Shown here: in pieces, positions 1 through 64,000 of the stretch
Layout: every line of letters begins with the position of its first letter
Position numbering within the stretch: the stretch's first letter is position 1
IMG/VR virus record: IMGVR_UViG_3300042013_000045
Coordinates: 108,838 to 172,837 of that record
Reading direction: 5' to 3' (one strand)
Length of the DNA: 64,000 bases
Origin: a virus
Translations under genes and position numbers: made by a program
Notes under the pieces: generated by a model
What the model was told of the DNA's origin: nothing
Databases searched by the model: none
Seen by the model: the letters and a program-made list of their open reading frames with translations, nothing else

Positions 1-368
1 ATTTCCAGCTCAACGTCGTGGTGACGAGAGTGAAGGATAGCGTCGCTGATCGCTTGTGGATCATCAGCAGGAACCTTCAACACCGCACGATGATGAACAT
101 CGATGGTGGTGACGCCCTTGAGCTGGCCGCGCTTCTGAGCCATCTCAGCGATGTTCAGGCTAGGCGGCAGTACCACTTCGATCGGTTCCATTGGAGGAAC
201 TTCTTCCAGATGCACAACACCGTAGCGTTCCATGATGTTGGTACGCAACTGACCCTTGAGCGTTTCGACTGGGTCGATCGGAGCCGGTTCAACACCAGCA
301 ACCACAGTCCCCTTCACGCCACAGAAGCGACGTTTGATAGCAACAGCACCAGCGAGTAATGCGAACAT
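1..368 (-). CDS. Hypothetical early protein, partial (runs off window start)
   Basis: ATG at 368 with AGGAG RBS; open frame MFALLAGAVAIKRRFCG... to position 1; downstream of early promoter motif. Confidence 0.75.
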   Translation of the reverse strand, partial: MFALLAGAVAIKRRFCGVKGTVVAGVEPAPIDPVETLKGQLRTNIMERYGVVHLEEVPPMEPIEVVLPPSLNIAEMAQKRGQLKGVTTIDVHHRAVLKVPADDPQAISDAILHSRHHDVELE

Positions 369-398
369 AATGAATCTCCTGAAGATAAGGTTAAGAGC

Positions 399-450
399 AG
401 AAAGATTAGTCTCTCTATTCAACTGTACAATGTATGGCTGAAAATAATTG
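399..450 (-). promoter_or_regulatory. Early phage promoter (TACATT core) plus conserved 23-bp leader
   Basis: Minus strand AT-rich...TACATTGTACAGTTGAATAGAGAGACTAATCTTTCT; 399-421 identical to 39465-39487. Confidence 0.65.
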
Positions 451-462
451 GAATCGAACATA

Positions 463-500
463 CGGCATAGAGGGAGAGCCATCAGGCTCTCCCTCTATGC
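463..500 (-). terminator. Hairpin terminator followed by TATGCCG
   Basis: 16-bp perfect inverted repeat gcatagagggagagcc-atca-ggctctccctctatgc directly after stop of 501..800. Confidence 0.8.
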
Positions 501-800
501 TCACATGGTTGGACACCGTGACTTGGCTACAGCCAGAAACTCAGCGTGGATGTCAAACAGTTGATCCATGGTGGTAGCGGTTTGTACAGCATCGATGAAG
601 TGACCAGACGAAGCCATGATGTGCGATAGGAGCACACGTACGGCGTCAAACTCATCACCTACTAGCTTTTCCACGGGAGCGGTCTTCCACGTCTCCATGA
701 GGACCCTGAGGGCGTTAGCGTTGCGATACACCTCTAACCACTTACCAGAGTTGCCACGGTCGATGTTGATGCTACTGGTTACTTGAACGACTGGAGTCAT
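501..800 (-). CDS. Hypothetical protein
   Basis: 99 aa, ATGA-coupled to upstream gene. Confidence 0.7.
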   Translation of the reverse strand: MTPVVQVTSSINIDRGNSGKWLEVYRNANALRVLMETWKTAPVEKLVGDEFDAVRVLLSHIMASSGHFIDAVQTATTMDQLFDIHAEFLAVAKSRCPTM

Positions 801-1204
801 GTGCGTTTGCCTTTCCAGCGTTTGCCCCCGAAGAGACGCACGCCGCCGTAGAAGATAGCGCTACGCCAGAGGGCTACCCCCTCGTTACGCAATGCTCGGA
901 AATAGATAGCGTCAGCGTCAGCCCGGTAAATGGTTGCACCGGAATCAGGAAGGCCGCCACCGTAGAGATAATCGTGGATGGTTGCTGCTTTATCCCCATA
1001 CCCTGCCAACAGAGCGTAGATGATAAAGAAGCCAATGTCTCGCAAGGTTTTGATCGAGGCAAAGTCGGTGAAGCTGTTAGCAGGTGCGGTGATCACACCA
1101 TAAACAGCATCGACACAGCTGAACGGTGCCAGCAGCATCTTCTTACGTTTGCCTACGTGACGGGTGTCTAAGTTGCCAAAGACAGATGTATCGGTGTCAG
1201 CCAT
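797..1204 (-). CDS. DUF1353-family protein
   Basis: Motifs FTDFASI, AATIHDYLY, ADAIYFRAL, YGGVRLFG. Confidence 0.8.
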   Translation of the reverse strand: MADTDTSVFGNLDTRHVGKRKKMLLAPFSCVDAVYGVITAPANSFTDFASIKTLRDIGFFIIYALLAGYGDKAATIHDYLYGGGLPDSGATIYRADADAIYFRALRNEGVALWRSAIFYGGVRLFGGKRWKGKRT

Positions 1205-1265
1205 GACAGGTTCCCTAAGAACACAAAAAATAAAGGTACTTCATATCATCACGGCATAAGAAAGG

Positions 1266-2006
1266 AATGGCCCCCACTCATCTAAGACTCTCGATGTATC
1301 CCCTAGCCCTTGGGCTGGTTCAATCATGGAGTCGGTAGTGAGAGGAGGCACATTGATACAGCTCGCATTGCCTAAGGAGGGATGCGATGAGGGACGTCTA
1401 TCCCTTATAAGGCGGAACTTAATCCGTTTTGGCTGTTGTCGGTTCGGCCATGGGCTTACAGGGTCTGGAACCCTGGGCTTGGGGCCGTAGTACTCGTCAT
1501 GCGGCGTGGTAATGTGAACAGTACAACCTGCTGAACGGCGGCCTGTTCGGGCGACTCGAAGGTTTTACCCGGACGATGTCGAACGAACTTGGCGGCAACC
1601 GGGACTGTGTAAAGCGACGCATCGCTATTCACTCCCGTGGGTGCAAGTTGAACATGGCAGGCTTCGGGTTGTTTATACCCGATAGCACCGGCATTACTGA
1701 AGCACATTACTAATCCGCAGACAATTGCGGCGAAGCTCAGTTCAAGGTCCTTAGAGGGATACGTTTTCCCTCGGAGTAGGAGTTCATATTTTGCAATCAC
1801 GTATCAGGCGCCCCCAGACGACCACCTTATGGTCGCGGGGATGCCGTCGCACGGACAGCGTGGTAGGGTTTCGCGGTATCATCGGCACGGCGTGGATGCG
1901 TATCCAATCAGCGCGGAGCGACGCAAGAACTTGCGCCCTCCAAGTGCTGTAGGAAGCCCTAAGCGTCCTAAACACATCACGCAATGCCGAGAACAGAGAC
2001 GGCATT
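1266..2006. ncRNA. Putative large structured RNA or ssDNA element made of ~20 tandem hairpins
   Basis: Consecutive inverted repeats across the whole interval; promoter-like motif at 2045-2073 and TATGCCG end at 1252-1258 on the minus strand. Confidence 0.55.
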
Positions 2007-2044
2007 CAGAACATCCTTTTACAAACTACCGGCAATCTTTTCAT

Positions 2045-2073
2045 CATAGCACATTGATATCATGGAATTATTT
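2045..2073 (-). promoter_or_regulatory. Bipartite promoter-like motif AATTCC-N4-TATCAAT-N4-TATG
   Basis: Same motif and spacing at 33969-33993 upstream of the tRNA/ncRNA operon. Confidence 0.6.
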
Positions 2074-2620
2074 ACCGGCGTTCGAAGTCCAGTTGGTAAA
2101 TGTGACTGAGGAAGTCGTGACCGTGTTCGAGGAGTACTTCGCTTACATTCTCGTTGGACGACATCTTCTTCATCTTTACAATGCGCCCGTTCTGCACAGT
2201 AAGTCTGACATAATAGCCAAACTCTTGCAGGTTAGTGTTCAGGTCGATGGTGTGAGGGCCATGTACTTTCCAATTCGCGCCCTCGAACAAGTTGATACCC
2301 ACACGAGAGACCGTCTCAACCTCAACCGTGGGCACAACTTCAGCCGATAGATGAGACGCTAGTATCACCGCAGCGTACATCTTCGCGTGGATAGCTGCCT
2401 GACCACCAGTGAGGGACATCAGTTCCTCGAGTTCGGCGACTTCGCGCTCCATCTCCAGTTTACGGAACTCTTCGAGAAGCTCCTCCAGTGGTCTCCAGTG
2501 CGTGGTTGTCCAGATACCGTACACTTCACCCTCATCGTCGGTGATGAGCTTTACAGGACGTAGGTTATTGATCACTGGTGGGCTCCCCTTTAGGTCGGAC
2601 AGGTGTAGTTGTGCAATCAC
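2072..2620 (-). CDS. Hypothetical protein (paralogue of 2565..3125)
   Basis: PVKLITDDEGEVYGIW...LEELLEEF vs PVTLKYDPENGVTGIW...IEQMFEEL. Confidence 0.75.
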   Translation of the reverse strand: MIAQLHLSDLKGSPPVINNLRPVKLITDDEGEVYGIWTTTHWRPLEELLEEFRKLEMEREVAELEELMSLTGGQAAIHAKMYAAVILASHLSAEVVPTVEVETVSRVGINLFEGANWKVHGPHTIDLNTNLQEFGYYVRLTVQNGRIVKMKKMSSNENVSEVLLEHGHDFLSHIYQLDFERR

Positions 2621-3125
2621 GTCCTTCGAACAGTTGGTGCATGTCGGTACCGTAAGGAATGATGACCTCTTCGGTCTGTACCCACGCCTGACCGTTCCAC
2701 TTGGACAACCCTACTACCAGTTCACCGTCAAGATGGACTGAGTATCGAGTATCGAGTTCAGGATCTCTGTCATTAAGGATCTCGAACTCGACCGACATTG
2801 TACCGGTCACGCCCCAGTTAGGGTTAGACAGCGGTTCGAAGACTGTCTTACCGATGATCTCAACCACGTGAAGACCGTTCATGGCTTTCGTGTTGACAAC
2901 CAAATGGCGAAGACGACGACTGACTTCCATCATCTTCGCGAAATCTGTATCAGTGCCCATGTACGCACGGATCTTCGCCAGTTCTTCTGCATGACCAAAG
3001 GTTTCCAGTTCCTCAAACATCTGTTCGATGCCTTTCAGTTGGTTCTGATACCAGATGCCGGTCACCCCGTTCTCGGGATCGTACTTCAATGTGACAGGGT
3101 ATTCGCTGTGATAATCATACTGCAT
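2565..3125 (-). CDS. Hypothetical protein (paralogue of 2072..2620)
   Basis: 186 aa, GGAG RBS. Confidence 0.75.
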   Translation of the reverse strand: MQYDYHSEYPVTLKYDPENGVTGIWYQNQLKGIEQMFEELETFGHAEELAKIRAYMGTDTDFAKMMEVSRRLRHLVVNTKAMNGLHVVEIIGKTVFEPLSNPNWGVTGTMSVEFEILNDRDPELDTRYSVHLDGELVVGLSKWNGQAWVQTEEVIIPYGTDMHQLFEGRDCTTTPVRPKGEPTSDQ

Positions 3126-3182
3126 CGGTCTTCTCCGGCGGATTATTTACGAGTTTTACGACGGCTGACTCTTCAGGGTTCC

Positions 3183-3770
3183 TTAAACACAGCCATGGGT
3201 GCGGGCACCGGAATCTTCTTTAGGTTTTGCTATAGAAGCCGTAGGGATGTCCACTGGATACTTCTTGGCGTGAATCTCCTTGACAGTCTTGATGAGTTCC
3301 TCGACGTTGTACCATTTGTATTGTTCAGCCTGGCGGATGTCAGAACGTACCATGAGGTCTTGGATCTCTTCACGGGTCTCGCCGATCAGCATTGCGGCTT
3401 GGCCCTTCTCAGACTGTGACTCACTGCCAGAGTACGCCCAAGAGACACCTTCACCCATTGGCATGGCACGGCAGTACTTCTCGTCATCGTCGCCATTGAG
3501 ACCATTGGTCAAAGTGAACTCCATGTGGAACAGTTCCCCTTCCAATGTCAACAACAACACCTTAGGGAAGGATTGGGTCCCGTCGACACCGGCTTTCTTA
3601 CCGTCCATCCACGGTTTGAGGTTAGTGGCAGCTTGGTTGAGCCAGATCATCAATCCCTTGGAGCAGACCCACCATTCCAGCGGCATAAAGACTTGGGTCA
3701 TGCCAAAGGTGATGATATTGGTGTTGAAGAATAAGTGACCGTCTTTGTAGATAATAGTCTGGGCACTCAT
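3183..3770 (-). CDS. Degenerate Ntn-hydrolase-like paralogue of 3767..4297
   Basis: N-terminus SAQTIIYKDGHLFFNT resembles TTIVYKDGVLASDS but has no exposed N-terminal Thr. Confidence 0.55.
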   Translation of the reverse strand: MSAQTIIYKDGHLFFNTNIITFGMTQVFMPLEWWVCSKGLMIWLNQAATNLKPWMDGKKAGVDGTQSFPKVLLLTLEGELFHMEFTLTNGLNGDDDEKYCRAMPMGEGVSWAYSGSESQSEKGQAAMLIGETREEIQDLMVRSDIRQAEQYKWYNVEELIKTVKEIHAKKYPVDIPTASIAKPKEDSGARTHGCV

Positions 3771-4297
3771 GCTTTAATCTCCTTTGGGAACGCCTTCAGT
3801 TGCGTGTGCTTGATGGAAAGGACTTTGCTTGGGTAAGTGTAGTAGTCGAGCTTAATACCCCACTCAACGGCTTCTATGGCCGTCTTACCGGCCAAGCAGG
3901 CAACCATCGCCGGATCACGGCCCGTACCGATAGTGCTGAACTCATCGCCGATGAGACGAGAGAAGTGCTGAGTATTGTCTCGACGAACGCCACGACTGTA
4001 AGCACAGTCTTTGGTGATGATGATCCAGTCACGACCATCTAAGACATCCGTGATCTCTTTAGGGATCACGGTCGTAGGAGCGAATCCGTCGCGATGGGCC
4101 ATGAAAAAAGCAAGCAGCTTGATTTCAAAGTCCTTGATCCAATCGGGGTCAATGATCGCTCCAGAGATACCGTACGCAAAATGTTTACACGCACTGATAC
4201 GAATCTTGGGGTAGGTACTGATGTAAGCCACCGACGTACCGGTCACAGCGGATGAATCAGAGGCGAGAACGCCGTCTTTATAAACGATCGTAGTCAT
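3767..4297 (-). CDS. Ntn-hydrolase / HslV-proteasome-like peptidase
   Basis: MTTIVYKDGVLASDS N-terminus; IGTG motif; AIEAVE..IKLD.YT. Confidence 0.65.
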   Translation of the reverse strand: MTTIVYKDGVLASDSSAVTGTSVAYISTYPKIRISACKHFAYGISGAIIDPDWIKDFEIKLLAFFMAHRDGFAPTTVIPKEITDVLDGRDWIIITKDCAYSRGVRRDNTQHFSRLIGDEFSTIGTGRDPAMVACLAGKTAIEAVEWGIKLDYYTYPSKVLSIKHTQLKAFPKEIKA

Positions 4298-4316
4298 GAG
4301 AGTTCCCTAGGGTTGA

Positions 4317-4350
4317 CGGCATATAGCGCAGCACTAGTGCTGCGCTATAC
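4317..4350 (-). terminator. Hairpin terminator + TATGCCG
   Basis: tatagcgcagcac-ta-gtgctgcgctata preceded by cggca on + strand. Confidence 0.75.
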
Positions 4351-4367
4351 TCAGGCCGGACAGTAGA

Positions 4368-4700
4368 TCAGTAGTTCGCTTTACCGTGTGGAGCTTCGGT
4401 AGCTTTGTTCGGAGAACGAGTCGATGCCACGGCCTGCTGACGCTGAGGAGCGGCCGGGATCACGACTTCGGTGATGGTGCCGTCGGCAGTGAACAGGATG
4501 GTGGAACCGGCTTTGACCGCAACTTCGCCTTCGAACTTCAGGCGAGCCGATACGTCGTTGCCCAGTTGCAGGTGGAGCCCGTTGTCGTTGATGTCGATCA
4601 CGGTTGCGCTGTAATGCGTTACGCCTTCGATTTCAACGCGGTTCAGAGCGTCGGACAGGGTGTCGATGTACGGCTGGATCAGGGCGAGGTTCAGTTTCAT
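4368..4700 (-). CDS. Hypothetical protein
   Basis: 110 aa, phage-like codon usage. Confidence 0.7.
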   Translation of the reverse strand: MKLNLALIQPYIDTLSDALNRVEIEGVTHYSATVIDINDNGLHLQLGNDVSARLKFEGEVAVKAGSTILFTADGTITEVVIPAAPQRQQAVASTRSPNKATEAPHGKANY

Positions 4701-4702
4701 GA

Positions 4703-4888
4703 TTAAAATACCTGTTTGCGGATTGGGGTTGAGGGTTTCATTGAATCTACTGCAATTACATCACGTACAATGCAAGTGTTCACCACACCATTGCAGACGC
4801 CAGCTTCGTTAAACTGCCACGTACTGGTAAGTTTAACACCAGTCGTGCGGGCAACCATGATGGACTGGATACCACGAGAAGCTTTCAT
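4703..4888 (-). CDS. Hypothetical protein
   Basis: 61 aa, tightly packed with neighbours. Confidence 0.55.
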   Translation of the reverse strand: MKASRGIQSIMVARTTGVKLTSTWQFNEAGVCNGVVNTCIVRDVIAVDSMKPSTPIRKQVF

Positions 4889-5112
4889 TTAGGTTCTTCG
4901 CTGCATGTACCCAAGATGGTCGGGTACTTTGGGTTGAAGGGGTAAGACACGACCCACTTGTCGTCGTGTTGCTTGACGATCAGCTTCTTCGGATCGATGG
5001 GTGGAGCGCCCAGAGCTGCATCGTTGTCGTCGTACCAGCGACAGAGGGCGACTTTCGTGTCCTCGTCGATTGCCACTGGATGACTAGGGTTAAGCTTGGA
5101 CTTGAATTGCAT
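4885..5112 (-). CDS. Hypothetical protein
   Basis: 75 aa, operon packing. Confidence 0.65.
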   Translation of the reverse strand: MQFKSKLNPSHPVAIDEDTKVALCRWYDDNDAALGAPPIDPKKLIVKQHDDKWVVSYPFNPKYPTILGTCSEEPK

Positions 5113-5114
5113 GA

Positions 5115-5387
5115 TTAGCCACCTGTAGCTGCGCGGTCGTAGTAACGTTGGAGTTTCTCATACAATTTCTGCTTGCGCTTGGTGATGCGCGTGCTGATGC
5201 CCAGTGGCGAGGTGTGCTGAGAATTCCAGAATACTTCCCGCAGGTTGGTATGATCATTCAAGATGCACACCATGTAGCTGTCGCACAGACGGCGGTGCGG
5301 AGCACGGTGCATCTTTTCATGCTTCTGACGATCGAGACCTTCTGTCCCAACGTACTGGAAATGTTTCTTACCAAGACGACGACACAT
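5115..5387 (-). CDS. Hypothetical basic protein
   Basis: 90 aa, AAGGAG RBS. Confidence 0.65.
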   Translation of the reverse strand: MCRRLGKKHFQYVGTEGLDRQKHEKMHRAPHRRLCDSYMVCILNDHTNLREVFWNSQHTSPLGISTRITKRKQKLYEKLQRYYDRAATGG

Positions 5388-5396
5388 GGCCGCTCC

Positions 5397-5642
5397 TTAT
5401 TTGACAGGGGTACATTCCAACTTGACGCCAGTGATGTTGTTCGCCAGTCGTTCACCTTGCCGAGACTGCCAGAGGTCTGGGTAGCTCGTTTTGGTGTACT
5501 CTTCATTACGGGCATACGTCAATGCCACCGCAGCACGCAGCGAATGGCAATCGTCCATCGACTCCGTAGGGGTGATGTCAACACTGAAGCCGTGAACCCC
5601 AGCGGTGACGGTGAGAACCAATGCTGCGCCGACGGATGACAT
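5397..5642 (-). CDS. Hypothetical protein
   Basis: 81 aa, AAGGAG RBS. Confidence 0.65.
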   Translation of the reverse strand: MSSVGAALVLTVTAGVHGFSVDITPTESMDDCHSLRAAVALTYARNEEYTKTSYPDLWQSRQGERLANNITGVKLECTPVK

Positions 5643-5651
5643 GACTGCTCC

Positions 5652-5945
5652 TTAATTAGTACGGATGGTTGTAGCTTTCGCAATGAGGCCCGAACACACC
5701 ACGCCAGAGATCTGGTACCCATCACGGTTCTTGCCCGTGAACCCCTGACTGATCGAATCGCTACCACACGCCCACGGCTTGTAACCGGTTAAAGTCACCT
5801 CCGTGTAACCTGCCTCTTTCAAGACACGCTTGGTGTTAGGTGGTGATTTGACATTCTCGTGCATGATGGATAAAGCACCACCGCCGAGTATCACCAGATA
5901 AATCAACCACATATACGGGGATGATGAACGAGTCTTTCTGTACAT
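5652..5945 (-). CDS. Conserved phage membrane-anchored protein
   Basis: N-terminal TM; GYTEVTLTGY..AC...GF....G.VCSG...K..TIR pattern. Confidence 0.7.
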   Translation of the reverse strand: MYRKTRSSSPYMWLIYLVILGGGALSIMHENVKSPPNTKRVLKEAGYTEVTLTGYKPWACGSDSISQGFTGKNRDGYQISGVVCSGLIAKATTIRTN

Positions 5946-5998
5946 GTAACGCTCCGAATAGAAAGAGGGTGGTCACCCACCCTCTCCATTGCTACGGG

Positions 5999-7930
5999 TT
6001 AAGAAGCTGACACAGTACCAGTGACGACTTGGGTTTTCAGAGGGACTTCTGCGCCTGCCGGATCTTCAACCAGATCTTCTTCGTCAACCTTCACGTAACG
6101 ATCGACGATACGCGGGAACTTCGACACCTCAGGCTGCACAAGGTAGCCGTGCAAGGAGATGGCGTAGATCGCGAACTCACGACCCATCAGCACCGCATGT
6201 TCACGGGTGTACTTGACGCGCAGTTCGATGGTAGCCAACTGACCGTTACGCTGGGCGTGTGGGTCGAATGCACCGATCGGGAAGCCCACTGCTTGCTGAC
6301 CATCGCAACGCGGGATCGCCGTAGCAGCCGAGTAGTCTTCCAGTGCACGACGGTGATCGTACAGCTCGTTGAGCAGGCAGCTGGCGAACAGCGTAGGACG
6401 TGGCGCGCCCGGAGCTACCAGATCATCCAACAGGAAGATGACCGATGGCGACGAGTTCGACTTGTCCAGACCGATGGTTTCAGGCGTGGTTACCGCCGGA
6501 ATGTTGATGACCAGGTCGTTACCCTGACGCTCGGTTTTGTCGGTCACCATCGTGGTCACAGAGAACACGGACTCGTACGAGAACATGATGTGCGGGCACG
6601 GGCTCTCGATGGTGTCCCAAGTAAAGATCTTCTTCGCTTCCGGGTTAGCCATGCTGTTCCAGAACGCTGGACGCATCCGGGTGTTGACCGGGATGATCAG
6701 CGCCATGCTTTCGACATGTGGCATGACTTCGTTGAAGAAGTAACCGACGTCAGTGGTACCCGGTACGCGCAGTGGGCCGTTCGGGGTATCTTTGCCGTCT
6801 ACCTTGGCCTTGACTTTCGCGAAGTCAGCAAAGGAAGCCTGAGTGGTCGCGTCAGCCGGTTTAACGACTTCGGTGTACTTGGACTTCGACTCCCATACAA
6901 CCGGCAAAGCCGCTTCAGGGGTTTCCACTTGTTCCAGAGACGCCATGTAGCCGTTCTCTTCGAGGAACATGAGGGTGCCACCGATCTGCTTGGTCGAAGC
7001 AGGGGCCGAGGTGCGGCGATGCTTCAGACCGCTGGACTGAGTCTTCCAGAAGCCTTGTACCGCTTCGACGTTGGTCTTCGAATTGCCAGCCTTCTCCAGC
7101 TCGACTACCTTGGCGATGGTTTTACCCAGCAGGCTGTTCTTCAAAGTCAGCAGGTTCTGATCCGCCAGCGCGTAACGCCACACCATGTTGACAATCGCGG
7201 TTTCACGAGCGTACGGGTTGCCCAGTACTTCGTAAGACGGCGAAGCCTTCAGGGTTGCGATGGTAGCCAGGAAACCTTTGGTCAGGTGCAGGTTTTCTTC
7301 AGACGACGCTACGTGTTTCAGGACGCCCGATTGGAACCACTGCTCCATGATCGCTACAGCCGCAAACGGGGTGTTAACCGCGAAACGGATCAGGGCTTCG
7401 ACCTGAGCGTGCAGCTTGCCCGGATCAGGCATGTTCAGCTTCTTCAGCGTCAGCGGGCTGTGAGGAGTCATCAACGACGACTCAACATAGAAGTGACGGA
7501 ACTCTTTGCCGCCGTTGTTGGTCTGCTCGGTGTAATGAGCGTACGACGAGTTCATGTTGAAGACCGAGCTCACACGCGCTTCTTCGACGAAGCGTTTCAT
7601 GTCAGCCACGACCTTCTTCATTACTGGGTCAGACACAACGTCCGGGTTCCAGTAAACAGAATGCGAACCCATGTTGTCCAAGAACACCACCGAACCCATG
7701 CGAGCAAAGAAGCGAGCGCAGTGAGAGCAGTTCAGTTGCTTGCGCAGCTGGACAGCGTACTCTTCACCCTGTACTTCCAGCGCGTGCGACGAGATCAGGA
7801 ACAGGAACTTGGCAGCCAGAGTCTTGCGAATCTGGGTATTGAAGAAGACACCGTGAGGCTTGGACAGCAGCTCGTTGGAGGCAGCCTGCAATTCGTCCAG
7901 AGTCTTGTGGTAGTCGTAAACGTATTCCAT
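5999..7930 (-). CDS. Conserved jumbo-phage hypothetical protein (CxxC)
   Basis: 643 aa, AAGGAG RBS, LNCSHCARFF motif. Confidence 0.85.
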   Translation of the reverse strand: MEYVYDYHKTLDELQAASNELLSKPHGVFFNTQIRKTLAAKFLFLISSHALEVQGEEYAVQLRKQLNCSHCARFFARMGSVVFLDNMGSHSVYWNPDVVSDPVMKKVVADMKRFVEEARVSSVFNMNSSYAHYTEQTNNGGKEFRHFYVESSLMTPHSPLTLKKLNMPDPGKLHAQVEALIRFAVNTPFAAVAIMEQWFQSGVLKHVASSEENLHLTKGFLATIATLKASPSYEVLGNPYARETAIVNMVWRYALADQNLLTLKNSLLGKTIAKVVELEKAGNSKTNVEAVQGFWKTQSSGLKHRRTSAPASTKQIGGTLMFLEENGYMASLEQVETPEAALPVVWESKSKYTEVVKPADATTQASFADFAKVKAKVDGKDTPNGPLRVPGTTDVGYFFNEVMPHVESMALIIPVNTRMRPAFWNSMANPEAKKIFTWDTIESPCPHIMFSYESVFSVTTMVTDKTERQGNDLVINIPAVTTPETIGLDKSNSSPSVIFLLDDLVAPGAPRPTLFASCLLNELYDHRRALEDYSAATAIPRCDGQQAVGFPIGAFDPHAQRNGQLATIELRVKYTREHAVLMGREFAIYAISLHGYLVQPEVSKFPRIVDRYVKVDEEDLVEDPAGAEVPLKTQVVTGTVSAS

Positions 7931-8130
7931 GTGTTGCTCCTTGCGGTTAAAGTTTGATGAAACGTTTGCGGATCAATGCCACAAAGCGTTTATAAAGGGT
8001 TGGCTTTTGTTTGCGGTACTTCGTTTGGATATGTTGCATGGTGACATTGTTACCGTAGGTTTTGCACACTTTACTTCATCGTCCTAAGTGCTAGCACAAC
8101 ATGGTTAGGTTGAGTATCTTTTTACCCTCA

Positions 8131-8170
8131 CGGCATAGACAGGAGCCCGCGAAGGCTCCTGCCTAGCTAT
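8131..8170 (-). terminator. Hairpin terminator + TATGCCG
   Basis: caggagcc-cgcgaa-ggctcctg preceded by cggcata. Confidence 0.7.
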
Positions 8171-8174
8171 GGGT

Positions 8175-9464
8175 TTACCAGCGACTGGCCATCGCTGGAA
8201 TGACTTCGTACGAAGTACTGGCGAGTTTTGGGTTCACCTGATATTCGAGGAAGTTCACGTTCATGCCTTCTTCGGTCAGTTCCAATACCAAGGTAAAGGC
8301 CTCGGACTTGAACTTGGCGCGATGTACCTTTGGCATGTCGGAGCGGTTCAGTTGCAACACGAACCGATCGTCACCCACGGGACGCGCATCAAGGAAGCGC
8401 TTGTGGATCACGAAGCCACCGTCGTCAAACACTTCACCCATGATCAGCGGCTTGAAAGTCAACCGGATGCGCTGGTGCATTGGGTTGTCCCAGACACGCT
8501 GGCGGCGGATGCTCTCGGCCTTGAAGTAGTACTTGCGGGCTTCAGGGTCCTTGTGAGCGCCAATCGTCAGTGCGTGAGCCAAGATGGCACGGCCAGCTTT
8601 GGTCAAGTGAGAGTTATCGTCACGGAACCATTGCGGGTAATGCTTTTCAGCCCATGGAGCATAACGGCTCAAGTGCTTGCGCATCTGCTCACAGTTCACA
8701 CCACCACCGGCTTCCATGTAATACAGGTGCATACCACGGGTGGAGTCCACCATTGCTTCCGACATGTGTTCAGCGTCAGGGAGTACAACCATCCCTTTAG
8801 CCACTTCATTCATCGGTTGCAGTTCAGCCGGAATGGAGTCGATCATGCGAATGCCTTCTTCGCAATCACCTTCTTCCAACACAGCCTTTAACTTGGCGAA
8901 CCAATCAGCGCCGGTGTAAGTGCCCATGGTCCGAAGACCTTCATCGAGCAGCTCATTGACCATCTGCTCATCTTCTTCAGCCGCCAAACCGACAGGCTCG
9001 TCGAGCACGTAACTCGGCTCAACCGGGACCATACCCATTGGAACGCTGACTTCGATAACCCGAGTCATCTCCTCGATGATCTCACGCGGGGTATTGATCG
9101 GTGTACCTTCTTCACGAGGGTACATGGAATCGACCAGCGAAGTGTCGAACGGATTCGTCACAGGTGTAGCGCTTGGGACCGCACCTCGGATGTCCTGAGG
9201 ATCGGTACCATCAGGGAGGCCATCAATAATGCCCACAACGCCCCAACCAGTAACGCTAACGAAGTAACCATCCCAACCAATCCGACTGTCAACACATGGT
9301 GACAAGAAGACAGGTGTCGGGAGTGCGAGTTCACCCGGTTGCAGCGGTGCAATAGTGGACATCACTTCGAAAGCTTTAGCGCAGACGTCACCGAAGGTGT
9401 TGCCAATCTCTACAACAGTGGCCAGCGAGTCTTCAAGACTACCGCGATGTTCACGGAATTTCAT
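8175..9464 (-). CDS. Multidomain hypothetical protein
   Basis: 429 aa; N-terminal FREHRGSLEDSL...DSRIGW...GWGVVG module. Confidence 0.8.
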   Translation of the reverse strand: MKFREHRGSLEDSLATVVEIGNTFGDVCAKAFEVMSTIAPLQPGELALPTPVFLSPCVDSRIGWDGYFVSVTGWGVVGIIDGLPDGTDPQDIRGAVPSATPVTNPFDTSLVDSMYPREEGTPINTPREIIEEMTRVIEVSVPMGMVPVEPSYVLDEPVGLAAEEDEQMVNELLDEGLRTMGTYTGADWFAKLKAVLEEGDCEEGIRMIDSIPAELQPMNEVAKGMVVLPDAEHMSEAMVDSTRGMHLYYMEAGGGVNCEQMRKHLSRYAPWAEKHYPQWFRDDNSHLTKAGRAILAHALTIGAHKDPEARKYYFKAESIRRQRVWDNPMHQRIRLTFKPLIMGEVFDDGGFVIHKRFLDARPVGDDRFVLQLNRSDMPKVHRAKFKSEAFTLVLELTEEGMNVNFLEYQVNPKLASTSYEVIPAMASRW

Positions 9465-10041
9465 GTGCGTTTCCTAGGTTGAGTGCAGGATTGGTTTTGA
9501 GAGCTTCCAGAAGTTCACCCTTGGTGCCACTGACAGCCAAGCGTAATAACTCTTTCAAGCTCTTATCTAAGTTATTGCGTTCTGTAAGGAACGCTCCCAT
9601 CTCAGCTGAAGTAACTGGGCCGAGTGGGGTATGCATTAATTCGTGTACTTCGATGCCAGCTACTTTCAACTTCCGATAACTTACGGTGTTGACTTGTGAA
9701 TGATAGTACCGATCATTCATCATGATAGCGGAGTCTGGCAGTTCCTTGAAGCGCCCCAGTACCTGTCCAATGAAACCGTAACCTTTAATGAACACAGCTT
9801 TCCAGCTGTAATCACCTGGCTCGTATAACCCAAATAGGTCGAGCAGGACGTCGCTGTCATCAAACTTGACAGTCGGGTAACGCTCACGTACTGCCTTGAT
9901 AATGGCAGTGATGGTAGGTTCCAGGTCTGTAACCTGATTCTTTATATCCAAGTAAGAGTCCACGTAGAACGATAGCTCAAACCGTGAACTGTCCCCGGTG
10001 TAATCGAGGTCGCTTTTAGAACGCTTCAAGGTTGTTTCCAT
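9451..10041 (-). CDS. Hypothetical protein
   Basis: 196 aa; VFIKGYGFIG resembles N-domain of 8175..9464. Confidence 0.75.
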   Translation of the reverse strand: METTLKRSKSDLDYTGDSSRFELSFYVDSYLDIKNQVTDLEPTITAIIKAVRERYPTVKFDDSDVLLDLFGLYEPGDYSWKAVFIKGYGFIGQVLGRFKELPDSAIMMNDRYYHSQVNTVSYRKLKVAGIEVHELMHTPLGPVTSAEMGAFLTERNNLDKSLKELLRLAVSGTKGELLEALKTNPALNLGNAHEIP

Positions 10042-10071
10042 GTGCCCATCCAGGTTGATAATGCTCAGTAG

Positions 10072-10527
10072 TTAAGACCGACCATACAGTGCATCAATGA
10101 TCCGGTATTTGTTGGTGTCATCAAGAAGGTTGATCGAGAACTTGGCCAACTTCAATGGCATCAAGTCACCGTTCTTGTCCACAAGGAACCATCCGTCCAG
10201 TTCCGCTTGGGACTTGGAACTAGGGATCGTGTTGCGGATGAACCCTTCTAAAACCTTCGCTTCAGCGCGAGTGATCTTGCCGTTTCGATAGTGGGTGTAG
10301 TCCACCAGCTCGAGTTCGGTAATGTAACGTGGAGCGGTGTAGTCACTGCGGCACTTCTCAGTAGCCTTGGCGATACCCACTTCATCCCCTTTCATCACTG
10401 CTCGGCGTGTCACAAACCGTGCGAGCGACGACTTCTGATCACGGAGCGCAGTGCCCATGATCACATACATCTCTTGCCCCGGTTGCCCCATCACAACCGG
10501 AATAACATATTTCCCTTTAGACATCAT
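10072..10527 (-). CDS. Hypothetical early protein
   Basis: Start moved to MMSKG after AAGGA RBS; early motif at 10670. Confidence 0.7.
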   Translation of the reverse strand: MMSKGKYVIPVVMGQPGQEMYVIMGTALRDQKSSLARFVTRRAVMKGDEVGIAKATEKCRSDYTAPRYITELELVDYTHYRNGKITRAEAKVLEGFIRNTIPSSKSQAELDGWFLVDKNGDLMPLKLAKFSINLLDDTNKYRIIDALYGRS

Positions 10528-10664
10528 GAATCCTTCGTGCTTAGTGGTTAAGTTTGCCCCTCTTTGTGGGCTTGTCACAGTATAAGCACGACCTTAAGAT
10601 AACTGGGACTTTTATAAAAGTACTTGGTTAACGGTAAAGTCGAGTTGAGGCGACCACCTTCACG

Positions 10665-10692
10665 TTAGTAATGTAGGTCCTTAATAAATTTG
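10665..10692 (-). promoter_or_regulatory. Early promoter (TACATTAC)
   Basis: Minus strand AAATTTATTAAGGACCTACATTACTAAC. Confidence 0.6.
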
Positions 10693-10735
10693 AATGGAGG
10701 GCATAAAAGCAGGCCGAAGCCTGCCCCTATGTTTA

Positions 10736-11224
10736 TCACAGTACGCCTGGCAGACCCATGACAACGAACGCACCTTCCAGATCAAGGAAGTACGTCCCGA
10801 AGGTACCTTCCGTGTTCTTATAGATGCGTCCCTTAGGCAGAACAGAATCGGTCTTGCCGATGATTGACCAAGTCGACGTACCGGTGTTCCACCGATGGAC
10901 ATCTTGGTTACGGGTATCGATGATATCGGTCTTCACTGGCTGCGCAGAAGCTTTCATCGAAGTGATTTCAGCATCGGTGGCAGCCATGCGGAACCGCGTG
11001 ACAAGAGGTGCTGGTGCGAACGAGAGCCCTACGTTACTCTGAGCAATGAAAGGTATCTCCCCCACATTGCCTTTAGAACTCGCGCCAATCTCGTCCAGTG
11101 TTTTACCCCCAAGCTTGGCAGAGTCAGCCGCCTGCTCGGTCTTTCCAAGCTTGGTGCCGATCTTCAGTTTGATCGCCGTAGAGAACTCATGAAGCTTGGC
11201 GATGAATACGGTTAATGCTGTCAT
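10736..11224 (-). CDS. Virion/tail-fibre-associated protein, internally shortened paralogue of 11255..12394
   Basis: Highly similar N- and C-terminal parts; lacks the ~220-aa central domain. Confidence 0.75.
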   Translation of the reverse strand: MTALTVFIAKLHEFSTAIKLKIGTKLGKTEQAADSAKLGGKTLDEIGASSKGNVGEIPFIAQSNVGLSFAPAPLVTRFRMAATDAEITSMKASAQPVKTDIIDTRNQDVHRWNTGTSTWSIIGKTDSVLPKGRIYKNTEGTFGTYFLDLEGAFVVMGLPGVL

Positions 11225-11254
11225 GTTCCGTTCCCTGTTTATTTTGCGTCGGGG

Positions 11255-12394
11255 TTATGAACCGCCACCACCGCCGCCCAATGTAAGCCAGCTCCCATCC
11301 ATGTCCAAGAAATAGGACCAGTAGGGAGTCTCTGTGTTCTTGTAGATCCGTCCCCTAGGTAGGACTGCGCCACTCTTACCCACTACGCTCCACGTCTGGG
11401 TGGTGTTGTTCCACCGGTGCAGGTCTTGGTTGCGAGTGTCGATGATGTCAGTCTTCGGGGTTGGTATAATGAGGTTGTCGTAAGTGGTGTTCGGCTGAGA
11501 CAGCGAGTAGTAACCAAACGCTGCCTTGCCTTTGAACGGATCGGGAATCGCCCCCGTCCACTTGATCTCACCGGCAGGCCAATACGTCCCATCAGGTTTG
11601 CGGACTTCCACTTCCATGGTGTCGTTAGGCAAGCGCTTGGCTGTAATACGGATACCGCCAGCAACCGCTGCCCCACCATTGAAACCAGACCGGGGTAGGC
11701 CAAGTTCCTTTTGGAAGATCAGACTCAGACCACGACCAACCCCTTGGTTCAGGTTGACCACGATGTACATGCTCGGTAGGGCAGTGGTACTGTAACTGTC
11801 CCATGTGTATCCACCAGTGGTTACGCCACACACCAGCGTGGTCTCAGCCCCGCCTACGGTCTTAAAGGCCAGTACCATACCGATGGAGTCGTCATCCGCA
11901 CTGTTAGACTTCACGATCATGTCAAAGACATATTCGGAGAACTCATACGGACTGATCAGGCCACACATGGAGCCCGTGTTCATGGTCATGGTCACACGGT
12001 CAGTCGCACCGTCGTACGTCCACGATTCCATTTCAGAAGGAACTGCCGGATATACACCAGTGTTGTTGTGTGAGGTACGCTTCCATTTGTTGAACACGTC
12101 AGCCATGGACTGGGTACTGCCTTTCATGGCAGTCAGTTCAGCGTCGGTACTCGCCATGCGGATCTTGGTGAGCAGCTGGGCTGGGGCGAAGTTCAGGCCA
12201 GAGTTAGCCTGCGCAATGAAGGGGGTTTCGTTCGGGTTGCCAAGAGCGTTAGCGCCGATTTGAGCCAAGGTCTTACCAGCCAACTTGGCAGAATCCGCTG
12301 CCGTCTCTGTACGCCCCAACTTGCTATCCACTTTCAACTTGATCGCGGTCGAGAACTCGTGCAGCTTCCCTTGGAGGATGGTTAGTGCTGACAT
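11255..12394 (-). CDS. Tail-fibre-associated protein with central beta-sandwich/lectin-like domain
   Basis: MSALTILQGKLHEFSTAIKLK anchor, AADSAKLAGK motif, DDDSIG motif; TATG late start upstream (12425-12428). Confidence 0.7.
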   Translation of the reverse strand: MSALTILQGKLHEFSTAIKLKVDSKLGRTETAADSAKLAGKTLAQIGANALGNPNETPFIAQANSGLNFAPAQLLTKIRMASTDAELTAMKGSTQSMADVFNKWKRTSHNNTGVYPAVPSEMESWTYDGATDRVTMTMNTGSMCGLISPYEFSEYVFDMIVKSNSADDDSIGMVLAFKTVGGAETTLVCGVTTGGYTWDSYSTTALPSMYIVVNLNQGVGRGLSLIFQKELGLPRSGFNGGAAVAGGIRITAKRLPNDTMEVEVRKPDGTYWPAGEIKWTGAIPDPFKGKAAFGYYSLSQPNTTYDNLIIPTPKTDIIDTRNQDLHRWNNTTQTWSVVGKSGAVLPRGRIYKNTETPYWSYFLDMDGSWLTLGGGGGGS

Positions 12395-12489
12395 GGTTAT
12401 AATCCTGTACTGAAATTGACGCGACATAGTATCTCAGCAAAAAAGAATGCATACACAGCGGAGCCGCAATGGCTCCGCTGTGTGATGAC

Positions 12490-12819
12490 TTATGCTTTTA
12501 CGTTGCGACCAATGGCTCGACGGCAGTTGTACCCCACAGCTGATGCGTAGTCTTCTTCGGCTAACTCATCATTCTCGTAGTACTCCTTAGCAGCAGCGTC
12601 GATAAACGGGATGATCTCCTTGAAGGCCTGAGGGTTAGTCGCGGTCTTCTGCTCCTTCTCCAGATACTTCTTGAATTCATCCAGCTTTACCTTGGCGGCT
12701 TTCTGCGCTACCAGTTGCGACAACTCTTCATGGAAGATGTCGCAGTGTTGCGCGCTCATGGTAAATGCCTGGGATGCGGCAGAGAACATAAAGGCTACGC
12801 AGAACAGTACGTGTTTCAT
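12490..12819 (-). CDS. Secreted/periplasmic hypothetical protein
   Basis: Signal peptide MKHVLFCVAFMFSAASQA; two Cys in mature part. Confidence 0.7.
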   Translation of the reverse strand: MKHVLFCVAFMFSAASQAFTMSAQHCDIFHEELSQLVAQKAAKVKLDEFKKYLEKEQKTATNPQAFKEIIPFIDAAAKEYYENDELAEEDYASAVGYNCRRAIGRNVKA

Positions 12820-12821
12820 GG

Positions 12822-13361
12822 TTACACCTTGCTTGGTTCTTTAGGTTGAGTTTGCTCGTAGGTTTCGTACCAGTGTGTGGGATTCTCATCCACTTCGCAC
12901 TTGGTCATTCTGAAACGTCCCCAGTAAGGCTTTTGATCGGGCAGATCAACTAGGGCCATTCCTGACAGATCATCGACTTTGTCCTTGACGACTGTCCGGT
13001 GTACAAAGTGGCAGTATGGAATCGCTTGGTTAATGAGATCGCCACCACCGATTACGAATTGCTCCTCGTAACCGTATTGATCACAGAGCCTGAAAGCATC
13101 TTCAAGACTGTTAACCACTGCCAAGTTCTCTTCCAGATCCAACGAGAGTGGAAGAGACGTTGAGACGATGACATGTAACCGCCCCGGTAATTTCCCCGGA
13201 AGGCTCATGTAAGTGTATCGCCCCATGATCATGGCGTTATCATGGGTCAGGTCTTTGAAGCGTGGAAGGTCACCCTTGAGTCTCCAAAGGAGCGGATGGT
13301 TTCCCTTACGCCCAATGTGCCCAGATTGGGATTGAGCAAAGATGGCATGACGTGTCGACAT
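12822..13361 (-). CDS. folA: Dihydrofolate reductase
   Basis: IG...LLWRLKGDLPRFKDLT, MIMGRYTYMSLP..LPGR, FVIGGG. Confidence 0.95.
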   Translation of the reverse strand: MSTRHAIFAQSQSGHIGRKGNHPLLWRLKGDLPRFKDLTHDNAMIMGRYTYMSLPGKLPGRLHVIVSTSLPLSLDLEENLAVVNSLEDAFRLCDQYGYEEQFVIGGGDLINQAIPYCHFVHRTVVKDKVDDLSGMALVDLPDQKPYWGRFRMTKCEVDENPTHWYETYEQTQPKEPSKV

Positions 13362-13426
13362 GTATCAGTTCCCCCTTCTAGATAAAAGAAAAGGAGGGTT
13401 TTCACCCTCCTCCATTGCAGTGCCGT

Positions 13427-14563
13427 TTATTTAACGACGTGGTTCGGGTCAACTACCCCCATATCACCATTTTGCACAGTGGTGGTGTATCCCAGATCCG
13501 CTGTAGGGTCTGGCGTGATGAGCAGGCGCTTGGTCTGTTCAGCGTACTCAGCAAACGCTGGGTCCATGCTGGTGGTTTCATTACCGAAGACATAGCCATC
13601 AGCTTCGTCAGGAACGTTCGCCTTGACGGTACCTTCGTAGCCACCACTAGTTGCCACGGGCGACACGAAACCATGCGCCTCCCACTGCTCAGTAGCGAAC
13701 TGGCGCAGGTTCTCAGTGCCACGAGAACCATTATCCAGAGCGTTCTCGGTGAACTGAGGCGCTTTGGCATTCAGTGCGTCCATTAGCGCGGGGTCCATGG
13801 TGACAGCTTCCCCGATGATGTCTTTCATGCCGTGAAGGGTATTCAACGGCAGCTTGTTATTGACCAGTTCGGCAAACTCCGTGGTGGCTTTGGTGAGTTG
13901 TTCCTTGGCCATCAGTTGTTCCATCGCCGGCGACCCCGGTCGGATCATCGCAGTGATCTTGTAGCGCTCGTTGCCACCATCGGTGACCACTACATCTTTA
14001 GCGATACCCGCCTCTTCAGCATCACGCTCGGCGTTCGCCTGACGGATCAACATGGCAGTCTTCTCCAGTTGCGACATCTTGAAGACTGTGATGCTGAGGG
14101 AGATGCGACCCACTGGCTGGTACTGATCGTCCAGCAGATAAGCCGCGATACCGAAGACGTACTCGGCGCGGTTGGTGTTCTTGGCGTCGACGGCCTTGTT
14201 CAAAGCGAACACAGGGGCCACGACTTCCATACGGCGCAGGCCTTCAACGATCGCGACGATAACGTCGGTCACGCCTTTGGACACTTCCAGCACCGCCATC
14301 TGCTCAGCGATAGCGGTGACGTCTTTATCAATGATGCAGTTCGGACGACCGCTGACCAGCATATGTTCCAACGATGCACGTTCGCCTTCTTCAAGGAGTT
14401 CGTACTTGATGGCCCCGCGGTCATTGCCACTGAACTGCAAACGGAAAGTCAGGTTCTGGTCTTTGCCAGACGCGCTGAAGCTGAAGTAACCGGACTTGCG
14501 TTCGGTCATGGCTTCGATTGGTTTCAGGATGTTGAAGATGTTAGCGTAGGTTGGGTTCGACAT
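13427..14563 (-). CDS. Hypothetical early protein
   Basis: 378 aa, AAGGA RBS, TACATT motif at 14605-14610. Confidence 0.8.
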   Translation of the reverse strand: MSNPTYANIFNILKPIEAMTERKSGYFSFSASGKDQNLTFRLQFSGNDRGAIKYELLEEGERASLEHMLVSGRPNCIIDKDVTAIAEQMAVLEVSKGVTDVIVAIVEGLRRMEVVAPVFALNKAVDAKNTNRAEYVFGIAAYLLDDQYQPVGRISLSITVFKMSQLEKTAMLIRQANAERDAEEAGIAKDVVVTDGGNERYKITAMIRPGSPAMEQLMAKEQLTKATTEFAELVNNKLPLNTLHGMKDIIGEAVTMDPALMDALNAKAPQFTENALDNGSRGTENLRQFATEQWEAHGFVSPVATSGGYEGTVKANVPDEADGYVFGNETTSMDPAFAEYAEQTKRLLITPDPTADLGYTTTVQNGDMGVVDPNHVVK

Positions 14564-14652
14564 GATGCAGTTCCTTGAACAGTGGGTTAATTACTCAACC
14601 TAACAATGTAGGGTTCAAAACAATTCGAATTGAACCCTACACTGCCGTGGGA

Positions 14653-15102
14653 TTACTCGGTGAAGTTACCGTTCAACGCTTTGACGTTATCGCGGGTGAC
14701 CACTGGCACCAAGTTGACCTGGTTCTCGGACGGCTTGAGCAGACTGAGTTCAGTGTGGACGACGTTGTCTTCTTCGTCCAAGCACATGATCATCAAGCAG
14801 TCTTTGTTACAAGGTTGGTCAATCACGTGCATGTCGGAACCCTGGTAGGAACCGATGCGCGTACCTTGTTGTACCGCAGGGCGATATTCACCGCTGAGGG
14901 TGATCACGCACTGGTCGTCGCCATTGATGAAGTTGGCCATCTCCACGTTCACAGCGAAGGCGTACTTGGACGCTTCGCTTTTACGTGCACACAGAGTGAT
15001 CAGGTCACGAAACAGACCCGGAGCCAGACGCACTTCACCCCAACCCAAAGCACGAGACAGGTCAGGTGCCTTTGTTACTACTTGTTCAACTGTCAACTTC
15101 AT
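14653..15102 (-). CDS. Hypothetical protein
   Basis: 149 aa, coupled to ligase. Confidence 0.7.
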   Translation of the reverse strand: MKLTVEQVVTKAPDLSRALGWGEVRLAPGLFRDLITLCARKSEASKYAFAVNVEMANFINGDDQCVITLSGEYRPAVQQGTRIGSYQGSDMHVIDQPCNKDCLMIMCLDEEDNVVHTELSLLKPSENQVNLVPVVTRDNVKALNGNFTE

Positions 15103-17132
15103 TCCGAGATCCCCTGTGGATTCACAAACATAATACCGTCTTGCACGAAGCCCAGCTTGATAGCCTTCTTGACCTTCTCAGGCCCAGCTCCAGTACCGGC
15201 GTAAAGAATGTCCAAGTTAGGACTGATGGTAGAGGTTAAGCGACCACCGCGTGCCTTGACATTGGCTTCCATCTGACTGCGGCTCAGGCCGTCAAACGAT
15301 CCCCCTGTCACAACAACCCGCTTACCTTCCAAGTCACGGACGATAGATGGGTCAGGCGGTGCATCCTCTACATAAGTGAAGAGCTTGTCGTAAGATAAAT
15401 ACTCACGACGGTTAGCCGCACACGCATCAATAACAGCTTGAGCCGTGTCTGGGCCAATGTCCGGGATACTTTTCAGCTCTTCAAAGGTAGCGTTACAGAT
15501 TTCCTCAAACGTTTTATAGTTCAAAGCCAACCGTTCGGCTGTACCTTCTCCCACACCCGGCATCCCTACGGCAAAGATCACCTTACGCAACGGTTGAGTC
15601 TTTGCCGCCTGAATGTTCTTCAGTACTTTCTTGATGGTGATGTCCGAGGTTGGGTACACCAGCTTCAGGTCCTCGTAGCCTAAGTAGAACAGCGACGAGA
15701 ACGAACCCACCAACCCATGCTTCACCAGTTCAGTGATGCCTGCTTCACCCAAGTCCTTGATGTTCATGCCATCACGGCTCACGAAATGCACCAGACGTGC
15801 TACGGCTTGGTCTGGACACCCACTGTTGTTTGGGCAGTAGAGTGAATGGGTCTGACGCACCAGCTCACAACCACACGACGGACAGTGTGTCGGATACTCA
15901 AGCGGTGTGCAGTCCGGGGTACGCAGGTCTAGGATCACCGATTCGATCTTGGGAATCACATCCCCGCGACGACTGACGATGATGTGGTCACCGACCATGA
16001 GGTCCAACCGCTCGATCTCAGCGATGTTGTGCAACGTAGGACTGCTCACCGTCACGCCACAGATGTGGACAGGACGAATGATGGCCACTGGGGTCACCAC
16101 ACCGCTCTTGCCCACTTGGAACTTGGCTCCGTGGAAGATCGACACCCCTTCTTCAGCTGGGAACTTGTACGCTGTAGCCCACCGAGGTGAGTTGCTGCGA
16201 GAACCCATGGCCATGCGAAGTGCTAACTGACTGACCTTGAAGACCATGCCGTCAATTTCATACTCCCAGTCAGGGCGTATTGCCAGTGACCGTTCCAACA
16301 TCTGCTCGTAGATCTCTCGACGGACTTCTTTGGGCAGGTCTTTTCGGCTCACCAATACAGGCACTGGCGTAGTGGTCTTGAACCCCCACTGGTAAAGCAG
16401 ATCGTGAGGGCTTGTGCCGAGGTAGTACTTGTCTGGAAAGTCCAAGACGTAGTCATACGCCACGAAACTCAACCGACGATGGATCACCTCGTCAGGGTCT
16501 TTCAGACGTAGCGACCCTGCCGCGTAGTTGCGTGGGTTGGCATACGTCTTCTTACCCGCTTCACGATTGGCGTCGTTGATCTCTTTGAAGACCTTCTTGT
16601 CAACCTTGACCTCGCCGCGGACTTCAATGAGACTGTCCGGGTGAACGCTGTTACCCAAGCTGGTCTGTACGCCCCAGACATTGATTGCGTTCTGGGTTAC
16701 GTCCTCGCCTTCAAATCCGTCCCCACGAGTGGTGGCCGTTTTCAGGAAGCCGTTGAGGTAGACCAGGTTCAGACTGAGTCCATCGACCTTCGGTTCCATC
16801 ACTACGTCAGCTTCTGGAGGGAGGGTCTCATCCCATTCCATTAGTTCGTCGATGTTGAAGACGTTGTCCAGGCTGCGCATCGGGGTAATGTGACGGATCA
16901 CCTCAAACCCATTCGACCCTGTGGTGTAACCCACTGTCTTGGTAGGGGAAGTAGGGTCATCAATACCTAGGATGCGTTCGTATTCGATGAGCTCTTTCTT
17001 GAGCTCATCGTAGACAGGGTCAGTGACTTCACTAACACTGTCTTCATGATAACGTTTATTAAGGTGCACGATCGTGTCCCGTAGGACCTGCATGTGATCG
17101 TGTAACTGTTGTGTGCTCTCTGACGTTTCCAT
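15099..17132 (-). CDS. ligA: NAD-dependent DNA ligase
   Basis: EPKVDG adenylation motif, TRGDG, EVRGE, ANPRN, DGMVFK, AYKFPA, C4 zinc finger, HhH repeats, C-terminal BRCT. Confidence 0.97.
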   Translation of the reverse strand: METSESTQQLHDHMQVLRDTIVHLNKRYHEDSVSEVTDPVYDELKKELIEYERILGIDDPTSPTKTVGYTTGSNGFEVIRHITPMRSLDNVFNIDELMEWDETLPPEADVVMEPKVDGLSLNLVYLNGFLKTATTRGDGFEGEDVTQNAINVWGVQTSLGNSVHPDSLIEVRGEVKVDKKVFKEINDANREAGKKTYANPRNYAAGSLRLKDPDEVIHRRLSFVAYDYVLDFPDKYYLGTSPHDLLYQWGFKTTTPVPVLVSRKDLPKEVRREIYEQMLERSLAIRPDWEYEIDGMVFKVSQLALRMAMGSRSNSPRWATAYKFPAEEGVSIFHGAKFQVGKSGVVTPVAIIRPVHICGVTVSSPTLHNIAEIERLDLMVGDHIIVSRRGDVIPKIESVILDLRTPDCTPLEYPTHCPSCGCELVRQTHSLYCPNNSGCPDQAVARLVHFVSRDGMNIKDLGEAGITELVKHGLVGSFSSLFYLGYEDLKLVYPTSDITIKKVLKNIQAAKTQPLRKVIFAVGMPGVGEGTAERLALNYKTFEEICNATFEELKSIPDIGPDTAQAVIDACAANRREYLSYDKLFTYVEDAPPDPSIVRDLEGKRVVVTGGSFDGLSRSQMEANVKARGGRLTSTISPNLDILYAGTGAGPEKVKKAIKLGFVQDGIMFVNPQGISE

Positions 17133-17246
17133 GAGAGTTCCTTAGAATGGTTATTGCCGCATCAAACAATGGTAGTGGTTTTTTCTAAATGACTAACTCC
17201 TCCGCTATTCACAAGGATAATGTAGCGCCAGATAAAAGTTAAAGGC

Positions 17247-17278
17247 GGCATATCCGGGAGGCCGTAGCCTCCCGGAGT
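17247..17278 (-). terminator. Hairpin terminator + TATGCCG
   Basis: tccgggaggc-cgta-gcctcccgga preceded by cggcata. Confidence 0.75.
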
Positions 17279-17281
17279 CGG

Positions 17282-17767
17282 TCACTTGACCACTTTGAGG
17301 AATGGCTGACGTTCAGGTTTCGGTGGCTCTGGTGGAGTAGGGTCGGTGTAGTTCGCTGTGTTCTGCCCCATCGAGTAGTCCATCATCACCATGAAGTCCA
17401 CCCCGTTACGAATCATGGCAGTGGGTGCGACGGAGAGGCGATGGATCACCCCGTCACGGCAGTTGGTCATTCCCATCATCTGGTCGAACGGCACGTAGAA
17501 CTCGTGCGCAGTGCCACTGAAGCGTGCGCTGAAGAAGATGCCGTCTTCACAGAACTCCAGAGCACGGATCGCTTCGTCAGCCAGGTTCAAGGCCACCAAC
17601 TTAAAGCCGTCGTAATCGCGGATGTGCGGTTTCAGGACGTCGTACTTCTCAAAGAAGGCCGGGTAGGTGAAAACGTGTACCTTCCCGGTCACTGCCAAGC
17701 AGTAATGACGCAGCGCGGTGAACATGTGTTGCAGGTAAAGGCGACGATCTTCTTCAGGCGACATCAC
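17282..17767 (-). CDS. sspB: SspB-like ClpXP adaptor with ClpX-binding tail
   Basis: LNLADEAIRALE...FSARFSG...YVP core; C-terminal RQPFLKVVK matches the XB motif (LRVVK). Confidence 0.85.
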   Translation of the reverse strand: MMSPEEDRRLYLQHMFTALRHYCLAVTGKVHVFTYPAFFEKYDVLKPHIRDYDGFKLVALNLADEAIRALEFCEDGIFFSARFSGTAHEFYVPFDQMMGMTNCRDGVIHRLSVAPTAMIRNGVDFMVMMDYSMGQNTANYTDPTPPEPPKPERQPFLKVVK

Positions 17768-17993
17768 GGTGGCTCCCGAGGTGATGAATGCTGCGGTCTA
17801 GCGCTTGAAAGCGCCGAATGGTTTGCTCTTGTAGGAGTTTGAAACTGTCACGACGCTTGCCGGTGTTCAGGAAGTCTTCCAAAGACCGATTATGTTCCCA
17901 CGCAGTGATGGAATAGATGGCATCGATCAACGTAGGGGCTTCAAGCGCCTTTTGAATTGCTTCTTCGACGGCGTTTTCGCTTGTGGAGGTCAT
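17754..17993 (-). CDS. Hypothetical protein
   Basis: 79 aa in operon. Confidence 0.6.
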   Translation of the reverse strand: MTSTSENAVEEAIQKALEAPTLIDAIYSITAWEHNRSLEDFLNTGKRRDSFKLLQEQTIRRFQALDRSIHHLGSHRDVA

Positions 17994-18324
17994 AGATTTC
18001 CGGATTTAGGCAAAGGTAGTCGGTGGAACTGACCAGCAACGCCTCGTAAAGCTTCTTACGTGTCGTCTTTGGCTTGCAAGGGTGCTCTGTGACACGGAAT
18101 TCGAGGTCTTTGCTAGCAAGCTCGTTAAGCAGCTTACAAGGGTGCTTACCTTCGACCAGTAGCTTGAGTTGTTTGTCTGCTTCTTCGCTGACAGAGAGGC
18201 TCTCAGTGACGTAGAAGCGCCCTGTACCCTCGTGTTCGAGTACAAGGCAACCTTCTTTCACCAAAGCTGGCCGTTTGCAGCGTCCCGTTAGGGGGTACAA
18301 CCATCTGGACGGCCCTACACTCAT
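17941..18324 (-). CDS. Degenerate GIY-YIG-like domain protein
   Basis: GCLVL...RFYVTES...L..GKHPCKLL resembles GIY...YIGS...H..L...KH.N..LQ. Confidence 0.5.
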   Translation of the reverse strand: MSVGPSRWLYPLTGRCKRPALVKEGCLVLEHEGTGRFYVTESLSVSEEADKQLKLLVEGKHPCKLLNELASKDLEFRVTEHPCKPKTTRKKLYEALLVSSTDYLCLNPEIYDLHKRKRRRRSNSKGA

Positions 18325-18836
18325 GTCGCTGCGACCTCAACCGGTGGGACGTAGTGAGGATTCAACTCAACTACGCCGCAAACTGTGATGAACTTCTTGT
18401 CGGACTGCCGATCTTGGGGAATATCGAGTTCCCAACCGTCGGCCATGTGTTCTTCAACCTGTTTCATGGTTTGAACACGACAGACCCATACCGCATCCTT
18501 CTCACGTTTCCAGATGACGATGTTGAAATGCTCAGCAAAGACTTTGTGGGTGACATTGAAATGTTGACGGATGAGTCGCGGACCTTTGTAACCTTTGTAC
18601 GGACCGATCTCGGCGTACAGGTAGATCTGATGGGCGCGGTGGTTGATGTTGTACTCGCTGTACAGCAAGTGACGGATACCGCCGACGCGAACAGGGATAC
18701 CGCTTTCCGCTGTTCTGACGTCAAGATGGTTGCGAGGTTCCACCTTGTAGCGCTTCCCGTTGATCTCGCACCCGTAGAACACCTTGTCGTCCCCGTAGGA
18801 AGGCACGGGGATCATCTCGATCAGTGACAGTGCCAT
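18321..18836 (-). CDS. Hypothetical protein
   Basis: 171 aa, AAGGAG RBS. Confidence 0.75.
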   Translation of the reverse strand: MALSLIEMIPVPSYGDDKVFYGCEINGKRYKVEPRNHLDVRTAESGIPVRVGGIRHLLYSEYNINHRAHQIYLYAEIGPYKGYKGPRLIRQHFNVTHKVFAEHFNIVIWKREKDAVWVCRVQTMKQVEEHMADGWELDIPQDRQSDKKFITVCGVVELNPHYVPPVEVAAT

Positions 18837-18857
18837 GACAGGCTCCTTAAAATATCG

Positions 18858-19379
18858 TCATACCAAAGACAGACCAAGTTCCGTAGAACCGAAAATGCTG
18901 TAGATCTTCGCATTCACGGGGTCAATGAATTCTTGGGTGTCCATGATGACATCTTTCATCAGCAACAGCTTCATCATGGAAGCAGTTTCACCGATGGCGA
19001 AGTTGATCTCACCGTCCTTGATCGGGATCTCCAGATGCGCCACGTCGTTACCGATGTATTCGCGGTCATTGGTAATCGCCCGATAAGCGTACATGTCCAT
19101 ACTGGCCGTTCGAGCGAACCAGATCTCGGTCTCGACTTTGAACGGAGATTGATGCTCCGTCAGAGTAGCCTTGAACATGCAGGAGAACAGGTCAGGTTTG
19201 TTAAGGCGAGTGACCCCCGTGTTGACCCGGATCACCTCAACATACTCTTCGATGGTCTCGAAGTAATGTCCGCCCAAGGCGAACTCGTTATTGAAGACGT
19301 AGTGACCGAGGAACGTGTAGACTTGTTCGAACAAGTCCAACTTTTCGATGTTATGGTCGCCTTGCATGCGAAACTCCAA
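18858..19379 (-). CDS. Hypothetical protein
   Basis: 173 aa; true start may be the ATG at 19367. Confidence 0.7.
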   Translation of the reverse strand: MEFRMQGDHNIEKLDLFEQVYTFLGHYVFNNEFALGGHYFETIEEYVEVIRVNTGVTRLNKPDLFSCMFKATLTEHQSPFKVETEIWFARTASMDMYAYRAITNDREYIGNDVAHLEIPIKDGEINFAIGETASMMKLLLMKDVIMDTQEFIDPVNAKIYSIFGSTELGLSLV

Positions 19380-19426
19380 AAGAAAGAATAAGAGCCAGAG
19401 GGGAAATCCCCCTCTGGTCTATGCGG

Positions 19427-19732
19427 TTAGTCCTTGATCAGTACCGACGTAAGTGCTGGTTCAAGGATGGAGCGCATGATGGTGAACATCGCTGCTTTCG
19501 ACGCTGGGTCTTCAGGATCGCCCAAGGCTTCGCCAGCCAAAGCCGGGCGGTAACCTCGATCACGGAGCGAGTCCATGAATGCATCGCGGACCACTTTAGC
19601 TTCTTCAATGGTCGGCCAAGAAGAAGCTTGAGAGAAGTCACCACCCAGCACGAAGTGACCTTCACCCTGCATGACAAACTTCAGGTCGTCACCTGGAACC
19701 ATCACGCTGATCAGATAAGATGTAGTGCTCAT
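19427..19732 (-). CDS. Hypothetical protein
   Basis: 101 aa. Confidence 0.7.
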   Translation of the reverse strand: MSTTSYLISVMVPGDDLKFVMQGEGHFVLGGDFSQASSWPTIEEAKVVRDAFMDSLRDRGYRPALAGEALGDPEDPASKAAMFTIMRSILEPALTSVLIKD

Positions 19733-19741
19733 GGAAACCCC

Positions 19742-20752
19742 TTAGTTGTGGACGTCGACAGCCGTGACTACGGTGCCCTTGTCAATATTGCGGATACGTT
19801 TCAAGACCTCTTTGACTTCTGCATCGTCAGGATGCTCAAAGAAACTCCAGTCGTACACCGTACTTTGTGTGAACACACCATTCTTATCTGCGCTGTAGCC
19901 TTCTTCGTAGAAGACCCCGATGGCTGGCACGTAAGTACGAGCAGCAGCATAACGAATGAGTTGGCGGCGAGACATGCCAGCAACGTCGTACGGAGAGAAC
20001 AACCCATCCATCCAATCCGGCAGTAACTTGTGGGCGATGTCTATTACCCGTTTGTGCCATGCGTCATATTCGACATGGTCAAACGAGTAGTAGCGTGCAC
20101 CCTTAGGCAAGTTCATTCGTTTGAGGATGTTGGCTACGGGTTCCAACGTTGGATCGGCTTTATGGATAACCTCCCATACTGCCAATGCCTGCTTGACCCG
20201 TTCCTGTTTAGCCTTCTTCCACTCGATGCTACCGAAAGCGACTGACGTGAAACGACCGGCCTTTTTGCTTTCCAGTTCACCTTTATCCACCGCCCAGCTG
20301 ACTTCAGCAGGTCCAACAACGTCGGTGAGTGCTTCCCAAGGTTTGACCTCGAACTGGATCGGCCAACGACCCCCAATAACCCACCAGTCCCAGAACGCAC
20401 GAGAGACCACGATCTTGGCAGTAGCTGCTTTGCTATCCAAGTCATAGGCAACAACGAACGCATCCAGTTCCCGGATAGACCCTACGTCGATCCAATCGTA
20501 CGCATTGTCCACCAGGATGATGGGACGACACTTGTTGTAGTTGGCCGTCTTGTCCGTGATCTTGCGGAACGCGGTGATCATGTCGAAGAGGGTGGTCTCC
20601 AACGTCATCACCGGCACATTCTCCAGTACAACAAGTTCAGGACGAAGTCCGCCCGTCTCTGGACATTCCCAGTTCTCGTTATAAGGTTTCATGACGCGGG
20701 CCAAAGTCTCTTTGTCCTTTGGCCCGTACACGTAAGTCAAGTAGTGAGACAT
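19742..20752 (-). CDS. Conserved phage hypothetical protein (WDWxxxGGRW family)
   Basis: MSHYL start, WDWWVIGGRW motif, C-terminal VDVHN. Confidence 0.8.
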   Translation of the reverse strand: MSHYLTYVYGPKDKETLARVMKPYNENWECPETGGLRPELVVLENVPVMTLETTLFDMITAFRKITDKTANYNKCRPIILVDNAYDWIDVGSIRELDAFVVAYDLDSKAATAKIVVSRAFWDWWVIGGRWPIQFEVKPWEALTDVVGPAEVSWAVDKGELESKKAGRFTSVAFGSIEWKKAKQERVKQALAVWEVIHKADPTLEPVANILKRMNLPKGARYYSFDHVEYDAWHKRVIDIAHKLLPDWMDGLFSPYDVAGMSRRQLIRYAAARTYVPAIGVFYEEGYSADKNGVFTQSTVYDWSFFEHPDDAEVKEVLKRIRNIDKGTVVTAVDVHN

Positions 20753-20759
20753 GGATCAC

Positions 20760-21536
20760 CTATCGGCAAAACGTACTCGCATTCAGAACGACAGACCGCT
20801 TGTCGAATGTGATCACGTAGGTTTCAGCAACCGGCAGGACTTCTTTGCCGAGTTCGCCATTGGAGATGTACTTGGACGTAGGACCATCAGGACCGCCGAG
20901 GCTGGCGATGACCATAGCGCTGCCCTTGATGTCCAGTTCGGTCTTGACCTGCGTTTCGTCGTTATGAGCCCAACGCACCCCGAGCATTTCGTTCTGGGTG
21001 TAGGAGTAATAACGCGTGCCGGTCAGACGGACTTGTTTGTCAGCAGTCTCGAAGAAGCAGATACGAGGCTCGACGACATAGGTGTGCTTACGCACGGTGT
21101 ACTGCCAGTACAACAGAGCACCAGCGGCCAACACAGCTAGGAAGCAAATGAACTTGATCCAGTTCCACATGCGACGAGCACGAGCCTTCAGACTACGGTC
21201 TTTGACCTTCCCACGCGCTGCTTCACCAGCATCAAGTTTGTACGGACGCTGCACGCCATGTGGCGCACTGAAAGGAGCATGACTTGGAGGAAGTTCCAGG
21301 GGACCCGGCTCTGGTTCCGGCATCATCCGGGCGTCGAACTCTTTCGGGTCGTTGGACGGTTTACCGTCCACCTGACCAGATGCAGGGTCTGTAGGCTCAG
21401 GGACCGGGAAGCTCTCTTTGCGGATGTTGTGCGGATTGGCCGGGTCAAGCGTCAGGTCACTGCCGACGTAGATGCCTACTTGCTCAGGGGTTACTTCATC
21501 AGCGAGGGCACGTGGTGGCTTGATGTCTGTGGTCAT
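20760..21536 (-). CDS. Single-pass membrane protein
   Basis: Pro-rich N-terminus, TM FICFLAVLAAGALLYW. Confidence 0.75.
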   Translation of the reverse strand: MTTDIKPPRALADEVTPEQVGIYVGSDLTLDPANPHNIRKESFPVPEPTDPASGQVDGKPSNDPKEFDARMMPEPEPGPLELPPSHAPFSAPHGVQRPYKLDAGEAARGKVKDRSLKARARRMWNWIKFICFLAVLAAGALLYWQYTVRKHTYVVEPRICFFETADKQVRLTGTRYYSYTQNEMLGVRWAHNDETQVKTELDIKGSAMVIASLGGPDGPTSKYISNGELGKEVLPVAETYVITFDKRSVVLNASTFCR

Positions 21537-21587
21537 GGTTAGCTTCCTTGATAGAGTGTTGGTAAACGCGGGTTGTACAGCAGCGGA

Positions 21588-22109
21588 TTACTCCGCCGGT
21601 GCTTCTTCTATTGGCTTGTGGAGTTCGGTCACGATGAGTGTATCGTAGAACTCGCTGAACGCTGGGTTGAATGCCCGTACCTTGTCGATACGCTCTTGAG
21701 AGAAGTTGTCAACCTTCATTACCCACCGCAGGACTGCAAGGCCAACGAACTGCTCTTTCCACAGAGCGGCAACTGCTTCGTGGACATCGTACGGCTGGTA
21801 CTTGAAGTTCAAGTACTGGTTCATCTGGAGGTAAGCTTTACTGTCCAGCACGTTCTTCTCACCGTACAGGAACGTAACCAGAGCATGTACCGATGAACTG
21901 ATCCTGATACGGTTAGCGAAGTGATGATCAAACTTCATCTGGCTCAGATGAAAGTTAGGATCGCCCTTAGGTTCGTGACCCCATGCTTTCCACCAGAGAC
22001 GGCGGAAGAAGTCTTGGGTAGGGAACCAGACCTTCATGAACAGGACGACGCAGTACACGAAGATGAAATGCAGGGTAGCGTGTACGACTTTCTCTTTGAG
22101 CGTTGCCAT
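21588..22109 (-). CDS. Membrane-anchored hypothetical protein
   Basis: N-terminal TM. Confidence 0.7.
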   Translation of the reverse strand: MATLKEKVVHATLHFIFVYCVVLFMKVWFPTQDFFRRLWWKAWGHEPKGDPNFHLSQMKFDHHFANRIRISSSVHALVTFLYGEKNVLDSKAYLQMNQYLNFKYQPYDVHEAVAALWKEQFVGLAVLRWVMKVDNFSQERIDKVRAFNPAFSEFYDTLIVTELHKPIEEAPAE

Positions 22110-22125
22110 GGGTTGAGACCTCAGG

Positions 22126-22761
22126 TTACTTGCTGTGACGAATCAGGGAGTCGTAGATCTGACCCGCTTCAAGGTTAGGGATAGCTGCGCGGTGCGCTGC
22201 CAAGGCACTGCGGACAGCCATTTGAATCTGACTGCACACGTAGTCGACTTCCAGTCCACCAGTACCAACTCCCATCAAGGGGATCAGTACGTTGACGGTG
22301 TCGGTACGCCGAAGGAGAGGTGATTGAATCAGCTCAATCAAACCGGCGCGGGTAGCGAGGTATGGAACGTCGCTGTCTTTCGGCAGTTTGGTTGGCACGC
22401 GCATTGTAGGGGCGTAAGCACAGACAGGAATGTTCAGCCCACCTGTCTCAACAACAACGGCACTGCCAACGTTCAGTTCCCCGTAGTGCCATTGACGGAT
22501 ACGGTTCTTGACGTTTGCCTGGATCGCCGGACCGAACGCATCCACCAGCCCCTGGTCGAAACCACCGTCCATCTGACCGTAACTGTTACCCGGTGCGATG
22601 ACCGCATCGAATTCAGCGTGGGACAAAGGTTTGTTGGTGACGCGCAGGTCTGCACCTTCGTTAGTAAGGATCATCAGGTAGCGATTACTACAGATGTAGT
22701 CCTGTACCTTCAACTGACTGTCGCGAGTGTGGCAGTAGATTGTGGCGATGATGTTGGTCAT
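22126..22761 (-). CDS. Macro-domain (ADP-ribose binding/hydrolase) protein
   Basis: AVIAPGNSYGQMDGGFD, APTMRVP, IPLMGVGTGG. Confidence 0.9.
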   Translation of the reverse strand: MTNIIATIYCHTRDSQLKVQDYICSNRYLMILTNEGADLRVTNKPLSHAEFDAVIAPGNSYGQMDGGFDQGLVDAFGPAIQANVKNRIRQWHYGELNVGSAVVVETGGLNIPVCAYAPTMRVPTKLPKDSDVPYLATRAGLIELIQSPLLRRTDTVNVLIPLMGVGTGGLEVDYVCSQIQMAVRSALAAHRAAIPNLEAGQIYDSLIRHSK

Positions 22762-23213
22762 TGGGCTTTCTCTTTGCATTCAGGTTTAGTGACGAGCCAG
22801 CCTTCGGAGATACGACGCTGGACAGTCTCGAGGGTTTGTACGGTGTCAGACCATACGACCGGATCGCCCGCAGTGGTCGTGCCGTGTTTGAACAACTTGA
22901 CCCAGAAGAACTTGTTGAACGCTTCAAGGGTGACTTGGATCTCACCTTCACGAAGCTGTGGACCGATGAACCCCTTGTACTCACCTTCCGCCACCATGAG
23001 GTGAGGAATCATGCACCGCAGCAGTTGACTGTAGGCGAAGTGGATGTTGTACAACTTGCCGTCAATGTAGATCGGAATCTCTTCCTCACCGTCCCTCGTT
23101 GGTACAGGCGGTAAAGCGCCGCACTGAAGCTCGATGAAGTGGTGGTTGTAGATGAAGAGCGTGTCAGAGCGCAAGGTAGGCTTACTGACTTTGAGCGTCA
23201 TGAGTTCCGTCAT
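22758..23213 (-). CDS. Hypothetical protein
   Basis: 151 aa, AAGGA RBS. Confidence 0.7.
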   Translation of the reverse strand: MTELMTLKVSKPTLRSDTLFIYNHHFIELQCGALPPVPTRDGEEEIPIYIDGKLYNIHFAYSQLLRCMIPHLMVAEGEYKGFIGPQLREGEIQVTLEAFNKFFWVKLFKHGTTTAGDPVVWSDTVQTLETVQRRISEGWLVTKPECKEKAQ

Positions 23214-23222
23214 GATGATTCC

Positions 23223-23471
23223 TTACAGGTCAACGACGATGGTGATGAACTTCTTGCCCGTGGGGTTGGTACGCTTCCAGTGTACGACCATGCCGTTGAC
23301 ACTGATGTTGAAGTCATCACTGTGGAACTCACGCAGGACTTCTTCATTGATCACGATTGGGGTCATGCGACCGACCACGGCAAGCTTCTGCACTTGCTGA
23401 CGGACATTGATGAAGCCGTCGTTACTGGCGTCAACTTCGAGCGACAAGGACGAGACACGTACGTTATTCAT
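23223..23471 (-). CDS. Hypothetical protein
   Basis: 82 aa, AAGGA RBS. Confidence 0.7.
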   Translation of the reverse strand: MNNVRVSSLSLEVDASNDGFINVRQQVQKLAVVGRMTPIVINEEVLREFHSDDFNISVNGMVVHWKRTNPTGKKFITIVVDL

Positions 23472-23484
23472 GGATGCGATCCTT

Positions 23485-24006
23485 CTAGTTGAGTACAGGG
23501 GATTTGAGGCCGGGTGGAGTGAACTCCAGCATGCCCACAGACTTCACCAAACAATCACCTTTGCCAAAGATGACTGTAGGTACCGGGTAGTTGCCACCAG
23601 TGCTCACATGAGCCTCGTAGCCCCAGCTGATGAACTTCTCGATGACGAAGTTGTACTGGTCGATGATCTCAGGAGCCAACCACGTAAAACGTTGCATGGC
23701 TTCTTTGAGCTTCTCTGCTTTGAACAGATGGAACTGTACTTTATCGTTCAAGCACTGACTGTGTACGATAGACAGTTCTTTAGCCAGACACAGTTTCAAT
23801 GTCGAACCGCCGACATCCCAACCGATCATGACTTCGTTGATAGCAGCGTCGTCATCAAATATTGGGGTAAAGCTCCCCTTGTGCATGCGGATAGCGTCGT
23901 TGTCTTCCAGCGACGAGTTGATCATATCCCAGCAGGCTTCGATGAACGGGATGTCAACTGTACGGTACAACGTCATATTGGCAACATCGGCAAACTTAGC
24001 GGACAC
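23485..24006 (-). CDS. Hypothetical early protein
   Basis: 173 aa, GTG start, AAGGAGAG RBS, TACATT at 24042-24047. Confidence 0.75.
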   Translation of the reverse strand: MSAKFADVANMTLYRTVDIPFIEACWDMINSSLEDNDAIRMHKGSFTPIFDDDAAINEVMIGWDVGGSTLKLCLAKELSIVHSQCLNDKVQFHLFKAEKLKEAMQRFTWLAPEIIDQYNFVIEKFISWGYEAHVSTGGNYPVPTVIFGKGDCLVKSVGMLEFTPPGLKSPVLN

Positions 24007-24071
24007 TAGCCTCTCCTTTAGAGGGTTTATACTACAAGGATAATGTATGTTTATTATCTTTTACAAGAAAG

Positions 24072-24109
24072 CGGCATAACTCCCCCTCACCATCAAGTGA
24101 GGGGGAGTC
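24072..24109 (-). terminator. Hairpin terminator + TATGCCG
   Basis: actccccctcac-catcaa-gtgagggggagt. Confidence 0.8.
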
Positions 24110-24113
24110 TGTA

Positions 24114-24731
24114 CTATCCAATCAATTCAAGCACTGGTCGCCATGCAACGTTAGCACCATTCGCATTCCTATCCCCGTAGGTCCAGGATTCAATGGTGTT
24201 ACCCCGCATCGCAGCGTAGAAATCGCCACGCGGTTCTTGTACCCAGCTAAGCATAGCGGGAATGTCCAACTGGGCTTCGGTGTAATCATCCCACTTTGCC
24301 AACCCGGCAGTAGGTTTCACACAGACCCGGTACAGCAGCTGGTTCCATTCGGAGGCATCCTGGGAAGGTATGTTGCTTTGTAAGCCGCCCGTCATCAATC
24401 TGACTTTATACGACTTGGTCCCAATGACTACAGTTTTACCTGCGACCAGCTGTTTGCCATTGAGCACGTTCCATGAAGTGGAATGTCTCAAGTGACGACT
24501 TGCGATAAACAGTGTCTTACCCAAGTGTGCAAACTGAAGCCAATCAGCTGCCGGGTTGGATGAAACTCCAGTAGCACTCATGTCGACTAACGCTGCCAGA
24601 TCAGTACCCGTGATAAGCTCAGCCGCGGGTACTGGACCGTAATAACCCAGCTGATCGTCACCAAACATCAGCGGTCTTTCTGTAGGTAGCGGGTGATAAC
24701 TCCCCGCTACTTGTAACAAACGGCTTATCAT
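24114..24731 (-). CDS. Virion structural protein (paralogue of 29588..30250)
   Basis: GYYG..., WLQFAHLGKTLFIA, YKVRLMTGG, SEWNQLLYRV, WRPVLEL; late TATG upstream. Confidence 0.75.
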   Translation of the reverse strand: MISRLLQVAGSYHPLPTERPLMFGDDQLGYYGPVPAAELITGTDLAALVDMSATGVSSNPAADWLQFAHLGKTLFIASRHLRHSTSWNVLNGKQLVAGKTVVIGTKSYKVRLMTGGLQSNIPSQDASEWNQLLYRVCVKPTAGLAKWDDYTEAQLDIPAMLSWVQEPRGDFYAAMRGNTIESWTYGDRNANGANVAWRPVLELIG

Positions 24732-24775
24732 ACTACCCTCACGTTTTATTGAACGACATACGATAAGCCTCGCCG

Positions 24776-25189
24776 TCAGCGACGACCGTAACCGAGTGAC
24801 TCGTACGGATCGTCACGCTCCACAGGCTGTTCGAATGAGCGACCTTGCATGAAGTCTAGGTTCAGTTTGGGTTCCGGGAGCACCCCTTCTGTCACCTTGC
24901 GAGAAGAGAACTGCAAGGACTTCTTGATCCAGGTCAGGTCTCGCCCATACGCAGTAGCCTTACCTTCAACGACCACGATAGCCCGACGAACGTTATAGGC
25001 ATGCAGGTACTTGAGCGCGTTTTCCAAACCACCTTTGAATACCACGGTGAAGGCCACTTCGTACATCACGTCGAGGTGCTTCACCATATCGTCCAATGGC
25101 ACTGCTGCGGTTACACCTAAGAAGTCTTGAACCTGAACAATCTCTGCCTCGTCATCAACGAGGATCAAGCTGATACCTTCACTGAGCAT
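24776..25189 (-). CDS. Hypothetical early protein
   Basis: 137 aa, AAGGA RBS, TACATTAC at 25238-25245. Confidence 0.7.
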   Translation of the reverse strand: MLSEGISLILVDDEAEIVQVQDFLGVTAAVPLDDMVKHLDVMYEVAFTVVFKGGLENALKYLHAYNVRRAIVVVEGKATAYGRDLTWIKKSLQFSSRKVTEGVLPEPKLNLDFMQGRSFEQPVERDDPYESLGYGRR

Positions 25190-25318
25190 GGGATTTTCCT
25201 TATGGAATTGTTGGCAGCTATACCATCTACGTGGCTAGTAATGTAGAACTCAAGTAATTATCAGTCGAATTCTATGATGCGTCATACCATAACCCGGCGC
25301 TATATCGAGGACACGAAC

Positions 25319-27343
25319 ATGCAACTACTGGTCCTGGCGGCCGCCATCATTAACGCACAGCGCCCCCCTGCCATTGTAAACCAATTCTGGGATGACGTTG
25401 TGGCACTGCCTGTCGTCGAGAACGGGGTTCTGTACGATTCTAAACAACCTGTGATTTCATCAAAGACCGTTACGCTGGGAACAGGACGTTTCGGTGGACA
25501 GTGCATGGTGGTCGACACCGGTCAAGCTTTTCGTTATGGTAACACCCCGTTCGTATTAGCCGGTGACTTCACCATTGAAGGACACGCTCAGTGCACCAGC
25601 AGCGTCCGCAAGAACAACTACATCTTCGACGCAGGTACAAACGGCCTCGTGCTCAAGCTGATCGGAGAGGCGTGGAAGTTGTCCAATGGCGGGGGACTCC
25701 CTATCATAGACACCGCGGTTACTACCATCCTTAACCAATGGTACCACTTTGCAGTGGTGCGCCAAGGCGCCTTGATCAAAATTTTCATTGACGGCGTGAT
25801 GATAGGACAGACTGTGTTTACAGCGGTCCTCAACGCTGCCACATTCACATGGGGTAACTACGGAGGTGGTGGTTCCTATAGCCACGAAGGTAAGCTCGAT
25901 GCGTGTCGTATCACGCTGGCGGCACGGTATACCGCGAACTTCACACCGCCGATGTCGCCGTTCCTTGCTGGGGGTCAAGAAGCGACATTCGACCCATTCT
26001 GGGATCGAACTGTTCTGTTGATCCAAGGTGGGACTGTTGGCGGTAACGCTGTCGACCTGACAGGTAAAGGGACGGTCAACAAAGTACTCAATGCCAGCGT
26101 CAGCAACACGGTAAGACGTTTTGGGGATTCTTCACTCAAGATCCCCGGTGATGCTTCGTACTTCAGTGTTGCGAACGACGATGGTAGGTTTGATTTCAAC
26201 TCTACAGACTTCACCGTCGAAGGATGGCTTTATCTGACAGCGGCCAACGGGTCAAATCAAGTGTTCGGGCGTGGCAGTGCCAGTACATACGGTGGTTACA
26301 AAGTGATGCTCGACCAAAGACGGCCGAGGATCTTCATCTCTGTTGCCGGGGCGACTAGCTGGACCGCAACAGGTTCTGTGACAGGGTCAGAGATTCCTCT
26401 TAACGTCTGGACGCACATTGCCTTGACGAGACAAGGCAGCATGATGCGACTGTACATCAACGGTGTGTTCTTGGCTCAAATGACAGTATCTACGCTGACC
26501 ACCAGTGCGATCCCCTTTACCATCGGCGCGTCAAATCTTGGGAACGAACCAACTCCTGGGTACATCGATAGTGTCAGGGTTACTCGCGGTTGTCGTTATA
26601 CAGAGAACTTCACTCCTAAACTGCTAAGCGATTTTGCGGTAAGGGGACCTAACGGGGGAGATGGTCTAGCAGGGTACGATACCTACTATGCTAACAGTGT
26701 GTTCAACGCTCGGTACATCGATAGTCTCGCTGATCGTCGTCAGACCGCCCCACCAACGTTAGTTGGGACCACCGTGGCGTTTGATAACACTCGGAAGCTA
26801 TTCGGCGAACCAACCATGACCATGACTACTGGTGCCAATGGTAACGTTGCGTACGCGGTGAATAGAGCACTGATGAACGCTCCTGACTTCACAGTAGAAG
26901 CGTGGGTCAACACTGACTACGACTCTACTCTTGCCAATGCGTGTATCGCTTCACAGTGGGATGTTTCTGCTGGTGGCGTATGGGCATTGACAGTGCGGTC
27001 GACTGCAACGGAACGTGGACGGGCTCGGTTCAACTATGCCACCGCATCGTTCATCGGCTCCACCACTGACGTCGCAGACGGTAATTGGCACCACATTGCT
27101 GTTTCACGACGGGATGGTGTAATCACGCTGTATGTCGATGGTGTAGCAGAAGCCACGGTTATTGATACACGTAACTTTAACTTCACTGGTAACCTCACTG
27201 TCGGGAAACTCGCTACCTATGCTCCGACAGCCGGATTCAGGCTGAACATCTCGGATCTTCGCATCACTGCTGGTATCAGTCGTTACAATACCAACTTCAC
27301 CCCTCCGACCGGTTTCCATCCGGTTTCTGGACTTGCAGCATAG
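25319..27343 (+). CDS. Triple LamG/concanavalin-like domain virion protein (putative receptor-binding)
   Basis: Three repeats of DFTVE.W...W.H.A..R.G....LY.DG...RIT....RY..NFTPP; start reset to ATG 25319 after GAGGA RBS. Confidence 0.85.
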   Translation: MQLLVLAAAIINAQRPPAIVNQFWDDVVALPVVENGVLYDSKQPVISSKTVTLGTGRFGGQCMVVDTGQAFRYGNTPFVLAGDFTIEGHAQCTSSVRKNNYIFDAGTNGLVLKLIGEAWKLSNGGGLPIIDTAVTTILNQWYHFAVVRQGALIKIFIDGVMIGQTVFTAVLNAATFTWGNYGGGGSYSHEGKLDACRITLAARYTANFTPPMSPFLAGGQEATFDPFWDRTVLLIQGGTVGGNAVDLTGKGTVNKVLNASVSNTVRRFGDSSLKIPGDASYFSVANDDGRFDFNSTDFTVEGWLYLTAANGSNQVFGRGSASTYGGYKVMLDQRRPRIFISVAGATSWTATGSVTGSEIPLNVWTHIALTRQGSMMRLYINGVFLAQMTVSTLTTSAIPFTIGASNLGNEPTPGYIDSVRVTRGCRYTENFTPKLLSDFAVRGPNGGDGLAGYDTYYANSVFNARYIDSLADRRQTAPPTLVGTTVAFDNTRKLFGEPTMTMTTGANGNVAYAVNRALMNAPDFTVEAWVNTDYDSTLANACIASQWDVSAGGVWALTVRSTATERGRARFNYATASFIGSTTDVADGNWHHIAVSRRDGVITLYVDGVAEATVIDTRNFNFTGNLTVGKLATYAPTAGFRLNISDLRITAGISRYNTNFTPPTGFHPVSGLAA

Positions 27344-27345
27344 AT

Positions 27346-27384
27346 AGCATATCGGGGAGAGCATTACGCTCTCCCCGATATGCC
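27346..27384. terminator. Bidirectional hairpin between convergent genes
   Basis: gcatatcggggagagc-atta-cgctctccccgatatgc; TATGC reads on both strands. Confidence 0.8.
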
Positions 27385-27390
27385 GTGTGC

Positions 27391-28356
27391 TTACTGACCT
27401 GGACGGCGGTTGTAGTTGACCAGATCGACTTGCAGCGCAATGGTCAAGTCTTTGGTGAGACCGTCGAAATGAATCTCGGCGACGCAGGTCTGGCGGTTCA
27501 CACGCACCATCAGCTTACCTTCGCCCGTTACGTGGGCGCTCATTTCAACGTAGAGACTGTCGCACTTGATGTATTTGAAATCAGTCAAACCAATCAAGTT
27601 GCCGGCAGGGTCGGAGATCTGTTTGATGCCCGCGATACCAATTGCGTCGGTGATATCTGCGTAGTCTGGCATCTGACCTTGTGCAGTCAGCAAACCGAAC
27701 AGGTTGTACTTGGTGTTGGCCAGCGGCATACGCGCAACCAGTACCTGTTCGGTGCTATCGGCAACCCACTGTCCAACCAGAAGGGAATGGTCGAACGGTT
27801 CCGCCTGAGCTTCGCGCAGCTTTTCACGCAACCACTCGTCGGAGTAACCCAGCGGTTTCACGTCAGCAATCTTCTCGACGTAACCTTGAGTGGTCTCGAC
27901 CAGGTTCGGGTCAGGTTTGAACAGTTCAGCGATGCCAGCCGGGTTGGACATCTCTTCGATACGAGCATCGAGGATTTCCAGCAACGAGACCATCACGCCG
28001 TGTTGCTTCTTCAGCAGTTCGAACTGAGCCACGGTCATGCCGAGTTGGTGTTCGGACTGGTCTTTCTTGAGAGCGAGGAAACGACCCAGTCCCACGACGC
28101 GGTCATTCAACTCAGCACGCTCAGCCAACAGACGCACTTGGAACGCTGGTAGGTGGATCACGTTACCCAGTGGAATGGAGCACGCTTCGAACGGTCCTTT
28201 CGGAGACCAGGAGATGTGGCCGGTGTCGTACTTGACAGCGTAGCCTTCGACTGGCTCGCCTTTGTAACCTTCCGGAGCGCCTTCAGGGATGTCGCCTTCG
28301 TAGCGAAGTTCCGGCCATGCAGTTACAACTTTGCGAGACAGATATTCTTGAGTCAT
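27391..28356 (-). CDS. Multidomain protein: DUF2829-associated N-domain, crAss001_48-like helical hairpin, C-terminal domain
   Basis: GYAVKYDTGHISWSPKGPFE; QVRLLAERAELNDRVVGLGRFL...LLKKQHGVM..LLEILDARI. Confidence 0.6.
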   Translation of the reverse strand: MTQEYLSRKVVTAWPELRYEGDIPEGAPEGYKGEPVEGYAVKYDTGHISWSPKGPFEACSIPLGNVIHLPAFQVRLLAERAELNDRVVGLGRFLALKKDQSEHQLGMTVAQFELLKKQHGVMVSLLEILDARIEEMSNPAGIAELFKPDPNLVETTQGYVEKIADVKPLGYSDEWLREKLREAQAEPFDHSLLVGQWVADSTEQVLVARMPLANTKYNLFGLLTAQGQMPDYADITDAIGIAGIKQISDPAGNLIGLTDFKYIKCDSLYVEMSAHVTGEGKLMVRVNRQTCVAEIHFDGLTKDLTIALQVDLVNYNRRPGQ

Positions 28357-28739
28357 CGTGTTACTCCTGTGGTCACATCTTTGCGCCATGAACTGACTGC
28401 GACACGCAGTACAAGACCAGGCACTTGTTTAAGAGCGTTGACTTTAAACACCAACGTCTCTGGGTCGATCTTCACCGAGAACGGACCATGGACATATACA
28501 CCACGATCGCCATACTCGTTATCAATGTTGTCAGTCTTGTTACCAGTGATCTCAAGCGCCTCAGAGCCATCTAGGATGGCATGAATCGCAATGGCACCTA
28601 CCGCATCGGTACGCTGGTAATCAAGCCCCTGAGCGAGCGTAACGAGGTCGTAGAAGCCATTCATCATTGGCAGGCTGACTATGATCGTCTTTACATTCGG
28701 CGGGATGGTCAGACCTTGCTGTACAATGAGTTCTGTCAT
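28353..28739 (-). CDS. Hypothetical protein sharing a domain with the C-terminus of 27391..28356
   Basis: IIVSLPMMNGFYDL...TDAVGAIAIHAI vs VLVARMPLANTKYNL...TDAIGIAGIKQI. Confidence 0.65.
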   Translation of the reverse strand: MTELIVQQGLTIPPNVKTIIVSLPMMNGFYDLVTLAQGLDYQRTDAVGAIAIHAILDGSEALEITGNKTDNIDNEYGDRGVYVHGPFSVKIDPETLVFKVNALKQVPGLVLRVAVSSWRKDVTTGVTR

Positions 28740-28934
28740 GCTACTCTCCCGGTTACACAAGATCAGATCACATCGCAATTAATAACCAGATGCGCATACG
28801 GCATACCCTCCCACCCAGCCAACATGGACCGAGTGGGAGGGCGGTAGATTGAGTTCGTGTGCCTAAAGGCGTTCGAGTCAGTACTCTACAAATAATAGTC
28901 AGGGTTGGTTTTTATTTACTATTGTTGGGTTTAC

Positions 28935-29591
28935 CTACAGCGCCTTGAAGAACTTGATGTCGCGAATCCACCCGTTGAAGAAGTTAGGTGCCGCACCGTT
29001 GATGATTTCGATGATGTCACAGCTTACATCACTGGCGCTAACCCGGCTACCTCTTAGAACATCGTTGACGTAAAACCGAGTCGTGTTATCGACAGCGGAG
29101 TGGGTGACAGCGAACTTACGCCAGGTATTCGTCGGCATCGTGACCGTATCGGCAAACATGGGTGCTGTTTCTACTTTCCACTGGTCACCGGTCATGATGA
29201 TCTTGTTGTTAGTCTGGGCGTGCTTCCAGAAGAAGAAGTTGTAGGCCGCCGAGAGAGGAGCTCTGCGCAACACGAAGATCGTCTCATGTTTGAACACCAA
29301 TGGGTTGACCATTCGAATTTCAAACTCGAACCGCCAATTCGGGGTGTTCATTAAGCGCGGCTTGCCAGGGATCACGTTCCAGGTAATCCCTTGCCCAGCG
29401 TTGACCCGTAGAGCACCCCTGCCATCAATCTGTTCAAAGATCGGTACGCCACCGGCATACCCAAACACCGTGGGGGTGGAGTTCCCTTTAGCATCGGTGT
29501 AAGTGTTGTTGAGCGAGATGTCGATGATCTGTGGGTCATCGAATGGCTTGGGTTTATAGTTCCCAGCCACTTCAAGCAAACGAGCGATCAT
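28935..29591 (-). CDS. LamG-like domain virion protein
   Basis: MIARLLEVAG N-peptide; WRKFAVT...TRFYVND...FNGWIRDIKF. Confidence 0.75.
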   Translation of the reverse strand: MIARLLEVAGNYKPKPFDDPQIIDISLNNTYTDAKGNSTPTVFGYAGGVPIFEQIDGRGALRVNAGQGITWNVIPGKPRLMNTPNWRFEFEIRMVNPLVFKHETIFVLRRAPLSAAYNFFFWKHAQTNNKIIMTGDQWKVETAPMFADTVTMPTNTWRKFAVTHSAVDNTTRFYVNDVLRGSRVSASDVSCDIIEIINGAAPNFFNGWIRDIKFFKAL

Positions 29592-30250
29592 AGGACTAAC
29601 TCCAGAACAGGTCTCCACGCAGACCATGGATAAGTGTTGTTCGCGCCCATGTCGAGATAAGTGCTTGCCGAGATACTGGCACGACCACGTGTCTCGTTGA
29701 TGGTACCGAATCCGCCGTTGATAGCATACTCCTGGGTCTGCCAGAAGTCACCGGTGACATATGTAGAGTACGGAACAATCTTGCAGAGCTCAGCGTGAGG
29801 GATGTTGTCCCACTTCTGCAACCCACCAGGTCCTTCAGTACACACACGGTACATTAACTGGCTCCACTCACTACCATCCAGACCCGCTTGGTTCTGAGTA
29901 GCGCCACCTTTCATCAGACGGACCTTGTAGGTCTTCCCTTGAATGACGATGGTTTTACTACCGTTTACCACGTTGCGTCCTTGCAGATACAAGTGAGTCA
30001 GGTTCTGACGGATACCTTGTTTAGCTACAAAGAGCGTCTTGCCCTTGTACGCAAACTTCATCCAACTGGTGTCAGGGTTAATGCTGCTACCCTGCACGAT
30101 GCCTAACTGGGTAATCAACTCAGCAGGGGTGATGAGTTTGGCCTGAGAGATCTGTCCGTAATATCCCAGTTGGAGGTCGCCGAACAAAAGCTTAGTGCCT
30201 TCTGGTGTGGGCTTAAAATGCCCAGCGACTTGTAGCAAACGACTATTCAT
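29588..30250 (-). CDS. Virion structural protein (paralogue of 24114..24731)
   Basis: MNSRLLQVAG, YKVRLMKGG, SEWSQLMYRV, WRPVLEL. Confidence 0.75.
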   Translation of the reverse strand: MNSRLLQVAGHFKPTPEGTKLLFGDLQLGYYGQISQAKLITPAELITQLGIVQGSSINPDTSWMKFAYKGKTLFVAKQGIRQNLTHLYLQGRNVVNGSKTIVIQGKTYKVRLMKGGATQNQAGLDGSEWSQLMYRVCTEGPGGLQKWDNIPHAELCKIVPYSTYVTGDFWQTQEYAINGGFGTINETRGRASISASTYLDMGANNTYPWSAWRPVLELVL

Positions 30251-30328
30251 ACTGGCGTACCGTTTTGGTGATGGACATACGATACGGCGGCATAAAAGCC
30301 CCTAGCGCTTGGCTAGGGGCGTGTTCTA

Positions 30329-30517
30329 TCAATTACCCTGACCAACCCACACACCGTCGTTGAAAGTGCGCTCAAGGTCAGCACGGTAGCGTTCACATTT
30401 AAGCCAACGTCCTTTGATCATGGGCCACGTACTGTCGCCACAAACCACTACCCAACTCCATGGATGCCAACTGCGCTTTTCTAATCGATGACGAGGAACA
30501 TACTCTTCAGGCATCAC
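30329..30517 (-). CDS. Hypothetical protein
   Basis: 62 aa, AGGAG RBS, flanked by terminators. Confidence 0.6.
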   Translation of the reverse strand: MMPEEYVPRHRLEKRSWHPWSWVVVCGDSTWPMIKGRWLKCERYRADLERTFNDGVWVGQGN

Positions 30518-30527
30518 ACTCTCCTAG

Positions 30528-30562
30528 GCGGTATAAGAGCCTGTCCTTCGGGACAGGCTCTC
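30528..30562 (-). terminator. Terminator closing the tRNA/ncRNA operon
   Basis: gagcctgtcc-ttcg-ggacaggctc. Confidence 0.8.
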
Positions 30563-30569
30563 AGGATTT

Positions 30570-30964
30570 ACTGGTGACTCGGTCAACGGTTGGAATTCCG
30601 CCTCCTATGCAACTTAGACTTCAAGACCCGCCCACCATTGGATTCAGGTTACCGACAGCTACCAGTTCCACCTAGTTACCATGAGTACCCTACTTGAAGA
30701 ATGCAACTTCCCCTGTGTTAAGTCTGTTTTATTCCATGAGGAATGACCAGACGGTCACCATGGAGCGCCCAAGAGACTGGAGTTCGGGTTCTACCAGTAC
30801 GTCATGTCAGCCTAGTTCAAAGCCCTTGATCGGCTCTTCTGCTGCATGTGTCCTCGCTTGTATTCCTGATCAGAGGAGTACTCGCTCAGAATAGACTATA
30901 GGGCGACTTCGACTTAACTTCGTTGCTGCGACAAAGACGAGGAGCCTTGCGACTCCTTATCAGT
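30570..30964 (-). ncRNA. Unknown ~395-nt structured RNA
   Basis: No credible ORF; GGAGTC-GCAA-GGCTCC GNRA hairpin, long-range GTTAAGTC/GACTTAAC and CTTCAAG/CTTGAAG helices, TCCATG/CATGGA. Confidence 0.6.
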
Positions 30965-30967
30965 GTT

Positions 30968-31044
30968 TGGCTCCATGACCAGGATTCGAACCTGGGACAA
31001 ACGCGTTAACAGCGCGCTACTCTACCGGACTGAGTTATCATGGA
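30968..31044 (-). tRNA. tRNA-Asn(GTT)
   Basis: Full cloverleaf; GCGCG-CT GTT AA-CGCGT; TTCGAAT; CCA. Confidence 0.95.
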
Positions 31045-31055
31045 ATTGAATGGTG

Positions 31056-31292
31056 TTACGCTGCGACTGGTGTGTACCAAGGCAGCGTATGGTCAAGCAT
31101 CATGGGAATGTAAGCGCGTTCACGATTGGTACGTTCAGACCAGTAGTTACCATCCCGGCAACGTTCCATCGAGATCGAGTACACTTTACCATCCTCAAAC
31201 TTGAACCACGAAGGGCCGAAGCCGTCCGTTCCATCGGTGTAGTGTGTTGCTCCAACAGGAGCCTTGATGCACTGGTACTCTGCTGGCAACAT
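31056..31292 (-). CDS. Hypothetical protein within RNA cluster
   Basis: 78 aa, APVGATHY motif. Confidence 0.6.
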   Translation of the reverse strand: MLPAEYQCIKAPVGATHYTDGTDGFGPSWFKFEDGKVYSISMERCRDGNYWSERTNRERAYIPMMLDHTLPWYTPVAA

Positions 31293-31317
31293 GGTGCTTT
31301 ACCGATGGTTGTTGAAA

Positions 31318-31620
31318 TGGTGCCCACTGCCGGGATTTACCCAGGACCAACATGCTCCGCTCCACTAGACCTGCACACAATGGCTGTCAAGGGTGGCGCT
31401 GTCGTTTTCAACGGACATGGAAAGCCGTCCAGCAATACGACCGGCATTAACCCTAAGGCATGGCACAGTCGTACTCCCGGACATTCGGGTGCTCGACCAC
31501 TACGCTCCAGTCATGTCGTCCCCGTCGGGGATCTGTCACGTCGTAGCAGCCGAACATTAAAAGGCTCTCTACCAGCCAAGCACCTTTACTTGCTACGAGA
31601 GCAAGGAGGGATACGAGCAC
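31318..31620 (-). ncRNA. Unknown ~300-nt structured RNA ending in ACCA
   Basis: Ends pair (GTGCTCGT/GTGGGCAC); 15-bp helix 31542-31556/31490-31504 with G-U pairs on minus strand; T-arm-like hairpin before ACCA. Confidence 0.65.
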
Positions 31621-31729
31621 TAGCAGAGTAGCAGTAGAAGAAATGTGCATCCGTCTTACTATCGGAAGCTCAGAGGTCTGTTTCCAGACACGAGAGCCCG
31701 CGCCAGCAGCTTTCACTGCCACTCCCCAC
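31621..31729 (-). ncRNA. Unknown ~110-nt structured RNA
   Basis: 11-bp closing helix GGAGTGGCAGT/ACTGCTACTCT; GTCTG-GAAA-CAGAC hairpin. Confidence 0.55.
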
Positions 31730-31731
31730 AA

Positions 31732-31920
31732 TTGAATGTATCCCCTAGGTCACGTTCTTTCTGAGGCAGAACTCGAATCTGCAATGAGTCACGCTCTGAT
31801 GCCCGAAGGCCGCACGCTCCTCTCACCAACGGACAGGCAGCCACAATGGACTAAGGTTTCCACTTTAAGAGGCTTCAACCAAGGGTATACCAGTTCCCCC
31901 ACTCGTAGGGACACATTCAA
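31732..31920 (-). ncRNA. tRNA-like RNA with extended terminal stem and branched anticodon-replacing domain
   Basis: 13-15-bp terminal stem; D-arm GGG-GAACTGGTATA-CCC; T-arm GCAGA-TTCGAGT-TCTGC; no CCA. Confidence 0.7.
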
Positions 31921-31928
31921 AATGAAGC

Positions 31929-32114
31929 TTATCGTTCGTAAACGATGGTGAAGCTCGAGCGACCAGCGGTCACGATACGGCCAACGAGTTCTTCGTCAGT
32001 GTAGGACTGTTTGGGACTGGAGGCTGAGACAGGGTCAAAGCCGAGATGCTTGAAGTCAGCGCCATTCAGGACTTTGCCAGTATCAGCAACACGCTTAACA
32101 GCTTCAACGTTCAT
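31929..32114 (-). CDS. Hypothetical protein within RNA cluster
   Basis: 61 aa, AAGGAG RBS. Confidence 0.65.
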   Translation of the reverse strand: MNVEAVKRVADTGKVLNGADFKHLGFDPVSASSPKQSYTDEELVGRIVTAGRSSFTIVYER

Positions 32115-32132
32115 CGGAGACTCCTTAGGAAA

Positions 32133-32244
32133 TGGTAGTGCCGCCTGGAGTCGAACCAGGGACTTCTTTCTGATGGTGAGCGGCTAGCTCCACTCGAGGT
32201 GGAGCCGCTCGGGGAAAGGTCTCTACCAACTGAGATACGGCACT
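32133..32244 (-). ncRNA. tRNA-like RNA with a 36-nt hairpin insertion in the anticodon loop
   Basis: Perfect acceptor AGTGCCG/CGGCACT-A-CCA, D-arm, T-arm, stem CTTTC/GAAAG enclosing 43 nt instead of 7. Confidence 0.85.
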
Positions 32245-32265
32245 GATCAAGCATGTTGCAGGAAA

Positions 32266-32343
32266 TGGAAGGGGTGACTGGATTCGAACCAGTGATCGCG
32301 GGATCAAAACCCGCTGCCTTGGGCCGGACTAGGCGACACCCCA
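32266..32343 (-). tRNA. tRNA-Gln(TTG)
   Basis: GCGGG-TT TTG AT-CCCGC; TTCGAAT; CCA. Confidence 0.93.
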
Positions 32344-32351
32344 ATTAAAGC

Positions 32352-32500
32352 GTTAGAAGAAGCGGACGAGCGAGATTCAAACTCGCGGATGGATAACTAT
32401 AGCCCCATGGCAGGCAGCCTCCACTCTAGCTCATGTATCGATCGGCGCTACCCGATATATCAACGTTCAACCACTCCGTCACCGAACGCTTCTTCTGAAC
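32352..32500 (-). ncRNA. tRNA-like RNA with extended terminal stem and branched middle domain
   Basis: AGAAGAAGCG/CGCTTCTTCT stem; D-arm ACG-GAGTGGTTGAA-CGT; T-arm GCGAG-TTTGAAT-CTCGC; no CCA. Confidence 0.7.
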
Positions 32501-32501
32501 A

Positions 32502-32589
32502 AGGCCCCGAGGGATGGATTCGAACCATCGACCTGCACCTGGAGGAATTACCTCGCAGACATCGCTCTAACCAACTGAGCTACCCAGGG
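32502..32589 (-). ncRNA. tRNA-like RNA with elongated anticodon arm (no standard anticodon)
   Basis: TAGCTCAGTTGGTTAGAGC D-arm, GATGG-TTCGAAT-CCATC T-arm; 28-nt arm capped by GAGG-TAATT-CCTC; ends GCCT. Confidence 0.75.
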
Positions 32590-32794
32590 GATCACGCTGT
32601 GAAAACGTACGCAAGAAGATGCTCTCAGCTATCGTCCAGATCGTCCCAGTGGGAGCGTCCTTAGTAGGTGTGAGGTTAGTGTACACGACCATCGGCCATG
32701 AACAGTCCTGAGCATGTCTTGCGATATGAAGCACCTTGAACTCAAGACCACTAGGAGACTTGTAGGTCTCATGTTGCTCAATGGTCTCAAGCAT
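32567..32794 (-). CDS. DUF1653-like small protein
   Basis: YKS..G..FKVLHIARH......VVY......IW......F pattern; AGGA RBS; 3' end overlaps the tRNA-like gene. Confidence 0.6.
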   Translation of the reverse strand: MLETIEQHETYKSPSGLEFKVLHIARHAQDCSWPMVVYTNLTPTKDAPTGTIWTIAESIFLRTFSQRDPLGSSVG

Positions 32795-32808
32795 GATGCT
32801 TTCCTAAT

Positions 32809-32896
32809 TGGTGGAGAGAGAAGGATTCGAACCTTCGAAGTGCGGTCGCACATCAGATTTACAGTCTGGTCCCTTTGGCCACTCGGGAACCTCTCC
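32809..32896 (-). tRNA. tRNA-Tyr(GTA)
   Basis: CCAGA-CT GTA AA-TCTGA; long variable arm; ACCA. Confidence 0.95.
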
Positions 32897-32903
32897 GGGA
32901 AAT

Positions 32904-33010
32904 TGGTGGTCAGTACCGGGCTCTTAACCGGCTGCTTCATCTTTCGATTAAACTGCCCCGACTCGTAAGCAGCGAAGGTTCTTCCAGTCAATGGGCGAAA
33001 CGCCCGATCG
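32904..33010 (-). ncRNA. Degenerate tRNA-like RNA ending in ACCA
   Basis: CCGG-TTAAGAGC-CCGG T-arm-like hairpin then ACTGACC-A-CCA; GGGCG-TTT-CGCCC hairpin at 5' end. Confidence 0.45.
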
Positions 33011-33018
33011 GCTGTAGG

Positions 33019-33095
33019 TGGCGGGCCAAGCAGGATTCGAACCTACGACATCTGGTTTTGGAGACCAGCGCTCTGCCAGACTGAGCTATAGACCC
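33019..33095 (-). tRNA. tRNA-Trp(CCA)
   Basis: CTGGT-CT CCA AA-ACCAG; TTCGAAT; GCCA. Confidence 0.95.
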
Positions 33096-33106
33096 TGAAG
33101 CAGTGA

Positions 33107-33781
33107 TCACTCGTGAGTGGTAGACAACTCACTAATGATGCACACCGAGCCGTCTTCATCAGAGGTTGAGTCTGTGTAGTCGACTTGGTTGTAGATGCCA
33201 CCATGGAACTGGAGGATCTGGTCTTTCCACGAACTGTCCAAACGAAGCGCAGGGCACGTAGACTTACGTCCTTGGCACAGCGCATTGACAGATACGGAAC
33301 CAGCCGCAGTTACATGAACACTGATCTTGAACGGAACACCCAAGGGTACGTTTTCCAGTATGGTACTGTTAACGATCGCAGGGTCAGCGAAACTGGCTCG
33401 GAAGCCAATGGTCAGCTTACCCTTGTTCCAGAACACTTTCAGCGGTGGTGTGTTAGCGTTTTTAACATGCACTTGAGCAACCACAACCTTGGAGGCTGAG
33501 TTGACCTTTACCAGTGTCATCTCTTGACGACTCCAGTGATGGAGAGCGCTAGACAATGGCCAGTACTCGACTTCCTTCCATTCTGTGCGAGTGCGATGAA
33601 CGCTCTTGCTCGATGCACCCTTAGTAGGAGCGGTGAATTGAACGGAACCGTCTTCAAGCTGAACAACGCAACTCGGGCAGTTAGCCAGTGCGTAGTCACC
33701 CATGACCTCCAATGCAACTGGATTGGTCAGCGAAACGGGAAGCGGAGTAGCTATTTTGTACTGCGAAATATCAACGAACAT
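33107..33781 (-). CDS. Polysaccharide lyase family 7 (alginate lyase)
   Basis: PL7 motifs RTEWKE, QVH, FHGGIYNQ; start reset to MFVDISQ because the longer ORF runs into tRNA-Asp. Confidence 0.85.
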   Translation of the reverse strand: MFVDISQYKIATPLPVSLTNPVALEVMGDYALANCPSCVVQLEDGSVQFTAPTKGASSKSVHRTRTEWKEVEYWPLSSALHHWSRQEMTLVKVNSASKVVVAQVHVKNANTPPLKVFWNKGKLTIGFRASFADPAIVNSTILENVPLGVPFKISVHVTAAGSVSVNALCQGRKSTCPALRLDSSWKDQILQFHGGIYNQVDYTDSTSDEDGSVCIISELSTTHE

Positions 33782-33830
33782 GTTCAGTCTCTCAGCGTGG
33801 GTGCATAAGATGACGAACAGTTCTAGAATG

Positions 33831-33907
33831 TGGCGCCTCGTACCGGACTCGAACCGGTGACCCCTAGCGTGACAGGCTAGTACTCTAACCAACTGAGCTA
33901 ACGAAGC
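33831..33907 (-). tRNA. tRNA-Asp(GTC)
   Basis: CTAGC-CT GTC AC-GCTAG; TTCGAGT; GCCA. Confidence 0.95.
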
Positions 33908-33968
33908 GGATGTGAAGTTCCCGGCGTTTGGCTACGACGAAGTCGATCTGCATGCGGCGGGTTCTTCA

Positions 33969-33997
33969 CATAAGGTATTGATAAGCAGGAATTTTTT
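33969..33997 (-). promoter_or_regulatory. Promoter of the tRNA/ncRNA operon (AATTCC-N4-TATCAAT-N4-TATG)
   Basis: AAAAAATTCCTGCTTATCAATACCTTATG; followed by leader hairpin 33911-33970. Confidence 0.6.
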
Positions 33998-34490
33998 ACA
34001 CGATGAGTGCCCAAGTACCCGTTAAAGGCAGAGGAGTAGGGAAGTGCCAACGGATGTAACTGGTCCCCGCAGTAGCGTTCCATTCCCAGTTGATCATCTC
34101 GCCGATGACGCCATTAACAGAACAGTTCCCAAAATCGAGCCCTGTAATGTCCCCGGCGATTGCCATTTCGATCCACTGCACCGAAGGGGCGTCCAAGAAC
34201 ACGGTGTTCTCGGTGATGACGTACATCCCCTGAGATTGCTTGGTGGAGGTAGGGCTTGCTGAACCACCTGTGGCTTGTCCATGAAACCCCCAGATGTCCA
34301 GTCCCGGTGAAAGGTTACCATGACCGACTGTGATGGTACCGTTATAGATGTTGTTCTTGGGGGCGACTCCCACAGTCTGTTTCCAGATGCCGCCTACCTT
34401 TACAAAGACAGCCTTACTCAGCTTCCATGTACCGGCTACCTTGATTGCTGGCCAGACTCGTTTCCACAGACCACTCACATTAAGCTTCAT
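33996..34490 (-). CDS. Putative tail-tip adhesin
   Basis: N-terminal triple KVxGxWK repeats shared with 38525..39172; beta-rich C-domain. Confidence 0.65.
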   Translation of the reverse strand: MKLNVSGLWKRVWPAIKVAGTWKLSKAVFVKVGGIWKQTVGVAPKNNIYNGTITVGHGNLSPGLDIWGFHGQATGGSASPTSTKQSQGMYVITENTVFLDAPSVQWIEMAIAGDITGLDFGNCSVNGVIGEMINWEWNATAGTSYIRWHFPTPLPLTGTWALIV

Positions 34491-34510
34491 TTCGTTCACC
34501 ATTAGTAAGC

Positions 34511-34547
34511 AGCATAAAAGAGACCTGTCCCTTTTCAGGGACAGGTC
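34511..34547 (-). terminator. Hairpin terminator + TTTTATGC
   Basis: gacctgtccct-tttc-agggacaggtc. Confidence 0.8.
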
Positions 34548-34548
34548 G

Positions 34549-34655
34549 GTACAGGCGCCGGTGGAGTGCATGCAACTGTTTCCCAACGTTGCTCATCACT
34601 CCGGGAAGGAACTAGGCTGGATCACCCCCTTACGTGCAGTCGAAACTGCCTGTAC
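34549..34655 (-). ncRNA. Free-standing ~107-nt small RNA
   Basis: Starts at the G of a TATG late motif; ends pair GTACAGGC/GCCTGTAC; own terminator. Confidence 0.6.
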
Positions 34656-34676
34656 ATAGGATGTGTCTTTTAGCCA

Positions 34677-36452
34677 TCAGACGAACGAGATCGTCTTCAT
34701 TTCTTCGTCGGTCGGCCAAGTCAAGTACAAGTTACTGGAGTAGTACACTGCCGTGTCGTTGCTGTTCGCTTTACCAGCTGCCGTACCAGTGACCATGTTA
34801 AAGGTCTCACTGCCAATCTTGATGTTATTCGTCATTACTGGGGTGTCGGCTTGGCGAGGTTCATTCGATGGGGCATGGGCCAGTACAATCAACCCATTAC
34901 CTTGCGTGCAGATAGCCTTGATTCGCACCATGCGGTTCTGCTGACTGTTCCAGTAGACCTGCGGGTACAACTCACCGAAACTAAGCGACGTGTTGGAATA
35001 TAGGAAGTTCTTCGCAAAACCACGCATTAGACCGTTGACTGTCTCACGTCCACCGACTCGTACAGAGTAGTTCGGGATAGCAGCTTTATAGTTAACTGGC
35101 ATCTGAGGGAGGACGGTTGGCGCAACAATATTACCACTGTACATTGCACGCTTGGCAATACGGATATCCCACACGTAAGCTTGGAACGCTGTCGACCCAC
35201 TGTAGTAGTTCGACAGCCGGTTACCAGTAGTTGCCCACAACGCTGTTGCCAGTGCCAAGGTCAAGATCAATACACCGTTCAAGTACCCCTTCACAACACC
35301 ACCCTGACGTTCAACGACGAAGTGGTAGTCCTTCCCGACAGTCACGACACCCGCAGCAGAAGAGATATTGGTAGACCCGGTCGCAACTGCACTGACACCA
35401 AACCCTACGTTAATCGACCCATTCTGTTGAACTAGGAAGAGGTAACGGTTGTTAGTATTCGCCACCGCGCCGTTATGCCAATGGGATGGCAGGACCGCTC
35501 CAGTAGCTGGAATGGTAGCACCTTCGGGGATACGGAACTTAACCTCATACGTGAAGTCGCCTGCACCGAAATAATCGATGTCAGCACTGTACGTGTCAGC
35601 CACGTTGTTACGTCCGGTGATCGCACCGTACTCCAGAGCCGCCCATGAAGCGAACGTCATCGGTTTGCCGGTCACTTCATTGTGCGGATCATCCCGTCGG
35701 AAAGCAAACTGAGCCACGATATCGGCAGCAATAGCAGTGCTGTACTTAGGAGCGTAATCAGCCTTGATGAACCTGGCAGGCGGAGTGAACGGACCACCAA
35801 ATACAACTTCGTTGGAGATCGCCATGTCCCAGATAGCGCCCACACCGCCTCGCTGAACAGTAAACCGCTGAACAACACGGGAGCCGCCGATACTAATGGT
35901 GGACGAGACTTTCTCTACGCCATCGACATAGATAGTGACTTTATTTGTGGCGTCACGTTCAACAGCGATGTGAAAGTCTGTGTTCAGCGGGATTGCATTG
36001 GCTAGGGTCGAGACCGTGGCCACAGTATTACCGGTGTTATCGCTTATCTGGAACCGTACATTGAGGGTATCCAAGATCTGGAGAGCCCAACTGCATCTGC
36101 CGGCAGCAGCGTTCTCTGGCCACACCCCCATACGGAAGCCTTGAGTGACGTTACTTGGAGCAGAGGTGAACCGCCCTTTCATCTGTACGCAGAATGGTGT
36201 GTTCGGTGCGATGTAGTACGATTCTTGGTCTTGCAGCGGATCGACGAGTCGGTTAGCCTCGTTAAGCAACTTGGTGTTGCTGACTTGGTTCATGACGCTG
36301 GTGTTGTACATCGGTTGTACGGAGAACTTTTCAGTCACATCGTTGATGAGTTCATTGTCGTACATCGACCACAAGCGCATCACACCATTGACCTGCGTCG
36401 GATCAGGCGGAGGCGGGAGATACCGCGCTGCACCGAAGATTACGTTTTTCAT
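34677..36452 (-). CDS. Double LamG-domain virion protein
   Basis: Two repeats with FHIAVER...IYVDG / YHFVVERQGG..YLNG, plus C-terminal domain. Confidence 0.8.
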   Translation of the reverse strand: MKNVIFGAARYLPPPPDPTQVNGVMRLWSMYDNELINDVTEKFSVQPMYNTSVMNQVSNTKLLNEANRLVDPLQDQESYYIAPNTPFCVQMKGRFTSAPSNVTQGFRMGVWPENAAAGRCSWALQILDTLNVRFQISDNTGNTVATVSTLANAIPLNTDFHIAVERDATNKVTIYVDGVEKVSSTISIGGSRVVQRFTVQRGGVGAIWDMAISNEVVFGGPFTPPARFIKADYAPKYSTAIAADIVAQFAFRRDDPHNEVTGKPMTFASWAALEYGAITGRNNVADTYSADIDYFGAGDFTYEVKFRIPEGATIPATGAVLPSHWHNGAVANTNNRYLFLVQQNGSINVGFGVSAVATGSTNISSAAGVVTVGKDYHFVVERQGGVVKGYLNGVLILTLALATALWATTGNRLSNYYSGSTAFQAYVWDIRIAKRAMYSGNIVAPTVLPQMPVNYKAAIPNYSVRVGGRETVNGLMRGFAKNFLYSNTSLSFGELYPQVYWNSQQNRMVRIKAICTQGNGLIVLAHAPSNEPRQADTPVMTNNIKIGSETFNMVTGTAAGKANSNDTAVYYSSNLYLTWPTDEEMKTISFV

Positions 36453-36513
36453 AAGCCACCCTAATAAATAGTAAAGACTCTACCGCCTCGGTTAAAAGGC
36501 GGTAGAGTCGAGC

Positions 36514-36942
36514 TTACGGTTGCAGAGCAGCCAGCTCGGCGGTCAGGGCTTCGAACTCGGTGTTGAGGTCGATGAGCGTCTGAGTGGCGCCTTGCTCGCC
36601 CAAGCCGGCAGCGACTTGACGCAGTGGCTTGATGGACTCGGAATCGATCGCCATCAGACGGGCTTGAATTTCCCACACGCGAGCGTTCTCGGCGTACAGT
36701 TCTTCAGGAGTCTTGTCAACGATCTGCCACACGATAAACCACTGGCCTTCGATTTCCTCGTTACCACCATCGACCACTTTCTGGTGGGAAGGTACGGCTG
36801 GCTGCTCAGGAGCATTCAGCACTTTGTACGGGAAGTCGACCAGAGCAGCATCGGACAGCTTCTGTGGGAACGACACGTTCGGGTACAGCTGGCGCAGTTG
36901 ATAGTCTTCAACGCGTTGGAATGTATCGGTGTTAATAAGCAT
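36514..36942 (-). CDS. Tail-fibre assembly/chaperone-like protein
   Basis: LRQLYPNVSFP..LSDAAL, GQWFIVWQIVD, coiled-coil C-terminus. Confidence 0.65.
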   Translation of the reverse strand: MLINTDTFQRVEDYQLRQLYPNVSFPQKLSDAALVDFPYKVLNAPEQPAVPSHQKVVDGGNEEIEGQWFIVWQIVDKTPEELYAENARVWEIQARLMAIDSESIKPLRQVAAGLGEQGATQTLIDLNTEFEALTAELAALQP

Positions 36943-37069
36943 TGTTAAACCCTCAACAACAGAAATGAACAGAGACGACGAGGCCGGTGTAACGGGCGCG
37001 GTTTAGGCCCCCGTTGGAAATTCCTTTTAGTAGACACTTGTCTCTCGCTAAGAGGACAGGGCTATCGGA

Positions 37070-37576
37070 TTAAACCGAAGCCTTCATGTCTTTACCGATC
37101 AGGTAGCCATCCCAAGTAGCGCCGCCGTTCAAGGTGGAGAAACCGATGACGTCACGACCAGCGGTCGACAGTGCCGGAGCGATACCTTCAGCCCAGCGGA
37201 TGTTCGGCCACCAGGACATGGTGAAAGCACCGCCGTTGGTGATGTGCAGGATGAAGGTCGCTACACGAGGGGCGGTTGGTACGTTGGTAACGGTCAGGGC
37301 AGTGTTAGCCGTTACCGTCTTGCTGTAGTGGTTCGCTTTGCCGACGTCGATCTCGTTGGCTGGTAGAGCCAAGGCCGCTTCGGTCACAGCAACGGTGAAG
37401 TCACCGCCGACAGGAGCACCGAGTTCCAGGATCGCACGCTGAAGCTCGTCATCCATTTCTTCGATGAGGACTTCGGTTTGTTGCACGGCACGGGTGTTTG
37501 CATCTTCAACAGCAAGTTTGGTCTTGCCGGCGAAGTTGCCAATTGACGCTAGGAGCGCTTGAGCATCTACGGACAT
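37070..37576 (-). CDS. Short tail-fibre-like protein
   Basis: N-anchor helix; IDVGKANHYSKT...ITNGG...W.NIRWAEG.AP.LS..GRDV.GF...GGATW; start reset to MSVDAQ (GAGG RBS). Confidence 0.7.
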   Translation of the reverse strand: MSVDAQALLASIGNFAGKTKLAVEDANTRAVQQTEVLIEEMDDELQRAILELGAPVGGDFTVAVTEAALALPANEIDVGKANHYSKTVTANTALTVTNVPTAPRVATFILHITNGGAFTMSWWPNIRWAEGIAPALSTAGRDVIGFSTLNGGATWDGYLIGKDMKASV

Positions 37577-37732
37577 AATAGCCTCGGTCATCTGGTGAGT
37601 AAGCTCAGCAAAACACTGCGCTTCATAGGATAAACCTATATATCTTGCTCTGACTATTTTTAACTGTAGAGGCCAAAAAAGAAAGGAGGGGGCATACAGC
37701 CCCACGCCGAAACGTGGGGCTGTGTTGGGAGG

Positions 37733-38413
37733 TTATGGTTGAATGGTCAGGAAGCATGACCCGATAGAGTGGTCGTAACTGTCAGACCAGCGGTTGAGGG
37801 TTTTACGAGTACCTCCACTACCTACAGGGAAGACCTTGACGATCGTGTTACCTTGTTCGTCGATCGTTACGAAGTCGTACTCGCTGTTGATGGCATTGAG
37901 ACGGATGTTCATGGCTTCCAACTGAGTGTATACAGACCGTGGCGCTACACCAGCACGACCGATGGCCGTTGACCCCAGTACCGCTTCCATTAAGCCGTGT
38001 GCATCGCTCAGGGCGTTATGAGGTACCTTGGACAGATGCTTAACCCCTTTGAGTGGACGTACGAACTCCATGTTGATGAGGGTACGTGCTGCGGCTTCTT
38101 CGAACAGCTTGGCAAAGTGGTTAGCGTCGGTGTTGTTGTCCATTACCAAGGTGATACTATCGAACTGGCTGATGAACTTGTGCAGGGAGTCGATTGCTTC
38201 CTGACGTGTGATCTGCGGTTTACCGAGGACTGGGATGACATGGTGTCGTGGCCAGTAATCCAGTTCGACCCCTTCTGGTAGATGCATGGCTTCGTACCAT
38301 CGGTGACCTGTAGAACTTACCAGTGCTGCTGAGAGTAGCTTACCTCCACCACTGTTGAATTCTGTATCAGTATAAAACCGCACGTGCTGGAATGGTTTGG
38401 TTGGGAGGTTCAT
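37733..38413 (-). CDS. DEDDh 3'-5' exonuclease (Rv2179c/DUF5051-like)
   Basis: FYTDTEF, LLSAALVS, HVIPVL, PHNALSDA. Confidence 0.8.
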   Translation of the reverse strand: MNLPTKPFQHVRFYTDTEFNSGGGKLLSAALVSSTGHRWYEAMHLPEGVELDYWPRHHVIPVLGKPQITRQEAIDSLHKFISQFDSITLVMDNNTDANHFAKLFEEAAARTLINMEFVRPLKGVKHLSKVPHNALSDAHGLMEAVLGSTAIGRAGVAPRSVYTQLEAMNIRLNAINSEYDFVTIDEQGNTIVKVFPVGSGGTRKTLNRWSDSYDHSIGSCFLTIQP

Positions 38414-38524
38414 GGCTTGTTCTTGTTCCTAGTGGTTAGTCTAATCTATAATGTATTTTCTATTTGTTTTTCATTACCGTAATCAAGCTGGATTGTTATG
38501 TGAGTAACCCCTTAATAGGATTGA

Positions 38525-39172
38525 ATGATGCGGATCAATGTCAGCAGTGTGTGGAAGAAGGTGACGACCTTAGCAGTTAAAGTAGCGGGTCAGTGGACAC
38601 CGGTCACTACTGGCTGGGTGAAAGTTGCTGGTGTATGGAAGAAGATGTACCCGCTCAACCCTGCGTTGTTCTTGAACGGGGTTGGTGGACTGATAGCCGG
38701 TAACTGCTTCCATTACGAAACCATCAGCCGATTGCAGTTCGTAGTAGCCACGGGCGATCAGCTAGTGTATGACATGTATCTCGGGGCTAATACGGTCTCT
38801 GGCGGGTTGGATGCAGCGTACGAAGATGGCACGGGCACCAAGTACTTGCGAAGCGCTGCGTTGGTTGATCAGAACAACAAAGGCGTTCATCCTGGAGGAT
38901 CGATTGCCGAAGCACAAGGTAAGTGGTATACCCGTGTCTTCAACCTTGATATTCTGGCAGGGGCAACTGTCACCTTATGGGCCATGGTACATGAAGACGA
39001 TGCCGGAGGCTGGCATGAGCTTTATATACGGAATGCCCGTATCCTCAGAGCTGATGGGTCGTTGAAGATGGAGATCTTTATCAACACCTTGAACGTTCCT
39101 GAGATGGCTACCTTCCAAGGAACCTCTAACGGGTACGGCCAGGTAAGCAAGTCGATACAACCAGGTCCATAA
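38525..39172 (+). CDS. Putative tail-tip adhesin with carbohydrate-binding-like domain
   Basis: KVAGQW/KVAGVWK N-repeats; C-domain homologous to an insert in 41075..43636; TATG upstream. Confidence 0.7.
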   Translation: MMRINVSSVWKKVTTLAVKVAGQWTPVTTGWVKVAGVWKKMYPLNPALFLNGVGGLIAGNCFHYETISRLQFVVATGDQLVYDMYLGANTVSGGLDAAYEDGTGTKYLRSAALVDQNNKGVHPGGSIAEAQGKWYTRVFNLDILAGATVTLWAMVHEDDAGGWHELYIRNARILRADGSLKMEIFINTLNVPEMATFQGTSNGYGQVSKSIQPGP

Positions 39173-39228
39173 ACAAAGAAAAAGAAAGGTAGTGATCAGT
39201 GGCTAACGCCACTGATCACTCTTTCATA

Positions 39229-39435
39229 TTACGCTGCGAAGGAGAATACATAGTTCTTCTCCGCGTGGTCAGCGGTGTCATACAGGTCAACGTGGATGCC
39301 TTTGTCAGATACAGCTACAGCCAGAACAACGCGCATGCGCAGTTTAGCAGCGATGATCTTAGCGGAACCAGCGTCGATGCCAGCTTTGATCAGTTCAGCG
39401 AAGTTGTCGTTGAAGCGGATATGGATCAGTTTCAT
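39229..39435 (-). CDS. Small monocistronic early protein ending NYVFSFAA
   Basis: GGAGG RBS; own early promoter (39465-39510); hairpin terminator 39190-39219. Confidence 0.75.
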   Translation of the reverse strand: MKLIHIRFNDNFAELIKAGIDAGSAKIIAAKLRMRVVLAVAVSDKGIHVDLYDTADHAEKNYVFSFAA

Positions 39436-39464
39436 TGCAGTGCCCTCCAAGGGCTAGGTAAGAT

Positions 39465-39515
39465 AGAAAGATTAGTCTCTCTATTCACCTTTACAATGTA
39501 TTGCCATAACTTTTT
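39465..39515 (-). promoter_or_regulatory. Early promoter + conserved leader (copy of 399-434)
   Basis: 23-bp identity plus TACATTGT. Confidence 0.65.
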
Positions 39516-39568
39516 CGAATCGAATAACAGCCCCTCTAGGAGAACCGGAGTTCTCCTAGAGGGATCTA

Positions 39569-40192
39569 TTACGTTTCTTCTGGTTGTCCGCCAGTAGGTT
39601 CTTCTGGCAGAACGAAAGTGAAGGACCACGTCACAGCCTTCACAGTTTCAACGTTACCCAGTGCTTTGGCCATCAACAGGTCTTTCTCAGCCGCATGGCG
39701 TACTGCTGTGAGATAAGAGATAGCCGGACTGTAGATGGTATCGTTAGCCAACACCCGATCAATCAGATCGACCAAACCATCACCTACCCCTTTAGCCGTA
39801 CGAGCGTCACTGAGGTTACTCAGGAACGGTGTCGCCGGTGCGGTGCCTGTACTACCAGCCACACGCCACTCGTCGTACAGTTTCGCCTCAGCGATCTGCA
39901 CAGGCCATGTGGTGATTTCGCCAGCTGGATAATTACCACGCAGTTTGGTGACTGCCTGTTCATAATCGAGGTTCAACGTGTAGATAGCGTTGGACACCAG
40001 CTGTTCAATTGGAAGTTCAGGTGCAGGAGGCGCTGGTATGGTGATCGGCAATCCATCCTGATCCGCAGACAGTACACGACCAGTAGCGAGTTCAGCCATG
40101 ATCTGGTTGTGTACACTGTCCGTGACTGCCACGTTATCAGCCCATTGATCAGGCCGATTGATAAAAGCGAGTTCGATAGCAGAGAAGTACAT
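39569..40192 (-). CDS. Tail-fibre assembly chaperone-like protein
   Basis: MYFSA...GRVLSADQDGLP; YP..EI.TW..Q..EA; TPFL..L..AR. Confidence 0.75.
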   Translation of the reverse strand: MYFSAIELAFINRPDQWADNVAVTDSVHNQIMAELATGRVLSADQDGLPITIPAPPAPELPIEQLVSNAIYTLNLDYEQAVTKLRGNYPAGEITTWPVQIAEAKLYDEWRVAGSTGTAPATPFLSNLSDARTAKGVGDGLVDLIDRVLANDTIYSPAISYLTAVRHAAEKDLLMAKALGNVETVKAVTWSFTFVLPEEPTGGQPEET

Positions 40193-40204
40193 AGCGAATG
40201 TCCT

Positions 40205-41056
40205 TTAGGAATACTGCAACCAGATGTCGCCGTCTTGACCGCCGCTAGGAGCTGCTGTAGAGACGGTGATGGTGTTTGCGATCTCGCGCTTGAGTGTCCA
40301 TGCGCTCCACGTAGTCGTGTTACTAATGCCGGACGATTGCAACGTACGTCCGTTGATCAGCAGTTCACGTTGGACCTTAGGGCTGCTGCCAGAGTTCGAA
40401 CCATTGGCTTCAGCCCACACTGTCAAGACACCGACATCAGTGGTGGTGATAGCCCACAATGGGTCGAGCGTGGCGATGTTCGAGACGATCAATTCGCCAG
40501 TAATTCCAGTGTCGTCCGTGGCGCGCACATACACCTGAGCCGTGACCTTAAACACGCTCCCGTATGCGCCGGTGATTGCTGACGGAGTGTCAGTCAAGAT
40601 CGGGTTAGGGGCGATGTTAAACTGATATGCCTGCTGGACCGTCGACGTGAGTGCTGCGACCCCGACCCACGTCGACCACGTGGTAGCATCGATGGCATAC
40701 TGGGTAAACATCAGTCCGCTAGCGCCACTGAACTCGCGCCGGATAGCGTTGAACGGTGTGGTGCCAACAGCCCCCGAAGCTTCAGCGAAGATCTTCAACA
40801 CACCCGTCTTGTTACCAGTTGCAACTGGACCGGTCAACCCCAGCTCGGTTGCACGAGCACGTCCGACAATCAGACCTTTGCCGTACAGTGCACCCGGCAG
40901 GGCTTGAGCCAGTGTCAATCCGGCACCGGTGGTCATGTCCAACGAAGTCAACAGTCCACGGCCGTCAATGTCAACTTTGTCCAGTTTGAGTGCCAGTTTT
41001 GTTTTGATCTTCCCACCCAACAGGGCGATGGAATTCATCAGATCAGTGAAGTTCAT
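40205..41056 (-). CDS. Tail fibre protein
   Basis: Two pyocin-knob-like repeats ending TWS.W; C-terminal TVSTAAPSGGQDGDIWLQY. Confidence 0.8.
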   Translation of the reverse strand: MNFTDLMNSIALLGGKIKTKLALKLDKVDIDGRGLLTSLDMTTGAGLTLAQALPGALYGKGLIVGRARATELGLTGPVATGNKTGVLKIFAEASGAVGTTPFNAIRREFSGASGLMFTQYAIDATTWSTWVGVAALTSTVQQAYQFNIAPNPILTDTPSAITGAYGSVFKVTAQVYVRATDDTGITGELIVSNIATLDPLWAITTTDVGVLTVWAEANGSNSGSSPKVQRELLINGRTLQSSGISNTTTWSAWTLKREIANTITVSTAAPSGGQDGDIWLQYS

Positions 41057-41074
41057 TTGTTCGACCTCTAGTCT

Positions 41075-43636
41075 TTACGAAGCGGCGTATTCTTGAGTTT
41101 TCCAGACACCCGGTTCCGGACGCAGTACCACTGCACCTGTGACCACGTTGACCATTGCGAACGTCCAATAGGACGGTGTGTTAGCCGGTACGTTGGTGTT
41201 GGAGACCTTGAGGGCGTAAAAACGACTCTCAGTAAGGGTGATGTTGTTCTGACCTTGACCTCCCTGCGTGATCACTTTGCCGCCGTCGATATAGAAATCG
41301 AAGAGGTCATCCGCCTGACTGTAGACACGATACGTGCCAGCTGGTAGGTAGACGTTAGCGTAGTAATCTAGCTTGAAGTTCCCAGGTACCGACTCAGTCC
41401 CGTAAACAGGGGAGTAAGCTAGGTAACCGAAATCAATGATGTCACCTGTGACTGGGTTCAAGGGTTGCCAGAATGCGAACGATCCACTAGCAGCCCATGG
41501 GCGTGCGGAGAGGTTGTAGACCTTAGTGGCTGCGTTAGGCAGTACCAAAGAGGCTACGCCTTCGTTGTTGAAGTAGTCGCCCATCAGCTTCAGGTTGATT
41601 GGCATCGACTGTACGTGTTTGATACCGAGGTGTGGTGCAGTAGACCCAATGTCCTCAACCATCTTCTTGACACGCTTGACGTCAGTCAACGTAGGGAACG
41701 AAGCACGCAACGTCCGCATGATCTCAGACAGATCGCGTTTACCCTTGATGGCTGGCTGGAAGCGTTTGATGGTAATCGCACTGGTCATGACAACTGGTGT
41801 GGTCAGTCCTACGCTAAACTGGTCATTGTTCTGAACCTTCACAGGTCCAGAGCCAGCACCATCCCACGTCTGTACAGTGCCACCTGCTTGGGTATACGTG
41901 AAGGTCCCGACGCGCGTACCGTTCTTATAAACGAGCCCCGCGGCGTTTGCAGCCAGCGTACCCGAGATCGCGGTTTGGATAAGAGACTGGTTCTTCACTC
42001 CTACGTCCAGCACTTGGCCGTTGTCCTTGGTTTGAGTTCCATCGGAGAACGTAACCTTAAACGAAACGACGTTGTACTCGATCTTGTAGGGAATGACCTC
42101 TCCGGTGTTCAGCACAGCTGCCACACGGATGATAGTCTTACCTAACGGGATGTTAAAGGGTTGAACTTGGCCGGGGAGGATCGAGGTGAATGACGCCAGT
42201 TGCACACGGCTTTCAGAACCACCTGCGTCGATGGATTCGTCGTTCGTCATACCTGCGTATAACGGATGATCCCCGTAAGTAGAACGCAAGAATCCAACGT
42301 TGACTGGAGTCCGGTCATAGTTCCCGCTGAAATACGCACCAAACTGAGTGATGAGTTTGTTCGCGGTCCAGAAGAACGCAGCACCGAGGCTAGTGGTGTT
42401 GGCTTGACTGATATTGCTGAGGACAGGGCCATGGTCGGTGATAACGATCAGTCCGTTGCCAGCTTCACGAAACGCCACCAAGTTAGCTACGCATGCATCT
42501 GTCATGTATGACGCTGTACCGCCGGCGGACGACATCAACAACACGCACGCATACTGAGTGAGTTCAGCTGCCGAACAATCAAGTGATCCGCCTGGATAGT
42601 CACCAACGTCCCTGAATGTTGGTGAGAACCCAGCAGCTGCACAGAGCCTGGTGAGGCTGGTGAAGAACCCGTACAGACTGGTTCCTTTAATGGGGTAACT
42701 CGCCGTAGAGATAGAATCCCCCAAGATGAGGATCTTCCGACTTCCAGCAGTTACCTTTTTCGGGTTTGCTGTCCACAGGATCGCGTTGTACAGGTACTTG
42801 TAAGAACCAGTAAGTTGACTACGCGGGTCGTAAAGGGTTTTGACCAAGTTGGTGTAGCCAGAAGCACCAGCCTCAGTAGACGAGCTGTTGGGCAAGTCAA
42901 TGACGTCTTTAAATAACGTGGCTTTAATATTGCCATTGCGATCCAGGACGTAGATATCACGGAATCGAGTGGCAAAATCTCCAGCAACATCACCCTCATA
43001 CGCCATCGACCATTTGATGAAGGTCTGCCCGGCACACGGCGTCAAGTCAAACTCACGGTGATACCACTGGTTGACAGCCCGACCAGCCAAGTCTTGAGCA
43101 GGGTGAATACGGATACCGTTCTGATCGTTAATCAGAGGCAGTCCAGGAGCGCCCCAGTCACGAAGCGAGTACTGACCTGGGAACTGAGCAGGATCATTTG
43201 CGGTCACGGCATCCAGACCGACCTTAGCAGCATTGCTGTTCTGGAACATGTCAAAGACCAACTTGTCACCGGTAGCAACGGTCACGTTCTTGTTGGTAAA
43301 GGCATTGTAGTAGTAGAGGTTCTCAGTACCCACTTGACCAAGGCAAGTCGCTTTGAACTCCATGGTGATCGAAGCATTGATACCGGCGACTGGAGCTACG
43401 GCGTTATAGAACTTAGGGAAGCCGCCATCGTACACCACGTTACCCGTGCCGTCTTGTGTCACAGCGATGAACGGGTTAGGTGGAACGAGTTGGTCGTACG
43501 CCACGTATTTGGAAATGGACGGAGGTGCTCCGTTGACGCTGAACTGCAAGCTCTGGACGTTGCCACTCAGGATCATGTGAGTAGTGAACGCCGAGAGGTA
43601 GTAGCCCTCAGCGACATCAAACGAAATATCAGCCAT
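41075..43636 (-). CDS. Large multidomain virion protein (inserted CBM-like domain, GATase-like region, C-terminal PA14-like domain)
   Basis: 853 aa; YDGGFPKFYN, ITDHG; C-terminal GTYRVYSQADD.FDFYIDG. Confidence 0.7.
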   Translation of the reverse strand: MADISFDVAEGYYLSAFTTHMILSGNVQSLQFSVNGAPPSISKYVAYDQLVPPNPFIAVTQDGTGNVVYDGGFPKFYNAVAPVAGINASITMEFKATCLGQVGTENLYYYNAFTNKNVTVATGDKLVFDMFQNSNAAKVGLDAVTANDPAQFPGQYSLRDWGAPGLPLINDQNGIRIHPAQDLAGRAVNQWYHREFDLTPCAGQTFIKWSMAYEGDVAGDFATRFRDIYVLDRNGNIKATLFKDVIDLPNSSSTEAGASGYTNLVKTLYDPRSQLTGSYKYLYNAILWTANPKKVTAGSRKILILGDSISTASYPIKGTSLYGFFTSLTRLCAAAGFSPTFRDVGDYPGGSLDCSAAELTQYACVLLMSSAGGTASYMTDACVANLVAFREAGNGLIVITDHGPVLSNISQANTTSLGAAFFWTANKLITQFGAYFSGNYDRTPVNVGFLRSTYGDHPLYAGMTNDESIDAGGSESRVQLASFTSILPGQVQPFNIPLGKTIIRVAAVLNTGEVIPYKIEYNVVSFKVTFSDGTQTKDNGQVLDVGVKNQSLIQTAISGTLAANAAGLVYKNGTRVGTFTYTQAGGTVQTWDGAGSGPVKVQNNDQFSVGLTTPVVMTSAITIKRFQPAIKGKRDLSEIMRTLRASFPTLTDVKRVKKMVEDIGSTAPHLGIKHVQSMPINLKLMGDYFNNEGVASLVLPNAATKVYNLSARPWAASGSFAFWQPLNPVTGDIIDFGYLAYSPVYGTESVPGNFKLDYYANVYLPAGTYRVYSQADDLFDFYIDGGKVITQGGQGQNNITLTESRFYALKVSNTNVPANTPSYWTFAMVNVVTGAVVLRPEPGVWKTQEYAAS

Positions 43637-43638
43637 GA

Positions 43639-44247
43639 TTAAGCCGCCAGTGGTTGGATGATCACTTTGATGTAGATGTCGATCGGACCGCCAGACTGGT
43701 TGGCTACGATGACGTAACGGTTGTCTTTCAAACCGTAGGAAACAAATGCTTCAGCGTTAGCGTAAGCATTATAAAGAGGCGAGGCTGGGTTCGTGTCTTT
43801 CACACGGATACCGATCTCAGCAGTCTTGATGTCGTAGCTGGTGAAGTTTGCACCCATCAAGGTCTGCAAGTCGTATTGCCGTACTGCATCGACAGCGATC
43901 GTGACGGTTTCATTGACCGGCATGATGGTCTGTGGCTTGATCTGGATCAGTGCCACACTGATGATACGCCCTTTGGCATCGACCGTGATCTCTGGAATAG
44001 ACGTCGCTGAACCGTAGGTACCGGCAGCGGTGACGTTCTTTAAAGCCATTACGCCTCCGACGTTTGCTGAACCGTCAAAGTTCAACTGCCACGTCGCATC
44101 CCCAGTCATGGAGATGGTGCGCGAGGTAGTCAATTTAGCAGCAGCCACTGCCGGAGCGGTAGCGTCAAGCTTTGTATTAATACGGGCAAGAATGCGGGCA
44201 GAAAACGTACGGAGCGTCGCCAACATTTCAGGTAGATTGTTTAACAT
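43639..44247 (-). CDS. Tail-fibre-associated protein
   Basis: AAAKLTTSRTISMTGDA...FDGSANV and AGTYG...ITVDAKGRI fibre motifs. Confidence 0.75.
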   Translation of the reverse strand: MLNNLPEMLATLRTFSARILARINTKLDATAPAVAAAKLTTSRTISMTGDATWQLNFDGSANVGGVMALKNVTAAGTYGSATSIPEITVDAKGRIISVALIQIKPQTIMPVNETVTIAVDAVRQYDLQTLMGANFTSYDIKTAEIGIRVKDTNPASPLYNAYANAEAFVSYGLKDNRYVIVANQSGGPIDIYIKVIIQPLAA

Positions 44248-44324
44248 GGTGTCGAGCCTCGTAGCCTAGTAAGGGTTGCCTATACGATTAGCCCAGATCA
44301 CGTCACAAGCAAAAAAGAAACAAG

Positions 44325-44367
44325 CGGCATAGAGCCCCTCAGCCTTAGTGGCTGAGGGGCTCTATGG
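44325..44367 (-). terminator. Hairpin terminator + TATGCCG
   Basis: catagagcccctcagcc-ttagt-ggctgaggggctctatg. Confidence 0.8.
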
Positions 44368-44369
44368 GA

Positions 44370-44618
44370 TCACTTGATACCAAACATCTGTTTAATCGCA
44401 GCCCACCAGCCTTTGCCGGGGAGACTTGCAATCATTTCTTTCTCGTAGCAGTTATCACACTTACCCGTGGCATGTGGATTACGTTTACGTGGTGGGAAGT
44501 TACGGATGTGTTCCTGGATGTTTTCACACAAGGTGAACTGATCGTGACGTTTGCTGATACCGCAAAACGCGCACATGAAATCAAACACCTTATCCCTTTT
44601 CTTCGACTTCTTTGGCAT
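44370..44618 (-). CDS. Small Cys-rich protein
   Basis: MPKKSK start with AAGGA RBS; CxxC...C...CxxC. Confidence 0.6.
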   Translation of the reverse strand: MPKKSKKRDKVFDFMCAFCGISKRHDQFTLCENIQEHIRNFPPRKRNPHATGKCDNCYEKEMIASLPGKGWWAAIKQMFGIK

Positions 44619-45462
44619 GTCCGCTCGTTTCCTTGATAGCGTTGCGTAAATTGATGAGGGTGAGGAGCAGTTGCGTGTGACCGTCATAGTCAGCGGGCAG
44701 ACTGTTCAGGAAGGGATCTGCTTTTGTAAGCGCTTCTTCCATAAGGAGATGAACATCGCACGGCTTCGTTGTCGGTACGATGCCTAGTGCCTGCCCGGTG
44801 TGACCTGTTACGATTACAGGACCTTGCCAGCGCAGATCATCAAACCAACTCATGTCGGTGTAGACTTTGATGACCGGTAGATAGCTGTGGTCGTGGTAGA
44901 CCAGTCGCAGTGGTCGTTCAATGGCATCCTGTTCAACGCCGTTGGACAACATCACAGCGTAACACAGGGACTTCACCCCATCGATCAGGGTGTAGCAGTC
45001 GTGGATCATGTCGTACCATTCAGGGGGTTGAGTGATACGTCGTTGATCGTGAATCTCGACCTGAAGACATTCCCCATTATCTTCATTGTTGTAGTACATC
45101 TTCCCGAATGGGGTTGTTTCAGCTTCGCCGATGCAGAACGAGTAACGACGAGCAATACCGTCGACCATCACATAACCAGAACGTAACAGAGACTTGATGT
45201 GATTTTCAAGGGTCTGCTTTTCACGTTCGTTCTCGACCCGCTGTTCCTCGTTCAGTCGTTCAAATTCCGCATCCCGTACCTGCATGCGCTCAAGGTCGGG
45301 GACGTATTCAGGGATATGAGGACCAGCGGAGGGGAACTCCTCGGGTAGATCCTCTATAGGTTCCCACTTCCCTTTTGGCGGGTTCATGCAGAACCACAAG
45401 AGACCAGCACAAACAAACCCACCTACGCACGCGGCTAAGACCATGTCCCATGCTGAAAACAT
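44590..45462 (-). CDS. Membrane-anchored hypothetical protein
   Basis: 290 aa, N-terminal TM, AAGGAG RBS. Confidence 0.75.
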   Translation of the reverse strand: MFSAWDMVLAACVGGFVCAGLLWFCMNPPKGKWEPIEDLPEEFPSAGPHIPEYVPDLERMQVRDAEFERLNEEQRVENEREKQTLENHIKSLLRSGYVMVDGIARRYSFCIGEAETTPFGKMYYNNEDNGECLQVEIHDQRRITQPPEWYDMIHDCYTLIDGVKSLCYAVMLSNGVEQDAIERPLRLVYHDHSYLPVIKVYTDMSWFDDLRWQGPVIVTGHTGQALGIVPTTKPCDVHLLMEEALTKADPFLNSLPADYDGHTQLLLTLINLRNAIKETSGHAKEVEEKG

Positions 45463-45476
45463 ATTCGTGTTGCTCC

Positions 45477-46220
45477 TTAATCCAGTTTCTCGAATTCTTC
45501 AGGGTAGTGAGACAACAGGTCTTCACTGGTAATGCCGTGAGCCTTGTCTCCCCACTTCCAACCTGTCTGATCACGTAGCGGGACGCAGTGATCATCGTCA
45601 GCCACGAGTGTGTCAGCAGTGAAGAAGCTATCCCGGAACGTCAGACCGCCAAGCTCCAACGTACCTTCTTGTTGAATAGACCGAAGGCGCTTGGTATTGA
45701 AACCATCGACTGGTTTAGGGACAGGCCTGAACGGGTCTTTCTGTTCAGCAAATACCAGCAGACCTTTATCTGTTTCCAAGGTCAGGTCTGTCAGCTTCAC
45801 AGCAGGACGCTGATCGAGCTTATCGAACAGCAGGTTCTGCAACGCTTTCACATGCCGCATTGAAGGTGCAATGACCACGATGCGGTCAGCTACCAATAGT
45901 GCCAGCACCCGCGCTTGTGGGTCACGATCTGTATCTGTAAGCAGGCTCATTGGTTCATCCTTCTTTTTGAACAGGTTGGAAAAGTAACGGTTGTAAAAGT
46001 ACACGGCCATCATGACACCAGTGCTTGCCCCTATTGCACCGATGGCTACATTCCAGTAGCCACCCTTAGAGACCATAATCACTGCACTACCTTCAGCAAG
46101 GTAGATCATCCCGCCCACTATACCCATCATTGGGTACTGAGTAGCTGCAACGACCTTCTGCTGAAACCCTCGCAAGCCGACCATCGTAAAGACGGCTGCA
46201 AACATGAGAACCTTATCCAT
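45477..46220 (-). CDS. Membrane protein with soluble C-domain
   Basis: Three hydrophobic N-terminal segments. Confidence 0.7.
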   Translation of the reverse strand: MDKVLMFAAVFTMVGLRGFQQKVVAATQYPMMGIVGGMIYLAEGSAVIMVSKGGYWNVAIGAIGASTGVMMAVYFYNRYFSNLFKKKDEPMSLLTDTDRDPQARVLALLVADRIVVIAPSMRHVKALQNLLFDKLDQRPAVKLTDLTLETDKGLLVFAEQKDPFRPVPKPVDGFNTKRLRSIQQEGTLELGGLTFRDSFFTADTLVADDDHCVPLRDQTGWKWGDKAHGITSEDLLSHYPEEFEKLD

Positions 46221-46223
46221 TAA

Positions 46224-46583
46224 CTAAGCGTCCGTAGATGTGAAGTTAAGCGCATTCTTCCAAGCGACTATCTCTTCTCGCTTGTAGAGTTGTTTGTGCC
46301 CGACCTTCGCAGTGGGTTGAGGGAACGGTGGTTTACCACGAGGTACCTTTCCGGCGATGTACCGATGGATGCTCGTGTGTGCTACGCCCAGATACTTGGT
46401 GACTTGAGCACGGGTTAGGAAGTTGTATTCGTTGTAGCCAGGGAACGCCATCTCGGTTGAGTAGATCTTCAGGACTTCCCGCGCATCCACCAGAGCGTTC
46501 AACAGCTCACGTTGGCGCTCAATGTCCGCGTCGAGTAGCTGTATCGCTTTGGTTAGTGTTTCTTGATGCGTTGAATTATCCAT
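46224..46583 (-). CDS. AlpA/excisionase-like HTH protein
   Basis: LTRAQVTKYLGVAHTSIHRYI...FPQP...YKREEIVAW. Confidence 0.75.
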   Translation of the reverse strand: MDNSTHQETLTKAIQLLDADIERQRELLNALVDAREVLKIYSTEMAFPGYNEYNFLTRAQVTKYLGVAHTSIHRYIAGKVPRGKPPFPQPTAKVGHKQLYKREEIVAWKNALNFTSTDA

Positions 46584-46993
46584 GCACGTACTCTCTGTAA
46601 TAACGAGGGTTGGGGTTCCGAACCGTATTCCTTCTCCCATGACTCCATGGTAGCCTTGAGCACAGTGCTCAGCTCATAAGGCCGATGCTCGCTTTCAATG
46701 GCGCGTATCGTGTCGGACTCTCCGGCTGTGAAGCGACACGAAGTACATTCTTCTTTCAGGATAGGTTCTTGTCCTTGGAAGAAGACACAGAAATTGCTTC
46801 GTGGTGATGGCTTTAAGCAGGTTGGACAAAGCTGGGTCTTGCATTCGATCTCACTTCCTTGCGGGTAACGACACATCTTGCAGACGAAATACCGACGCAC
46901 GCCAATCCCGTGGCGGAACTGGAACTGCCGATCGTTCTGAAGGCGGTCACACTGAGTGCACAGATAGACTTTCATGAGGATCTCCGAGAGCAT
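46553..46993 (-). CDS. Zinc-finger protein
   Basis: Four CxxC pairs. Confidence 0.65.
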   Translation of the reverse strand: MLSEILMKVYLCTQCDRLQNDRQFQFRHGIGVRRYFVCKMCRYPQGSEIECKTQLCPTCLKPSPRSNFCVFFQGQEPILKEECTSCRFTAGESDTIRAIESEHRPYELSTVLKATMESWEKEYGSEPQPSLLQRVRAWIIQRIKKH

Positions 46994-47030
46994 AGAAACG
47001 AGCCCCGAAGGACTCGTCTCCGATCATTGA

Positions 47031-47618
47031 TCAGTTCAACGCGACGACGATCATGTCTGGGTTGCCCAGATTGGCCAGAGCCACGTAGATATCACGGACT
47101 TTCGTGTTGTACGAGAAGTCATCAATGATCGCTCGATTGACGCCACGAAGTTTCTCAGGCTCTTTCTCGAGTATTGCAGTCAGGTCCATCAAGGTGAACA
47201 CATTGGGTACAGTGGCCTTGTGGTATTCCTTCAGAAGCCCCTCTACTACTTCGTAGGGGTTCACGCAGTCACTTGGAATGGTGATGGTGATAGAGTCTTT
47301 CATGTTCCGCAGACAGAAGCGACGGTTGATGTCTTGACGCATGTCCTTGTTGCAGGCGATCACAATTGTACCGTCGGTAGCAAGCATGTTCACTGCCCAA
47401 TCCGTCTTACCATTCTGACGACCGCCGCCCATGTGAATGGTGCGCAACTGACGCAACGCATCGGCTGGGTGGAGACGCAGTTCTGGACAGTGGGATATAG
47501 CGTAGCGGCTGGAGTCGTAAATACCCATCCAGTCCACAGAGGTACTGCGTTGTTGGTACGACTGCGCTGGTGGAAACAACTGTGAGCGACGCGGGTGATG
47601 CAGATCAGAGGTATTCAT
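47031..47618 (-). CDS. P-loop NTPase-like protein
   Basis: GGRQNGKT Walker A-like; AIIDD Walker B-like. Confidence 0.6.
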   Translation of the reverse strand: MNTSDLHHPRRSQLFPPAQSYQQRSTSVDWMGIYDSSRYAISHCPELRLHPADALRQLRTIHMGGGRQNGKTDWAVNMLATDGTIVIACNKDMRQDINRRFCLRNMKDSITITIPSDCVNPYEVVEGLLKEYHKATVPNVFTLMDLTAILEKEPEKLRGVNRAIIDDFSYNTKVRDIYVALANLGNPDMIVVALN

Positions 47619-48742
47619 GCTTCAGGTCCTTGTATTGCAGGGCTAGGTTTGTTGCGATGGTTTACGTGGTATTCCTTCATGACGCGACCAATGACACCTT
47701 TGTTGACGGTCACAGCAGGGAACCAACGTGGCTCACCTTTCACACGACGCCAGTGTCCCATGCGTTCGTGTTCACGAGGTGAAGCGTGAGTACCGCCTTG
47801 CCATGGCTTGCAGACTTTGGTGACGCCCATGACAACACGAACAATCCGATACTTACGGGTAGTGCCCGCAGCAGGGATCACTCGATTTGGATCACGGGCT
47901 TGTGTGCCAATGATCGTATTACCTACACTGAACTCAGCGATGAACCCAATGATCGCCATCAGAGTCCACTCAGCTACTGCTGGGTCTGTCTGGTAAACCA
48001 TCTGGTTAATTTCCAGTATAGCGCCGTGGGAAAGATCCACATGACTCATCGCGCCGACTTCGAACGGTGTGTCCTTGTCGGTGTGCAGGTATTCGGTCGA
48101 GAAGTCAAACCCGTGTGTGCCGCGCTGAGTCACCACAACCATGTGACGATTATCTTCCGGCCCCAGTTCGAACAGGATCTTCGGGTAAGGAAGACGCAAG
48201 TTGGTTGGCTTGTACTGCGGTTCGTTGACAAACGCAAACGGACCCACGTCAGCCATGATGAACCGAGGTAGGTTGACCAACTCATCCAACGGAAACCCAG
48301 GGATAGGTGTTGGAGGTGGAGGTACGATATCACCTAGCGCGTTACCGTCGAAGTCCGCATTACGCCCTATCATGAACGGGTTGATTGGACCCATGCCAGT
48401 AGGACTGTACTTCGGATCGGTCAACATCGCCTTGCGGTTGAAGTACTCAGTATCCTTCAGCTCAAGCAAAGCGTTGTGACGATACGCTCTGACGCGCTCA
48501 GCATCCGCTTGGTCTGGATTATCAGCATGAGGACTACCAGCGTAGGGGTTCATGTCGAACCCACCGTACTGTGAGATCTCAGACTCACCGTACGAACGAT
48601 TCGGCGTAGGACGCATGTTAGGGGCGATCTTTTCCAAGAGCGCATAGGTTTCAGCGCGCTGGTCTTCCGGGATGATGAGACCCGACAGACCGTGCATCAG
48701 GCTCAGTGCTTGTTGAGCAACACCAGTTTGATTCTCTGCCAT
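47615..48742 (-). CDS. Hypothetical protein (HASPRxHxRxGHWR family)
   Basis: C-terminal THASPREHERMGHWRR; internal NADFDGN. Confidence 0.75.
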   Translation of the reverse strand: MAENQTGVAQQALSLMHGLSGLIIPEDQRAETYALLEKIAPNMRPTPNRSYGESEISQYGGFDMNPYAGSPHADNPDQADAERVRAYRHNALLELKDTEYFNRKAMLTDPKYSPTGMGPINPFMIGRNADFDGNALGDIVPPPPTPIPGFPLDELVNLPRFIMADVGPFAFVNEPQYKPTNLRLPYPKILFELGPEDNRHMVVVTQRGTHGFDFSTEYLHTDKDTPFEVGAMSHVDLSHGAILEINQMVYQTDPAVAEWTLMAIIGFIAEFSVGNTIIGTQARDPNRVIPAAGTTRKYRIVRVVMGVTKVCKPWQGGTHASPREHERMGHWRRVKGEPRWFPAVTVNKGVIGRVMKEYHVNHRNKPSPAIQGPEA

Positions 48743-48825
48743 GATTCGTTCCTTCAGGTCTATTTAATGCAGGTCTAAACGGACGCCTTAGAGACGTCCA
48801 TATAAAGGACAAGGGTTTATTTTAT

Positions 48826-49290
48826 TTACTTCACGGGTTTGAACGAGCCACGTCGAGAGTCAGCCAAGTCGTTGACCATGGGGGTCAAGTCCACATTGAA
48901 CTGATACCCTACCGTTCCTTCTGCACCGAGGAATGTATCGACGTCTTCGGGGGTCAGGGTGTAGTCGAATCGTTGATTGATCCAGTCCACAATTTTTGAT
49001 AGCTTCGCCATCTGGTCCAAATAGACAGCGTCGCCTTCTTTGGTACCTTCAGGAATGGCGCGGTAGATCACTACTGTTAGGTAGGGTACGGAGACCTCCT
49101 CTTCCAGCAGACGAAACAACATGCCATGGATCGGGAAATCGAAACCGAAGTTCAGATCCCACATGTGCGGAATGCCCTTGACATCAGGTTTTCCTGCTAT
49201 CTCAGGAATCCACCCGAGGTAGTTCAGGATGTCTTCGCTGTCATTAGCGACTTCTTTCTCGAAGTCAATGATGATGAAGGTGATAGCCAT
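48826..49290 (-). CDS. Hypothetical protein
   Basis: Start MAITF after AGGA RBS. Confidence 0.7.
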   Translation of the reverse strand: MAITFIIIDFEKEVANDSEDILNYLGWIPEIAGKPDVKGIPHMWDLNFGFDFPIHGMLFRLLEEEVSVPYLTVVIYRAIPEGTKEGDAVYLDQMAKLSKIVDWINQRFDYTLTPEDVDTFLGAEGTVGYQFNVDLTPMVNDLADSRRGSFKPVK

Positions 49291-49306
49291 GGTTAGTGGT
49301 TCCTGG

Positions 49307-49492
49307 TTAATTGATCCAGCCGAGTCCCGTTGCTGCCACACACGCCAAGCTGACGAACAGCACGGGGGTCATGGTGTTCCAGAACGCACGGATGCGTTTG
49401 TTTGACACGCCGATCATGGCAAAGGCCAGTACAGCGTAGATAACGGCAAAGAAGAAGATCACGCCGTAGAATACTTCGTCCCACATGTTCAT
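49307..49492 (-). CDS. Two-TM small membrane protein
   Basis: 61 aa hydrophobic. Confidence 0.65.
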   Translation of the reverse strand: MNMWDEVFYGVIFFFAVIYAVLAFAMIGVSNKRIRAFWNTMTPVLFVSLACVAATGLGWIN

Positions 49493-49854
49493 GTTGGATC
49501 ATCCCTCATGATTTGACGTTCAGCGGCTGTGAAGCCGTTAGCGTCTTTTGGATAGGTTTCTGGGTTCTTGTCACACACAACTTTAGCAGAAGGTACGGTG
49601 CCGAAGTGTTCCCGTGCTTTGTCCACTTCATAGAAGCGCTCGCCGCAATGGAAGCACGCCCAGCCGTACACTGGGATGGTCACATAAGACTGACGCTCCA
49701 GCGCGGCTTTATGTTCTTCCAACAACACGTCACGCCGAGCGGTCAGAGAACGCATCTTCTCTTGGCGCATGTGGACGAAGGTGTAATTGGTATCGTCGAT
49801 CTCTTTGGCGATACCATCCAAGTCACTTGCGATGTCTTCCCCACTGCGATTCAT
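49489..49854 (-). CDS. Hypothetical protein with CxxC...H motif
   Basis: WACFHCGERF...AREHFG. Confidence 0.7.
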   Translation of the reverse strand: MNRSGEDIASDLDGIAKEIDDTNYTFVHMRQEKMRSLTARRDVLLEEHKAALERQSYVTIPVYGWACFHCGERFYEVDKAREHFGTVPSAKVVCDKNPETYPKDANGFTAAERQIMRDDPT

Positions 49855-50078
49855 GAGTTCCCCTTAGGAATGCGGATTACCAGTTCCATGTACTCGTCAC
49901 TGGCGTTGTTAGCGAAGATCTTCGCACCGTCGTACTCGGCCATACGCCAGGTGGCGTCGACAAAGTCGCTAGGCGTATGCTCGCTCGGATGAAACCCACA
50001 CTGTTCGGTCACAGCGTTATCAAGGGCATCGTATTCAACCAAAGGCACCGTTCCGGATGGAGCGTCAGTGATACTCAT
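49851..50078 (-). CDS. Hypothetical protein
   Basis: Start MSITD after AAGGA RBS. Confidence 0.65.
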   Translation of the reverse strand: MSITDAPSGTVPLVEYDALDNAVTEQCGFHPSEHTPSDFVDATWRMAEYDGAKIFANNASDEYMELVIRIPKGNS

Positions 50079-50153
50079 GGTGGTTTCCTTAATAAAGTAC
50101 AGCGGATAAAGAGAATAAAACCACACCCCGCGAACGAGGTGTGGGTCCAACGG

Positions 50154-50399
50154 TTAATCTACCAGTGCAGCACGACGTTCAGCGAAGGTTACATCCCCAA
50201 AGACGCGACGAGGATTACAGCACAAGTAACAGCGAGCCTGACCACAGTTGAGAGCCTTATGTTTTACCATACGCCCCAACTGCTTAGCGGACAAGGTCTC
50301 GGTCTTGTCATTGTGGTAGTAAAAGATCCGTGATTGTTTCTTGACGGACTTGCGGTTACGTTGGCGACGTTCTGCACGGGCAAACTTGTTATACGACAT
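50154..50399 (-). CDS. Basic Cys-containing phage protein
   Basis: C...CYLCCNPRR..G..TF.ERR; GGAG RBS. Confidence 0.65.
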   Translation of the reverse strand: MSYNKFARAERRQRNRKSVKKQSRIFYYHNDKTETLSAKQLGRMVKHKALNCGQARCYLCCNPRRVFGDVTFAERRAALVD

Positions 50400-50443
50400 C
50401 TTGACTTCTCCACGCGGAGTAGCCCTCACCGGAATGATGAGGG

Positions 50444-50710
50444 CTATCGCATGTAGAGGCCACCTTTGCTGCTCAGACCAAGATCAGCTTTGGTCAGGGC
50501 GTAAGGGTTGGAGTGAGGTCGCGGATCAGCAAGAACCACGCACTCTTCCTCCATCTGACATTCAAGGGGGAGTCCCTCTTCAACCAGTTGTGTAACAGGT
50601 ATATTAACCGCAGGGATCGGTGGTATCTGCGAAGCAGGTAACTGTGACGTCACTGCTGCCGCCGCGGCGCCAATACCCAGCAGCTTCATGAACCTACGTC
50701 GCTGCATCAC
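50444..50710 (-). CDS. Small protein with twin-arginine-like signal
   Basis: QRRRFMKLLGIGAAAAAV; AAGGAGG RBS. Confidence 0.65.
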   Translation of the reverse strand: MMQRRRFMKLLGIGAAAAAVTSQLPASQIPPIPAVNIPVTQLVEEGLPLECQMEEECVVLADPRPHSNPYALTKADLGLSSKGGLYMR

Positions 50711-51149
50711 CAGCCTCCTTCTTTAGTACGCCAGTACCGATCAATAACGCTTGTTCATGACCATGGTTCCAGTTGTGGTTGAAGTCCCGCAACTCTTTCA
50801 TGGTCATGATCGGGCACTTAACATTGTAGTTGGGCAATTGACCAAACGACAGTTGTTCTAGGATCGGGATCATCGGGGCCCAATCGTGTTCGGTGCTCTT
50901 GAGCTGAAGATCCAACTCACGCAATGCGCCGTCTACACCTTCGCCAAAACCTACCGGGAACCATTCGCTCTTACCGAGTCCCCACAGTTCCCATTCGCTG
51001 TCAGCATTGAAGTCACCCATAGTGCCCATCAACTGACTAGCGATGTCTTCCTTCATGACAAATGCCACGTAGTTCCCGAACCGGTACTCGGCAGCGACTA
51101 CCGTGAACCCGGCCGTCACATGAAGGAACCCTTCAATAGACTTGAACAT
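50694..51149 (-). CDS. Hypothetical protein
   Basis: 151 aa, GAGGA RBS. Confidence 0.7.
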   Translation of the reverse strand: MFKSIEGFLHVTAGFTVVAAEYRFGNYVAFVMKEDIASQLMGTMGDFNADSEWELWGLGKSEWFPVGFGEGVDGALRELDLQLKSTEHDWAPMIPILEQLSFGQLPNYNVKCPIMTMKELRDFNHNWNHGHEQALLIGTGVLKKEAGDAAT

Positions 51150-51151
51150 GA

Positions 51152-52006
51152 TTAGTCCTCGCCGCGCATGCGCTCTTCGGCTGCTTCGGTAGCACGGATG
51201 GACTCGTTGTCCTCGTGCTGGGATTCCAGGTGGAGTTGTTCGTCCAGAGACAGAGCGTCTTCTGGTTCTTCCAGGTCTACAACGTTAGGGGTATCGTTCA
51301 TAGGTAAATCCTCTTTGATGAAATCGTCGTCGATCTTAAGACATAAGACAGGACGATCATAAATGCGTTGTGGTACGACTCCTTCAGGCAATACACCACC
51401 TTCGAATCGCGCGGTAATAGCGTTAACGGTCATGAAGACCCCGGTGTCCACCAAAGCATTGACCAGCTCTTGGGTGGCTTGAGCAGCCTCGCGTAGACGG
51501 TAAGGCGATGAGTAATCTCGCAGCCACGCCCGGATGAAGTACTCCAACGAGACCTGCTCTTCCTTACGGAACCAATCGGTGTTGCCGACGAGAGTTCCGA
51601 CCGGCAAGATCTCGATCTTGTTCATCACCATGTACTTTAACAGGTCCCGTACTTCGAGATTCCATTTAGGGTCATATCTACATCCCGGCAAAGGAATCCT
51701 CAAGGACATTACGTGCTTGAGCTTCTCTTTAACGGAAGGGGGTATGACGATCGGCGCTGTCTGGATTTCGTACGTCTCCGTTTTGCGGACATGTACGAAG
51801 GTAGCCTTCTTGAGCTCCTCGACATACGGAGAACCTTTCCACGTGATGCCCACTGGACCGAGATCGGTGTTCTCGCTGAAGTGAGCCTTCTCGATCGGCC
51901 CAAACCCGTACGACGTGCTTTGCCCATCGGCGTACTGGATGCCGAAGAACTTACCGTCCAGTTCTGCAACATAACCTTCTTTGACAATCTTAGCGATCTG
52001 ATCCAC
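51152..52006 (-). CDS. Hypothetical protein sharing a domain with the C-terminus of 52016..53065
   Basis: LRIPLPG...VSLEYFIRAWLR...LVNALVDTGVF. Confidence 0.75.
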   Translation of the reverse strand: MDQIAKIVKEGYVAELDGKFFGIQYADGQSTSYGFGPIEKAHFSENTDLGPVGITWKGSPYVEELKKATFVHVRKTETYEIQTAPIVIPPSVKEKLKHVMSLRIPLPGCRYDPKWNLEVRDLLKYMVMNKIEILPVGTLVGNTDWFRKEEQVSLEYFIRAWLRDYSSPYRLREAAQATQELVNALVDTGVFMTVNAITARFEGGVLPEGVVPQRIYDRPVLCLKIDDDFIKEDLPMNDTPNVVDLEEPEDALSLDEQLHLESQHEDNESIRATEAAEERMRGED

Positions 52007-52015
52007 GGGATCTCC

Positions 52016-53065
52016 TTAGAACCGACGTTCTGCCGGGACGTACCACAGGCAGTCGACAGGTCGTTTGTGATGTTTCTGTTCACTGACGGTTGTAGGACGG
52101 GTGCCTCTGAACGATGCTGTGTTGGCCCTGACCTTGGTGAACAGACCCGTAGCGATGAGCGCCTTGACCAGTGATGGTTTGGACTGGTTCATGTTGACGT
52201 AGTTCTCATTCCCCTCTTCGCGCAGGATGTCCCGCAAGAGCCATTCCAACGAGATCTTCTGCTCATCTTTAAACGTCTTGAACAGGATGCTGACGTTCAT
52301 GACCGGGAAGACCGAAACGTTGGCTTCTTCCAGTCGTTTGATCAGCTTAGAGATGTGCAGTTTCTTTCCACGCGCACCTGGAAGGGTGATAAGCAGCGGC
52401 GGTACAGCAGGTTTCTCTGGCACCTTACCTGCAATGTCAGCCACCGGGTGATTACGGACAGCCGAGCGCGGCACCATCTTCCAATCGTAGTCGATCAGGT
52501 AGTTATGCGAATTGCCTTGCAAGTTGTATTGGTTCTTGGAGATAGAGAACTTCAAGAACGTACGGAACCCAGTACCCATGACCGGAGGGCGGTGGATGTT
52601 CCAGCGATCGATACGCAGTAGTGCGTTCTCGCCGTAGTCGTGGATGTTCTGAGGCAGCGCTTGCGCTTCCAGTTCTTCCAGCGACTTGCTGTGGTCTTCT
52701 GTCAGCTCAAACGGTTGCAGGCAGAACTGAGTCGGGAACTTGTCCGCCCAGATGTAGTTGATGTCGTCACTGCCAAAGCCATCGGAGTGCCAGCCGGGGC
52801 GATTACCCATGTTGTCCGGGGTTACGAACAGGTGCTTGGCGCTGACGTAGATATAGTCAGTGTGTGGGCAGAAGTCCAGGTGGGGAATGAACCGTTTGAT
52901 CCAGGCGAGGTTCTCCGGAATGTGGAACGACTCCAAAGCACCAGCCATCTTGATCGGCAGGTACTGGTAGAAGCACATCTCTACCTTGTCCTTGAGCGGA
53001 TCAACCGGAATGTTCTTGGCTACAACACGAGGGGACATCCCGTAAAACATACCGTCGTCCTTCAT
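52016..53065 (-). CDS. 2OG-Fe(II) dioxygenase-like protein with extra C-terminal domain
   Basis: RPGWHSDG (HxD), IHR, RTFLKFS spacing typical of double-stranded beta-helix oxygenases. Confidence 0.6.
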   Translation of the reverse strand: MKDDGMFYGMSPRVVAKNIPVDPLKDKVEMCFYQYLPIKMAGALESFHIPENLAWIKRFIPHLDFCPHTDYIYVSAKHLFVTPDNMGNRPGWHSDGFGSDDINYIWADKFPTQFCLQPFELTEDHSKSLEELEAQALPQNIHDYGENALLRIDRWNIHRPPVMGTGFRTFLKFSISKNQYNLQGNSHNYLIDYDWKMVPRSAVRNHPVADIAGKVPEKPAVPPLLITLPGARGKKLHISKLIKRLEEANVSVFPVMNVSILFKTFKDEQKISLEWLLRDILREEGNENYVNMNQSKPSLVKALIATGLFTKVRANTASFRGTRPTTVSEQKHHKRPVDCLWYVPAERRF

Positions 53066-53277
53066 TTGGCCTTCTCCGTGATGGTGCAGCTTTCAACTGC
53101 TTTGTCGTACAGGGCGTTCGCAGCAGCCACCAGTTCATTCTGTTCCTGGTCGCTGCCACGTCCAATGTCCTTAACGCGCCCGCTACGGCGAGCGTTCTGG
53201 ATGAATTCTAGCACGAAGCTCAAACGTCTCTGATCAATCTTCCGACCAGCGCTGATGATATCGTCGATCTCGCTCAT
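53062..53277 (-). CDS. Hypothetical protein
   Basis: 71 aa, coupled to neighbours. Confidence 0.65.
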   Translation of the reverse strand: MSEIDDIISAGRKIDQRRLSFVLEFIQNARRSGRVKDIGRGSDQEQNELVAAANALYDKAVESCTITEKAK

Positions 53278-53744
53278 TACGCCCTCGGCTTCAAGATGTT
53301 GAGACGTCCCAGTAGTTGGGCAGTGGTAGGGGAGATCTTCTTCGGCTTGTGCTTGCTGCTCTTACGCTTAGGAGCCGGCGTAGGGGCTTTAGCAGCGTGC
53401 AGATCAACACCGATGATGACGTAGCCCTTCTCAGCCCATTCGCCCTTGACGACGATCTGAGTGACGTCTGTGGTGACTTGGCCTAACTTGGTGTCGACCA
53501 CGTAAGTCATCACACCTTCCAGCTCTTCGGTATCGACCTTGGCGTAGTAGGTGTGGATCAACCCTTCGATGTTGCCACCGTTAGGGGTGAGTTTGGTGAC
53601 CAGTTGGCGATCCTTGTAGAAGGTCTTGCCTTCAAACTCTTCCGGGATGCCTATTTCCAGACCAGTAACCCACACACGGTTCTTCATGTGGTGAGGGTTG
53701 ACCAGTTCTTTGCTTTCGAAATCTTTAATGACAGGTTCTTGCAC
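53277..53744 (-). CDS. Hypothetical protein
   Basis: 155 aa, GTG start, GAGGA RBS. Confidence 0.7.
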   Translation of the reverse strand: MQEPVIKDFESKELVNPHHMKNRVWVTGLEIGIPEEFEGKTFYKDRQLVTKLTPNGGNIEGLIHTYYAKVDTEELEGVMTYVVDTKLGQVTTDVTQIVVKGEWAEKGYVIIGVDLHAAKAPTPAPKRKSSKHKPKKISPTTAQLLGRLNILKPRA

Positions 53745-53795
53745 GTTGTAATCCTCAAGGTTGGAGCAGGAGGACGTCCTCCTGCTCTTTATGGG

Positions 53796-55454
53796 TTAAA
53801 CCGATGGGAGCATCTTGTTTTCCAACGCAGGTTGGGACTCGTAATCGATGATCTCGATCTTGGTGCTGTCGAAGTCGTCGATGGATTTGACCAACTTGTT
53901 CAGCTTGATGCGTGGGATACAATGAATCGACTCGCGACCCAGTTGTTCCAGCAGACCTTCCACGTGGTCGTTGTAGACGTGAGCATCCACAGCAGCCCAG
54001 ACCAGTTCACCTGGCTCCATGCCGACCACTTGCGCGATCATGTGCGTCAGTGCAGCGTACTGGCTAACGTTGAACGGCATGCCCAGACCGAGGTCGTTGG
54101 ACCGCAGTAACAGGAAGCAGTTCACGTTCCGGCGCTTGATGTTACGGTTGTCGAGATCGACATGCAGTTGCTCGAGTTCCGACGGACTGGCTTCCGCAGC
54201 AGACTGAGCCCACGACTCTTCATTGAGGGTTTCCCAACTGACCAGCGACAGTTCATTGTTACGTTGATGGTCACGCTGAGCCAGCATGGTGCGGTCGTTG
54301 AAGATCTTGACACGCTGCATCAAGGTCATCTCATGGGAGATGAACTGGAAGTACAGGTGACACGGTGGCAACGCAGCCTTCCAGGTCAGTGCCGGGTTCC
54401 AAGCCGATACAATGATCCGACGGGAGTCAGGGGTGTCCTTGAGCAACTTGATCGCATTGGCCAGTTGGTCGATCTTGCGGTACATCACGAAACGAGGGAT
54501 GTCAGCGATGGTCACGTAAGCATCGATCAGTGCATCTTCGTTCAAGTACATCACATGGGCGCATTCGTTCTTGCCCGGTGTGCCCACCGCTTCCCAGCCG
54601 CACTCTGGCAACATGCACGGATCTGCAAGGCCGATGCTGGTTTTCTCGAAGCCCCGAGAAATGAGCAGGTCGTTAAACGCGGCTTTGATCTCTTCCTCGC
54701 CGAACGGTTCAATCGGCGGTCTAATCACACCCAGACGTTTGTAGCCTTCGTTCAGGTACGAGGGCAGGTCGGCCTTGCTGACGATCTGGGTATCTTCCCA
54801 GAAGCGCCACTGAGCACCGTATCCGCCTTTACCGATGTCACCGGCGGCTAGGTACAGCGGATCTTTGCCAGTGAACTCTTTGTAGTAGCTGTGCAGCGCA
54901 GCTAGGTCGGCGTAGTACAGCTCACGCTGATAGATCTTGCCTGCTTCGGCTTCCGAGGTGTACACACCGGTAGCGTATTCCGGTGAGAAGAAGAACTGGG
55001 TGGTGGCTTCAGCACCGTACTCTTTGCGGTGCTCGAAGATGATAGCCTTCTTGACCTGTGCTTCGGTCATTGGCTCGTATTTGGCAGTACCTGGGATCAA
55101 CCAGCTGTTCCAGATACCGATGCCTTTGTTACGCAACATGCGGATGTTGGTATCGCCGCTGATGAACCAGAACATCTCTTCTTCTGGATTCATGCCGATG
55201 ATGGGTTTGGTGGTCAGTCGCGGTTGACGACCGTTCATGAGACTGAAGTGAGCCATACGTCCCACGACAGCAACCGTGCCAGTACCAGTACGGTCACCCT
55301 TAGGGATACCGTCTTCCAGGACTTCAGCTACCAGCTCGTGGTAGATGCGGTCAGTGTTGTTCAGGTGGTCAAGGCGATAGATCGACCGATCTTTAGCATC
55401 TTCACGAACGCGACGGTAAATGGCCAGTGTGTCGGCTTGGTTAAACTGATTCAT
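53796..55454 (-). CDS. thyA: Thymidylate synthase with large insertions
   Basis: DRTGTGT, EMFWFISG.TN, YGAQWR, SRRIIVSAWNP, ALPPCH, RSNDLGLGMPFN, DAHVYNDH. Confidence 0.95.
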   Translation of the reverse strand: MNQFNQADTLAIYRRVREDAKDRSIYRLDHLNNTDRIYHELVAEVLEDGIPKGDRTGTGTVAVVGRMAHFSLMNGRQPRLTTKPIIGMNPEEEMFWFISGDTNIRMLRNKGIGIWNSWLIPGTAKYEPMTEAQVKKAIIFEHRKEYGAEATTQFFFSPEYATGVYTSEAEAGKIYQRELYYADLAALHSYYKEFTGKDPLYLAAGDIGKGGYGAQWRFWEDTQIVSKADLPSYLNEGYKRLGVIRPPIEPFGEEEIKAAFNDLLISRGFEKTSIGLADPCMLPECGWEAVGTPGKNECAHVMYLNEDALIDAYVTIADIPRFVMYRKIDQLANAIKLLKDTPDSRRIIVSAWNPALTWKAALPPCHLYFQFISHEMTLMQRVKIFNDRTMLAQRDHQRNNELSLVSWETLNEESWAQSAAEASPSELEQLHVDLDNRNIKRRNVNCFLLLRSNDLGLGMPFNVSQYAALTHMIAQVVGMEPGELVWAAVDAHVYNDHVEGLLEQLGRESIHCIPRIKLNKLVKSIDDFDSTKIEIIDYESQPALENKMLPSV

Positions 55455-55630
55455 GTGCTGCTCCGTGGTTGATGTAGACAGGGCACAAGTCCCTTACGAA
55501 CTATACTCTACGTCGAGTATTTATTTTTTCAATGGTGCTCTCGTGAATAATGTACGTTTCAAACCGATTTCAATCGACCAAAAGAAAGGGCATAAACAGC
55601 GGGGCCGAAGCCCCGCCATCTATGTTGTCG

Positions 55631-55807
55631 CTACAACCAACCTTGGGCACGCATGATCTTCTCGATCACCAAGTACCAGTCCCACGGGAAGAAGAACATC
55701 CCGATGAGGGTAGACCAGAAGCCTTTGGCGATAACCACGCCAGCGATCCAGACAACCCAGAACAATGTAGCGAACAGCAATACGCTGAAACTGTACGGAT
55801 ACTTCAT
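55631..55807 (-). CDS. Small membrane protein (below ORF-track cutoff)
   Basis: 58 aa MKYPYSFSVLLFATLFWVVWIAGVVIAKGFWSTLIGMFFFPW...; GGGAG RBS. Confidence 0.7.
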   Translation of the reverse strand: MKYPYSFSVLLFATLFWVVWIAGVVIAKGFWSTLIGMFFFPWDWYLVIEKIMRAQGWL

Positions 55808-55808
55808 G

Positions 55809-56060
55809 TCACTCCCTTACTTTCAATGTACACAAGGTTGCCAGCAATGCCGGGTTCCGTTCTAACAGAAGCATGAGCACGACATAGGCCTGATGGGGTT
55901 TGCTGATACCGGCCTCGTAACGAGAGACGGAATTGCGGTCGCCCCCAAACTGTTGTGCTACTTGGATCTGGGTGAGCTTAAGTTTCAGCCTGATCTTCTT
56001 GAGCCGGTTGCCCATGAAGCGCAGCTCTTCCTTCACTTCGTAACGTTTTGTTTGTGCCAT
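55809..56060 (-). CDS. MqsA-like XRE HTH protein (C-terminal domain only)
   Basis: IRLKLKLTQ..VAQQFGGDRNSVSRYEAG..KPH....L..LLERNPALL matches the MqsA DNA-binding domain pattern. Confidence 0.75.
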   Translation of the reverse strand: MAQTKRYEVKEELRFMGNRLKKIRLKLKLTQIQVAQQFGGDRNSVSRYEAGISKPHQAYVVLMLLLERNPALLATLCTLKVRE

Positions 56061-56566
56061 CAGTAATGCCCGTGCGTCTCGTAGCATGAATGTTCCACAC
56101 GCGTTAACATCAGCGGTGGCTTCTCGGTTTGTTCAGCATCCTTTAACGACCGGCCTTCGGTCATGATGGCGGACATCATCATGGGGAGGGCTTCGAGGAT
56201 CTCCGGTGGGATGTTCTCGTACTTCACCATGTGCAGGTGTTGCAACTGCTTGTAGAACTTGTAGGTGGTCTCTGTGAACTTCAGGTCAAACAGTTTCTCC
56301 ATGTCATTGAGGAAACAGATGTTGAACCTCCCACGCTTAAGCAATGACTCAGCAAGATCGACCAGCTCTTTCTCGTACTTCACCTTCTGGAACATGTCCA
56401 GTTTCGATGGATCGGGAAATACCAACCGCTTGAAGTAGTCCAAGTGCGAGGGGTTACAGGTCGATAACAACGGTCGATACTGTAACCCCAGGTCTTGGTG
56501 AGCTGCTTGTTTCGGCATGGCCTCAGGCTGTTCAGCCCGTTCAAACTTCCAACCGAATAACTGCAT
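56060..56566 (-). CDS. Hypothetical protein
   Basis: 168 aa, AAGGAGG RBS. Confidence 0.75.
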   Translation of the reverse strand: MQLFGWKFERAEQPEAMPKQAAHQDLGLQYRPLLSTCNPSHLDYFKRLVFPDPSKLDMFQKVKYEKELVDLAESLLKRGRFNICFLNDMEKLFDLKFTETTYKFYKQLQHLHMVKYENIPPEILEALPMMMSAIMTEGRSLKDAEQTEKPPLMLTRVEHSCYETHGHY

Positions 56567-56575
56567 GGCACCTCC

Positions 56576-59050
56576 TTAAAAGTGAGTCCTCAGAACGTAA
56601 CCGCTGAGGTCTTTGATCATGTTATCGAAAACCTCCTCGTCGTCAGTAGCCCACTTAAAGGAGTAGTCGTCAGCGAGAGTGTCGTAATCTTCAGGGATGA
56701 AGTACGCACCGTTCTTCAAGCAGATGATGCACAGGTCACGCCACGCATTACCCAAGACGACACCAGGATGATCCATGGTAAAGCGATCACGGATGAACTG
56801 GGTATCACGAAGCAGCACTTCGCAGATATACGCCCACCGCTGTGTAGCCAACCCATCCTTCCATTGTTTCTTGGTGATGTGGTTCTTGCAGTGGATGACG
56901 TCGTCCTGCTCTTGGTAGAACAGATCGTGCAAACTGCCCGCAATGTCAACAGCTTCATTAACCAACTCAGCCGGCGCGACTGGGTATGGGCGTTTGCCGT
57001 AATCCGCGTTGAACTCGTTGTCTTCCTCCTGTACATGCGGGATGACCAAGAAGCCTGGGAGATCCATCGAACTGCCGTCCAATGCGACGAGCGTACTGAA
57101 CACCGCACCTTCGGCAGCCTGTTTGCCATCGTTAGGGTGAAGATTAACCCAGTACTTCACGATGTCCTTCACGTACGACAGGAACATACTGCGGATTTCA
57201 TCAGCGGTATACGGCGTAGCGTTGAACTCATCCCACGAGACTTCACGAGTAGAGATGTCGGTGATCTTACCGCAGTACTTGTTGATGCAGTCCATGTCAC
57301 CACGAGGCACTACGATACCGTTGAGGTTACGGTTAACAGCCCATGGCTTCGTGTACTCTTCCAAGCACTCCATGTCCAGATCGACGCAGTCGGGGACAAT
57401 GATCCCAGGGTACTTTGTGTCCTTGGTGTGCTGCTTCATGACCTCGTTCAGATAGCCCGGTAGCTTCACCGAACCGTCCATGATGCCTTGGTTGAGGATG
57501 CGCATCTCAACGTCTGACAACCACCAGATGACATACCGCTTGACATTACGCCCCACTGGGACAGGTCGATGAGGTTTCTCCACTTCAGCCCCTTTGACAT
57601 CCGTGAAGATACCGGTAACGATGTGGATCATCTCCAGATCGGTCTTGGGGAACAAGATCCCGTCACGCATGTTCTCCTGATCAGGAGATTCCACCTCCAA
57701 CGAGTCCAGGTCGTCGCAGTTGATGTTGTGCGGTTGATCCAGTAGATACCGCGGCACATGGATGAACCCGCCACAGAAGTCATGCGCGATGCCACTGAGT
57801 TCGGTCAGCATGTACAACGGCACAGTGGTGTGCTTATTGACAGCTGCTTTCAGGACAGCACTGGCTTCCAGATCGGTGAGCCACCAGATGAGGTAATCAT
57901 CGTAGTCACGCAGACCGTCATGGGTTTCCATGCGCATCATCTCGAGCTCATCAGCCCGGTCTTCCGCATCGTAGATCGCTTGCAGACGACGACGTTCAGC
58001 AACCAGGTCTTTAAGCGTGACGTACGAGCCGTCAGTCTTTTGATCAGCCAGCCGCTTCATGATCTCGTCAGTGGTCTCAAAGCGTGAGTGACGCTCTTTG
58101 ACCTTATCCACCACCTTCACGAGATCTTCCTCGTTAAGATCGATGGCCTTCACATCCGCCAAGTTGCGCTTCATCCGATGAGCGCGGTCGATCGTAGACA
58201 GATCGGTGCTACCTGTCAGGTCTGTAACCCACCCCTGAAGACCTTGTACGAGTGCACGGTCTTCATACGGGATTATGATCCCGTCTGGGGCCATGTCATC
58301 CTCGTTGTAGTCGCTCGGCATGATGTCAAGTTGGTTGACATCATGCTCATCCATGCCAAACTCAGGCGGCACCGTGATGTACAGGGAGAAGAATCGGTTC
58401 TCGGTAGACAGCCACTCTTCCAGATAGTCCGGCAGGGTTACCAAGTTCGCATCGAACGCTTCAAGAATCCTGTTCGCTTGTTCGGGGGTTACCCACCAGA
58501 TCAAGTAGTTCGAGTTCTTGTACGGGTGCATCGGATGACCTTCGATTGCGGATCGGTACCGTTGCCCGTCAAGGTCAGTAAAGCGCCCAAGAGAGAAATG
58601 GCACTGGTCAATGGCAGGCACGTCCGAGCGCCGTATCAACACACCGACGTTATCGTCGTGGTCGATCTTGTTCTCATCAAAGATAGTCCGCAGCACCGGG
58701 TCGTTGTCAGACACCCCTAATGACGGATGAACTAGGATGACGTTGATCAGCTCGTCATTGGCGATCTCTTCCAGTTCAGCCTTTATATACGACGGAAGTT
58801 TGAGAGTGCCTCGTTCGTGCTGACCCAGTTGATGTTCCGCTTGGTGACCCGTCAGCCACCAGATGGCCCACTTGCTCTTATCGAGCTGTGGCTGTGGTGT
58901 TCTAGCCGCCTCAAGGTTCTTGTCGAAGATGTCGCTCACTACATCTCGCAGTTCGTTGAGTTTGGCTTGGAAGGTAGGGGAGGGGGCTTTCTTACTTGCT
59001 TGCTTCTCCTTCTTCTTGCCAGCTGGCTTTTTGGCTTCGGTTGTTTTCAT
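56576..59050 (-). CDS. Large protein with four internal IWW repeats
   Basis: 824 aa; four (Y/W)xIWW(L/V)(T/S)...(L/V)PxY repeats plus FSTLVALDGSSMDLPGF domain. Confidence 0.85.
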   Translation of the reverse strand: MKTTEAKKPAGKKKEKQASKKAPSPTFQAKLNELRDVVSDIFDKNLEAARTPQPQLDKSKWAIWWLTGHQAEHQLGQHERGTLKLPSYIKAELEEIANDELINVILVHPSLGVSDNDPVLRTIFDENKIDHDDNVGVLIRRSDVPAIDQCHFSLGRFTDLDGQRYRSAIEGHPMHPYKNSNYLIWWVTPEQANRILEAFDANLVTLPDYLEEWLSTENRFFSLYITVPPEFGMDEHDVNQLDIMPSDYNEDDMAPDGIIIPYEDRALVQGLQGWVTDLTGSTDLSTIDRAHRMKRNLADVKAIDLNEEDLVKVVDKVKERHSRFETTDEIMKRLADQKTDGSYVTLKDLVAERRRLQAIYDAEDRADELEMMRMETHDGLRDYDDYLIWWLTDLEASAVLKAAVNKHTTVPLYMLTELSGIAHDFCGGFIHVPRYLLDQPHNINCDDLDSLEVESPDQENMRDGILFPKTDLEMIHIVTGIFTDVKGAEVEKPHRPVPVGRNVKRYVIWWLSDVEMRILNQGIMDGSVKLPGYLNEVMKQHTKDTKYPGIIVPDCVDLDMECLEEYTKPWAVNRNLNGIVVPRGDMDCINKYCGKITDISTREVSWDEFNATPYTADEIRSMFLSYVKDIVKYWVNLHPNDGKQAAEGAVFSTLVALDGSSMDLPGFLVIPHVQEEDNEFNADYGKRPYPVAPAELVNEAVDIAGSLHDLFYQEQDDVIHCKNHITKKQWKDGLATQRWAYICEVLLRDTQFIRDRFTMDHPGVVLGNAWRDLCIICLKNGAYFIPEDYDTLADDYSFKWATDDEEVFDNMIKDLSGYVLRTHF

Positions 59051-59255
59051 TGCATGTACCCTCAGTTAAGCGGGGTTGCTATCCATTGGTTTGATAGTGG
59101 TGCAATTGCGCCATCCCGGTATCTCTTTACTGTGGTCGACTGGCTGGAGCCCCATGAACCGACCAGACCGCTTCCGGCCGGTTTTGTGGAGACCTGCATA
59201 CATTCGACGTAACCCTGTTTTCATTTCTAACTTCCATGGGGAGGCGCTAACTAAG

Positions 59256-59984
59256 TTATGCTTGGGATGGGAATCGTTCGACCCAGTTGTACTGCTCTTG
59301 GATCACCGCAAGTTTCATTTGGGCGTGCAGTTCTTTGGCCGGTTCGGTGAACAGAACCACTTCGTTGTGGAACTTGACCTGCCCGTCGAGGAAGCCCACA
59401 AAGGTCATGTTCTTTGGCAGCTTGGGAACCAGCTCCTTGTACAGCCCATAGACGACGTCACCCGTCTCGTCGCAGAAGGTGTACAACAGGTCAGCATCAC
59501 GCACCACCTTCTGGGCCAGTGTGATCGGTTCACGAATGAACGGAAACTCTGTGATTTCGATTGTCTGACTGACCGACTGGATCATGAAGTGTTCTTGCTC
59601 GTGCTCCATGACCGGATTGAAGTTGGCCGGTATTGGTCGTACATGTTTACGCCAATGTGTATACCCGGCGATAGCGAACTGGATGTTCTCAGCATCACTT
59701 GAAGAACCGCCGCTGTGGTTGTAGTCGTGCCACAGGAGGGAGACTACCACGATCAGCTCTTCGTTATGCTTATCCGACGAATCCAACTTCTGGTATTCAG
59801 GAGTAGCCCGCAGGATCTGCAAACCCAGTTGAGCTGCGTAGTACATGTGCAGTGTGTTGTGGTAGGTGTTCTTCACGCCCTTGTTGGTCGTTACGATGTG
59901 TTGCCACATCTCCCAGAGCCCCTTCGACTTCAAGAACTGATCGAAGAAGAAGTCATTCATTTGGCGATTGATTGTGCGTTTCAT
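59256..59984 (-). CDS. HD-domain phosphohydrolase (PDEase-like)
   Basis: YHNTLH, HDYNHSG, RDADL. Confidence 0.8.
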   Translation of the reverse strand: MKRTINRQMNDFFFDQFLKSKGLWEMWQHIVTTNKGVKNTYHNTLHMYYAAQLGLQILRATPEYQKLDSSDKHNEELIVVVSLLWHDYNHSGGSSSDAENIQFAIAGYTHWRKHVRPIPANFNPVMEHEQEHFMIQSVSQTIEITEFPFIREPITLAQKVVRDADLLYTFCDETGDVVYGLYKELVPKLPKNMTFVGFLDGQVKFHNEVVLFTEPAKELHAQMKLAVIQEQYNWVERFPSQA

Positions 59985-60268
59985 ACGTCAGTCCTCGGGA
60001 AGACAAAAAGGATGGTGAGGCTGTTCGGGAATTCAATGGACTCCCAACCTTTGTCCTCGTACAGTTCCTTGATCACGTTCTGGATGTGAGGCTCCAGCCA
60101 TTGTTGTTCCTCACGCTCGAACTTGATGAAGCGACGGCCGTCGTAGTGCTCGACGTGGACATTCTTGTTTCGAATGTACTTCTCGATCTCAGCAACGAGC
60201 TTTTCAATCTCCTCACTGTTCATGATGTTGATAACGTCACTCGGGCTTGATACTTGCATAATGGTCAT
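59981..60268 (-). CDS. Hypothetical protein
   Basis: 95 aa. Confidence 0.7.
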   Translation of the reverse strand: MTIMQVSSPSDVINIMNSEEIEKLVAEIEKYIRNKNVHVEHYDGRRFIKFEREEQQWLEPHIQNVIKELYEDKGWESIEFPNSLTILFVFPRTDV

Positions 60269-60506
60269 CCAGTGAATTGGCCACCGCTTGGCCTAACTTG
60301 TTTCGGAAGTGAGCCTTCCAGTCGTTAATGGTTTGTTCGTCCAGGTATTGCTCCCCTTGAATGAACTTGTCCGTGACGAAGATGGCAGGGATACGCGCTT
60401 GAGGCAGCCGCATCAATCTAACAGCTTCCTCTACTTCGTCCTCTTCCACGACCCTGATGGTACAATGACAGAGACAGTGCAATAGTCCGGCAACTATCGT
60501 CTTCAA
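60237..60506 (-). CDS. Hypothetical early protein
   Basis: TTG start, AAGGAG RBS, TACATTAC at 60520-60527. Confidence 0.65.
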   Translation of the reverse strand: MKTIVAGLLHCLCHCTIRVVEEDEVEEAVRLMRLPQARIPAIFVTDKFIQGEQYLDEQTINDWKAHFRNKLGQAVANSLDDHYASIKPE

Positions 60507-60583
60507 TGTATACTCCTTTGTAATGTATGGCTGTGAATTACTCAGATGGCATAAGCCGGGGACCGAAGCCCCCAGTTATGTTG

Positions 60584-61198
60584 TCACGCTATTGCTGACA
60601 GCTCACGCGGCAATGGAGGTGTATACCCCAACATTACTTGGGCACAGGTCTCCACGTCGTGTACAGGCCGCAGGAAGCGGCAACCTTCAAAGGCTGTCAG
60701 GTCGAATGCCTGTTTCGCCGTGAGGTCTTTGTAGTGCGTGTTCGTCACGTACCCCATCTGTTGATTGAGGGTCATGGCGATCACCTCATCCTGATCTTCA
60801 CCGAAGTGCAGAGTCTTCAAGAAGAACTCCTCACGGTTGGTCAGACAGGACACGGCACGGTGTCGCTTGAGCGCAGAATGAACTTCCGCCTCGGAAATCA
60901 GCGAGATGAACCACAACGATCCCGGCGTACGGTATTCGCCCAACCGGTCGCGTGCAATCTCGATTGCCTGGACAGCTTTCCAGACATTGTTCCACGGTCC
61001 ACTGATACGGACCTTCAGGTGCTTGCCCTTGCTCTTCTCCACAGCAGCCTTAAGCGCTGGGTTGGTAGGCTTGCCCGAATCTTGCAGCAGAATGATCTCT
61101 GCATGCGCAGGGATATGTTTGATGAGCTCCAATGCTTTCTCAGCGGTGGCGCAAGTGCTGTATGCATAGCTGAAAAAGGTGCGTACTGTATTGTCCAT
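60584..61198 (-). CDS. Hypothetical protein
   Basis: 204 aa. Confidence 0.75.
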   Translation of the reverse strand: MDNTVRTFFSYAYSTCATAEKALELIKHIPAHAEIILLQDSGKPTNPALKAAVEKSKGKHLKVRISGPWNNVWKAVQAIEIARDRLGEYRTPGSLWFISLISEAEVHSALKRHRAVSCLTNREEFFLKTLHFGEDQDEVIAMTLNQQMGYVTNTHYKDLTAKQAFDLTAFEGCRFLRPVHDVETCAQVMLGYTPPLPRELSAIA

Positions 61199-61284
61199 GT
61201 GTTTCCCCTAACACGTTTGTCTAAATAATAGACAGAGCAAATAAAAAAGTACACGCCAGAGGCGTAAGCCTCCGGCATGCACGA

Positions 61285-61626
61285 TCATTTAACGGTTGCT
61301 GCGACTTCACTGGTTTCGATGATCTCTTTCAGAAAGCGGGTAGCTTCTTCTTCGGTTAGCCTGAACCCCACCTTCCAGCCCAGACGGTGGAAACGAACCC
61401 ACTTTCTGAACACGACCTGTACTTCCGGTTTAGTCTTGGCACCTGTGAGATAGAGCACGTGGATATCCTTCAGGCTCTTCCACAGCTGAGTCGCTGGCTG
61501 TGGTCGTACCCGTCGTTTACCGAGCTCAAACGAGACCTCAGGTACCTCTTGGTTTGCTTCCAGTAGTGCACAGTCAACTTGGTCGACATACACCACTGCT
61601 TTTTCCCACAAGTCTAATAACGACAT
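61285..61626 (-). CDS. Hypothetical protein
   Basis: 113 aa, GAGG RBS. Confidence 0.7.
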   Translation of the reverse strand: MSLLDLWEKAVVYVDQVDCALLEANQEVPEVSFELGKRRVRPQPATQLWKSLKDIHVLYLTGAKTKPEVQVVFRKWVRFHRLGWKVGFRLTEEEATRFLKEIIETSEVAATVK

Positions 61627-61628
61627 GC

Positions 61629-62123
61629 CTACCTCTTAAATGACGCAACAATCGGTGCGTGGCTGGTCTCCAAGTCACCGGCTGGCTGATCTTCGAGGTT
61701 GATGAGGACAGTCTCGTTAAGCAGCTCTTTCTGAGCAGCGGCTTCATTCCGACGTACAGCACCCGGCGGAAGGATGACTTTAGGTAAGACGAACATGTTC
61801 ATCTCTCCCGTGTCCTCAATCATGTTCTTCACCTGATAAGCAAACACCGCACTGATACATTCGTACGGAATCTTCAAGTGATGGTAAAAGCCGTTGAACC
61901 TTGCCGAGAAGTGAATACCATATTCACCCAGCTCGAGGTTCGCAATGAACTGAGGCGCCAGGCAGATGACACAATCATCCCCCGACACCTTCTCGCGGGT
62001 GGCTAACACTCCATCCTTGAGTTGTGCATTGTCGACGACTATGGCTGGTTTATGATTGCGCGCCGCCAGATATTCCAGGGCCGCTCTCAGGTAGAATTTC
62101 GGCCAGAGTATCGGTTCCGACAT
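61629..62123 (-). CDS. Second SspB-like protein lacking the LRVVK tail
   Basis: FYLRAALEYL....KPAIVVD, ICLAP..IANLELG...IHFSARFNG...IPY..I.AVFA. Confidence 0.75.
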   Translation of the reverse strand: MSEPILWPKFYLRAALEYLAARNHKPAIVVDNAQLKDGVLATREKVSGDDCVICLAPQFIANLELGEYGIHFSARFNGFYHHLKIPYECISAVFAYQVKNMIEDTGEMNMFVLPKVILPPGAVRRNEAAAQKELLNETVLINLEDQPAGDLETSHAPIVASFKR

Positions 62124-63111
62124 ACGGATCTCCAGGTATAATCGCTATGCTTTTCTCTTCAGGGTCATACTGTACGAGGAACTTACGTTCATCCGGGATA
62201 CGCAGCGCCAGACAGGCCACCATGTACGGAATCACTTCATGCGGTTGGACGGAACGACGCAGAGGGTACTCTTGGTCGGGACCTTCCACCTGCATGATCG
62301 AGTTGGTACCTTCTTCCGATTGGTTGAACTGGTACCACTCTTCGGCGTACACACCATGTTCATCAGGTGTGCCGGTGTAGATGACAAACTGCCGACCAGA
62401 TTGGACGAAAGGGTCTGCCAAGAGTTCCGCGTGGTACGACCCCAGATCAAGGTCGTAGTTGTTAAACCAGGCTGTGAACGTATCTTCGAAGACTTCATCG
62501 AAGATTTTGTCCGTGTCGTACCACACCCCTACACTACGGTCACGTACTTCGGTAGGTTCGTCAATTTCTTCAGAAGGACACACGAACCGGTTGACTGCGA
62601 TAGTCCCAGTACGGATGTTTGCTTCGCACTGTAAGGCGATGTACTTGCGTTCATCGAGTGCCAGCATCAGTGGCGAGAAGTCAAAGAGGTCGAATTTCAG
62701 ACCGTGGTATCTCGCCAACAGATCGAAGTCCGTACAGAAACTGCGCGGAGACCGGACTGTTAGCAACCAGACCCGGATGAACTCCATCTTCCAGACGCGG
62801 GTGAAACGATCACCCGCGTCTGGATACGAAGTATCGGTCAGTACCTTGCAGAAGTTCAACTTGGTGTTCATGTCACGCTGAATCTTAGGAATCAGCTGTG
62901 CCACGTCACGCAGCGTACGGATGCGGTCAGTGTCACCTTTGACCACACGCAGTACATCGCCCTTCATTGAGTCGTGAATTGTCTTGCTGAGGTCTTGGAG
63001 GACCTTCTCGTCAAGCTTATGGTTCAACACCCCGTTAAGGATGCCGATGTTCTGCAACTGCGACCGAGCGAATTCACCCAGACGCTCTACCAGTGATCTT
63101 TTCATTCTCAC
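62050..63111 (-). CDS. Hypothetical protein
   Basis: 353 aa. Confidence 0.75.
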   Translation of the reverse strand: MRMKRSLVERLGEFARSQLQNIGILNGVLNHKLDEKVLQDLSKTIHDSMKGDVLRVVKGDTDRIRTLRDVAQLIPKIQRDMNTKLNFCKVLTDTSYPDAGDRFTRVWKMEFIRVWLLTVRSPRSFCTDFDLLARYHGLKFDLFDFSPLMLALDERKYIALQCEANIRTGTIAVNRFVCPSEEIDEPTEVRDRSVGVWYDTDKIFDEVFEDTFTAWFNNYDLDLGSYHAELLADPFVQSGRQFVIYTGTPDEHGVYAEEWYQFNQSEEGTNSIMQVEGPDQEYPLRRSVQPHEVIPYMVACLALRIPDERKFLVQYDPEEKSIAIIPGDPYVGTDTLAEILPESGPGISGGAQS

Positions 63112-63713
63112 ACCTTTTCGCTTAAGCGAGCCAAGTACTTGATGGACAGTTCGTCGTAGACGTCAGAATCGTCCATGACTTCTTCCATGGAGACGCGACC
63201 CAACGCTTGACTGTGACCGTGCACTTCGAATGCTTGGCGATCCCCAGTCTTTTCCTTGCTGACGGTATCGAGTTTGAACCCGAAGACCAACGTGTTGTCG
63301 ACCACGCTGAACGCGTTAGCGTCGTTCAGTTCTGTGATCTCTTCGTTAGTGAGGGCTGCGAAGACGGCACCTTTGATGGTACGGCCCATGCAGACGTCGC
63401 CGGTTACGTCGTTGAATTGGCTGTCAGCAAGGTCAATGTGAACTTGCGGCACGATGGTGAGTTTGCCGTTAGGGATCTGATACGCGTTGAAGTAGAACCG
63501 ACCATCCACTTGCTCGAGGAAACACAGACCTACCATCAGGGGTGCATAACCATCGGGGAAGTTTCGTGCGATAACCACGTCGTCAGCCAAGAGCCCGCTG
63601 ATCTTGTATTGGAACCCGGCGGACAGGTCATCAATGTTATTGAGCTGAGCAGCCTCCAGCGCACAGGCCAGAGTCAGGTTCATTTGTACGCCGTATACGA
63701 AATCATGGGACAT
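63108..63713 (-). CDS. Hypothetical protein, possibly degenerate NUDIX-like
   Basis: VHIDLAD...AALTNEEI weakly resembles GGHI..D...REL.EE. Confidence 0.6.
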   Translation of the reverse strand: MSHDFVYGVQMNLTLACALEAAQLNNIDDLSAGFQYKISGLLADDVVIARNFPDGYAPLMVGLCFLEQVDGRFYFNAYQIPNGKLTIVPQVHIDLADSQFNDVTGDVCMGRTIKGAVFAALTNEEITELNDANAFSVVDNTLVFGFKLDTVSKEKTGDRQAFEVHGHSQALGRVSMEEVMDDSDVYDELSIKYLARLSEKV

Positions 63714-63719
63714 GGGTTG

Positions 63720-63956
63720 TTATCCTTCAAGTTTAAAGTCTGGGCCAATTTCTCGAGCCATACCCGAGAAACCAAACGCGGGGAATAGAACAATCTTACC
63801 GTGCATGTGCTTGAGGCCTTTCTCAGCCATCCATGCACGACAGAGCTTGTGTTGGATTTCGATCTCTTCCTCATCGTTCCATTTGTCATGGGGTCTGAGC
63901 CAGTTCGATTCAGCAGAGATATGCACGCCATGGATCACGTCATCGACAATGATCAT
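63720..63956 (-). CDS. Hypothetical protein
   Basis: 78 aa, GGAG RBS. Confidence 0.65.
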   Translation of the reverse strand: MIIVDDVIHGVHISAESNWLRPHDKWNDEEEIEIQHKLCRAWMAEKGLKHMHGKIVLFPAFGFSGMAREIGPDFKLEG

Positions 63957-64000
63957 GCCGTGGTCTCCGCGTTCGATGAGATCTTTGATGATGAACTGGT

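Follow-up and report, generated by a model that had tools for sequence, protein, structure and literature searches.

The window analysed here comprises the final 64 kb of an IMG/VR virus record that is 172.8 kb long and ~65% complete. Within this window lies a compact block of hairpins that is read, with a probability of about 0.6, as the source of a new structure-dominated phage RNA in gene sense, bicistronic or dual-function, with coupled and structure-gated translation. Window positions ~2050-1265 of the minus strand would form one conserved transcription module, carried by a clade of DT01-like jumbo phages of Pseudomonas type. Its product would be an RNA of ~0.8 kb with at least 16 evolutionarily maintained hairpins, two open reading frames (ORF-A and ORF-B) and a non-coding 3' domain of ~200 nt. 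The fold of this RNA may be the first target of selection, gating translation and stabilising the molecule.

The module is housed in an 867-nt gap (1205-2071) among small genes of the minus strand, and a cluster of six tRNAs lies at 30.9-33.9 kb of the window. Features and flanking genes are compiled in Table 1. The nearest cultured phage is Pseudomonas phage pPa_SNUABM_DT01 (265 kb), with 37% identity in a conserved 643-aa DUF8224 protein. DT01-like jumbo phages also infect P. fluorescens in compost, and one of them, JPTI55, grows on P. fluorescens SBW25 (bioRxiv 10.1101/2024.08.29.610337).

An earlier note, based on this single sequence, had described the region as a series of back-to-back hairpins. 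All 20 of the hairpins it listed fold on the + strand, with free energies from -1.1 to -34.2 kcal/mol. It had also proposed a comparison with shuffled sequences and with coding DNA, and both came out in favour of structure. Against dinucleotide shuffles, the gap folds better than expected on either strand (MFE -320.5 and z -5.98 on the + strand; MFE -313.4 and z -3.80 on the minus strand). All 200-nt windows in 1301-2100 have negative scores on both strands (z -1.3 to -3.6), whereas flanking coding windows scatter near z 0. The further statement that coding regions display no comparable density went too far. When the minus strand was scanned over the whole genome with a correction for composition, a crude measure, the mean of the seven module windows ranked 64 out of 1721 seven-window stretches (top ~4%), and a coding stretch at ~62050-63111 of the window outscored it. 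Therefore, the module is not unique in fold stability. Diverged homologues compared with their own shuffles are likewise stable in sense orientation (z -2.6 in L021, -5.2 in L024 and -3.4 in L028).

Relatives of the module were reached through proteins. With the region as query, blastn gave no match among 50,697 phage records. Through the flanking DUF1353 protein, one contig was reached whose gap is 90% identical, the flanking genes there being only 81-86% identical. The inner ORF was then translated and searched as a protein, which retrieved near-identical and later distant matches, and the contigs were grouped into lineages: the window group (L002, L013-L020), L021, L022, L024, L028-L033 and L034/L035. 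About seven diverged lineages with the same syntenic module are recognized in soil, peat, plant and wastewater assemblies, with a nucleotide identity over the module of 49-71%. Many assemblies from soil, rhizosphere, peat and wastewater contain the module, and in the contig collection the index lists 92 blocks for the 105-aa variant of ORF-B alone. Its neighbours differ, since the DUF1353 gene is missing in L021 and L028 and one upstream paralogue in L002. As the neighbours vary and the blocks of identity are mosaic, the module is inherited as a unit of its own. Distant DUF1353 loci (L003-L011) are devoid of the module, and the upstream 182-aa protein, used as a query for related loci, gave no relatives. 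The sole metagenome match to the 19-mer of hairpin H12 (L025) was discarded as fortuitous, being located at a gmk-rpoZ junction in a high-GC bacterium.

A covariance model of the 3' domain, R1, detects this domain in L022 and L024 (G005) and has no match in any of four related jumbo genomes (complete, 254-270 kb). In the syntenic gap of DT01, layout and loop motifs resemble those of the module, and the motifs AUAAGG, UUAAGU and CCUUAG seem to persist. The R1 score is only 14.8 bits there (E 0.08), a search of the syntenic DT01 region with the module profile (nhmmer) retrieved nothing, and hhalign comparison of the ORFs in the gap with ORF-A and ORF-B was negative, with no similarity between products. 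Given the weak R1 score and these negative searches, DT01 is a weak candidate only, a lead and not a finding.

Comparison of the lineages confirms that a long conserved folded RNA is really present. The sense alignment of seven lineages has a consensus energy of -124.2 kcal/mol, compared with -39.6 ± 5.5 for column shuffles (z -15.5). Covarying pairs, defined as those with both sides changed and pairing kept, amount to 57 of the 150 consensus pairs, against 14.2 ± 3.5 in column shuffles, where the maximum is 21. A coding control of equal length from the same genomes yields z -5.0 for energy and 2.4 for covariation; with the same five lineages, the module reaches -12.5 and 6.9. Compensatory substitutions above the null, the generic mark of structured RNAs, are found in the module, and the covariation among homologues that the earlier note had thought worth looking for turns out to be abundant, also inside both ORFs. 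Conserved ORFs lacking compensatory changes, an outcome by which the note would have been refuted, were not what the comparison yielded. Sixteen hairpins (H1-H16) recur in most diverged lineages with stems that are partly or wholly different, as exemplified by the exchange of GCTGTC/GACGGC for GTCGTC/GACGAC or GCTGCGT/ACGCAGT. Unchanging loops are AUAAGG in H5, UUAAGU in H13 and CCCUCCUUAGG in H15. Support from the diverged lineages goes to local hairpins and not to long-range helices; those predicted from close relatives (5' end with 3' end, and H6 with H14) fail in these lineages.

The orientation of the functional molecule deserves attention, since the earlier note held that the + strand may be the better folder and suspected, from flanking motifs, a transcript of the minus strand. 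For the single sequence, the + strand indeed has a slight advantage (z -6.0 versus -3.8, in agreement with the MFE values above; summed hairpin energies -181 versus -168). Across lineages, the minus strand wins. The energy of the alignment is -124.2 in sense and -99.5 in antisense orientation, 150 pairs (57 covarying) are predicted in sense versus 107 (32 covarying) in antisense, and G·U pairs among those predicted on both strands number 20 and 10, respectively. The minus orientation is also that of the ribosome-binding sites, of both ORFs, of the terminator-like rod and of TATGCCG. Collectively, energy, pairs, wobble and flanking signals support the suspected minus-strand transcript, and the idea that its complement is the functional fold is not supported. 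It is very improbable that the functional molecule is the + strand or a single-stranded DNA, i.e. an antisense RNA, a structured origin or, as in retrons and DGRs, a template that is reverse-transcribed. All four comparative measures (energy, pairs, covarying pairs and wobble) contradict an RNA antisense to the surrounding genes. The reverse transcriptase family PF00078 matches control genomes and has no match in the 172.8-kb record, although absence of the enzyme is not proven by a record that is only ~65% complete. Nothing points to a single-stranded DNA origin either, with neither repeats nor origin-like features seen.

Table 1. Features of the folded module and its flanking genes (window coordinates)
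Feature	Position	Strand	Remarks
5' boundary of conservation	2044..2075	-	Begins at stop codon of upstream gene; all lineages
GTGCTATG, extended -10-like TGnTATG box, candidate promoter	2052-2045	-	
Shine-Dalgarno AAGGA of ORF-A	2014..2018	-	8 nt before ATG
ORF-A	1784..2005	-	73 aa; relatives 58-84 aa
H1-H5, tiling ORF-A	2007-1982, 1972-1947, 1943-1913, 1862-1841, 1840-1810	-	Compensatory changes
H6 (GAGGGA/TCCCTC), then invariant CTAAGGA (1754-1748), Shine-Dalgarno of ORF-B	1748..1775	-	
ORF-B	1456..1740	-	94 aa from CTG 1740 or 83 aa from ATG 1707; stop 1458-1456
H7-H12, tiling ORF-B	1732-1713, 1694-1654, 1644-1595 (containing 1628-1611), 1575-1555, 1478-1456	-	
Non-coding 3' domain with H13-H15	1359..1455	-	Most conserved nucleotides of the module; ~59% overall identity
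H13 (CGGA-UUAAGU-UCCG)	1429-1411	-	
H14 (GGGAU-AGNC-AUCCC)	1407-1388	-	
H15	1389-1361	-	Loop CCCUCCUUAGG (1381-1371), complementary to Shine-Dalgarno of ORF-B
H16, long irregular rod hairpin, probable 3' end/terminator	1264..1354	-	-37 kcal/mol
TTATGCCG, phage-wide motif after terminator-like hairpins	1251..1258	-	Invariant in 9/9 aligned sequences
DUF1353 gene	797-1204		One flank of the gap
Two tandem paralogous genes	2072-2620 and 2565-3125		2072-2620 is the other flank of the gap

At the 5' end of the module, the candidate promoter is retained as TG(C/A)TATG in four diverged lineages. A simple scan for sigma-70 promoters gave nothing on the minus strand, and GTGCTATG was rejected as a recurrent promoter, with only one other site in the genome. 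Upstream of the ATG of ORF-A, AAAAGGA is kept at a spacing of 8-10 nt, with CTAAGGA in L024. In the AlphaFold model of ORF-A, residues 4-38 are helical (pLDDT 82-91) and a disordered, basic tail follows; the helix is predicted to be amphipathic.

Every lineage keeps CTAAGG at a spacing of 5-7 nt from the start codon of ORF-B, which is TTG in L021 and L024, ATG in L022, L028 and L034, and CTG in the window group. The stem of H6 is replaced elsewhere by GTAGGC/GCCTAC, GAGGG/CCCTC or GAGGGG/CTCCTC. In L014, L020 and L021, the stop codon of ORF-A is the UAA of CUAAGGA. The N-terminus of the ORF-B protein reads AAI(V/I)CG, then three residues from L/M/V and finally C(F/Y); it is encoded by different codons across lineages and is hydrophobic, like a signal peptide or a membrane anchor. 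For the whole protein, AlphaFold gives no confident fold (pLDDT 48). A lipoprotein or an o-spanin was considered and dismissed by inspection, the Cys residues being without a lipobox. Homologues at the protein level are P0002, P0008, P0009 and P0012-P0017. As the earlier note had it, the ORFs match no recognised family, and no relative of ORF-A or ORF-B occurs in Pfam, PHROGs or the ESM-Atlas.

Stems of the 3' domain covary, with CGCAT/ATGCG becoming CGTGC/GCACG and GGGAT/ATCCC becoming AGAGG/TCTCT. In most lineages, the UCCUUAG of the H15 loop matches CUAAGGA as its perfect complement, a pairing that is absent in L024. Beyond this domain, the H16 rod is retained with a different sequence in every lineage covering the region (L022 ends before it). 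The octamer that follows belongs to a wider set, since ~20 sites with a GC-rich hairpin and YTATGCCG occur genome-wide in gene direction, and one hairpin between convergent genes has YTATGCCG on both sides. Because the motif comes after hairpins in gene direction, with one bidirectional case, it marks ends of transcripts, not starts.

The stretch, whole or in part, occurs in thirteen studies, and RNA libraries are among the sources. These libraries are available as assembled contigs, which are strand-blind and may include carry-over DNA, and parts of the window they leave uncovered are uninformative. In a soil metatranscriptome, contig X17 (853 nt) spans 1272-2075 at a depth of 32.6, ~8 times that of most neighbouring contigs (2.7-4.8); one contig of a neighbouring gene reaches 38.6. 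The end of X17 at 1272, at the foot of the rod, is joined to an Illumina adaptor. A second soil RNA run contains only 1571-1704. Run X12 has the whole block on one contig, which may be DNA or polycistronic RNA. In at least one soil metatranscriptome, the module seems to be abundantly represented; as the contigs give neither strand nor proof of transcription, they are only a hint of expression.

It is tempting to propose how fold and translation may be linked. Ribosomes on ORF-A would melt H1-H6. In several lineages, termination of ORF-A on the UAA embedded in the ribosome-binding site of ORF-B would couple initiation on ORF-B to translation of ORF-A. From the 3' side, the H15 loop may sequester the same site by pairing UCCUUAG with CUAAGGA. 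Structure-gated, coupled translation is suggested by the location of the UAA stop codon in the ribosome-binding site in three lineages, by H6 abutting this site and by the complementarity of the H15 loop. The pairing of H15 with the ribosome-binding site never varies and hence has no support from covariation. What the analysis shows is conservation, covariation, a preference for the minus strand, open frames with ribosome-binding sites and occurrence in RNA libraries; translation of both ORFs, its coupling, the sequestration and any role of the RNA in trans are inferred.

Other readings of the module differ in the weight given to the RNA and to the peptides. The earlier note proposed, among other candidates, a large non-coding RNA, and the conserved folded RNA that it implies is present. 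Were the RNA purely non-coding, the frames would be untranslated and open for another reason, for instance because stop codons are disfavoured in stems, and the AAGGA sites would be structural or protein-binding. Several properties of the ORFs fit this description. A codon-type substitution pattern is absent from ORF-A (pN/pS 0.55-1.06), where variable sites are distributed 13/14/15 over the three codon positions and where amino acids are conserved no better than when read in frame +2. In codon usage, real genes score 0.45 ± 0.21, whereas ORF-A reaches only -0.09 and ORF-B 0.15 (5th percentile of real genes), and third codon positions of ORF-B are nearly as conserved as first ones (0.53 versus 0.55). 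ORF-B is without a confident fold, peptide motifs change radically where pairing persists, and the DT01 gap seems to keep some loop motifs with dissimilar ORF products. Against this, both ORFs have 0 stops in frame 0 in 5/5 diverged lineages, whereas the other sense frames have 2-17 (2-7 for ORF-A and 3-17 for ORF-B), and ORF-B is open over 94-105 aa in all lineages. In each lineage, the start codons follow a ribosome-binding site at a suitable distance. All indels of ORF-B in the alignment are multiples of 3 and preserve the frame, its frame-0 BLOSUM score is the highest in 9/10 lineage pairs, and only frame 0 has a pN/pS of 0.2-0.5, the other frames having 1.2-1.7. Its hydrophobic N-terminus is kept via non-identical codons (TTA, CTA, ATG and CTN), and the invariant Gly9 is encoded by GGA, GGT, GGC or GGG. 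With its open frame, its ribosome-binding site and start, its indels in multiples of three and its substitution pattern, ORF-B has the attributes of a protein-coding gene, although the signal is weak. Since the frames are open, the AAGGA sites conserved and ORF-B endowed with frame-preserving indels and a weak coding pattern, a pure non-coding RNA is unlikely.

Still less probable are two ordinary small protein genes, with an RNA that is just a message and a folding that is incidental or tunes mRNA stability. Gene callers annotate ORF-A and ORF-B in most assemblies, in line with their ribosome-binding sites and open frames, and some ordinary coding stretches fold better than the module by the crude composition-corrected measure. 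Yet covariation in the module is far above that of the coding control, and the synonymous divergence pS of the ORFs (0.08-0.22) is 2-4 times lower than in flanking genes (0.30-0.56). In most lineages 19/19 nt of H12 are invariant, despite an overall identity of ~59%, and where the hairpins change, paired substitutions wreck the peptide motif. In L034, the H12 stem CAGGGU/ACCCUG becomes CAAGGU/AUCUUG and the peptide PGFQTL becomes PRFWIL; in L028, the H10 stem AGCGA/UCGCU becomes GGCGU/ACGCC and NSDASLY becomes NGVVTPY. Moreover, the most conserved nucleotides of the module lie in its ~200-nt non-coding 3' domain. Since pairing in the hairpins of both ORFs survives radical amino-acid changes, the ORFs are constrained more by RNA structure than by the peptide. 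The module represents a clean natural case of selection on RNA structure overriding selection on protein sequence inside open reading frames, which is of relevance for the annotation of small phage genes and of 'intergenic' gaps. A more radical proposal, tentative and less probable than the bicistronic reading, is that the module is the first example of a hitherto undescribed class of large, ornate phage RNAs of ~0.8 kb, with the folded RNA as main product and the peptides as secondary ones. Such an RNA might act as a scaffold, as a decoy or sponge, or as an element mimicking the ribosome or 16S rRNA, and the frames might be open mainly for translation to remodel or protect it. The mimicry idea comes from the exposed UAAGG loops and from the CCUCCUUA loop, which resembles the 3' end of 16S rRNA. 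A sponge for RsmA/CsrA seems unlikely, since by inspection the GGA motifs are mostly located in stems. Cultured Pseudomonas relatives (DT01 and JPTI55) would make the question of RNA versus peptide testable if they carry the module, for which DT01 gives a weak indication. The reading preferred here remains that of a bicistronic or dual-function RNA with translation gated by its fold.

The module corresponds to no known RNA family, and no Rfam 15 model fits it, be it of large phage-associated non-coding RNAs, of group I/II introns or of riboswitches. At the gathering threshold, Rfam 15 retrieves only 6 tRNAs from the whole window, and with E values up to 10 the region 1000-2400 gives two chance matches to snoRNAs (15.6 and 10.5 bits). 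To our knowledge, large conserved structured RNAs are rare, almost none come from jumbo phages, and we know of none in which ~16 covarying hairpins occur together with two small ORFs that are conserved. The module is reminiscent of GOLLD, ROOL, OLE and HEARO by its length of hundreds of nucleotides, its many covarying hairpins, its phage context and the tRNA cluster in the genome; unlike these RNAs, which lack such frames, it has two conserved open frames with ribosome-binding sites. In the single-stranded RNA phages MS2 and Qbeta, hairpins tile the coding sequence, structure couples the cistrons and synonymous sites are constrained. Conserved hairpins tile the coding sequence of the module in a similar way and its synonymous sites are constrained, but the module is transcribed from a double-stranded DNA jumbo phage and has no replicase, coat or maturation genes, nor any sign of being packaged or replicated as RNA. 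In mRNAs of hok/sok type, the mok frame controls translation of the downstream frame, and a 3' element folds back and silences the message. Shared features are a compact, heavily folded mRNA and an upstream frame followed by a protein with a hydrophobic N-terminus; differences lie in the length of ORF-B (94-105 aa and not <60), in ORFs that are sequential without overlap and in a weakly predicted 5'-3' fold-back. No antisense promoter or RNA of this kind is seen in the module, the promoter-like sites of the + strand (1203-1231 and 2018-2047) being at its edges. A type I toxin-antitoxin system was therefore rejected on account of the length of ORF-B, the non-overlapping ORFs and the lack of a detected antisense RNA. 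Finally, bacterial dual-function RNAs such as RNAIII/hld of Staphylococcus aureus and SgrS/SgrT combine a coding and a structured regulatory part. They have no sequence relation to the module, which differs from them by its size of ~800 nt, by two ORFs (60-105 aa) that take up ~60% of the RNA and by its phage origin. What they share with it is a discrete, abundant, multi-hairpin RNA with small ORFs behind a ribosome-binding site and a structure conserved beyond the needs of the peptide.

Judged from sequence comparison, the folded two-ORF RNA element (hereafter the module) is surrounded by a recombination mosaic, which emerges when its 3′ neighbour, the DUF1353 gene, is compared with L020, L002 and L021, three loci of relatives that carry the module. 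Between L020 and the window, DUF1353 is 96.6% identical, but the ORF-A part only 87%; DUF1353 is wholly absent from L021 and from L028, another such locus. On the 5′ side, two adjacent genes that are 26% identical (E 3e-8) form a distantly related paralogous pair, and the position of this pair is occupied in relatives by one copy, two copies or other genes. The site immediately upstream of the module is thus variable, since relatives differ there in paralogue copies or gene content.

Genome-wide, the motif YTATGCCG(Y) directly follows ∼20 GC-rich hairpins in gene direction, and no U tract is present at these sites. At genome 34.1 kb, between convergent genes, a single hairpin is flanked on both sides by the motif. 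These arrangements look like a phage-specific terminator or RNA 3′-end signal. Among all seven-window stretches in the record, the one that a composition-corrected fold scan rates most stable (mean z −1.9) is spanned by a 353-aa ORF.

Features near the module and elsewhere in the genome, with a candidate counterpart stretch in pPa_SNUABM_DT01
Feature	Position	Strand	Match
DUF1353 gene	window 797-1204
182-aa gene	window 2072-2620	minus
186-aa gene	window 2565-3125	minus
HslV-family peptidase gene	window 3767-4297	minus	PHROG 1040, E 6e-16
HslV-family peptidase + 195-aa gene pair	window 3183-4297	minus
Hairpin + YTATGCCG(Y) sites	window 469, 1258, 4323, 8137, 17252, 24078, 27379, 30294, 44331
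Hairpin + YTATGCCG(Y) site outside the window	genome 34128/34156
353-aa ORF, top of the fold scan	window 62050-63111	minus
∼1-kb stretch after the HslV pair, Pseudomonas phage pPa_SNUABM_DT01	L023:15876-16889 = record 249787-250800

A metagenome match of 22 nt identical to H12, a conserved hairpin within ORF-B (L025:3866-3887), was judged to be due to chance. It falls where gmk and rpoZ adjoin on a bacterial contig of high GC content. The HslV-family peptidase gene and the 195-aa gene that overlaps and comes after it are also annotated as a pair in pPa_SNUABM_DT01. There, the stretch after the pair, which may correspond to the module in highly diverged form, contains a sole annotated CDS (77 aa) and a second, unannotated ORF of 100 aa with a hydrophobic N-terminus. 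It also has a CCUUAG element and hairpins whose loops read AUAAGG and UUAAGU.

Follow-up and report, generated by a model that had tools for sequence, protein, structure and literature searches.

Phage T4 encodes, within its tRNA cluster, two stable non-tRNA species, RNA C and RNA D (also called species 1 and 2), which are co-processed with the T4 tRNAs. In tRNA-scaffold designs and in the tRNA-miRNA units of MHV68, a tRNA body provides for processing and stability, and a foreign hairpin is placed after the anticodon arm or in its stead. Such systems are either engineered or come from eukaryotic viruses, unlike the phage island described here, and we know of no natural bacterial-phage equivalent of such cargo that has been demonstrated experimentally. 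The function of T4 RNA C and RNA D remains unknown (PMC9697503). Lak megaphages carry oversize tRNAs with 'enigmatic introns' (Devoto et al., 10.1101/356790), and YrlA/bacterial Y RNAs, which also occur in phages, are stem-closed RNAs with a tRNA-like module bearing D- and T-arm features (PMC4201824). Phage tRNAs themselves counter tRNA-cleaving defences (PMC10264068, PMC11555353, PMC13056530).

We analysed a 64-kb window from the genome of a jumbo phage, an uncultured relative of Pseudomonas phage Psa21, in which a tRNA island occupies positions 33907-30528 of the minus strand; all features described below lie on that strand. The island comprises five canonical tRNAs, four protein genes and eight non-tRNA elements (E1-E8). 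The tRNAs for Asp (GTC, 33831-33907), Trp (CCA, 33019-33095), Tyr (GTA, class II, 32809-32896), Gln (TTG, 32266-32343) and Asn (GTT, 30968-31044) were called by ARAGORN and gave Rfam tRNA scores of 50-66 bits (66.2 bits for tRNA-Asp), which confirmed the five placements; E2 was an additional Rfam match with an odd anticodon region. All seven exact matches to the T-arm consensus in the window fell within the island, on the minus strand. The island resembles the T4 cluster in having non-tRNA elements, predicted to be RNAs, among its tRNA genes; compared by description rather than by sequence, it differs in that such elements, built on several unrelated plans, far outnumber its tRNAs.

The original prediction of an RNA operon had overlooked the four ORFs; the unit is not RNA-only. 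The segment at 33107-33781 is not RNA but a 224-aa gene for a PL7 (polysaccharide lyase family 7)/alginate-lyase-like protein (Pfam PF08787, 4.8e-41), with a homologue annotated as PL7 in Psa21 and 79 related loci found. The conserved phage protein gene orf75 (32567-32794; phrog_9138, 1.8e-29), the last 22 nt of which run into E2, has homologues in Psa21, in L070 and in L003, the closest relative. The small orphan orf61 (31929-32114), which has a strong Shine-Dalgarno sequence, found no match in Pfam or PHROG; orf78 (31056-31292) had weak support (phrog_3483, 2e-4) and was counted with orf61 as one of two orphan genes. A 92-aa ORF starting with TTG and overlapping E6 matched no Pfam or PHROG family. 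A promoter motif had been proposed at 33969-33993, where a scan for the sigma-70-like consensus found none; the phage's own promoter may differ. At the proposed terminator, the 10-bp GC-rich terminal hairpin at 30562-30528 is real; in L003 it is kept through compensatory changes and has a stronger U tail. It is likely to be a terminator, with a weak U tail of its own, and was missed by a simple terminator scan. A second terminator-like hairpin (30957-30940) directly follows tRNA-Asn and forms the first hairpin of E8. Because of this second hairpin and the weak U tail of the first, a single transcription unit is unproven. Four copies of a CCA(A)UUUC trailer occur in the island, against approximately 0.45 expected by chance, placed exactly at the 3' ends of E1, tRNA-Gln, E4 and E7; the trailer is common to true tRNAs and mimics.

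E5 (31732-31920), which scored 137.8 bits with the family model R1, is closed by a 14-bp terminal helix (P1) and contains a D-arm of tRNA-Leu type, variable hairpins, a long-range helix of 7 bp (P2) and a T-arm; it lacks CCA. E5 belongs to a widespread phage RNA family derived from tRNA-Leu, of at least 14 members, defined by a 13-bp terminal helix and the 7-bp long-range helix and apparently not previously described; E5 had no match in Rfam, the tRNA model also failing on it. In a MAFFT alignment of 12 members, pairing was retained in 93.6% of cells versus 70.6% in shuffles (0/500 reached this value) and 34-49% in slid controls, and 22 of the 31 pairs were changed on both sides. A 15-row model-fitted alignment, which takes in one weak match at 35 bits, gave a similar result. 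Members scored 92-151 bits with R1, versus approximately 22 bits for the true tRNA-Leu of Psa21. When compared with bacterial class II tRNA-Leu (RF00005), the family retains the D-arm sequence, the T-arm and three acceptor pairs, and one member, L141, also retains an AAG anticodon-like arm and the long variable arm. Unlike tRNA-Leu, however, the family has an acceptor cut down to those three invariant pairs, no CCA and no conserved anticodon arm, and has gained the terminal helix as well as the long-range helix, which joins the variable region to the 3' tail. RNase P would not obviously recognise E5, whose acceptor has only three pairs. Members are mostly located between two tRNAs, and in all five checked a tRNA lay within approximately 2-26 nt on at least one side.

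E3 (32352-32500) is a stem-closed RNA with 10-bp and 5-bp terminal helices in which a T-arm is combined with a D motif of class-II-like form and with the E5-family motif GGCUGCCUG. It scored only 10 bits (E 0.05) with R1 and nhmmer found no homologue of it; its positional counterpart in L003 (6157-6283) likewise has a 10-bp closing stem, and E3 is probably a diverged paralogue of the E5 family. E3 and E5 share with YrlA a closed stem and D- and T-arm features; YrlA is, however, permuted (T, acceptor hairpin, D, its two ends emerging where the anticodon would be), whereas E3 and E5 keep the normal D to T order. With the YrlA model (RF02553) the best score was 16.7 bits against a threshold of 69, and a search for a Ro/TROVE gene found none.

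E2 and E4 both retain a tRNA body that ends in CCA or CCU, with a variable hairpin as anticodon arm. E2 (32503-32589) has acceptor, D and T arms and the end G-CCU, with a non-canonical hairpin in place of the anticodon arm. It was the sixth Rfam tRNA match (38.5 bits) and the only non-tRNA element with any Rfam match, its anticodon region being 28 nt long where the model expects 17. Homologues of its body were found at L003:6077-6151, L004:1888-1988 and L103:2203-2359, so that in four phages the same body carries an anticodon region of approximately 17 (L003), 28 (E2), approximately 45 (L004) or approximately 100 nt (L103), with an anticodon-like loop absent at every insert length. Covarying pairs lie in the T and D stems and at 7-66. 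A conserved cargo of approximately 95 nt occurs in two different tRNA bodies. E4 (32133-32244) is a complete tRNA body (A1-U72, A73, encoded CCA) whose anticodon loop is interrupted by a 33-nt hairpin; it had no match in Rfam and was detected by ARAGORN only if introns were allowed. The comparison with its one homologue, the L003 orthologue (6897-6999), gave a pairwise consensus fold z-score of -6.2 (-3.55 for the single sequence) and seven pairs changed on both sides versus 2.4 +/- 1.4 in shuffles (0/100), with pairing surviving such changes in the acceptor, anticodon and T stems and at the base of the insert.

E1 (32904-33012) is a mini tRNA-like RNA ending in ACCA, with a core (32982-32904) near-invariant in five phages. 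It folds into two hairpins, the second T-arm-like with two covarying pairs in its stem, and its 3' tail, made up of 7 nt, A and CCA in that order and succeeded by the shared UUUC trailer, is able to pair with the 3' strand of hairpin 1; because the core is almost invariant, the fold is unproven. E8 (30565-30967) is a structured RNA of approximately 400 nt, compared with a single homologue, L003:7086-7492, and had no match in Rfam. Its consensus fold (z -4.27 versus column shuffles) was strand-specific, with -55.6 kcal/mol on the minus strand versus -26.2 kcal/mol for the reverse complement and 24 G-U cells, and so provides the best case for the earlier argument from minus-strand G-U pairs against random decay. 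Its 21 pairs changed on both sides were not significantly above shuffles (15.8 +/- 3.4; 9/100). Two further segments are candidates: E6 (31621-31729), stem-closed and hairpin-rich (MFE z -2.2), and E7 (31318-31620), of approximately 300 nt with ends able to pair (MFE z -1.4) and a 3' ACCA directly followed by the UUUC trailer. Neither had a homologue in any search made, and ARAGORN called no tmRNA in E7. Single-sequence folding z-scores were otherwise unremarkable, E4 and E6 being the exceptions.

Five of the eight elements (E1, E2, E4, E5 and E8) exist as the original prediction described and are conserved in other phages with structure-preserving changes, while E6 and E7 lack homologues and E3 reaches only 10 bits. 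Covariation was found among homologues of E2, E4 and E5 and in the T-like stem of E1, but not above shuffles in E8. The observation was largely real and is partly confirmed; its interpretation is partly supported. The proposed tRNA body as a handle for cargo fits the E2-body inserts and the shared cargo. The word 'undescribed' is too strong for the general phenomenon, which T4 RNA C/D and the Lak 'introns' exemplify.

These sequence comparisons support the view that several island elements are RNAs derived from tRNAs that do not decode yet are conserved, rather than products of decay, a claim for which E6, E7 and in part E3 bring no comparative support. Neutral decay, in which the odd elements would be spacer DNA and tRNA genes on their way to loss within an array of rapidly replaced cassettes, draws on the strongly different island gene content of relatives, the degenerate tRNA-like sequence at L003:5690-5795, the mostly unremarkable z-scores, the poor match of E3 to the E5-family model and the lack of homologues of E6 and E7. 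Yet flanking proteins share only 44-59% identity with those of L003, while E4 and E8 retain 80% and 71% nucleotide identity, and the conservation or covariation of E1, E2, E4, E5 and E8 persists at a divergence where neutral DNA would not align. Together with the strand-specific folding of E8, this makes decay highly improbable as a general account, and for E2, E4 and E5 covariation refutes it. That E2, E4 and similar oversize genes are intron-bearing tRNAs, decoding after post-transcriptional removal of the insert, is improbable as well. The perfect body, A73 and CCA of E4, the ACCAU segment conserved 3' of its insert in both phages, and the calls of such genes by ARAGORN in most related clusters when introns are allowed would suit this explanation, as would the Lak precedent (10.1101/356790), where huge-phage tRNA genes likewise carry anticodon-region inserts conserved between genomes. 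The E4 orthologues are, however, assigned different anticodons (Ser-CGA versus Cys-GCA), the sole conserved reading puts C at position 33 of the loop and a pyrimidine at 37, and E2 relatives have no anticodon-like loop. At 19-100 nt the inserts fall short of the size of a group I intron, there was no RF00028 match, and RtcB was not found in the phage record, which is 65% complete. Unlike in Lak, orthologues in the island lack a coherent anticodon, one body carries inserts of approximately 17-100 nt and one cargo occurs in two bodies; non-decoding scaffolds are therefore predicted in preference to spliced tRNAs.

A rival to be taken seriously, although we consider it unlikely, is that the elements punctuate the processing of the interleaved ORFs. 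As in the mitochondrial tRNA punctuation model, tRNA-like bodies would be kept solely as RNase P/3'-processing signals that free tRNAs and small mRNAs, which would explain constrained acceptor, T and D arms beside a drifting anticodon arm and the trailer shared by tRNAs and mimics. Every island ORF is bracketed by a tRNA or tRNA-like element (Asp/PL7/Trp, Tyr/orf75/E2, E4/orf61/E5 and E7/orf78/Asn), and L003 shows the same pattern (Asn/ORF/Met/PL7/Trp and degenerate tRNA-like element/orf75/E2). However, E1, E3 and E5 adjoin RNA on at least one side rather than ORFs alone; the E5 family combines its position between tRNAs with elaborate covarying helices and a 3-bp acceptor; and the 95-nt cargo and the E1 core imply a function beyond a cleavage signal. 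The retained CCA or CCU ends and discriminator bases could instead mean that E1, E2, E4 and perhaps E7 undergo charging or binding at their 3' ends, as non-ribosomal aminoacyl carriers supplying amino acids to a phage enzyme or as decoys that titrate nucleases directed at tRNA acceptor ends; tRNA tails are indeed cut by some defence nucleases (PMC12851939). No candidate partner enzyme adjoins these elements, however, and E3 and E5 have no CCA end, leaving both variants the least probable of the explanations considered.

We put the chances at about even that the island of this Psa21-like jumbo phage is a mosaic array of tRNA cassettes, in which non-decoding tRNA-derived RNAs are under selection and act as mimics. 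In the tRNA-derived elements the acceptor, D and T stems are constrained and the anticodon arm gives way to hairpins whose lengths differ widely. These RNAs and one large structured RNA alternate with true tRNAs and small ORFs in an array presumably transcribed from the minus strand. Host RNase P may cleave at the 5' sides of the tRNA bodies, with 3' processing at the common trailer, and the two cuts would yield every element as a separate stable RNA, either tRNA-shaped or closed by a stem. The released mimics would engage readers of the tRNA body (acceptor/T-arm, elbow) outside translation. An anticodon-nuclease decoy should keep a recognisable anticodon loop, which the island elements do not, and this argues against that particular role. 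Most likely, the mimics of this phage may inhibit tRNA-targeting host defences or act on them as decoys, or may form a chassis on which the inserted hairpins are stabilised and displayed.

The island occupies the minus strand at 33907-30528 of the window, which is the terminal 64-kb stretch of an IMG/VR virus record 172.8 kb in length and ~65% complete. Beyond tRNAs, the sole GenBank similarity was to the Pseudomonas jumbo phage Psa21, where a PL7 lyase gene likewise lies in a mosaic that combines tRNAs with HNH endonucleases and small ORFs. The closest relative found was the IMG/VR contig 3300042934_000519 (L003), in which the island is situated between the same flanking genes; the flanking proteins are only 44-59% identical between the two, and the PL7 protein is 83% identical. 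When the 591-aa protein beside the island served as anchor, only L003 was returned from IMG/VR, together with three distant metagenome contigs devoid of tRNA islands. Downstream of the island (28935-30250 of the window, minus strand; 7771-11069 of L003) are several paralogous genes of ~220-230 aa, whose copies are 29-59% identical to one another and across phages and look like a diversifying gene family.

For canonical tRNAs, the RF00005 score had to reach the gathering threshold of 29 bits. ARAGORN and Rfam both returned the five tRNAs of the original prediction (Asp, Trp, Tyr, Gln and Asn) as clean genes in the island, scoring 50-66 bits on RF00005, and a sixth match was obtained to the element E2 (38.5 bits), whose anticodon region is aberrant. 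These six were the only tRNA matches in the whole record, and the remaining non-tRNA elements of the island (E1 and E3 to E8) had no match to RF00005 even at E<=10. All seven exact occurrences of the T-arm consensus in the window were located within the island, on the minus strand. The island had been described as an operon of RNAs only, and in this respect four minus-strand ORFs had been missed: a PL7/alginate-lyase-like gene of 224 aa (33107-33781; Pfam 4.8e-41); orf75 (32794-32567; phrog_9138), conserved in L003, Psa21 and the related locus L070; orf61 (32114-31929), an orphan with a strong ribosome-binding site; and orf78 (31292-31056), with weak support. Searches with tblastx and nhmmer gave no homologue of orf61 or orf78. 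The eight structured elements originally proposed coincide exactly with the gaps between the tRNAs and the ORFs. The PL7/alginate-lyase-like gene is kept beside tRNAs in many jumbo-phage contigs (79 loci), an odd linkage.

The scan for promoters, which covered those of sigma-70 type, found none at 33969-33993, where a promoter motif had been placed. The hairpin at 30562-30528 that had been proposed as terminator is retained in L003 with compensatory changes, and has a proper U tail there. A second terminator-like hairpin (30957-30940), with an L003 counterpart carrying a good U tract, directly follows tRNA-Asn, and E8 may thus be a read-through product. A trailer, CCA(A)UUUC, was found directly after the 3' ends of E1, tRNA-Gln, E4 and E7 (32899-32906, 32262-32268, 32129-32135 and 31314-31320, minus strand), four occurrences in the island against ~0.45 expected. 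It was also present 3' of several L003 tRNAs and is a candidate 3'-processing signal.

E5 (31920-31732, minus strand) has a D-arm sequence of the bacterial tRNA-Leu type. A pattern scan of IMG/VR for this D-arm returned mostly ordinary tRNA-Leu genes, among which homologues of E5 also surfaced, and 12 members of the family, from jumbo-phage contigs and prophage-like contigs (one encoding NinG, another a VRR-NUC nuclease), were aligned with MAFFT. Shared by the members are the D-arm and a T-arm, a terminal helix P1 of 8-14 bp, and hairpins at the anticodon-like and variable-arm positions, which vary. They also share a GC(U/C)GCCUG segment, which is conserved, and P2, a helix of 7 bp between the post-variable region and the 3' tail. 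In this alignment 93.6% of cells were paired compared with 70.6% after shuffling, a level reached by none of 500 shuffles, and slid controls gave 34-49%. Two-sided changes were seen in 22 of the 31 pairs, including 12 of 13 in P1 and six of seven in P2. Three invariant acceptor pairs cross P2, and the fold would therefore be a pseudoknot if both were to form. One member, L141, still carries a long variable arm together with an anticodon-like arm (AAG), which shows descent from tRNA-Leu. A tRNA was found within ~2-26 nt, on one side or both, of each of the five members for which this was checked.

Membership of the family was judged with the covariance model R1, and rested on P1, a tRNA-Leu-type D-arm, a long-range P2 enclosing the T-arm and a score comparable to those of the members. 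Members scored 92-151 bits and E5 itself 137.8 bits over the full model length, as against ~22 bits for the real tRNA-Leu of Psa21. Strong matches (at least 92 bits) were obtained in 12 of the 31 phage records searched. In 151 genomes of one bacterial class, the R1 matches reached only 35-43 bits, far short of the members' scores, and spanned 105-121 nt, a length that suggests ordinary tRNA-Leu genes; a pattern scan of genome contigs, with at least 120 matches, gave no R1 match among the 80 loci listed. No match was found by blastn of two members against GenBank phages, or of the member L092 against E. coli genomes, and no Rfam family matches any member. The E5 family, derived from tRNA-Leu and absent from Rfam, has at least 14 members and shows strong covariation. 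Some of its members lie in small contigs that carry genes of temperate-phage type (L092:1863-2050, L115 and L164). That of L092 is downstream of NinG and that of L164 downstream of the VRR-NUC nuclease, each being downstream of an unassigned 225-aa ORF as well, and in the L092 copy the 3' end coincides in part with an Rfam isrJ match below threshold (34.5 bits against 37). E3 (32500-32352, minus strand) shares with the family the D motif, the GGCUGCCUG motif, the T-arm and the closing helices. As it scored only 10 bits on R1 and is devoid of the 3' strand of P2, it was kept out of the family, and is probably a diverged paralogue.

A canonical anticodon arm, taken as a 5-bp stem with a 7-nt loop, U33 and a purine at position 37, was found in neither E2 nor E4, and the corresponding arms are unconserved in the E5 family. 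In E4 (32244-32133, minus strand) the tRNA body is complete, with the pair A1-U72, A73 and a CCA that is encoded, and its 43-nt anticodon loop contains a 33-nt hairpin; the L003 orthologue of E4 carries a 23-nt hairpin at the same site. Between the two, pairing is kept through two-sided changes in the acceptor, anticodon and T stems and at the base of the hairpin, with a z of -6.2 for the pairwise consensus fold (column shuffles) and seven two-sided changed pairs compared with 2.4 +/- 1.4 after shuffling. The anticodons assigned to the orthologues by ARAGORN, with introns allowed, differ, and in the sole anticodon reading that is conserved, position 33 is C and position 37 a pyrimidine; E4 is therefore unlikely, from its sequence, to be a decoding tRNA. 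The body of E2 (32589-32503, minus strand) recurs in L003 and in the relative phage loci L004 and L103, with covariation in the T, D and 7-66 pairs. The anticodon region of E2 is 28 nt in length and folds into a hairpin with a 5-nt loop, compared with regions of ~17, 45 and 100 nt in its relatives, and a 7-nt anticodon loop is absent from all four versions. The ~95-nt cargo of L103 (2203-2359, minus strand) was found nearly unchanged at the anticodon position in L004 (2006-2163, plus strand), so that one cargo sits in two different tRNA bodies, that of L103 being the E2 body; an Rfam search with the cargo of L103 and L004 gave no match. Most related clusters carry oversize tRNA-like genes. One such gene, L006:6683-6857, apparently encloses a T-arm as well as another 5' half of a tRNA, similar to what has been reported in Lak phages as a 'tRNA inside a tRNA intron'.

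E1 (33012-32904, minus strand) has a core of ~80 nt that is almost invariant in five phages and was folded by RNAalifold into two hairpins, the T-like one with two covarying pairs. Its 3' tail (7 nt, A, CCA) can alternatively be modelled as pairing with the 3' strand of hairpin 1, which would give a 7-bp acceptor with one G-A mismatch beside the T-like arm, in a putative mini tRNA-like shape. E8 (30967-30565, minus strand) is 71% identical to its L003 counterpart, which aligns in conserved blocks, and its consensus fold had a z of -4.27 (column shuffles). Two parts of the fold, a long-range helix of 8 bp and the first hairpin, are wholly changed in sequence between the two phages with pairing kept; the total of two-sided changed pairs is not significant on its own, as 9 of 100 shuffles reach that count. 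The earlier argument from minus-strand folding held for E8, with strand-specific energies of -55.6 versus -26.2 kcal/mol. E7 (31620-31318, minus strand) ends in ACCA and is followed by the UUUC trailer that tRNA-Gln, E4 and E1 also have, and this trailer is the one feature to suggest that an RNA is made here whose 3' end is of tRNA type. For neither E7 nor E6 (31729-31621, minus strand) did nhmmer, tblastx, BLAST or pattern scan yield a homologue, and the hits of pattern scans for E8, E4 and E7 were confined to L003 or due to chance. The L003 island also contains a degenerate tRNA-like element and two more RNAs with 10-11-bp terminal closing stems (5690-5795, 6157-6283 and 7000-7090), at positions matching elements of the window; such stem-closed modules look like a recurring design and are possibly RNase III sites.

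Several known classes were tested and rejected. A group I intron, defined as an intron of at least 200 nt in the anticodon loop matching RF00028, does not account for the inserts, which measure 19-100 nt and gave no RF00028 match at E<=10. A Y RNA/YrlA reading of E3 and E5 was set aside, as the best RF02553 score was 16.7 bits, on a different element (threshold 69), and no Ro/TROVE gene (PF05731) was found in the ~65% complete record; moreover, YrlA has a permuted T-acceptor-D order, whereas in E3 and E5 the D-arm precedes the T-arm. For tmRNA, the features sought were a tag reading frame, a G3-U70 pair in an end resembling tRNA-Ala, and a call by ARAGORN or Rfam. Neither program detected one in E7 or E1, and the position 3-70 pair is G3-C70 in E7 and a G3-A70 mismatch in E1, in contrast to the G3-U70 of tmRNA. 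ROOL, GOLLD and other large Rfam RNAs gave no match at E<=10 over 30300-34200, which covers E8 and E7. RtcB and a CCA-adding enzyme were not found in the ~65% complete record.

Neutral decay of former tRNAs is excluded for E2, E4 and E5 and unlikely for E1 and E8. Intron-bearing tRNAs, for which Lak phages offer a precedent, also have an insert but fit poorly, since anticodons here are inconsistent between orthologues and insert sizes range widely. Each ORF of the island is bracketed by a tRNA or a tRNA-like element, and processing punctuation is therefore a real rival for E2, E4 and E7; it leaves unexplained, however, E1, E5, the swapping of cargo and the family-wide covariation. For these reasons we favour tRNA mimicry, in which RNAs released by the tRNA-processing machinery would act as mimics of tRNA, with a putative decoy or chassis role the likeliest. 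A wider proposal, which we put forward as speculation and consider rather improbable, is that jumbo phages and some temperate phages carry modular tRNA-chassis RNAs, among them the widespread pseudoknotted tRNA-Leu-derived family and the cargo-exchanging bodies, which would be excised by the tRNA-processing machinery of the host and serve in anti-defence, either as decoys for, or as inhibitors of, immune nucleases that cleave or sense tRNAs.

Phage tRNA genes are now seen as counter-measures to tRNA-cleaving immunity, and non-decoding tRNA look-alikes beside them have been known, with no assigned role, since T4 RNA C and RNA D, to which the present elements are likened by genomic setting alone. 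The island offers a compact test set with comparative support, in which a tRNA body tolerates very different inserts, one cargo is found in two bodies and a tRNA-Leu-derived family is represented. Its elements are open to direct tests of processing, charging, protein partners and anti-defence activity, and they would likewise provide Rfam with a new family and structural work with a target.

Follow-up and report, generated by a model that had tools for sequence, protein, structure and literature searches.

A tRNA-shaped gene with a hairpin in its anticodon loop: a candidate non-decoding tRNA mimic in a jumbo phage RNA gene cluster

The RNA gene cluster of a Pseudomonas-type jumbo phage contains a 112-nt gene that has the shape of a tRNA and carries a hairpin in place of its anticodon loop. 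We read this element as a tRNA mimic that is not spliced, does not decode and has a rod-like arm, and we give this reading a probability of about one half. A mimic is most likely, rather than a working tRNA, because no excision leaves a normal anticodon loop. More generally, the element is, as far as sequence comparison can tell, most likely a functional RNA of tRNA descent, and most likely one of several tRNA mimics in the RNA gene cluster of this phage. We infer that it is expressed and that it is not spliced.

Structure and genomic setting of the gene

The window (the whole stretch analysed, 64,000 nt) is the 3′-terminal part of a linear viral contig of 172.8 kb that is ~65% complete. The virion proteins of this phage are closest to those of the Pseudomonas jumbo phage pPa_SNUABM_DT01 (~71% identity) and are more distantly related to those of Noxifer- and PA1C-like phages.

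The element occupies positions 32133..32244 of the window on the minus strand, with the CCA encoded at 32133-32135 (Table 1). In a local search, the Rfam tRNA model RF00005 (gathering score 29) matches it with 45.7 bits (E = 3.6e-9), and the alignment skips 42 nt as a local insertion within the anticodon loop. The tRNA body described in the original prediction, with its stems, discriminator A and encoded CCA, is present: the cloverleaf has a 7-bp acceptor stem, a D arm with G18 G19, a variable loop of 5 nt and a T arm with a UUCRA loop. The D stem opens with U10-A25 in place of the usual G10-C25. ARAGORN found the element in intron mode and missed it in standard mode. Its labels, Ser(cga) for the element and Cys(gca) for the orthologue described below, were rejected, as the two calls are inconsistent and the variable loop of the element has 5 nt.

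The anticodon stem CUUUC/GAAAG encloses 43 nt, again as first described, in which a 33-nt hairpin is flanked by CCC and ACCAUCA. In RNAfold, this hairpin reaches -19.9 kcal/mol (z = -4.0), a value equalled by 0 of 200 shuffles. A feature absent from the original prediction is that the 7-bp stem at the base of this hairpin is followed directly by ACCA, which is the signature of a tRNA acceptor end and recurs in the orthologue. Genome-wide, a 7-bp stem followed by ACCA occurs 69 times on the plus strand alone, and shuffled sequences give 53-91 for both strands together, so that these counts carry no information on an excess.

The gene lies in a minus-strand cluster (~30.9-33.9 kb) with six ARAGORN/Rfam tRNA calls (Asp, Trp, Tyr, 'Arg', Gln and Asn), which are interspersed with a PL7 alginate lyase gene and small ORFs. 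The cluster holds five ordinary tRNAs, all of which have U33, plus other tRNA look-alikes beside the element. The position of the lyase beside tRNA clusters is kept in ~10 related phage contigs. The 61-aa ORF that starts just past the CCA is preceded by a good Shine-Dalgarno motif (AAGGAG) and has no family match; a counterpart was not found in related loci. No RNA-processing domain was detected by Pfam in the ORFs neighbouring the element, and a promoter and terminator scan of the cluster gave nothing above chance. The nearest GenBank relative, pPa_SNUABM_DT01, has no match anywhere to the part of the cluster from the element to the 'Arg-like' RNA, and no tRNA in the syntenic stretch that was scanned. 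Two long, ORF-poor and hairpin-rich stretches of the same cluster, at 31318-31920 (-) and 30570-30964 (-), contain no Rfam family at gathering score and may be unknown structured RNAs.

Table 1. Features of the element, its neighbours and comparators. Positions are those of the window unless a locus (L number) is named.
Feature	Position	Strand	Remarks
Acceptor stem, 5′ strand AGUGCCG	32238..32244	-	pairs with 32137-32143, 7/7 pairs
Discriminator A	32136	-	
D arm UCUC / AGUUGGUA / GAGA	32220..32235	-	RF00005 and sequence reading
Anticodon stem, 5′ strand CUUUC	32214..32218	-	pairs with GAAAG 32166-32170, 5/5 pairs
Internal loop, 5′ side, CCC	32211..32213	-	CC in orthologue
Insert hairpin	32178..32210	-	RNAfold
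Hairpin, 7-bp base	32204-32210 / 32178-32184	-	
Hairpin, 5-bp top	32199-32203 / 32189-32193	-	
Hairpin loop CUCGA, 5 nt	32194-32198	-	
Hairpin, 4-nt bulge GCUA on 3′ strand	32185-32188	-	
Internal loop, 3′ side, ACCAUCA	32171..32177	-	ACCA 32174-32177 abuts the 7-bp stem, then UCA
T arm CCUGG / UUCGACU / CCAGG	32144..32160	-	RF00005; 2 compensatory pairs vs orthologue
tRNA-Gln(UUG), canonical	32266..32343	-	21 nt upstream of the element
Small ORF, 61 aa	31929..32114	-	starts 18 nt past the CCA of the element
PL7 alginate lyase	33107-33892	-	Pfam Alginate_lyase2, E = 8e-41; between tRNA-Asp and tRNA-Trp
'Arg-like' sibling RNA	32503..32589; L002 5561-5635; L118 249-349 (-)	- (window copy)	ARAGORN label Arg(gcg)
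CCA-ended inserts, comparators	L115 11193-11346, 11814-11939; L116 22-130, 297-416; L117 several		

Divergence between two phages and a sibling family

Among 61 IMG/VR loci gathered by a search with the neighbouring lyase protein, the sole orthologue found is located at 6380-6482 of IMG/VR contig L002, a locus with 78% protein identity and a syntenic order of tRNAs. The orthologue has the same design, with an "anticodon loop" of 34 nt compared to 43 nt, which excludes a recent, unique insertion into an ordinary tRNA, the contrary case raised by the original prediction. Its hairpin is unlike that of the element in sequence and has the same fold at the same site: between CC and ACCAUUU, a 7-bp base is separated by a 1-nt bulge on the 3′ strand from 3 bp that are capped by UUCG. 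A scan of IMG/VR with an exon-plus-gap pattern returned no further orthologue. A D-arm pattern matched the L002 contig plus one chance match only in IMG/VR, gave 42 matches in metagenome contigs, all unrelated to the element, and had no match in 185,579 species genomes.

The statistics are thin, as only two orthologues exist, and they concern 21 cloverleaf pairs, 7 of which have changed on both sides (3 acceptor, 2 anticodon-stem and 2 T-stem pairs) and 0 of which are broken; all 14 stem substitutions are thus compensated. The D arms are identical but for one loop base. In the 7-bp base of the insert, 5 of 7 pairs have changed and are still paired, when the stems are paired position by position in an alignment chosen by hand. 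The exons, in contrast, are 75.6% identical between the two phages, compared to 87-97% for the syntenic tRNAs Asp, Trp, Tyr and Gln. The element is therefore not conserved like its co-resident tRNAs, and its exons stand near the level of the neighbouring protein-coding DNA (76-78%). Since the exons diverge while the stems stay paired, selection appears to act on the structure and not on the sequence, a pattern expected if the constraints from a synthetase and the ribosome are gone. On this comparison, the element evolves as a structural RNA rather than as a tRNA. ACCAU is identical in both copies, which is expected ~1 time in 4 at 76% identity, and its conservation by itself is not significant.

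These data also bear on two readings in which the element would have no RNA function. It could be a dying former intron-bearing tRNA whose loop has decayed and which is kept by chance or as a spacer; we regard this as quite improbable. Its loop is non-canonical in every reading, its sequence evolves fast, the junction carries an indel (CCC vs CC) and U10-A25 replaces the usual pair, all of which would suit decay. However, as every stem substitution is compensated, neutral decay at 24% divergence is very unlikely, and the hairpin has been maintained as well. That the hairpin is instead a DNA-level palindromic mobile element, or the scar of a nuclease target in a tRNA gene, is hardly credible. 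The insert is near-palindromic and contains CTCGAG, but the hairpin sequence is single-copy in the 172.8-kb contig and among 118 fetched loci, no nuclease gene was found beside the element, and the hairpin at the same site in the orthologue differs in sequence. A repeated palindromic element was rejected on the single copy.

A second family in the cluster, the 'Arg-like' RNA, occurs in three phages (Table 1). Its body retains all three arms (acceptor, D and T), among which 5 pairs are compensatory across the three phages; the T arm covaries, and pair 4 of the acceptor stem is a conserved mismatch. The anticodon arm measures 28 nt in the window (with a 5-nt loop), 15 nt in L002 and 41 nt in L118, and ends in loops of 3 to 6 nt, a 7-nt loop being present in 0 of 3 phages. 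ACCA is absent from this family. The element and its sibling are thus alike in a conserved, covarying body, a rod-like anticodon arm of variable length and the lack of a 7-nt decoding loop. From this pattern, rod-armed tRNA look-alikes would be a mature product type of this lineage, and, judged by these alignments and by the larger inserts of related phages described next, tRNA bodies whose anticodon arm has been rebuilt as a rod or a branched structure recur in it as a conserved product type.

Several further tRNA look-alikes were observed. In related phages, structured inserts of much larger size occupy this place in tRNA bodies. At L003 4689-4839, L009 2551-2728 and L005 4686-4860, a circularly permuted tRNA-like domain is nested in an outer anticodon loop. 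The inner domain comprises a T arm, a capped acceptor stem and a D arm and has no CCA end; RNAalifold predicts 41 pairs for the nested element, 6 with compensatory changes. The same loci contain a tRNA body with a 51-nt anticodon-loop insert (L003 5023-5148, L005 5451-5575 and L009 2912-3037), which consists of a T-arm-like hairpin and an 8-bp, UUCG-capped hairpin. The hairpin at L005 5451-5575 (7 bp, 1-nt bulge, 3 bp and UUCG) has the same build as the insert of the orthologue. Within the window, 32350-32500 (-) holds an element of ~150 nt, flanked by the 'Arg-like' RNA and tRNA-Gln, that is closed by a 10-bp terminal stem (AGAAGAAGCG / CGCUUCUUCU), includes a hairpin like a T arm (GCGAG UUUGAAU CUCGC) and has neither a CCA nor an Rfam match. 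In Vibrio phage Cody, a tRNA-Ile of 93 nt (L066 187-279) has two arms of the anticodon type. An unannotated tRNA look-alike of Salmonella phage pSal-SNUABM-04 (L067 ~198-272, record positions 6027-6101) has a 6-bp 'anticodon' stem and a 5-nt loop, CCGGC, and adjoins annotated tRNA-Ile and tRNA-Asn.

Excision of the insert and comparison with other tRNA inserts

All single excisions that leave 7 nt were listed for both orthologues, and no contiguous excision yields U33 together with a purine at position 37. In the element, they produce 8 loops, all with C33, in keeping with the original statement that the resulting loop lacks U33, and only two have a purine at 37. In the orthologue, every possible 7-nt loop has C33 and none has a purine at 37. 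Removal from the first base of the insert to the CCA leaves CCC+UCA (6 nt) in the element and CC+UUU (5 nt) in the orthologue. Since RNase P cuts one base upstream on tetraloop substrates (PMC11143913), a cut one base off register was considered and rejected: a shift upstream would shorten the residual loop of the element further and would not rescue it. One reading is common to both copies, CC-CAU-CA in the element and CC-CAU-UU in the orthologue, in which position 37 is a pyrimidine that differs between the two.

This reading would apply if the element held a true protein-spliced mini-intron, which is possible but doubtful. An endonuclease and a ligase, supplied by the host as RtcB or by the phage as an enzyme not recognised so far, would excise the insert between positions 33 and 34, removing 36 nt from the element and 27 nt from the orthologue, and the product would be a C33 tRNA(CAU) read as Met or, if lysidine-modified, Ile. 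The CC + CAU reading with a 7-nt loop is available in both orthologues, the intact body is under selection, and the 3′ half of the element is closest to phage tRNA-Ile/Met genes, with which it shares A1-U72 and A73; no other tRNA for Met or Ile is present in the window. By itself, C33 does not preclude decoding, because annotated tRNA-Ile(GAU) genes of phages carry it: those of Stenotrophomonas phage A1432 (L065 106-178) and Vibrio phage Cody (L066 106-181) have the loop CCGAUAA, with C33 instead of the near-universal U33. A paralogue-like tRNA at L002 6218-6295 has a perfect cloverleaf and an 8-nt anticodon loop, CCGCAUAC, in which CC, one extra base and CAU parallel the CC...CAU reading of the element. 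However, tRNAs whose anticodon ends in U carry A37, and position 37 is C in the element and U in the orthologue. The two copies disagree at positions 37-38, U33 is lacking, the exons evolve much faster than those of real tRNAs, and the cut sites would miss the ends of the acceptor-like helix.

Bulge-helix-bulge introns have two 3-nt bulges with a 4-bp helix between them and are cut by an EndA-type endonuclease. The element shares with archaeal and eukaryal tRNA introns a short, intron-like insert in the anticodon loop, but its bulges are of 3 nt (CCC) and 4 nt (GCUA or AGCU), 7-8 bp apart by fold, in a bacterial setting. A bulge-helix-bulge intron was rejected, as the original prediction had anticipated in seeing no clear one. 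A group I intron was rejected as well. The position in the anticodon loop is shared with the group I tRNA introns of bacteria and phages, but their catalytic core (P3-P9) usually takes >200 nt, and the insert, only 33-37 nt long, has no catalytic core and no Rfam intron match.

The enzymes were sought with profiles for T4 Rnl1, Rnl2-type RNA ligase, RtcB, LigT-type ligase and the archaeal splicing endonuclease EndA. PF09414, PF09511, PF01139 and PF13563 had no match in the ~65%-complete contig or in four relatives, which include one 100%-complete 254-kb genome with terminal repeats, and PF01974 (EndA) had none in the same 5 records; the RtcB or Rnl ligase and the endonuclease to which the original prediction had pointed were thus not found there. 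In this respect these records are unlike the comparator phages with canonical CCA-ended inserts discussed below, in which PF09414 (RNA_ligase) matches in 3 of 3 sizeable records, one above the curated cut-off; RtcB was not found in these three phages. Counting against the mimic reading are the completeness of the contig, only ~65%, and the chance that RtcB or another ligase of the host does the joining. Of the two possibilities offered originally, a mini-intron or a non-decoding, unspliced mimic, the evidence leans to the mimic, because there is no canonical loop, no ligase or endonuclease in the records searched, and a rod-armed sibling without a decoding loop; the mini-intron is less favoured.

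Inserts of a related shape are found in the tRNAs of other large phages. 'Enigmatic' introns were described in Lak megaphage tRNAs by Devoto et al. 2019 (PMC6784885) and noted again in one sentence of a 2026 jumbo-phage survey (PMC13037316); they are anticodon-loop inserts of phage tRNAs that may themselves look tRNA-like. These two papers are the only published mentions of CCA-ended inserts that we found. The element shares with the Lak-type cases an otherwise intact tRNA body whose anticodon loop carries an insert of a size well below that of a ribozyme, although it belongs to a Pseudomonas-type jumbo phage and the Lak inserts to gut megaphages. Scanned with a pattern, IMG/VR yielded unrelated phages that have CCA-ended inserts shaped like tRNA ends (Table 1). 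In four comparator tRNAs (two each in L115 and L116), removal from the first base to the CCA leaves perfect 7-nt loops, CUUC+UAA, CUUU+UAA, CUGU+UAA and CUUCC+AA, which correspond to Arg(UCU), Lys(UUU), Asn(GUU) and Gly(UCC). ARAGORN misnames some comparators Met(cat), because the CCA of the intron and the U of the exon read as CAU. Like the L115 and L116 inserts, that of the element opens with an acceptor-like stem of 7 bp and has NCCA at its end; unlike them, it leaves 6 nt on removal (5 nt in the orthologue) without U33, whereas theirs leave the canonical C-U-NNN-A-A. It is probable that the hairpin with its ACCA either derives from such CCA-ended inserts in the tRNAs of large phages or has converged on them.

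The acceptor-end shape raises the question of whether the insert itself is the product, a reading that we consider unlikely. Host RNase P would cut 5′ of G35 and the 3′ end would be trimmed to the internal ACCA, which would free a CCA-ended microhelix and leave a nicked tRNA body. The carrier tRNA would no longer decode, and one or both pieces would serve as decoys for bacterial immune enzymes whose targets are the tails or the anticodon arms of tRNAs. Hairpin substrates made of the acceptor and T stems are cleaved by E. coli RNase P, which reads their RCCA end (PMC11143913), and internal cutting of the element is plausible because its 7-bp stem with ACCA directly behind is of the kind that bacterial RNase P and enzymes recognising CCA prefer (PMC11143913). 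The immune nuclease Cas12a3 cuts the CCA tails of tRNAs and accepts acceptor-stem mimics (PMC12851939). In both orthologues, the 7-bp stem is extended by a second helix (12 and 10 bp in total) and followed by ACCA, and CCA-ended inserts are common in other large phages. Compared with the RNase P model hairpins, the insert has the same 7 + 5 bp helix then ACCA, a layout that the E. coli enzyme cuts at the helix base, but differs in its 4-nt bulge on the 3′ strand, 5-nt non-T loop and internal position (PMC11143913). The bulge lies where tRNA has none, and the top loop, of 5 nt or a tetraloop, is not a T loop, which would lower the efficiency of RNase P and shift its cut; together, these two features argue for poor cleavage of the insert. 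Moreover, the sibling rod-armed family is without ACCA, and the conservation of ACCA is not statistically compelling.

A tRNA-shaped RNA outside decoding

The species 1 and 2 RNAs of phage T4 are non-decoding stable RNAs of the phage tRNA cluster. Compared by description, the element is like them in lying among tRNAs and in being partly tRNA-like without a usable anticodon, and unlike them in its complete cloverleaf, its encoded CCA and the added hairpin shaped like an acceptor end.

As a non-decoding mimic, the element would keep the acceptor stem with its encoded CCA, the D arm, the T arm and the anticodon stem, while its anticodon loop would be replaced by a 3 x 7-nt internal loop (CCC / ACCAUCA) and a 12-bp bulged hairpin, forming a long rod-like arm. 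The outer ends would be matured in the manner of a tRNA, by RNase P at the 5′ end and by trimming to the CCA at the 3′ end, and the hairpin would be retained in the mature RNA. The element would thereby preserve what tRNA-handling proteins recognise, namely the acceptor end and the elbow, and replace what decoding and anticodon-directed nucleases need. Its tRNA-shaped body would then engage some tRNA-binding factor, and its most likely role would be that of a competitor or decoy that is neither cut nor used at the anticodon arm. Phages and bacteria are engaged in an arms race over tRNAs, and a decoy role fits what has been published on it (PMC10264068, PMC12445682, PMC12851939). A lesser possibility is that the element serves the processing and stability of the ORF that follows it.

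Small structured inserts are found in many tRNA genes of large phages, and the literature terms them only 'enigmatic'. The element separates two ideas, as its insert has the shape of an acceptor end, yet the surrounding gene probably cannot become a decoding tRNA. Body and hairpin appear both to be kept by selection, in a lineage whose searched records contain no recognisable RNA-repair enzymes, and their retention in a probably non-decoding RNA points to a function of a tRNA-shaped RNA outside translation. The likeliest setting is the contest of phages with bacterial defences that target tRNAs (PMC10264068, PMC12851939, PMC12445682). If the insert should prove to be the product after all, the 'intron' would be the payload and the tRNA a mere carrier, which would also explain the CCA-ended inserts of many large phages. 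As a compact object of 112 nt, the element is suited to questions of RNase P processing, splicing and decoy function.
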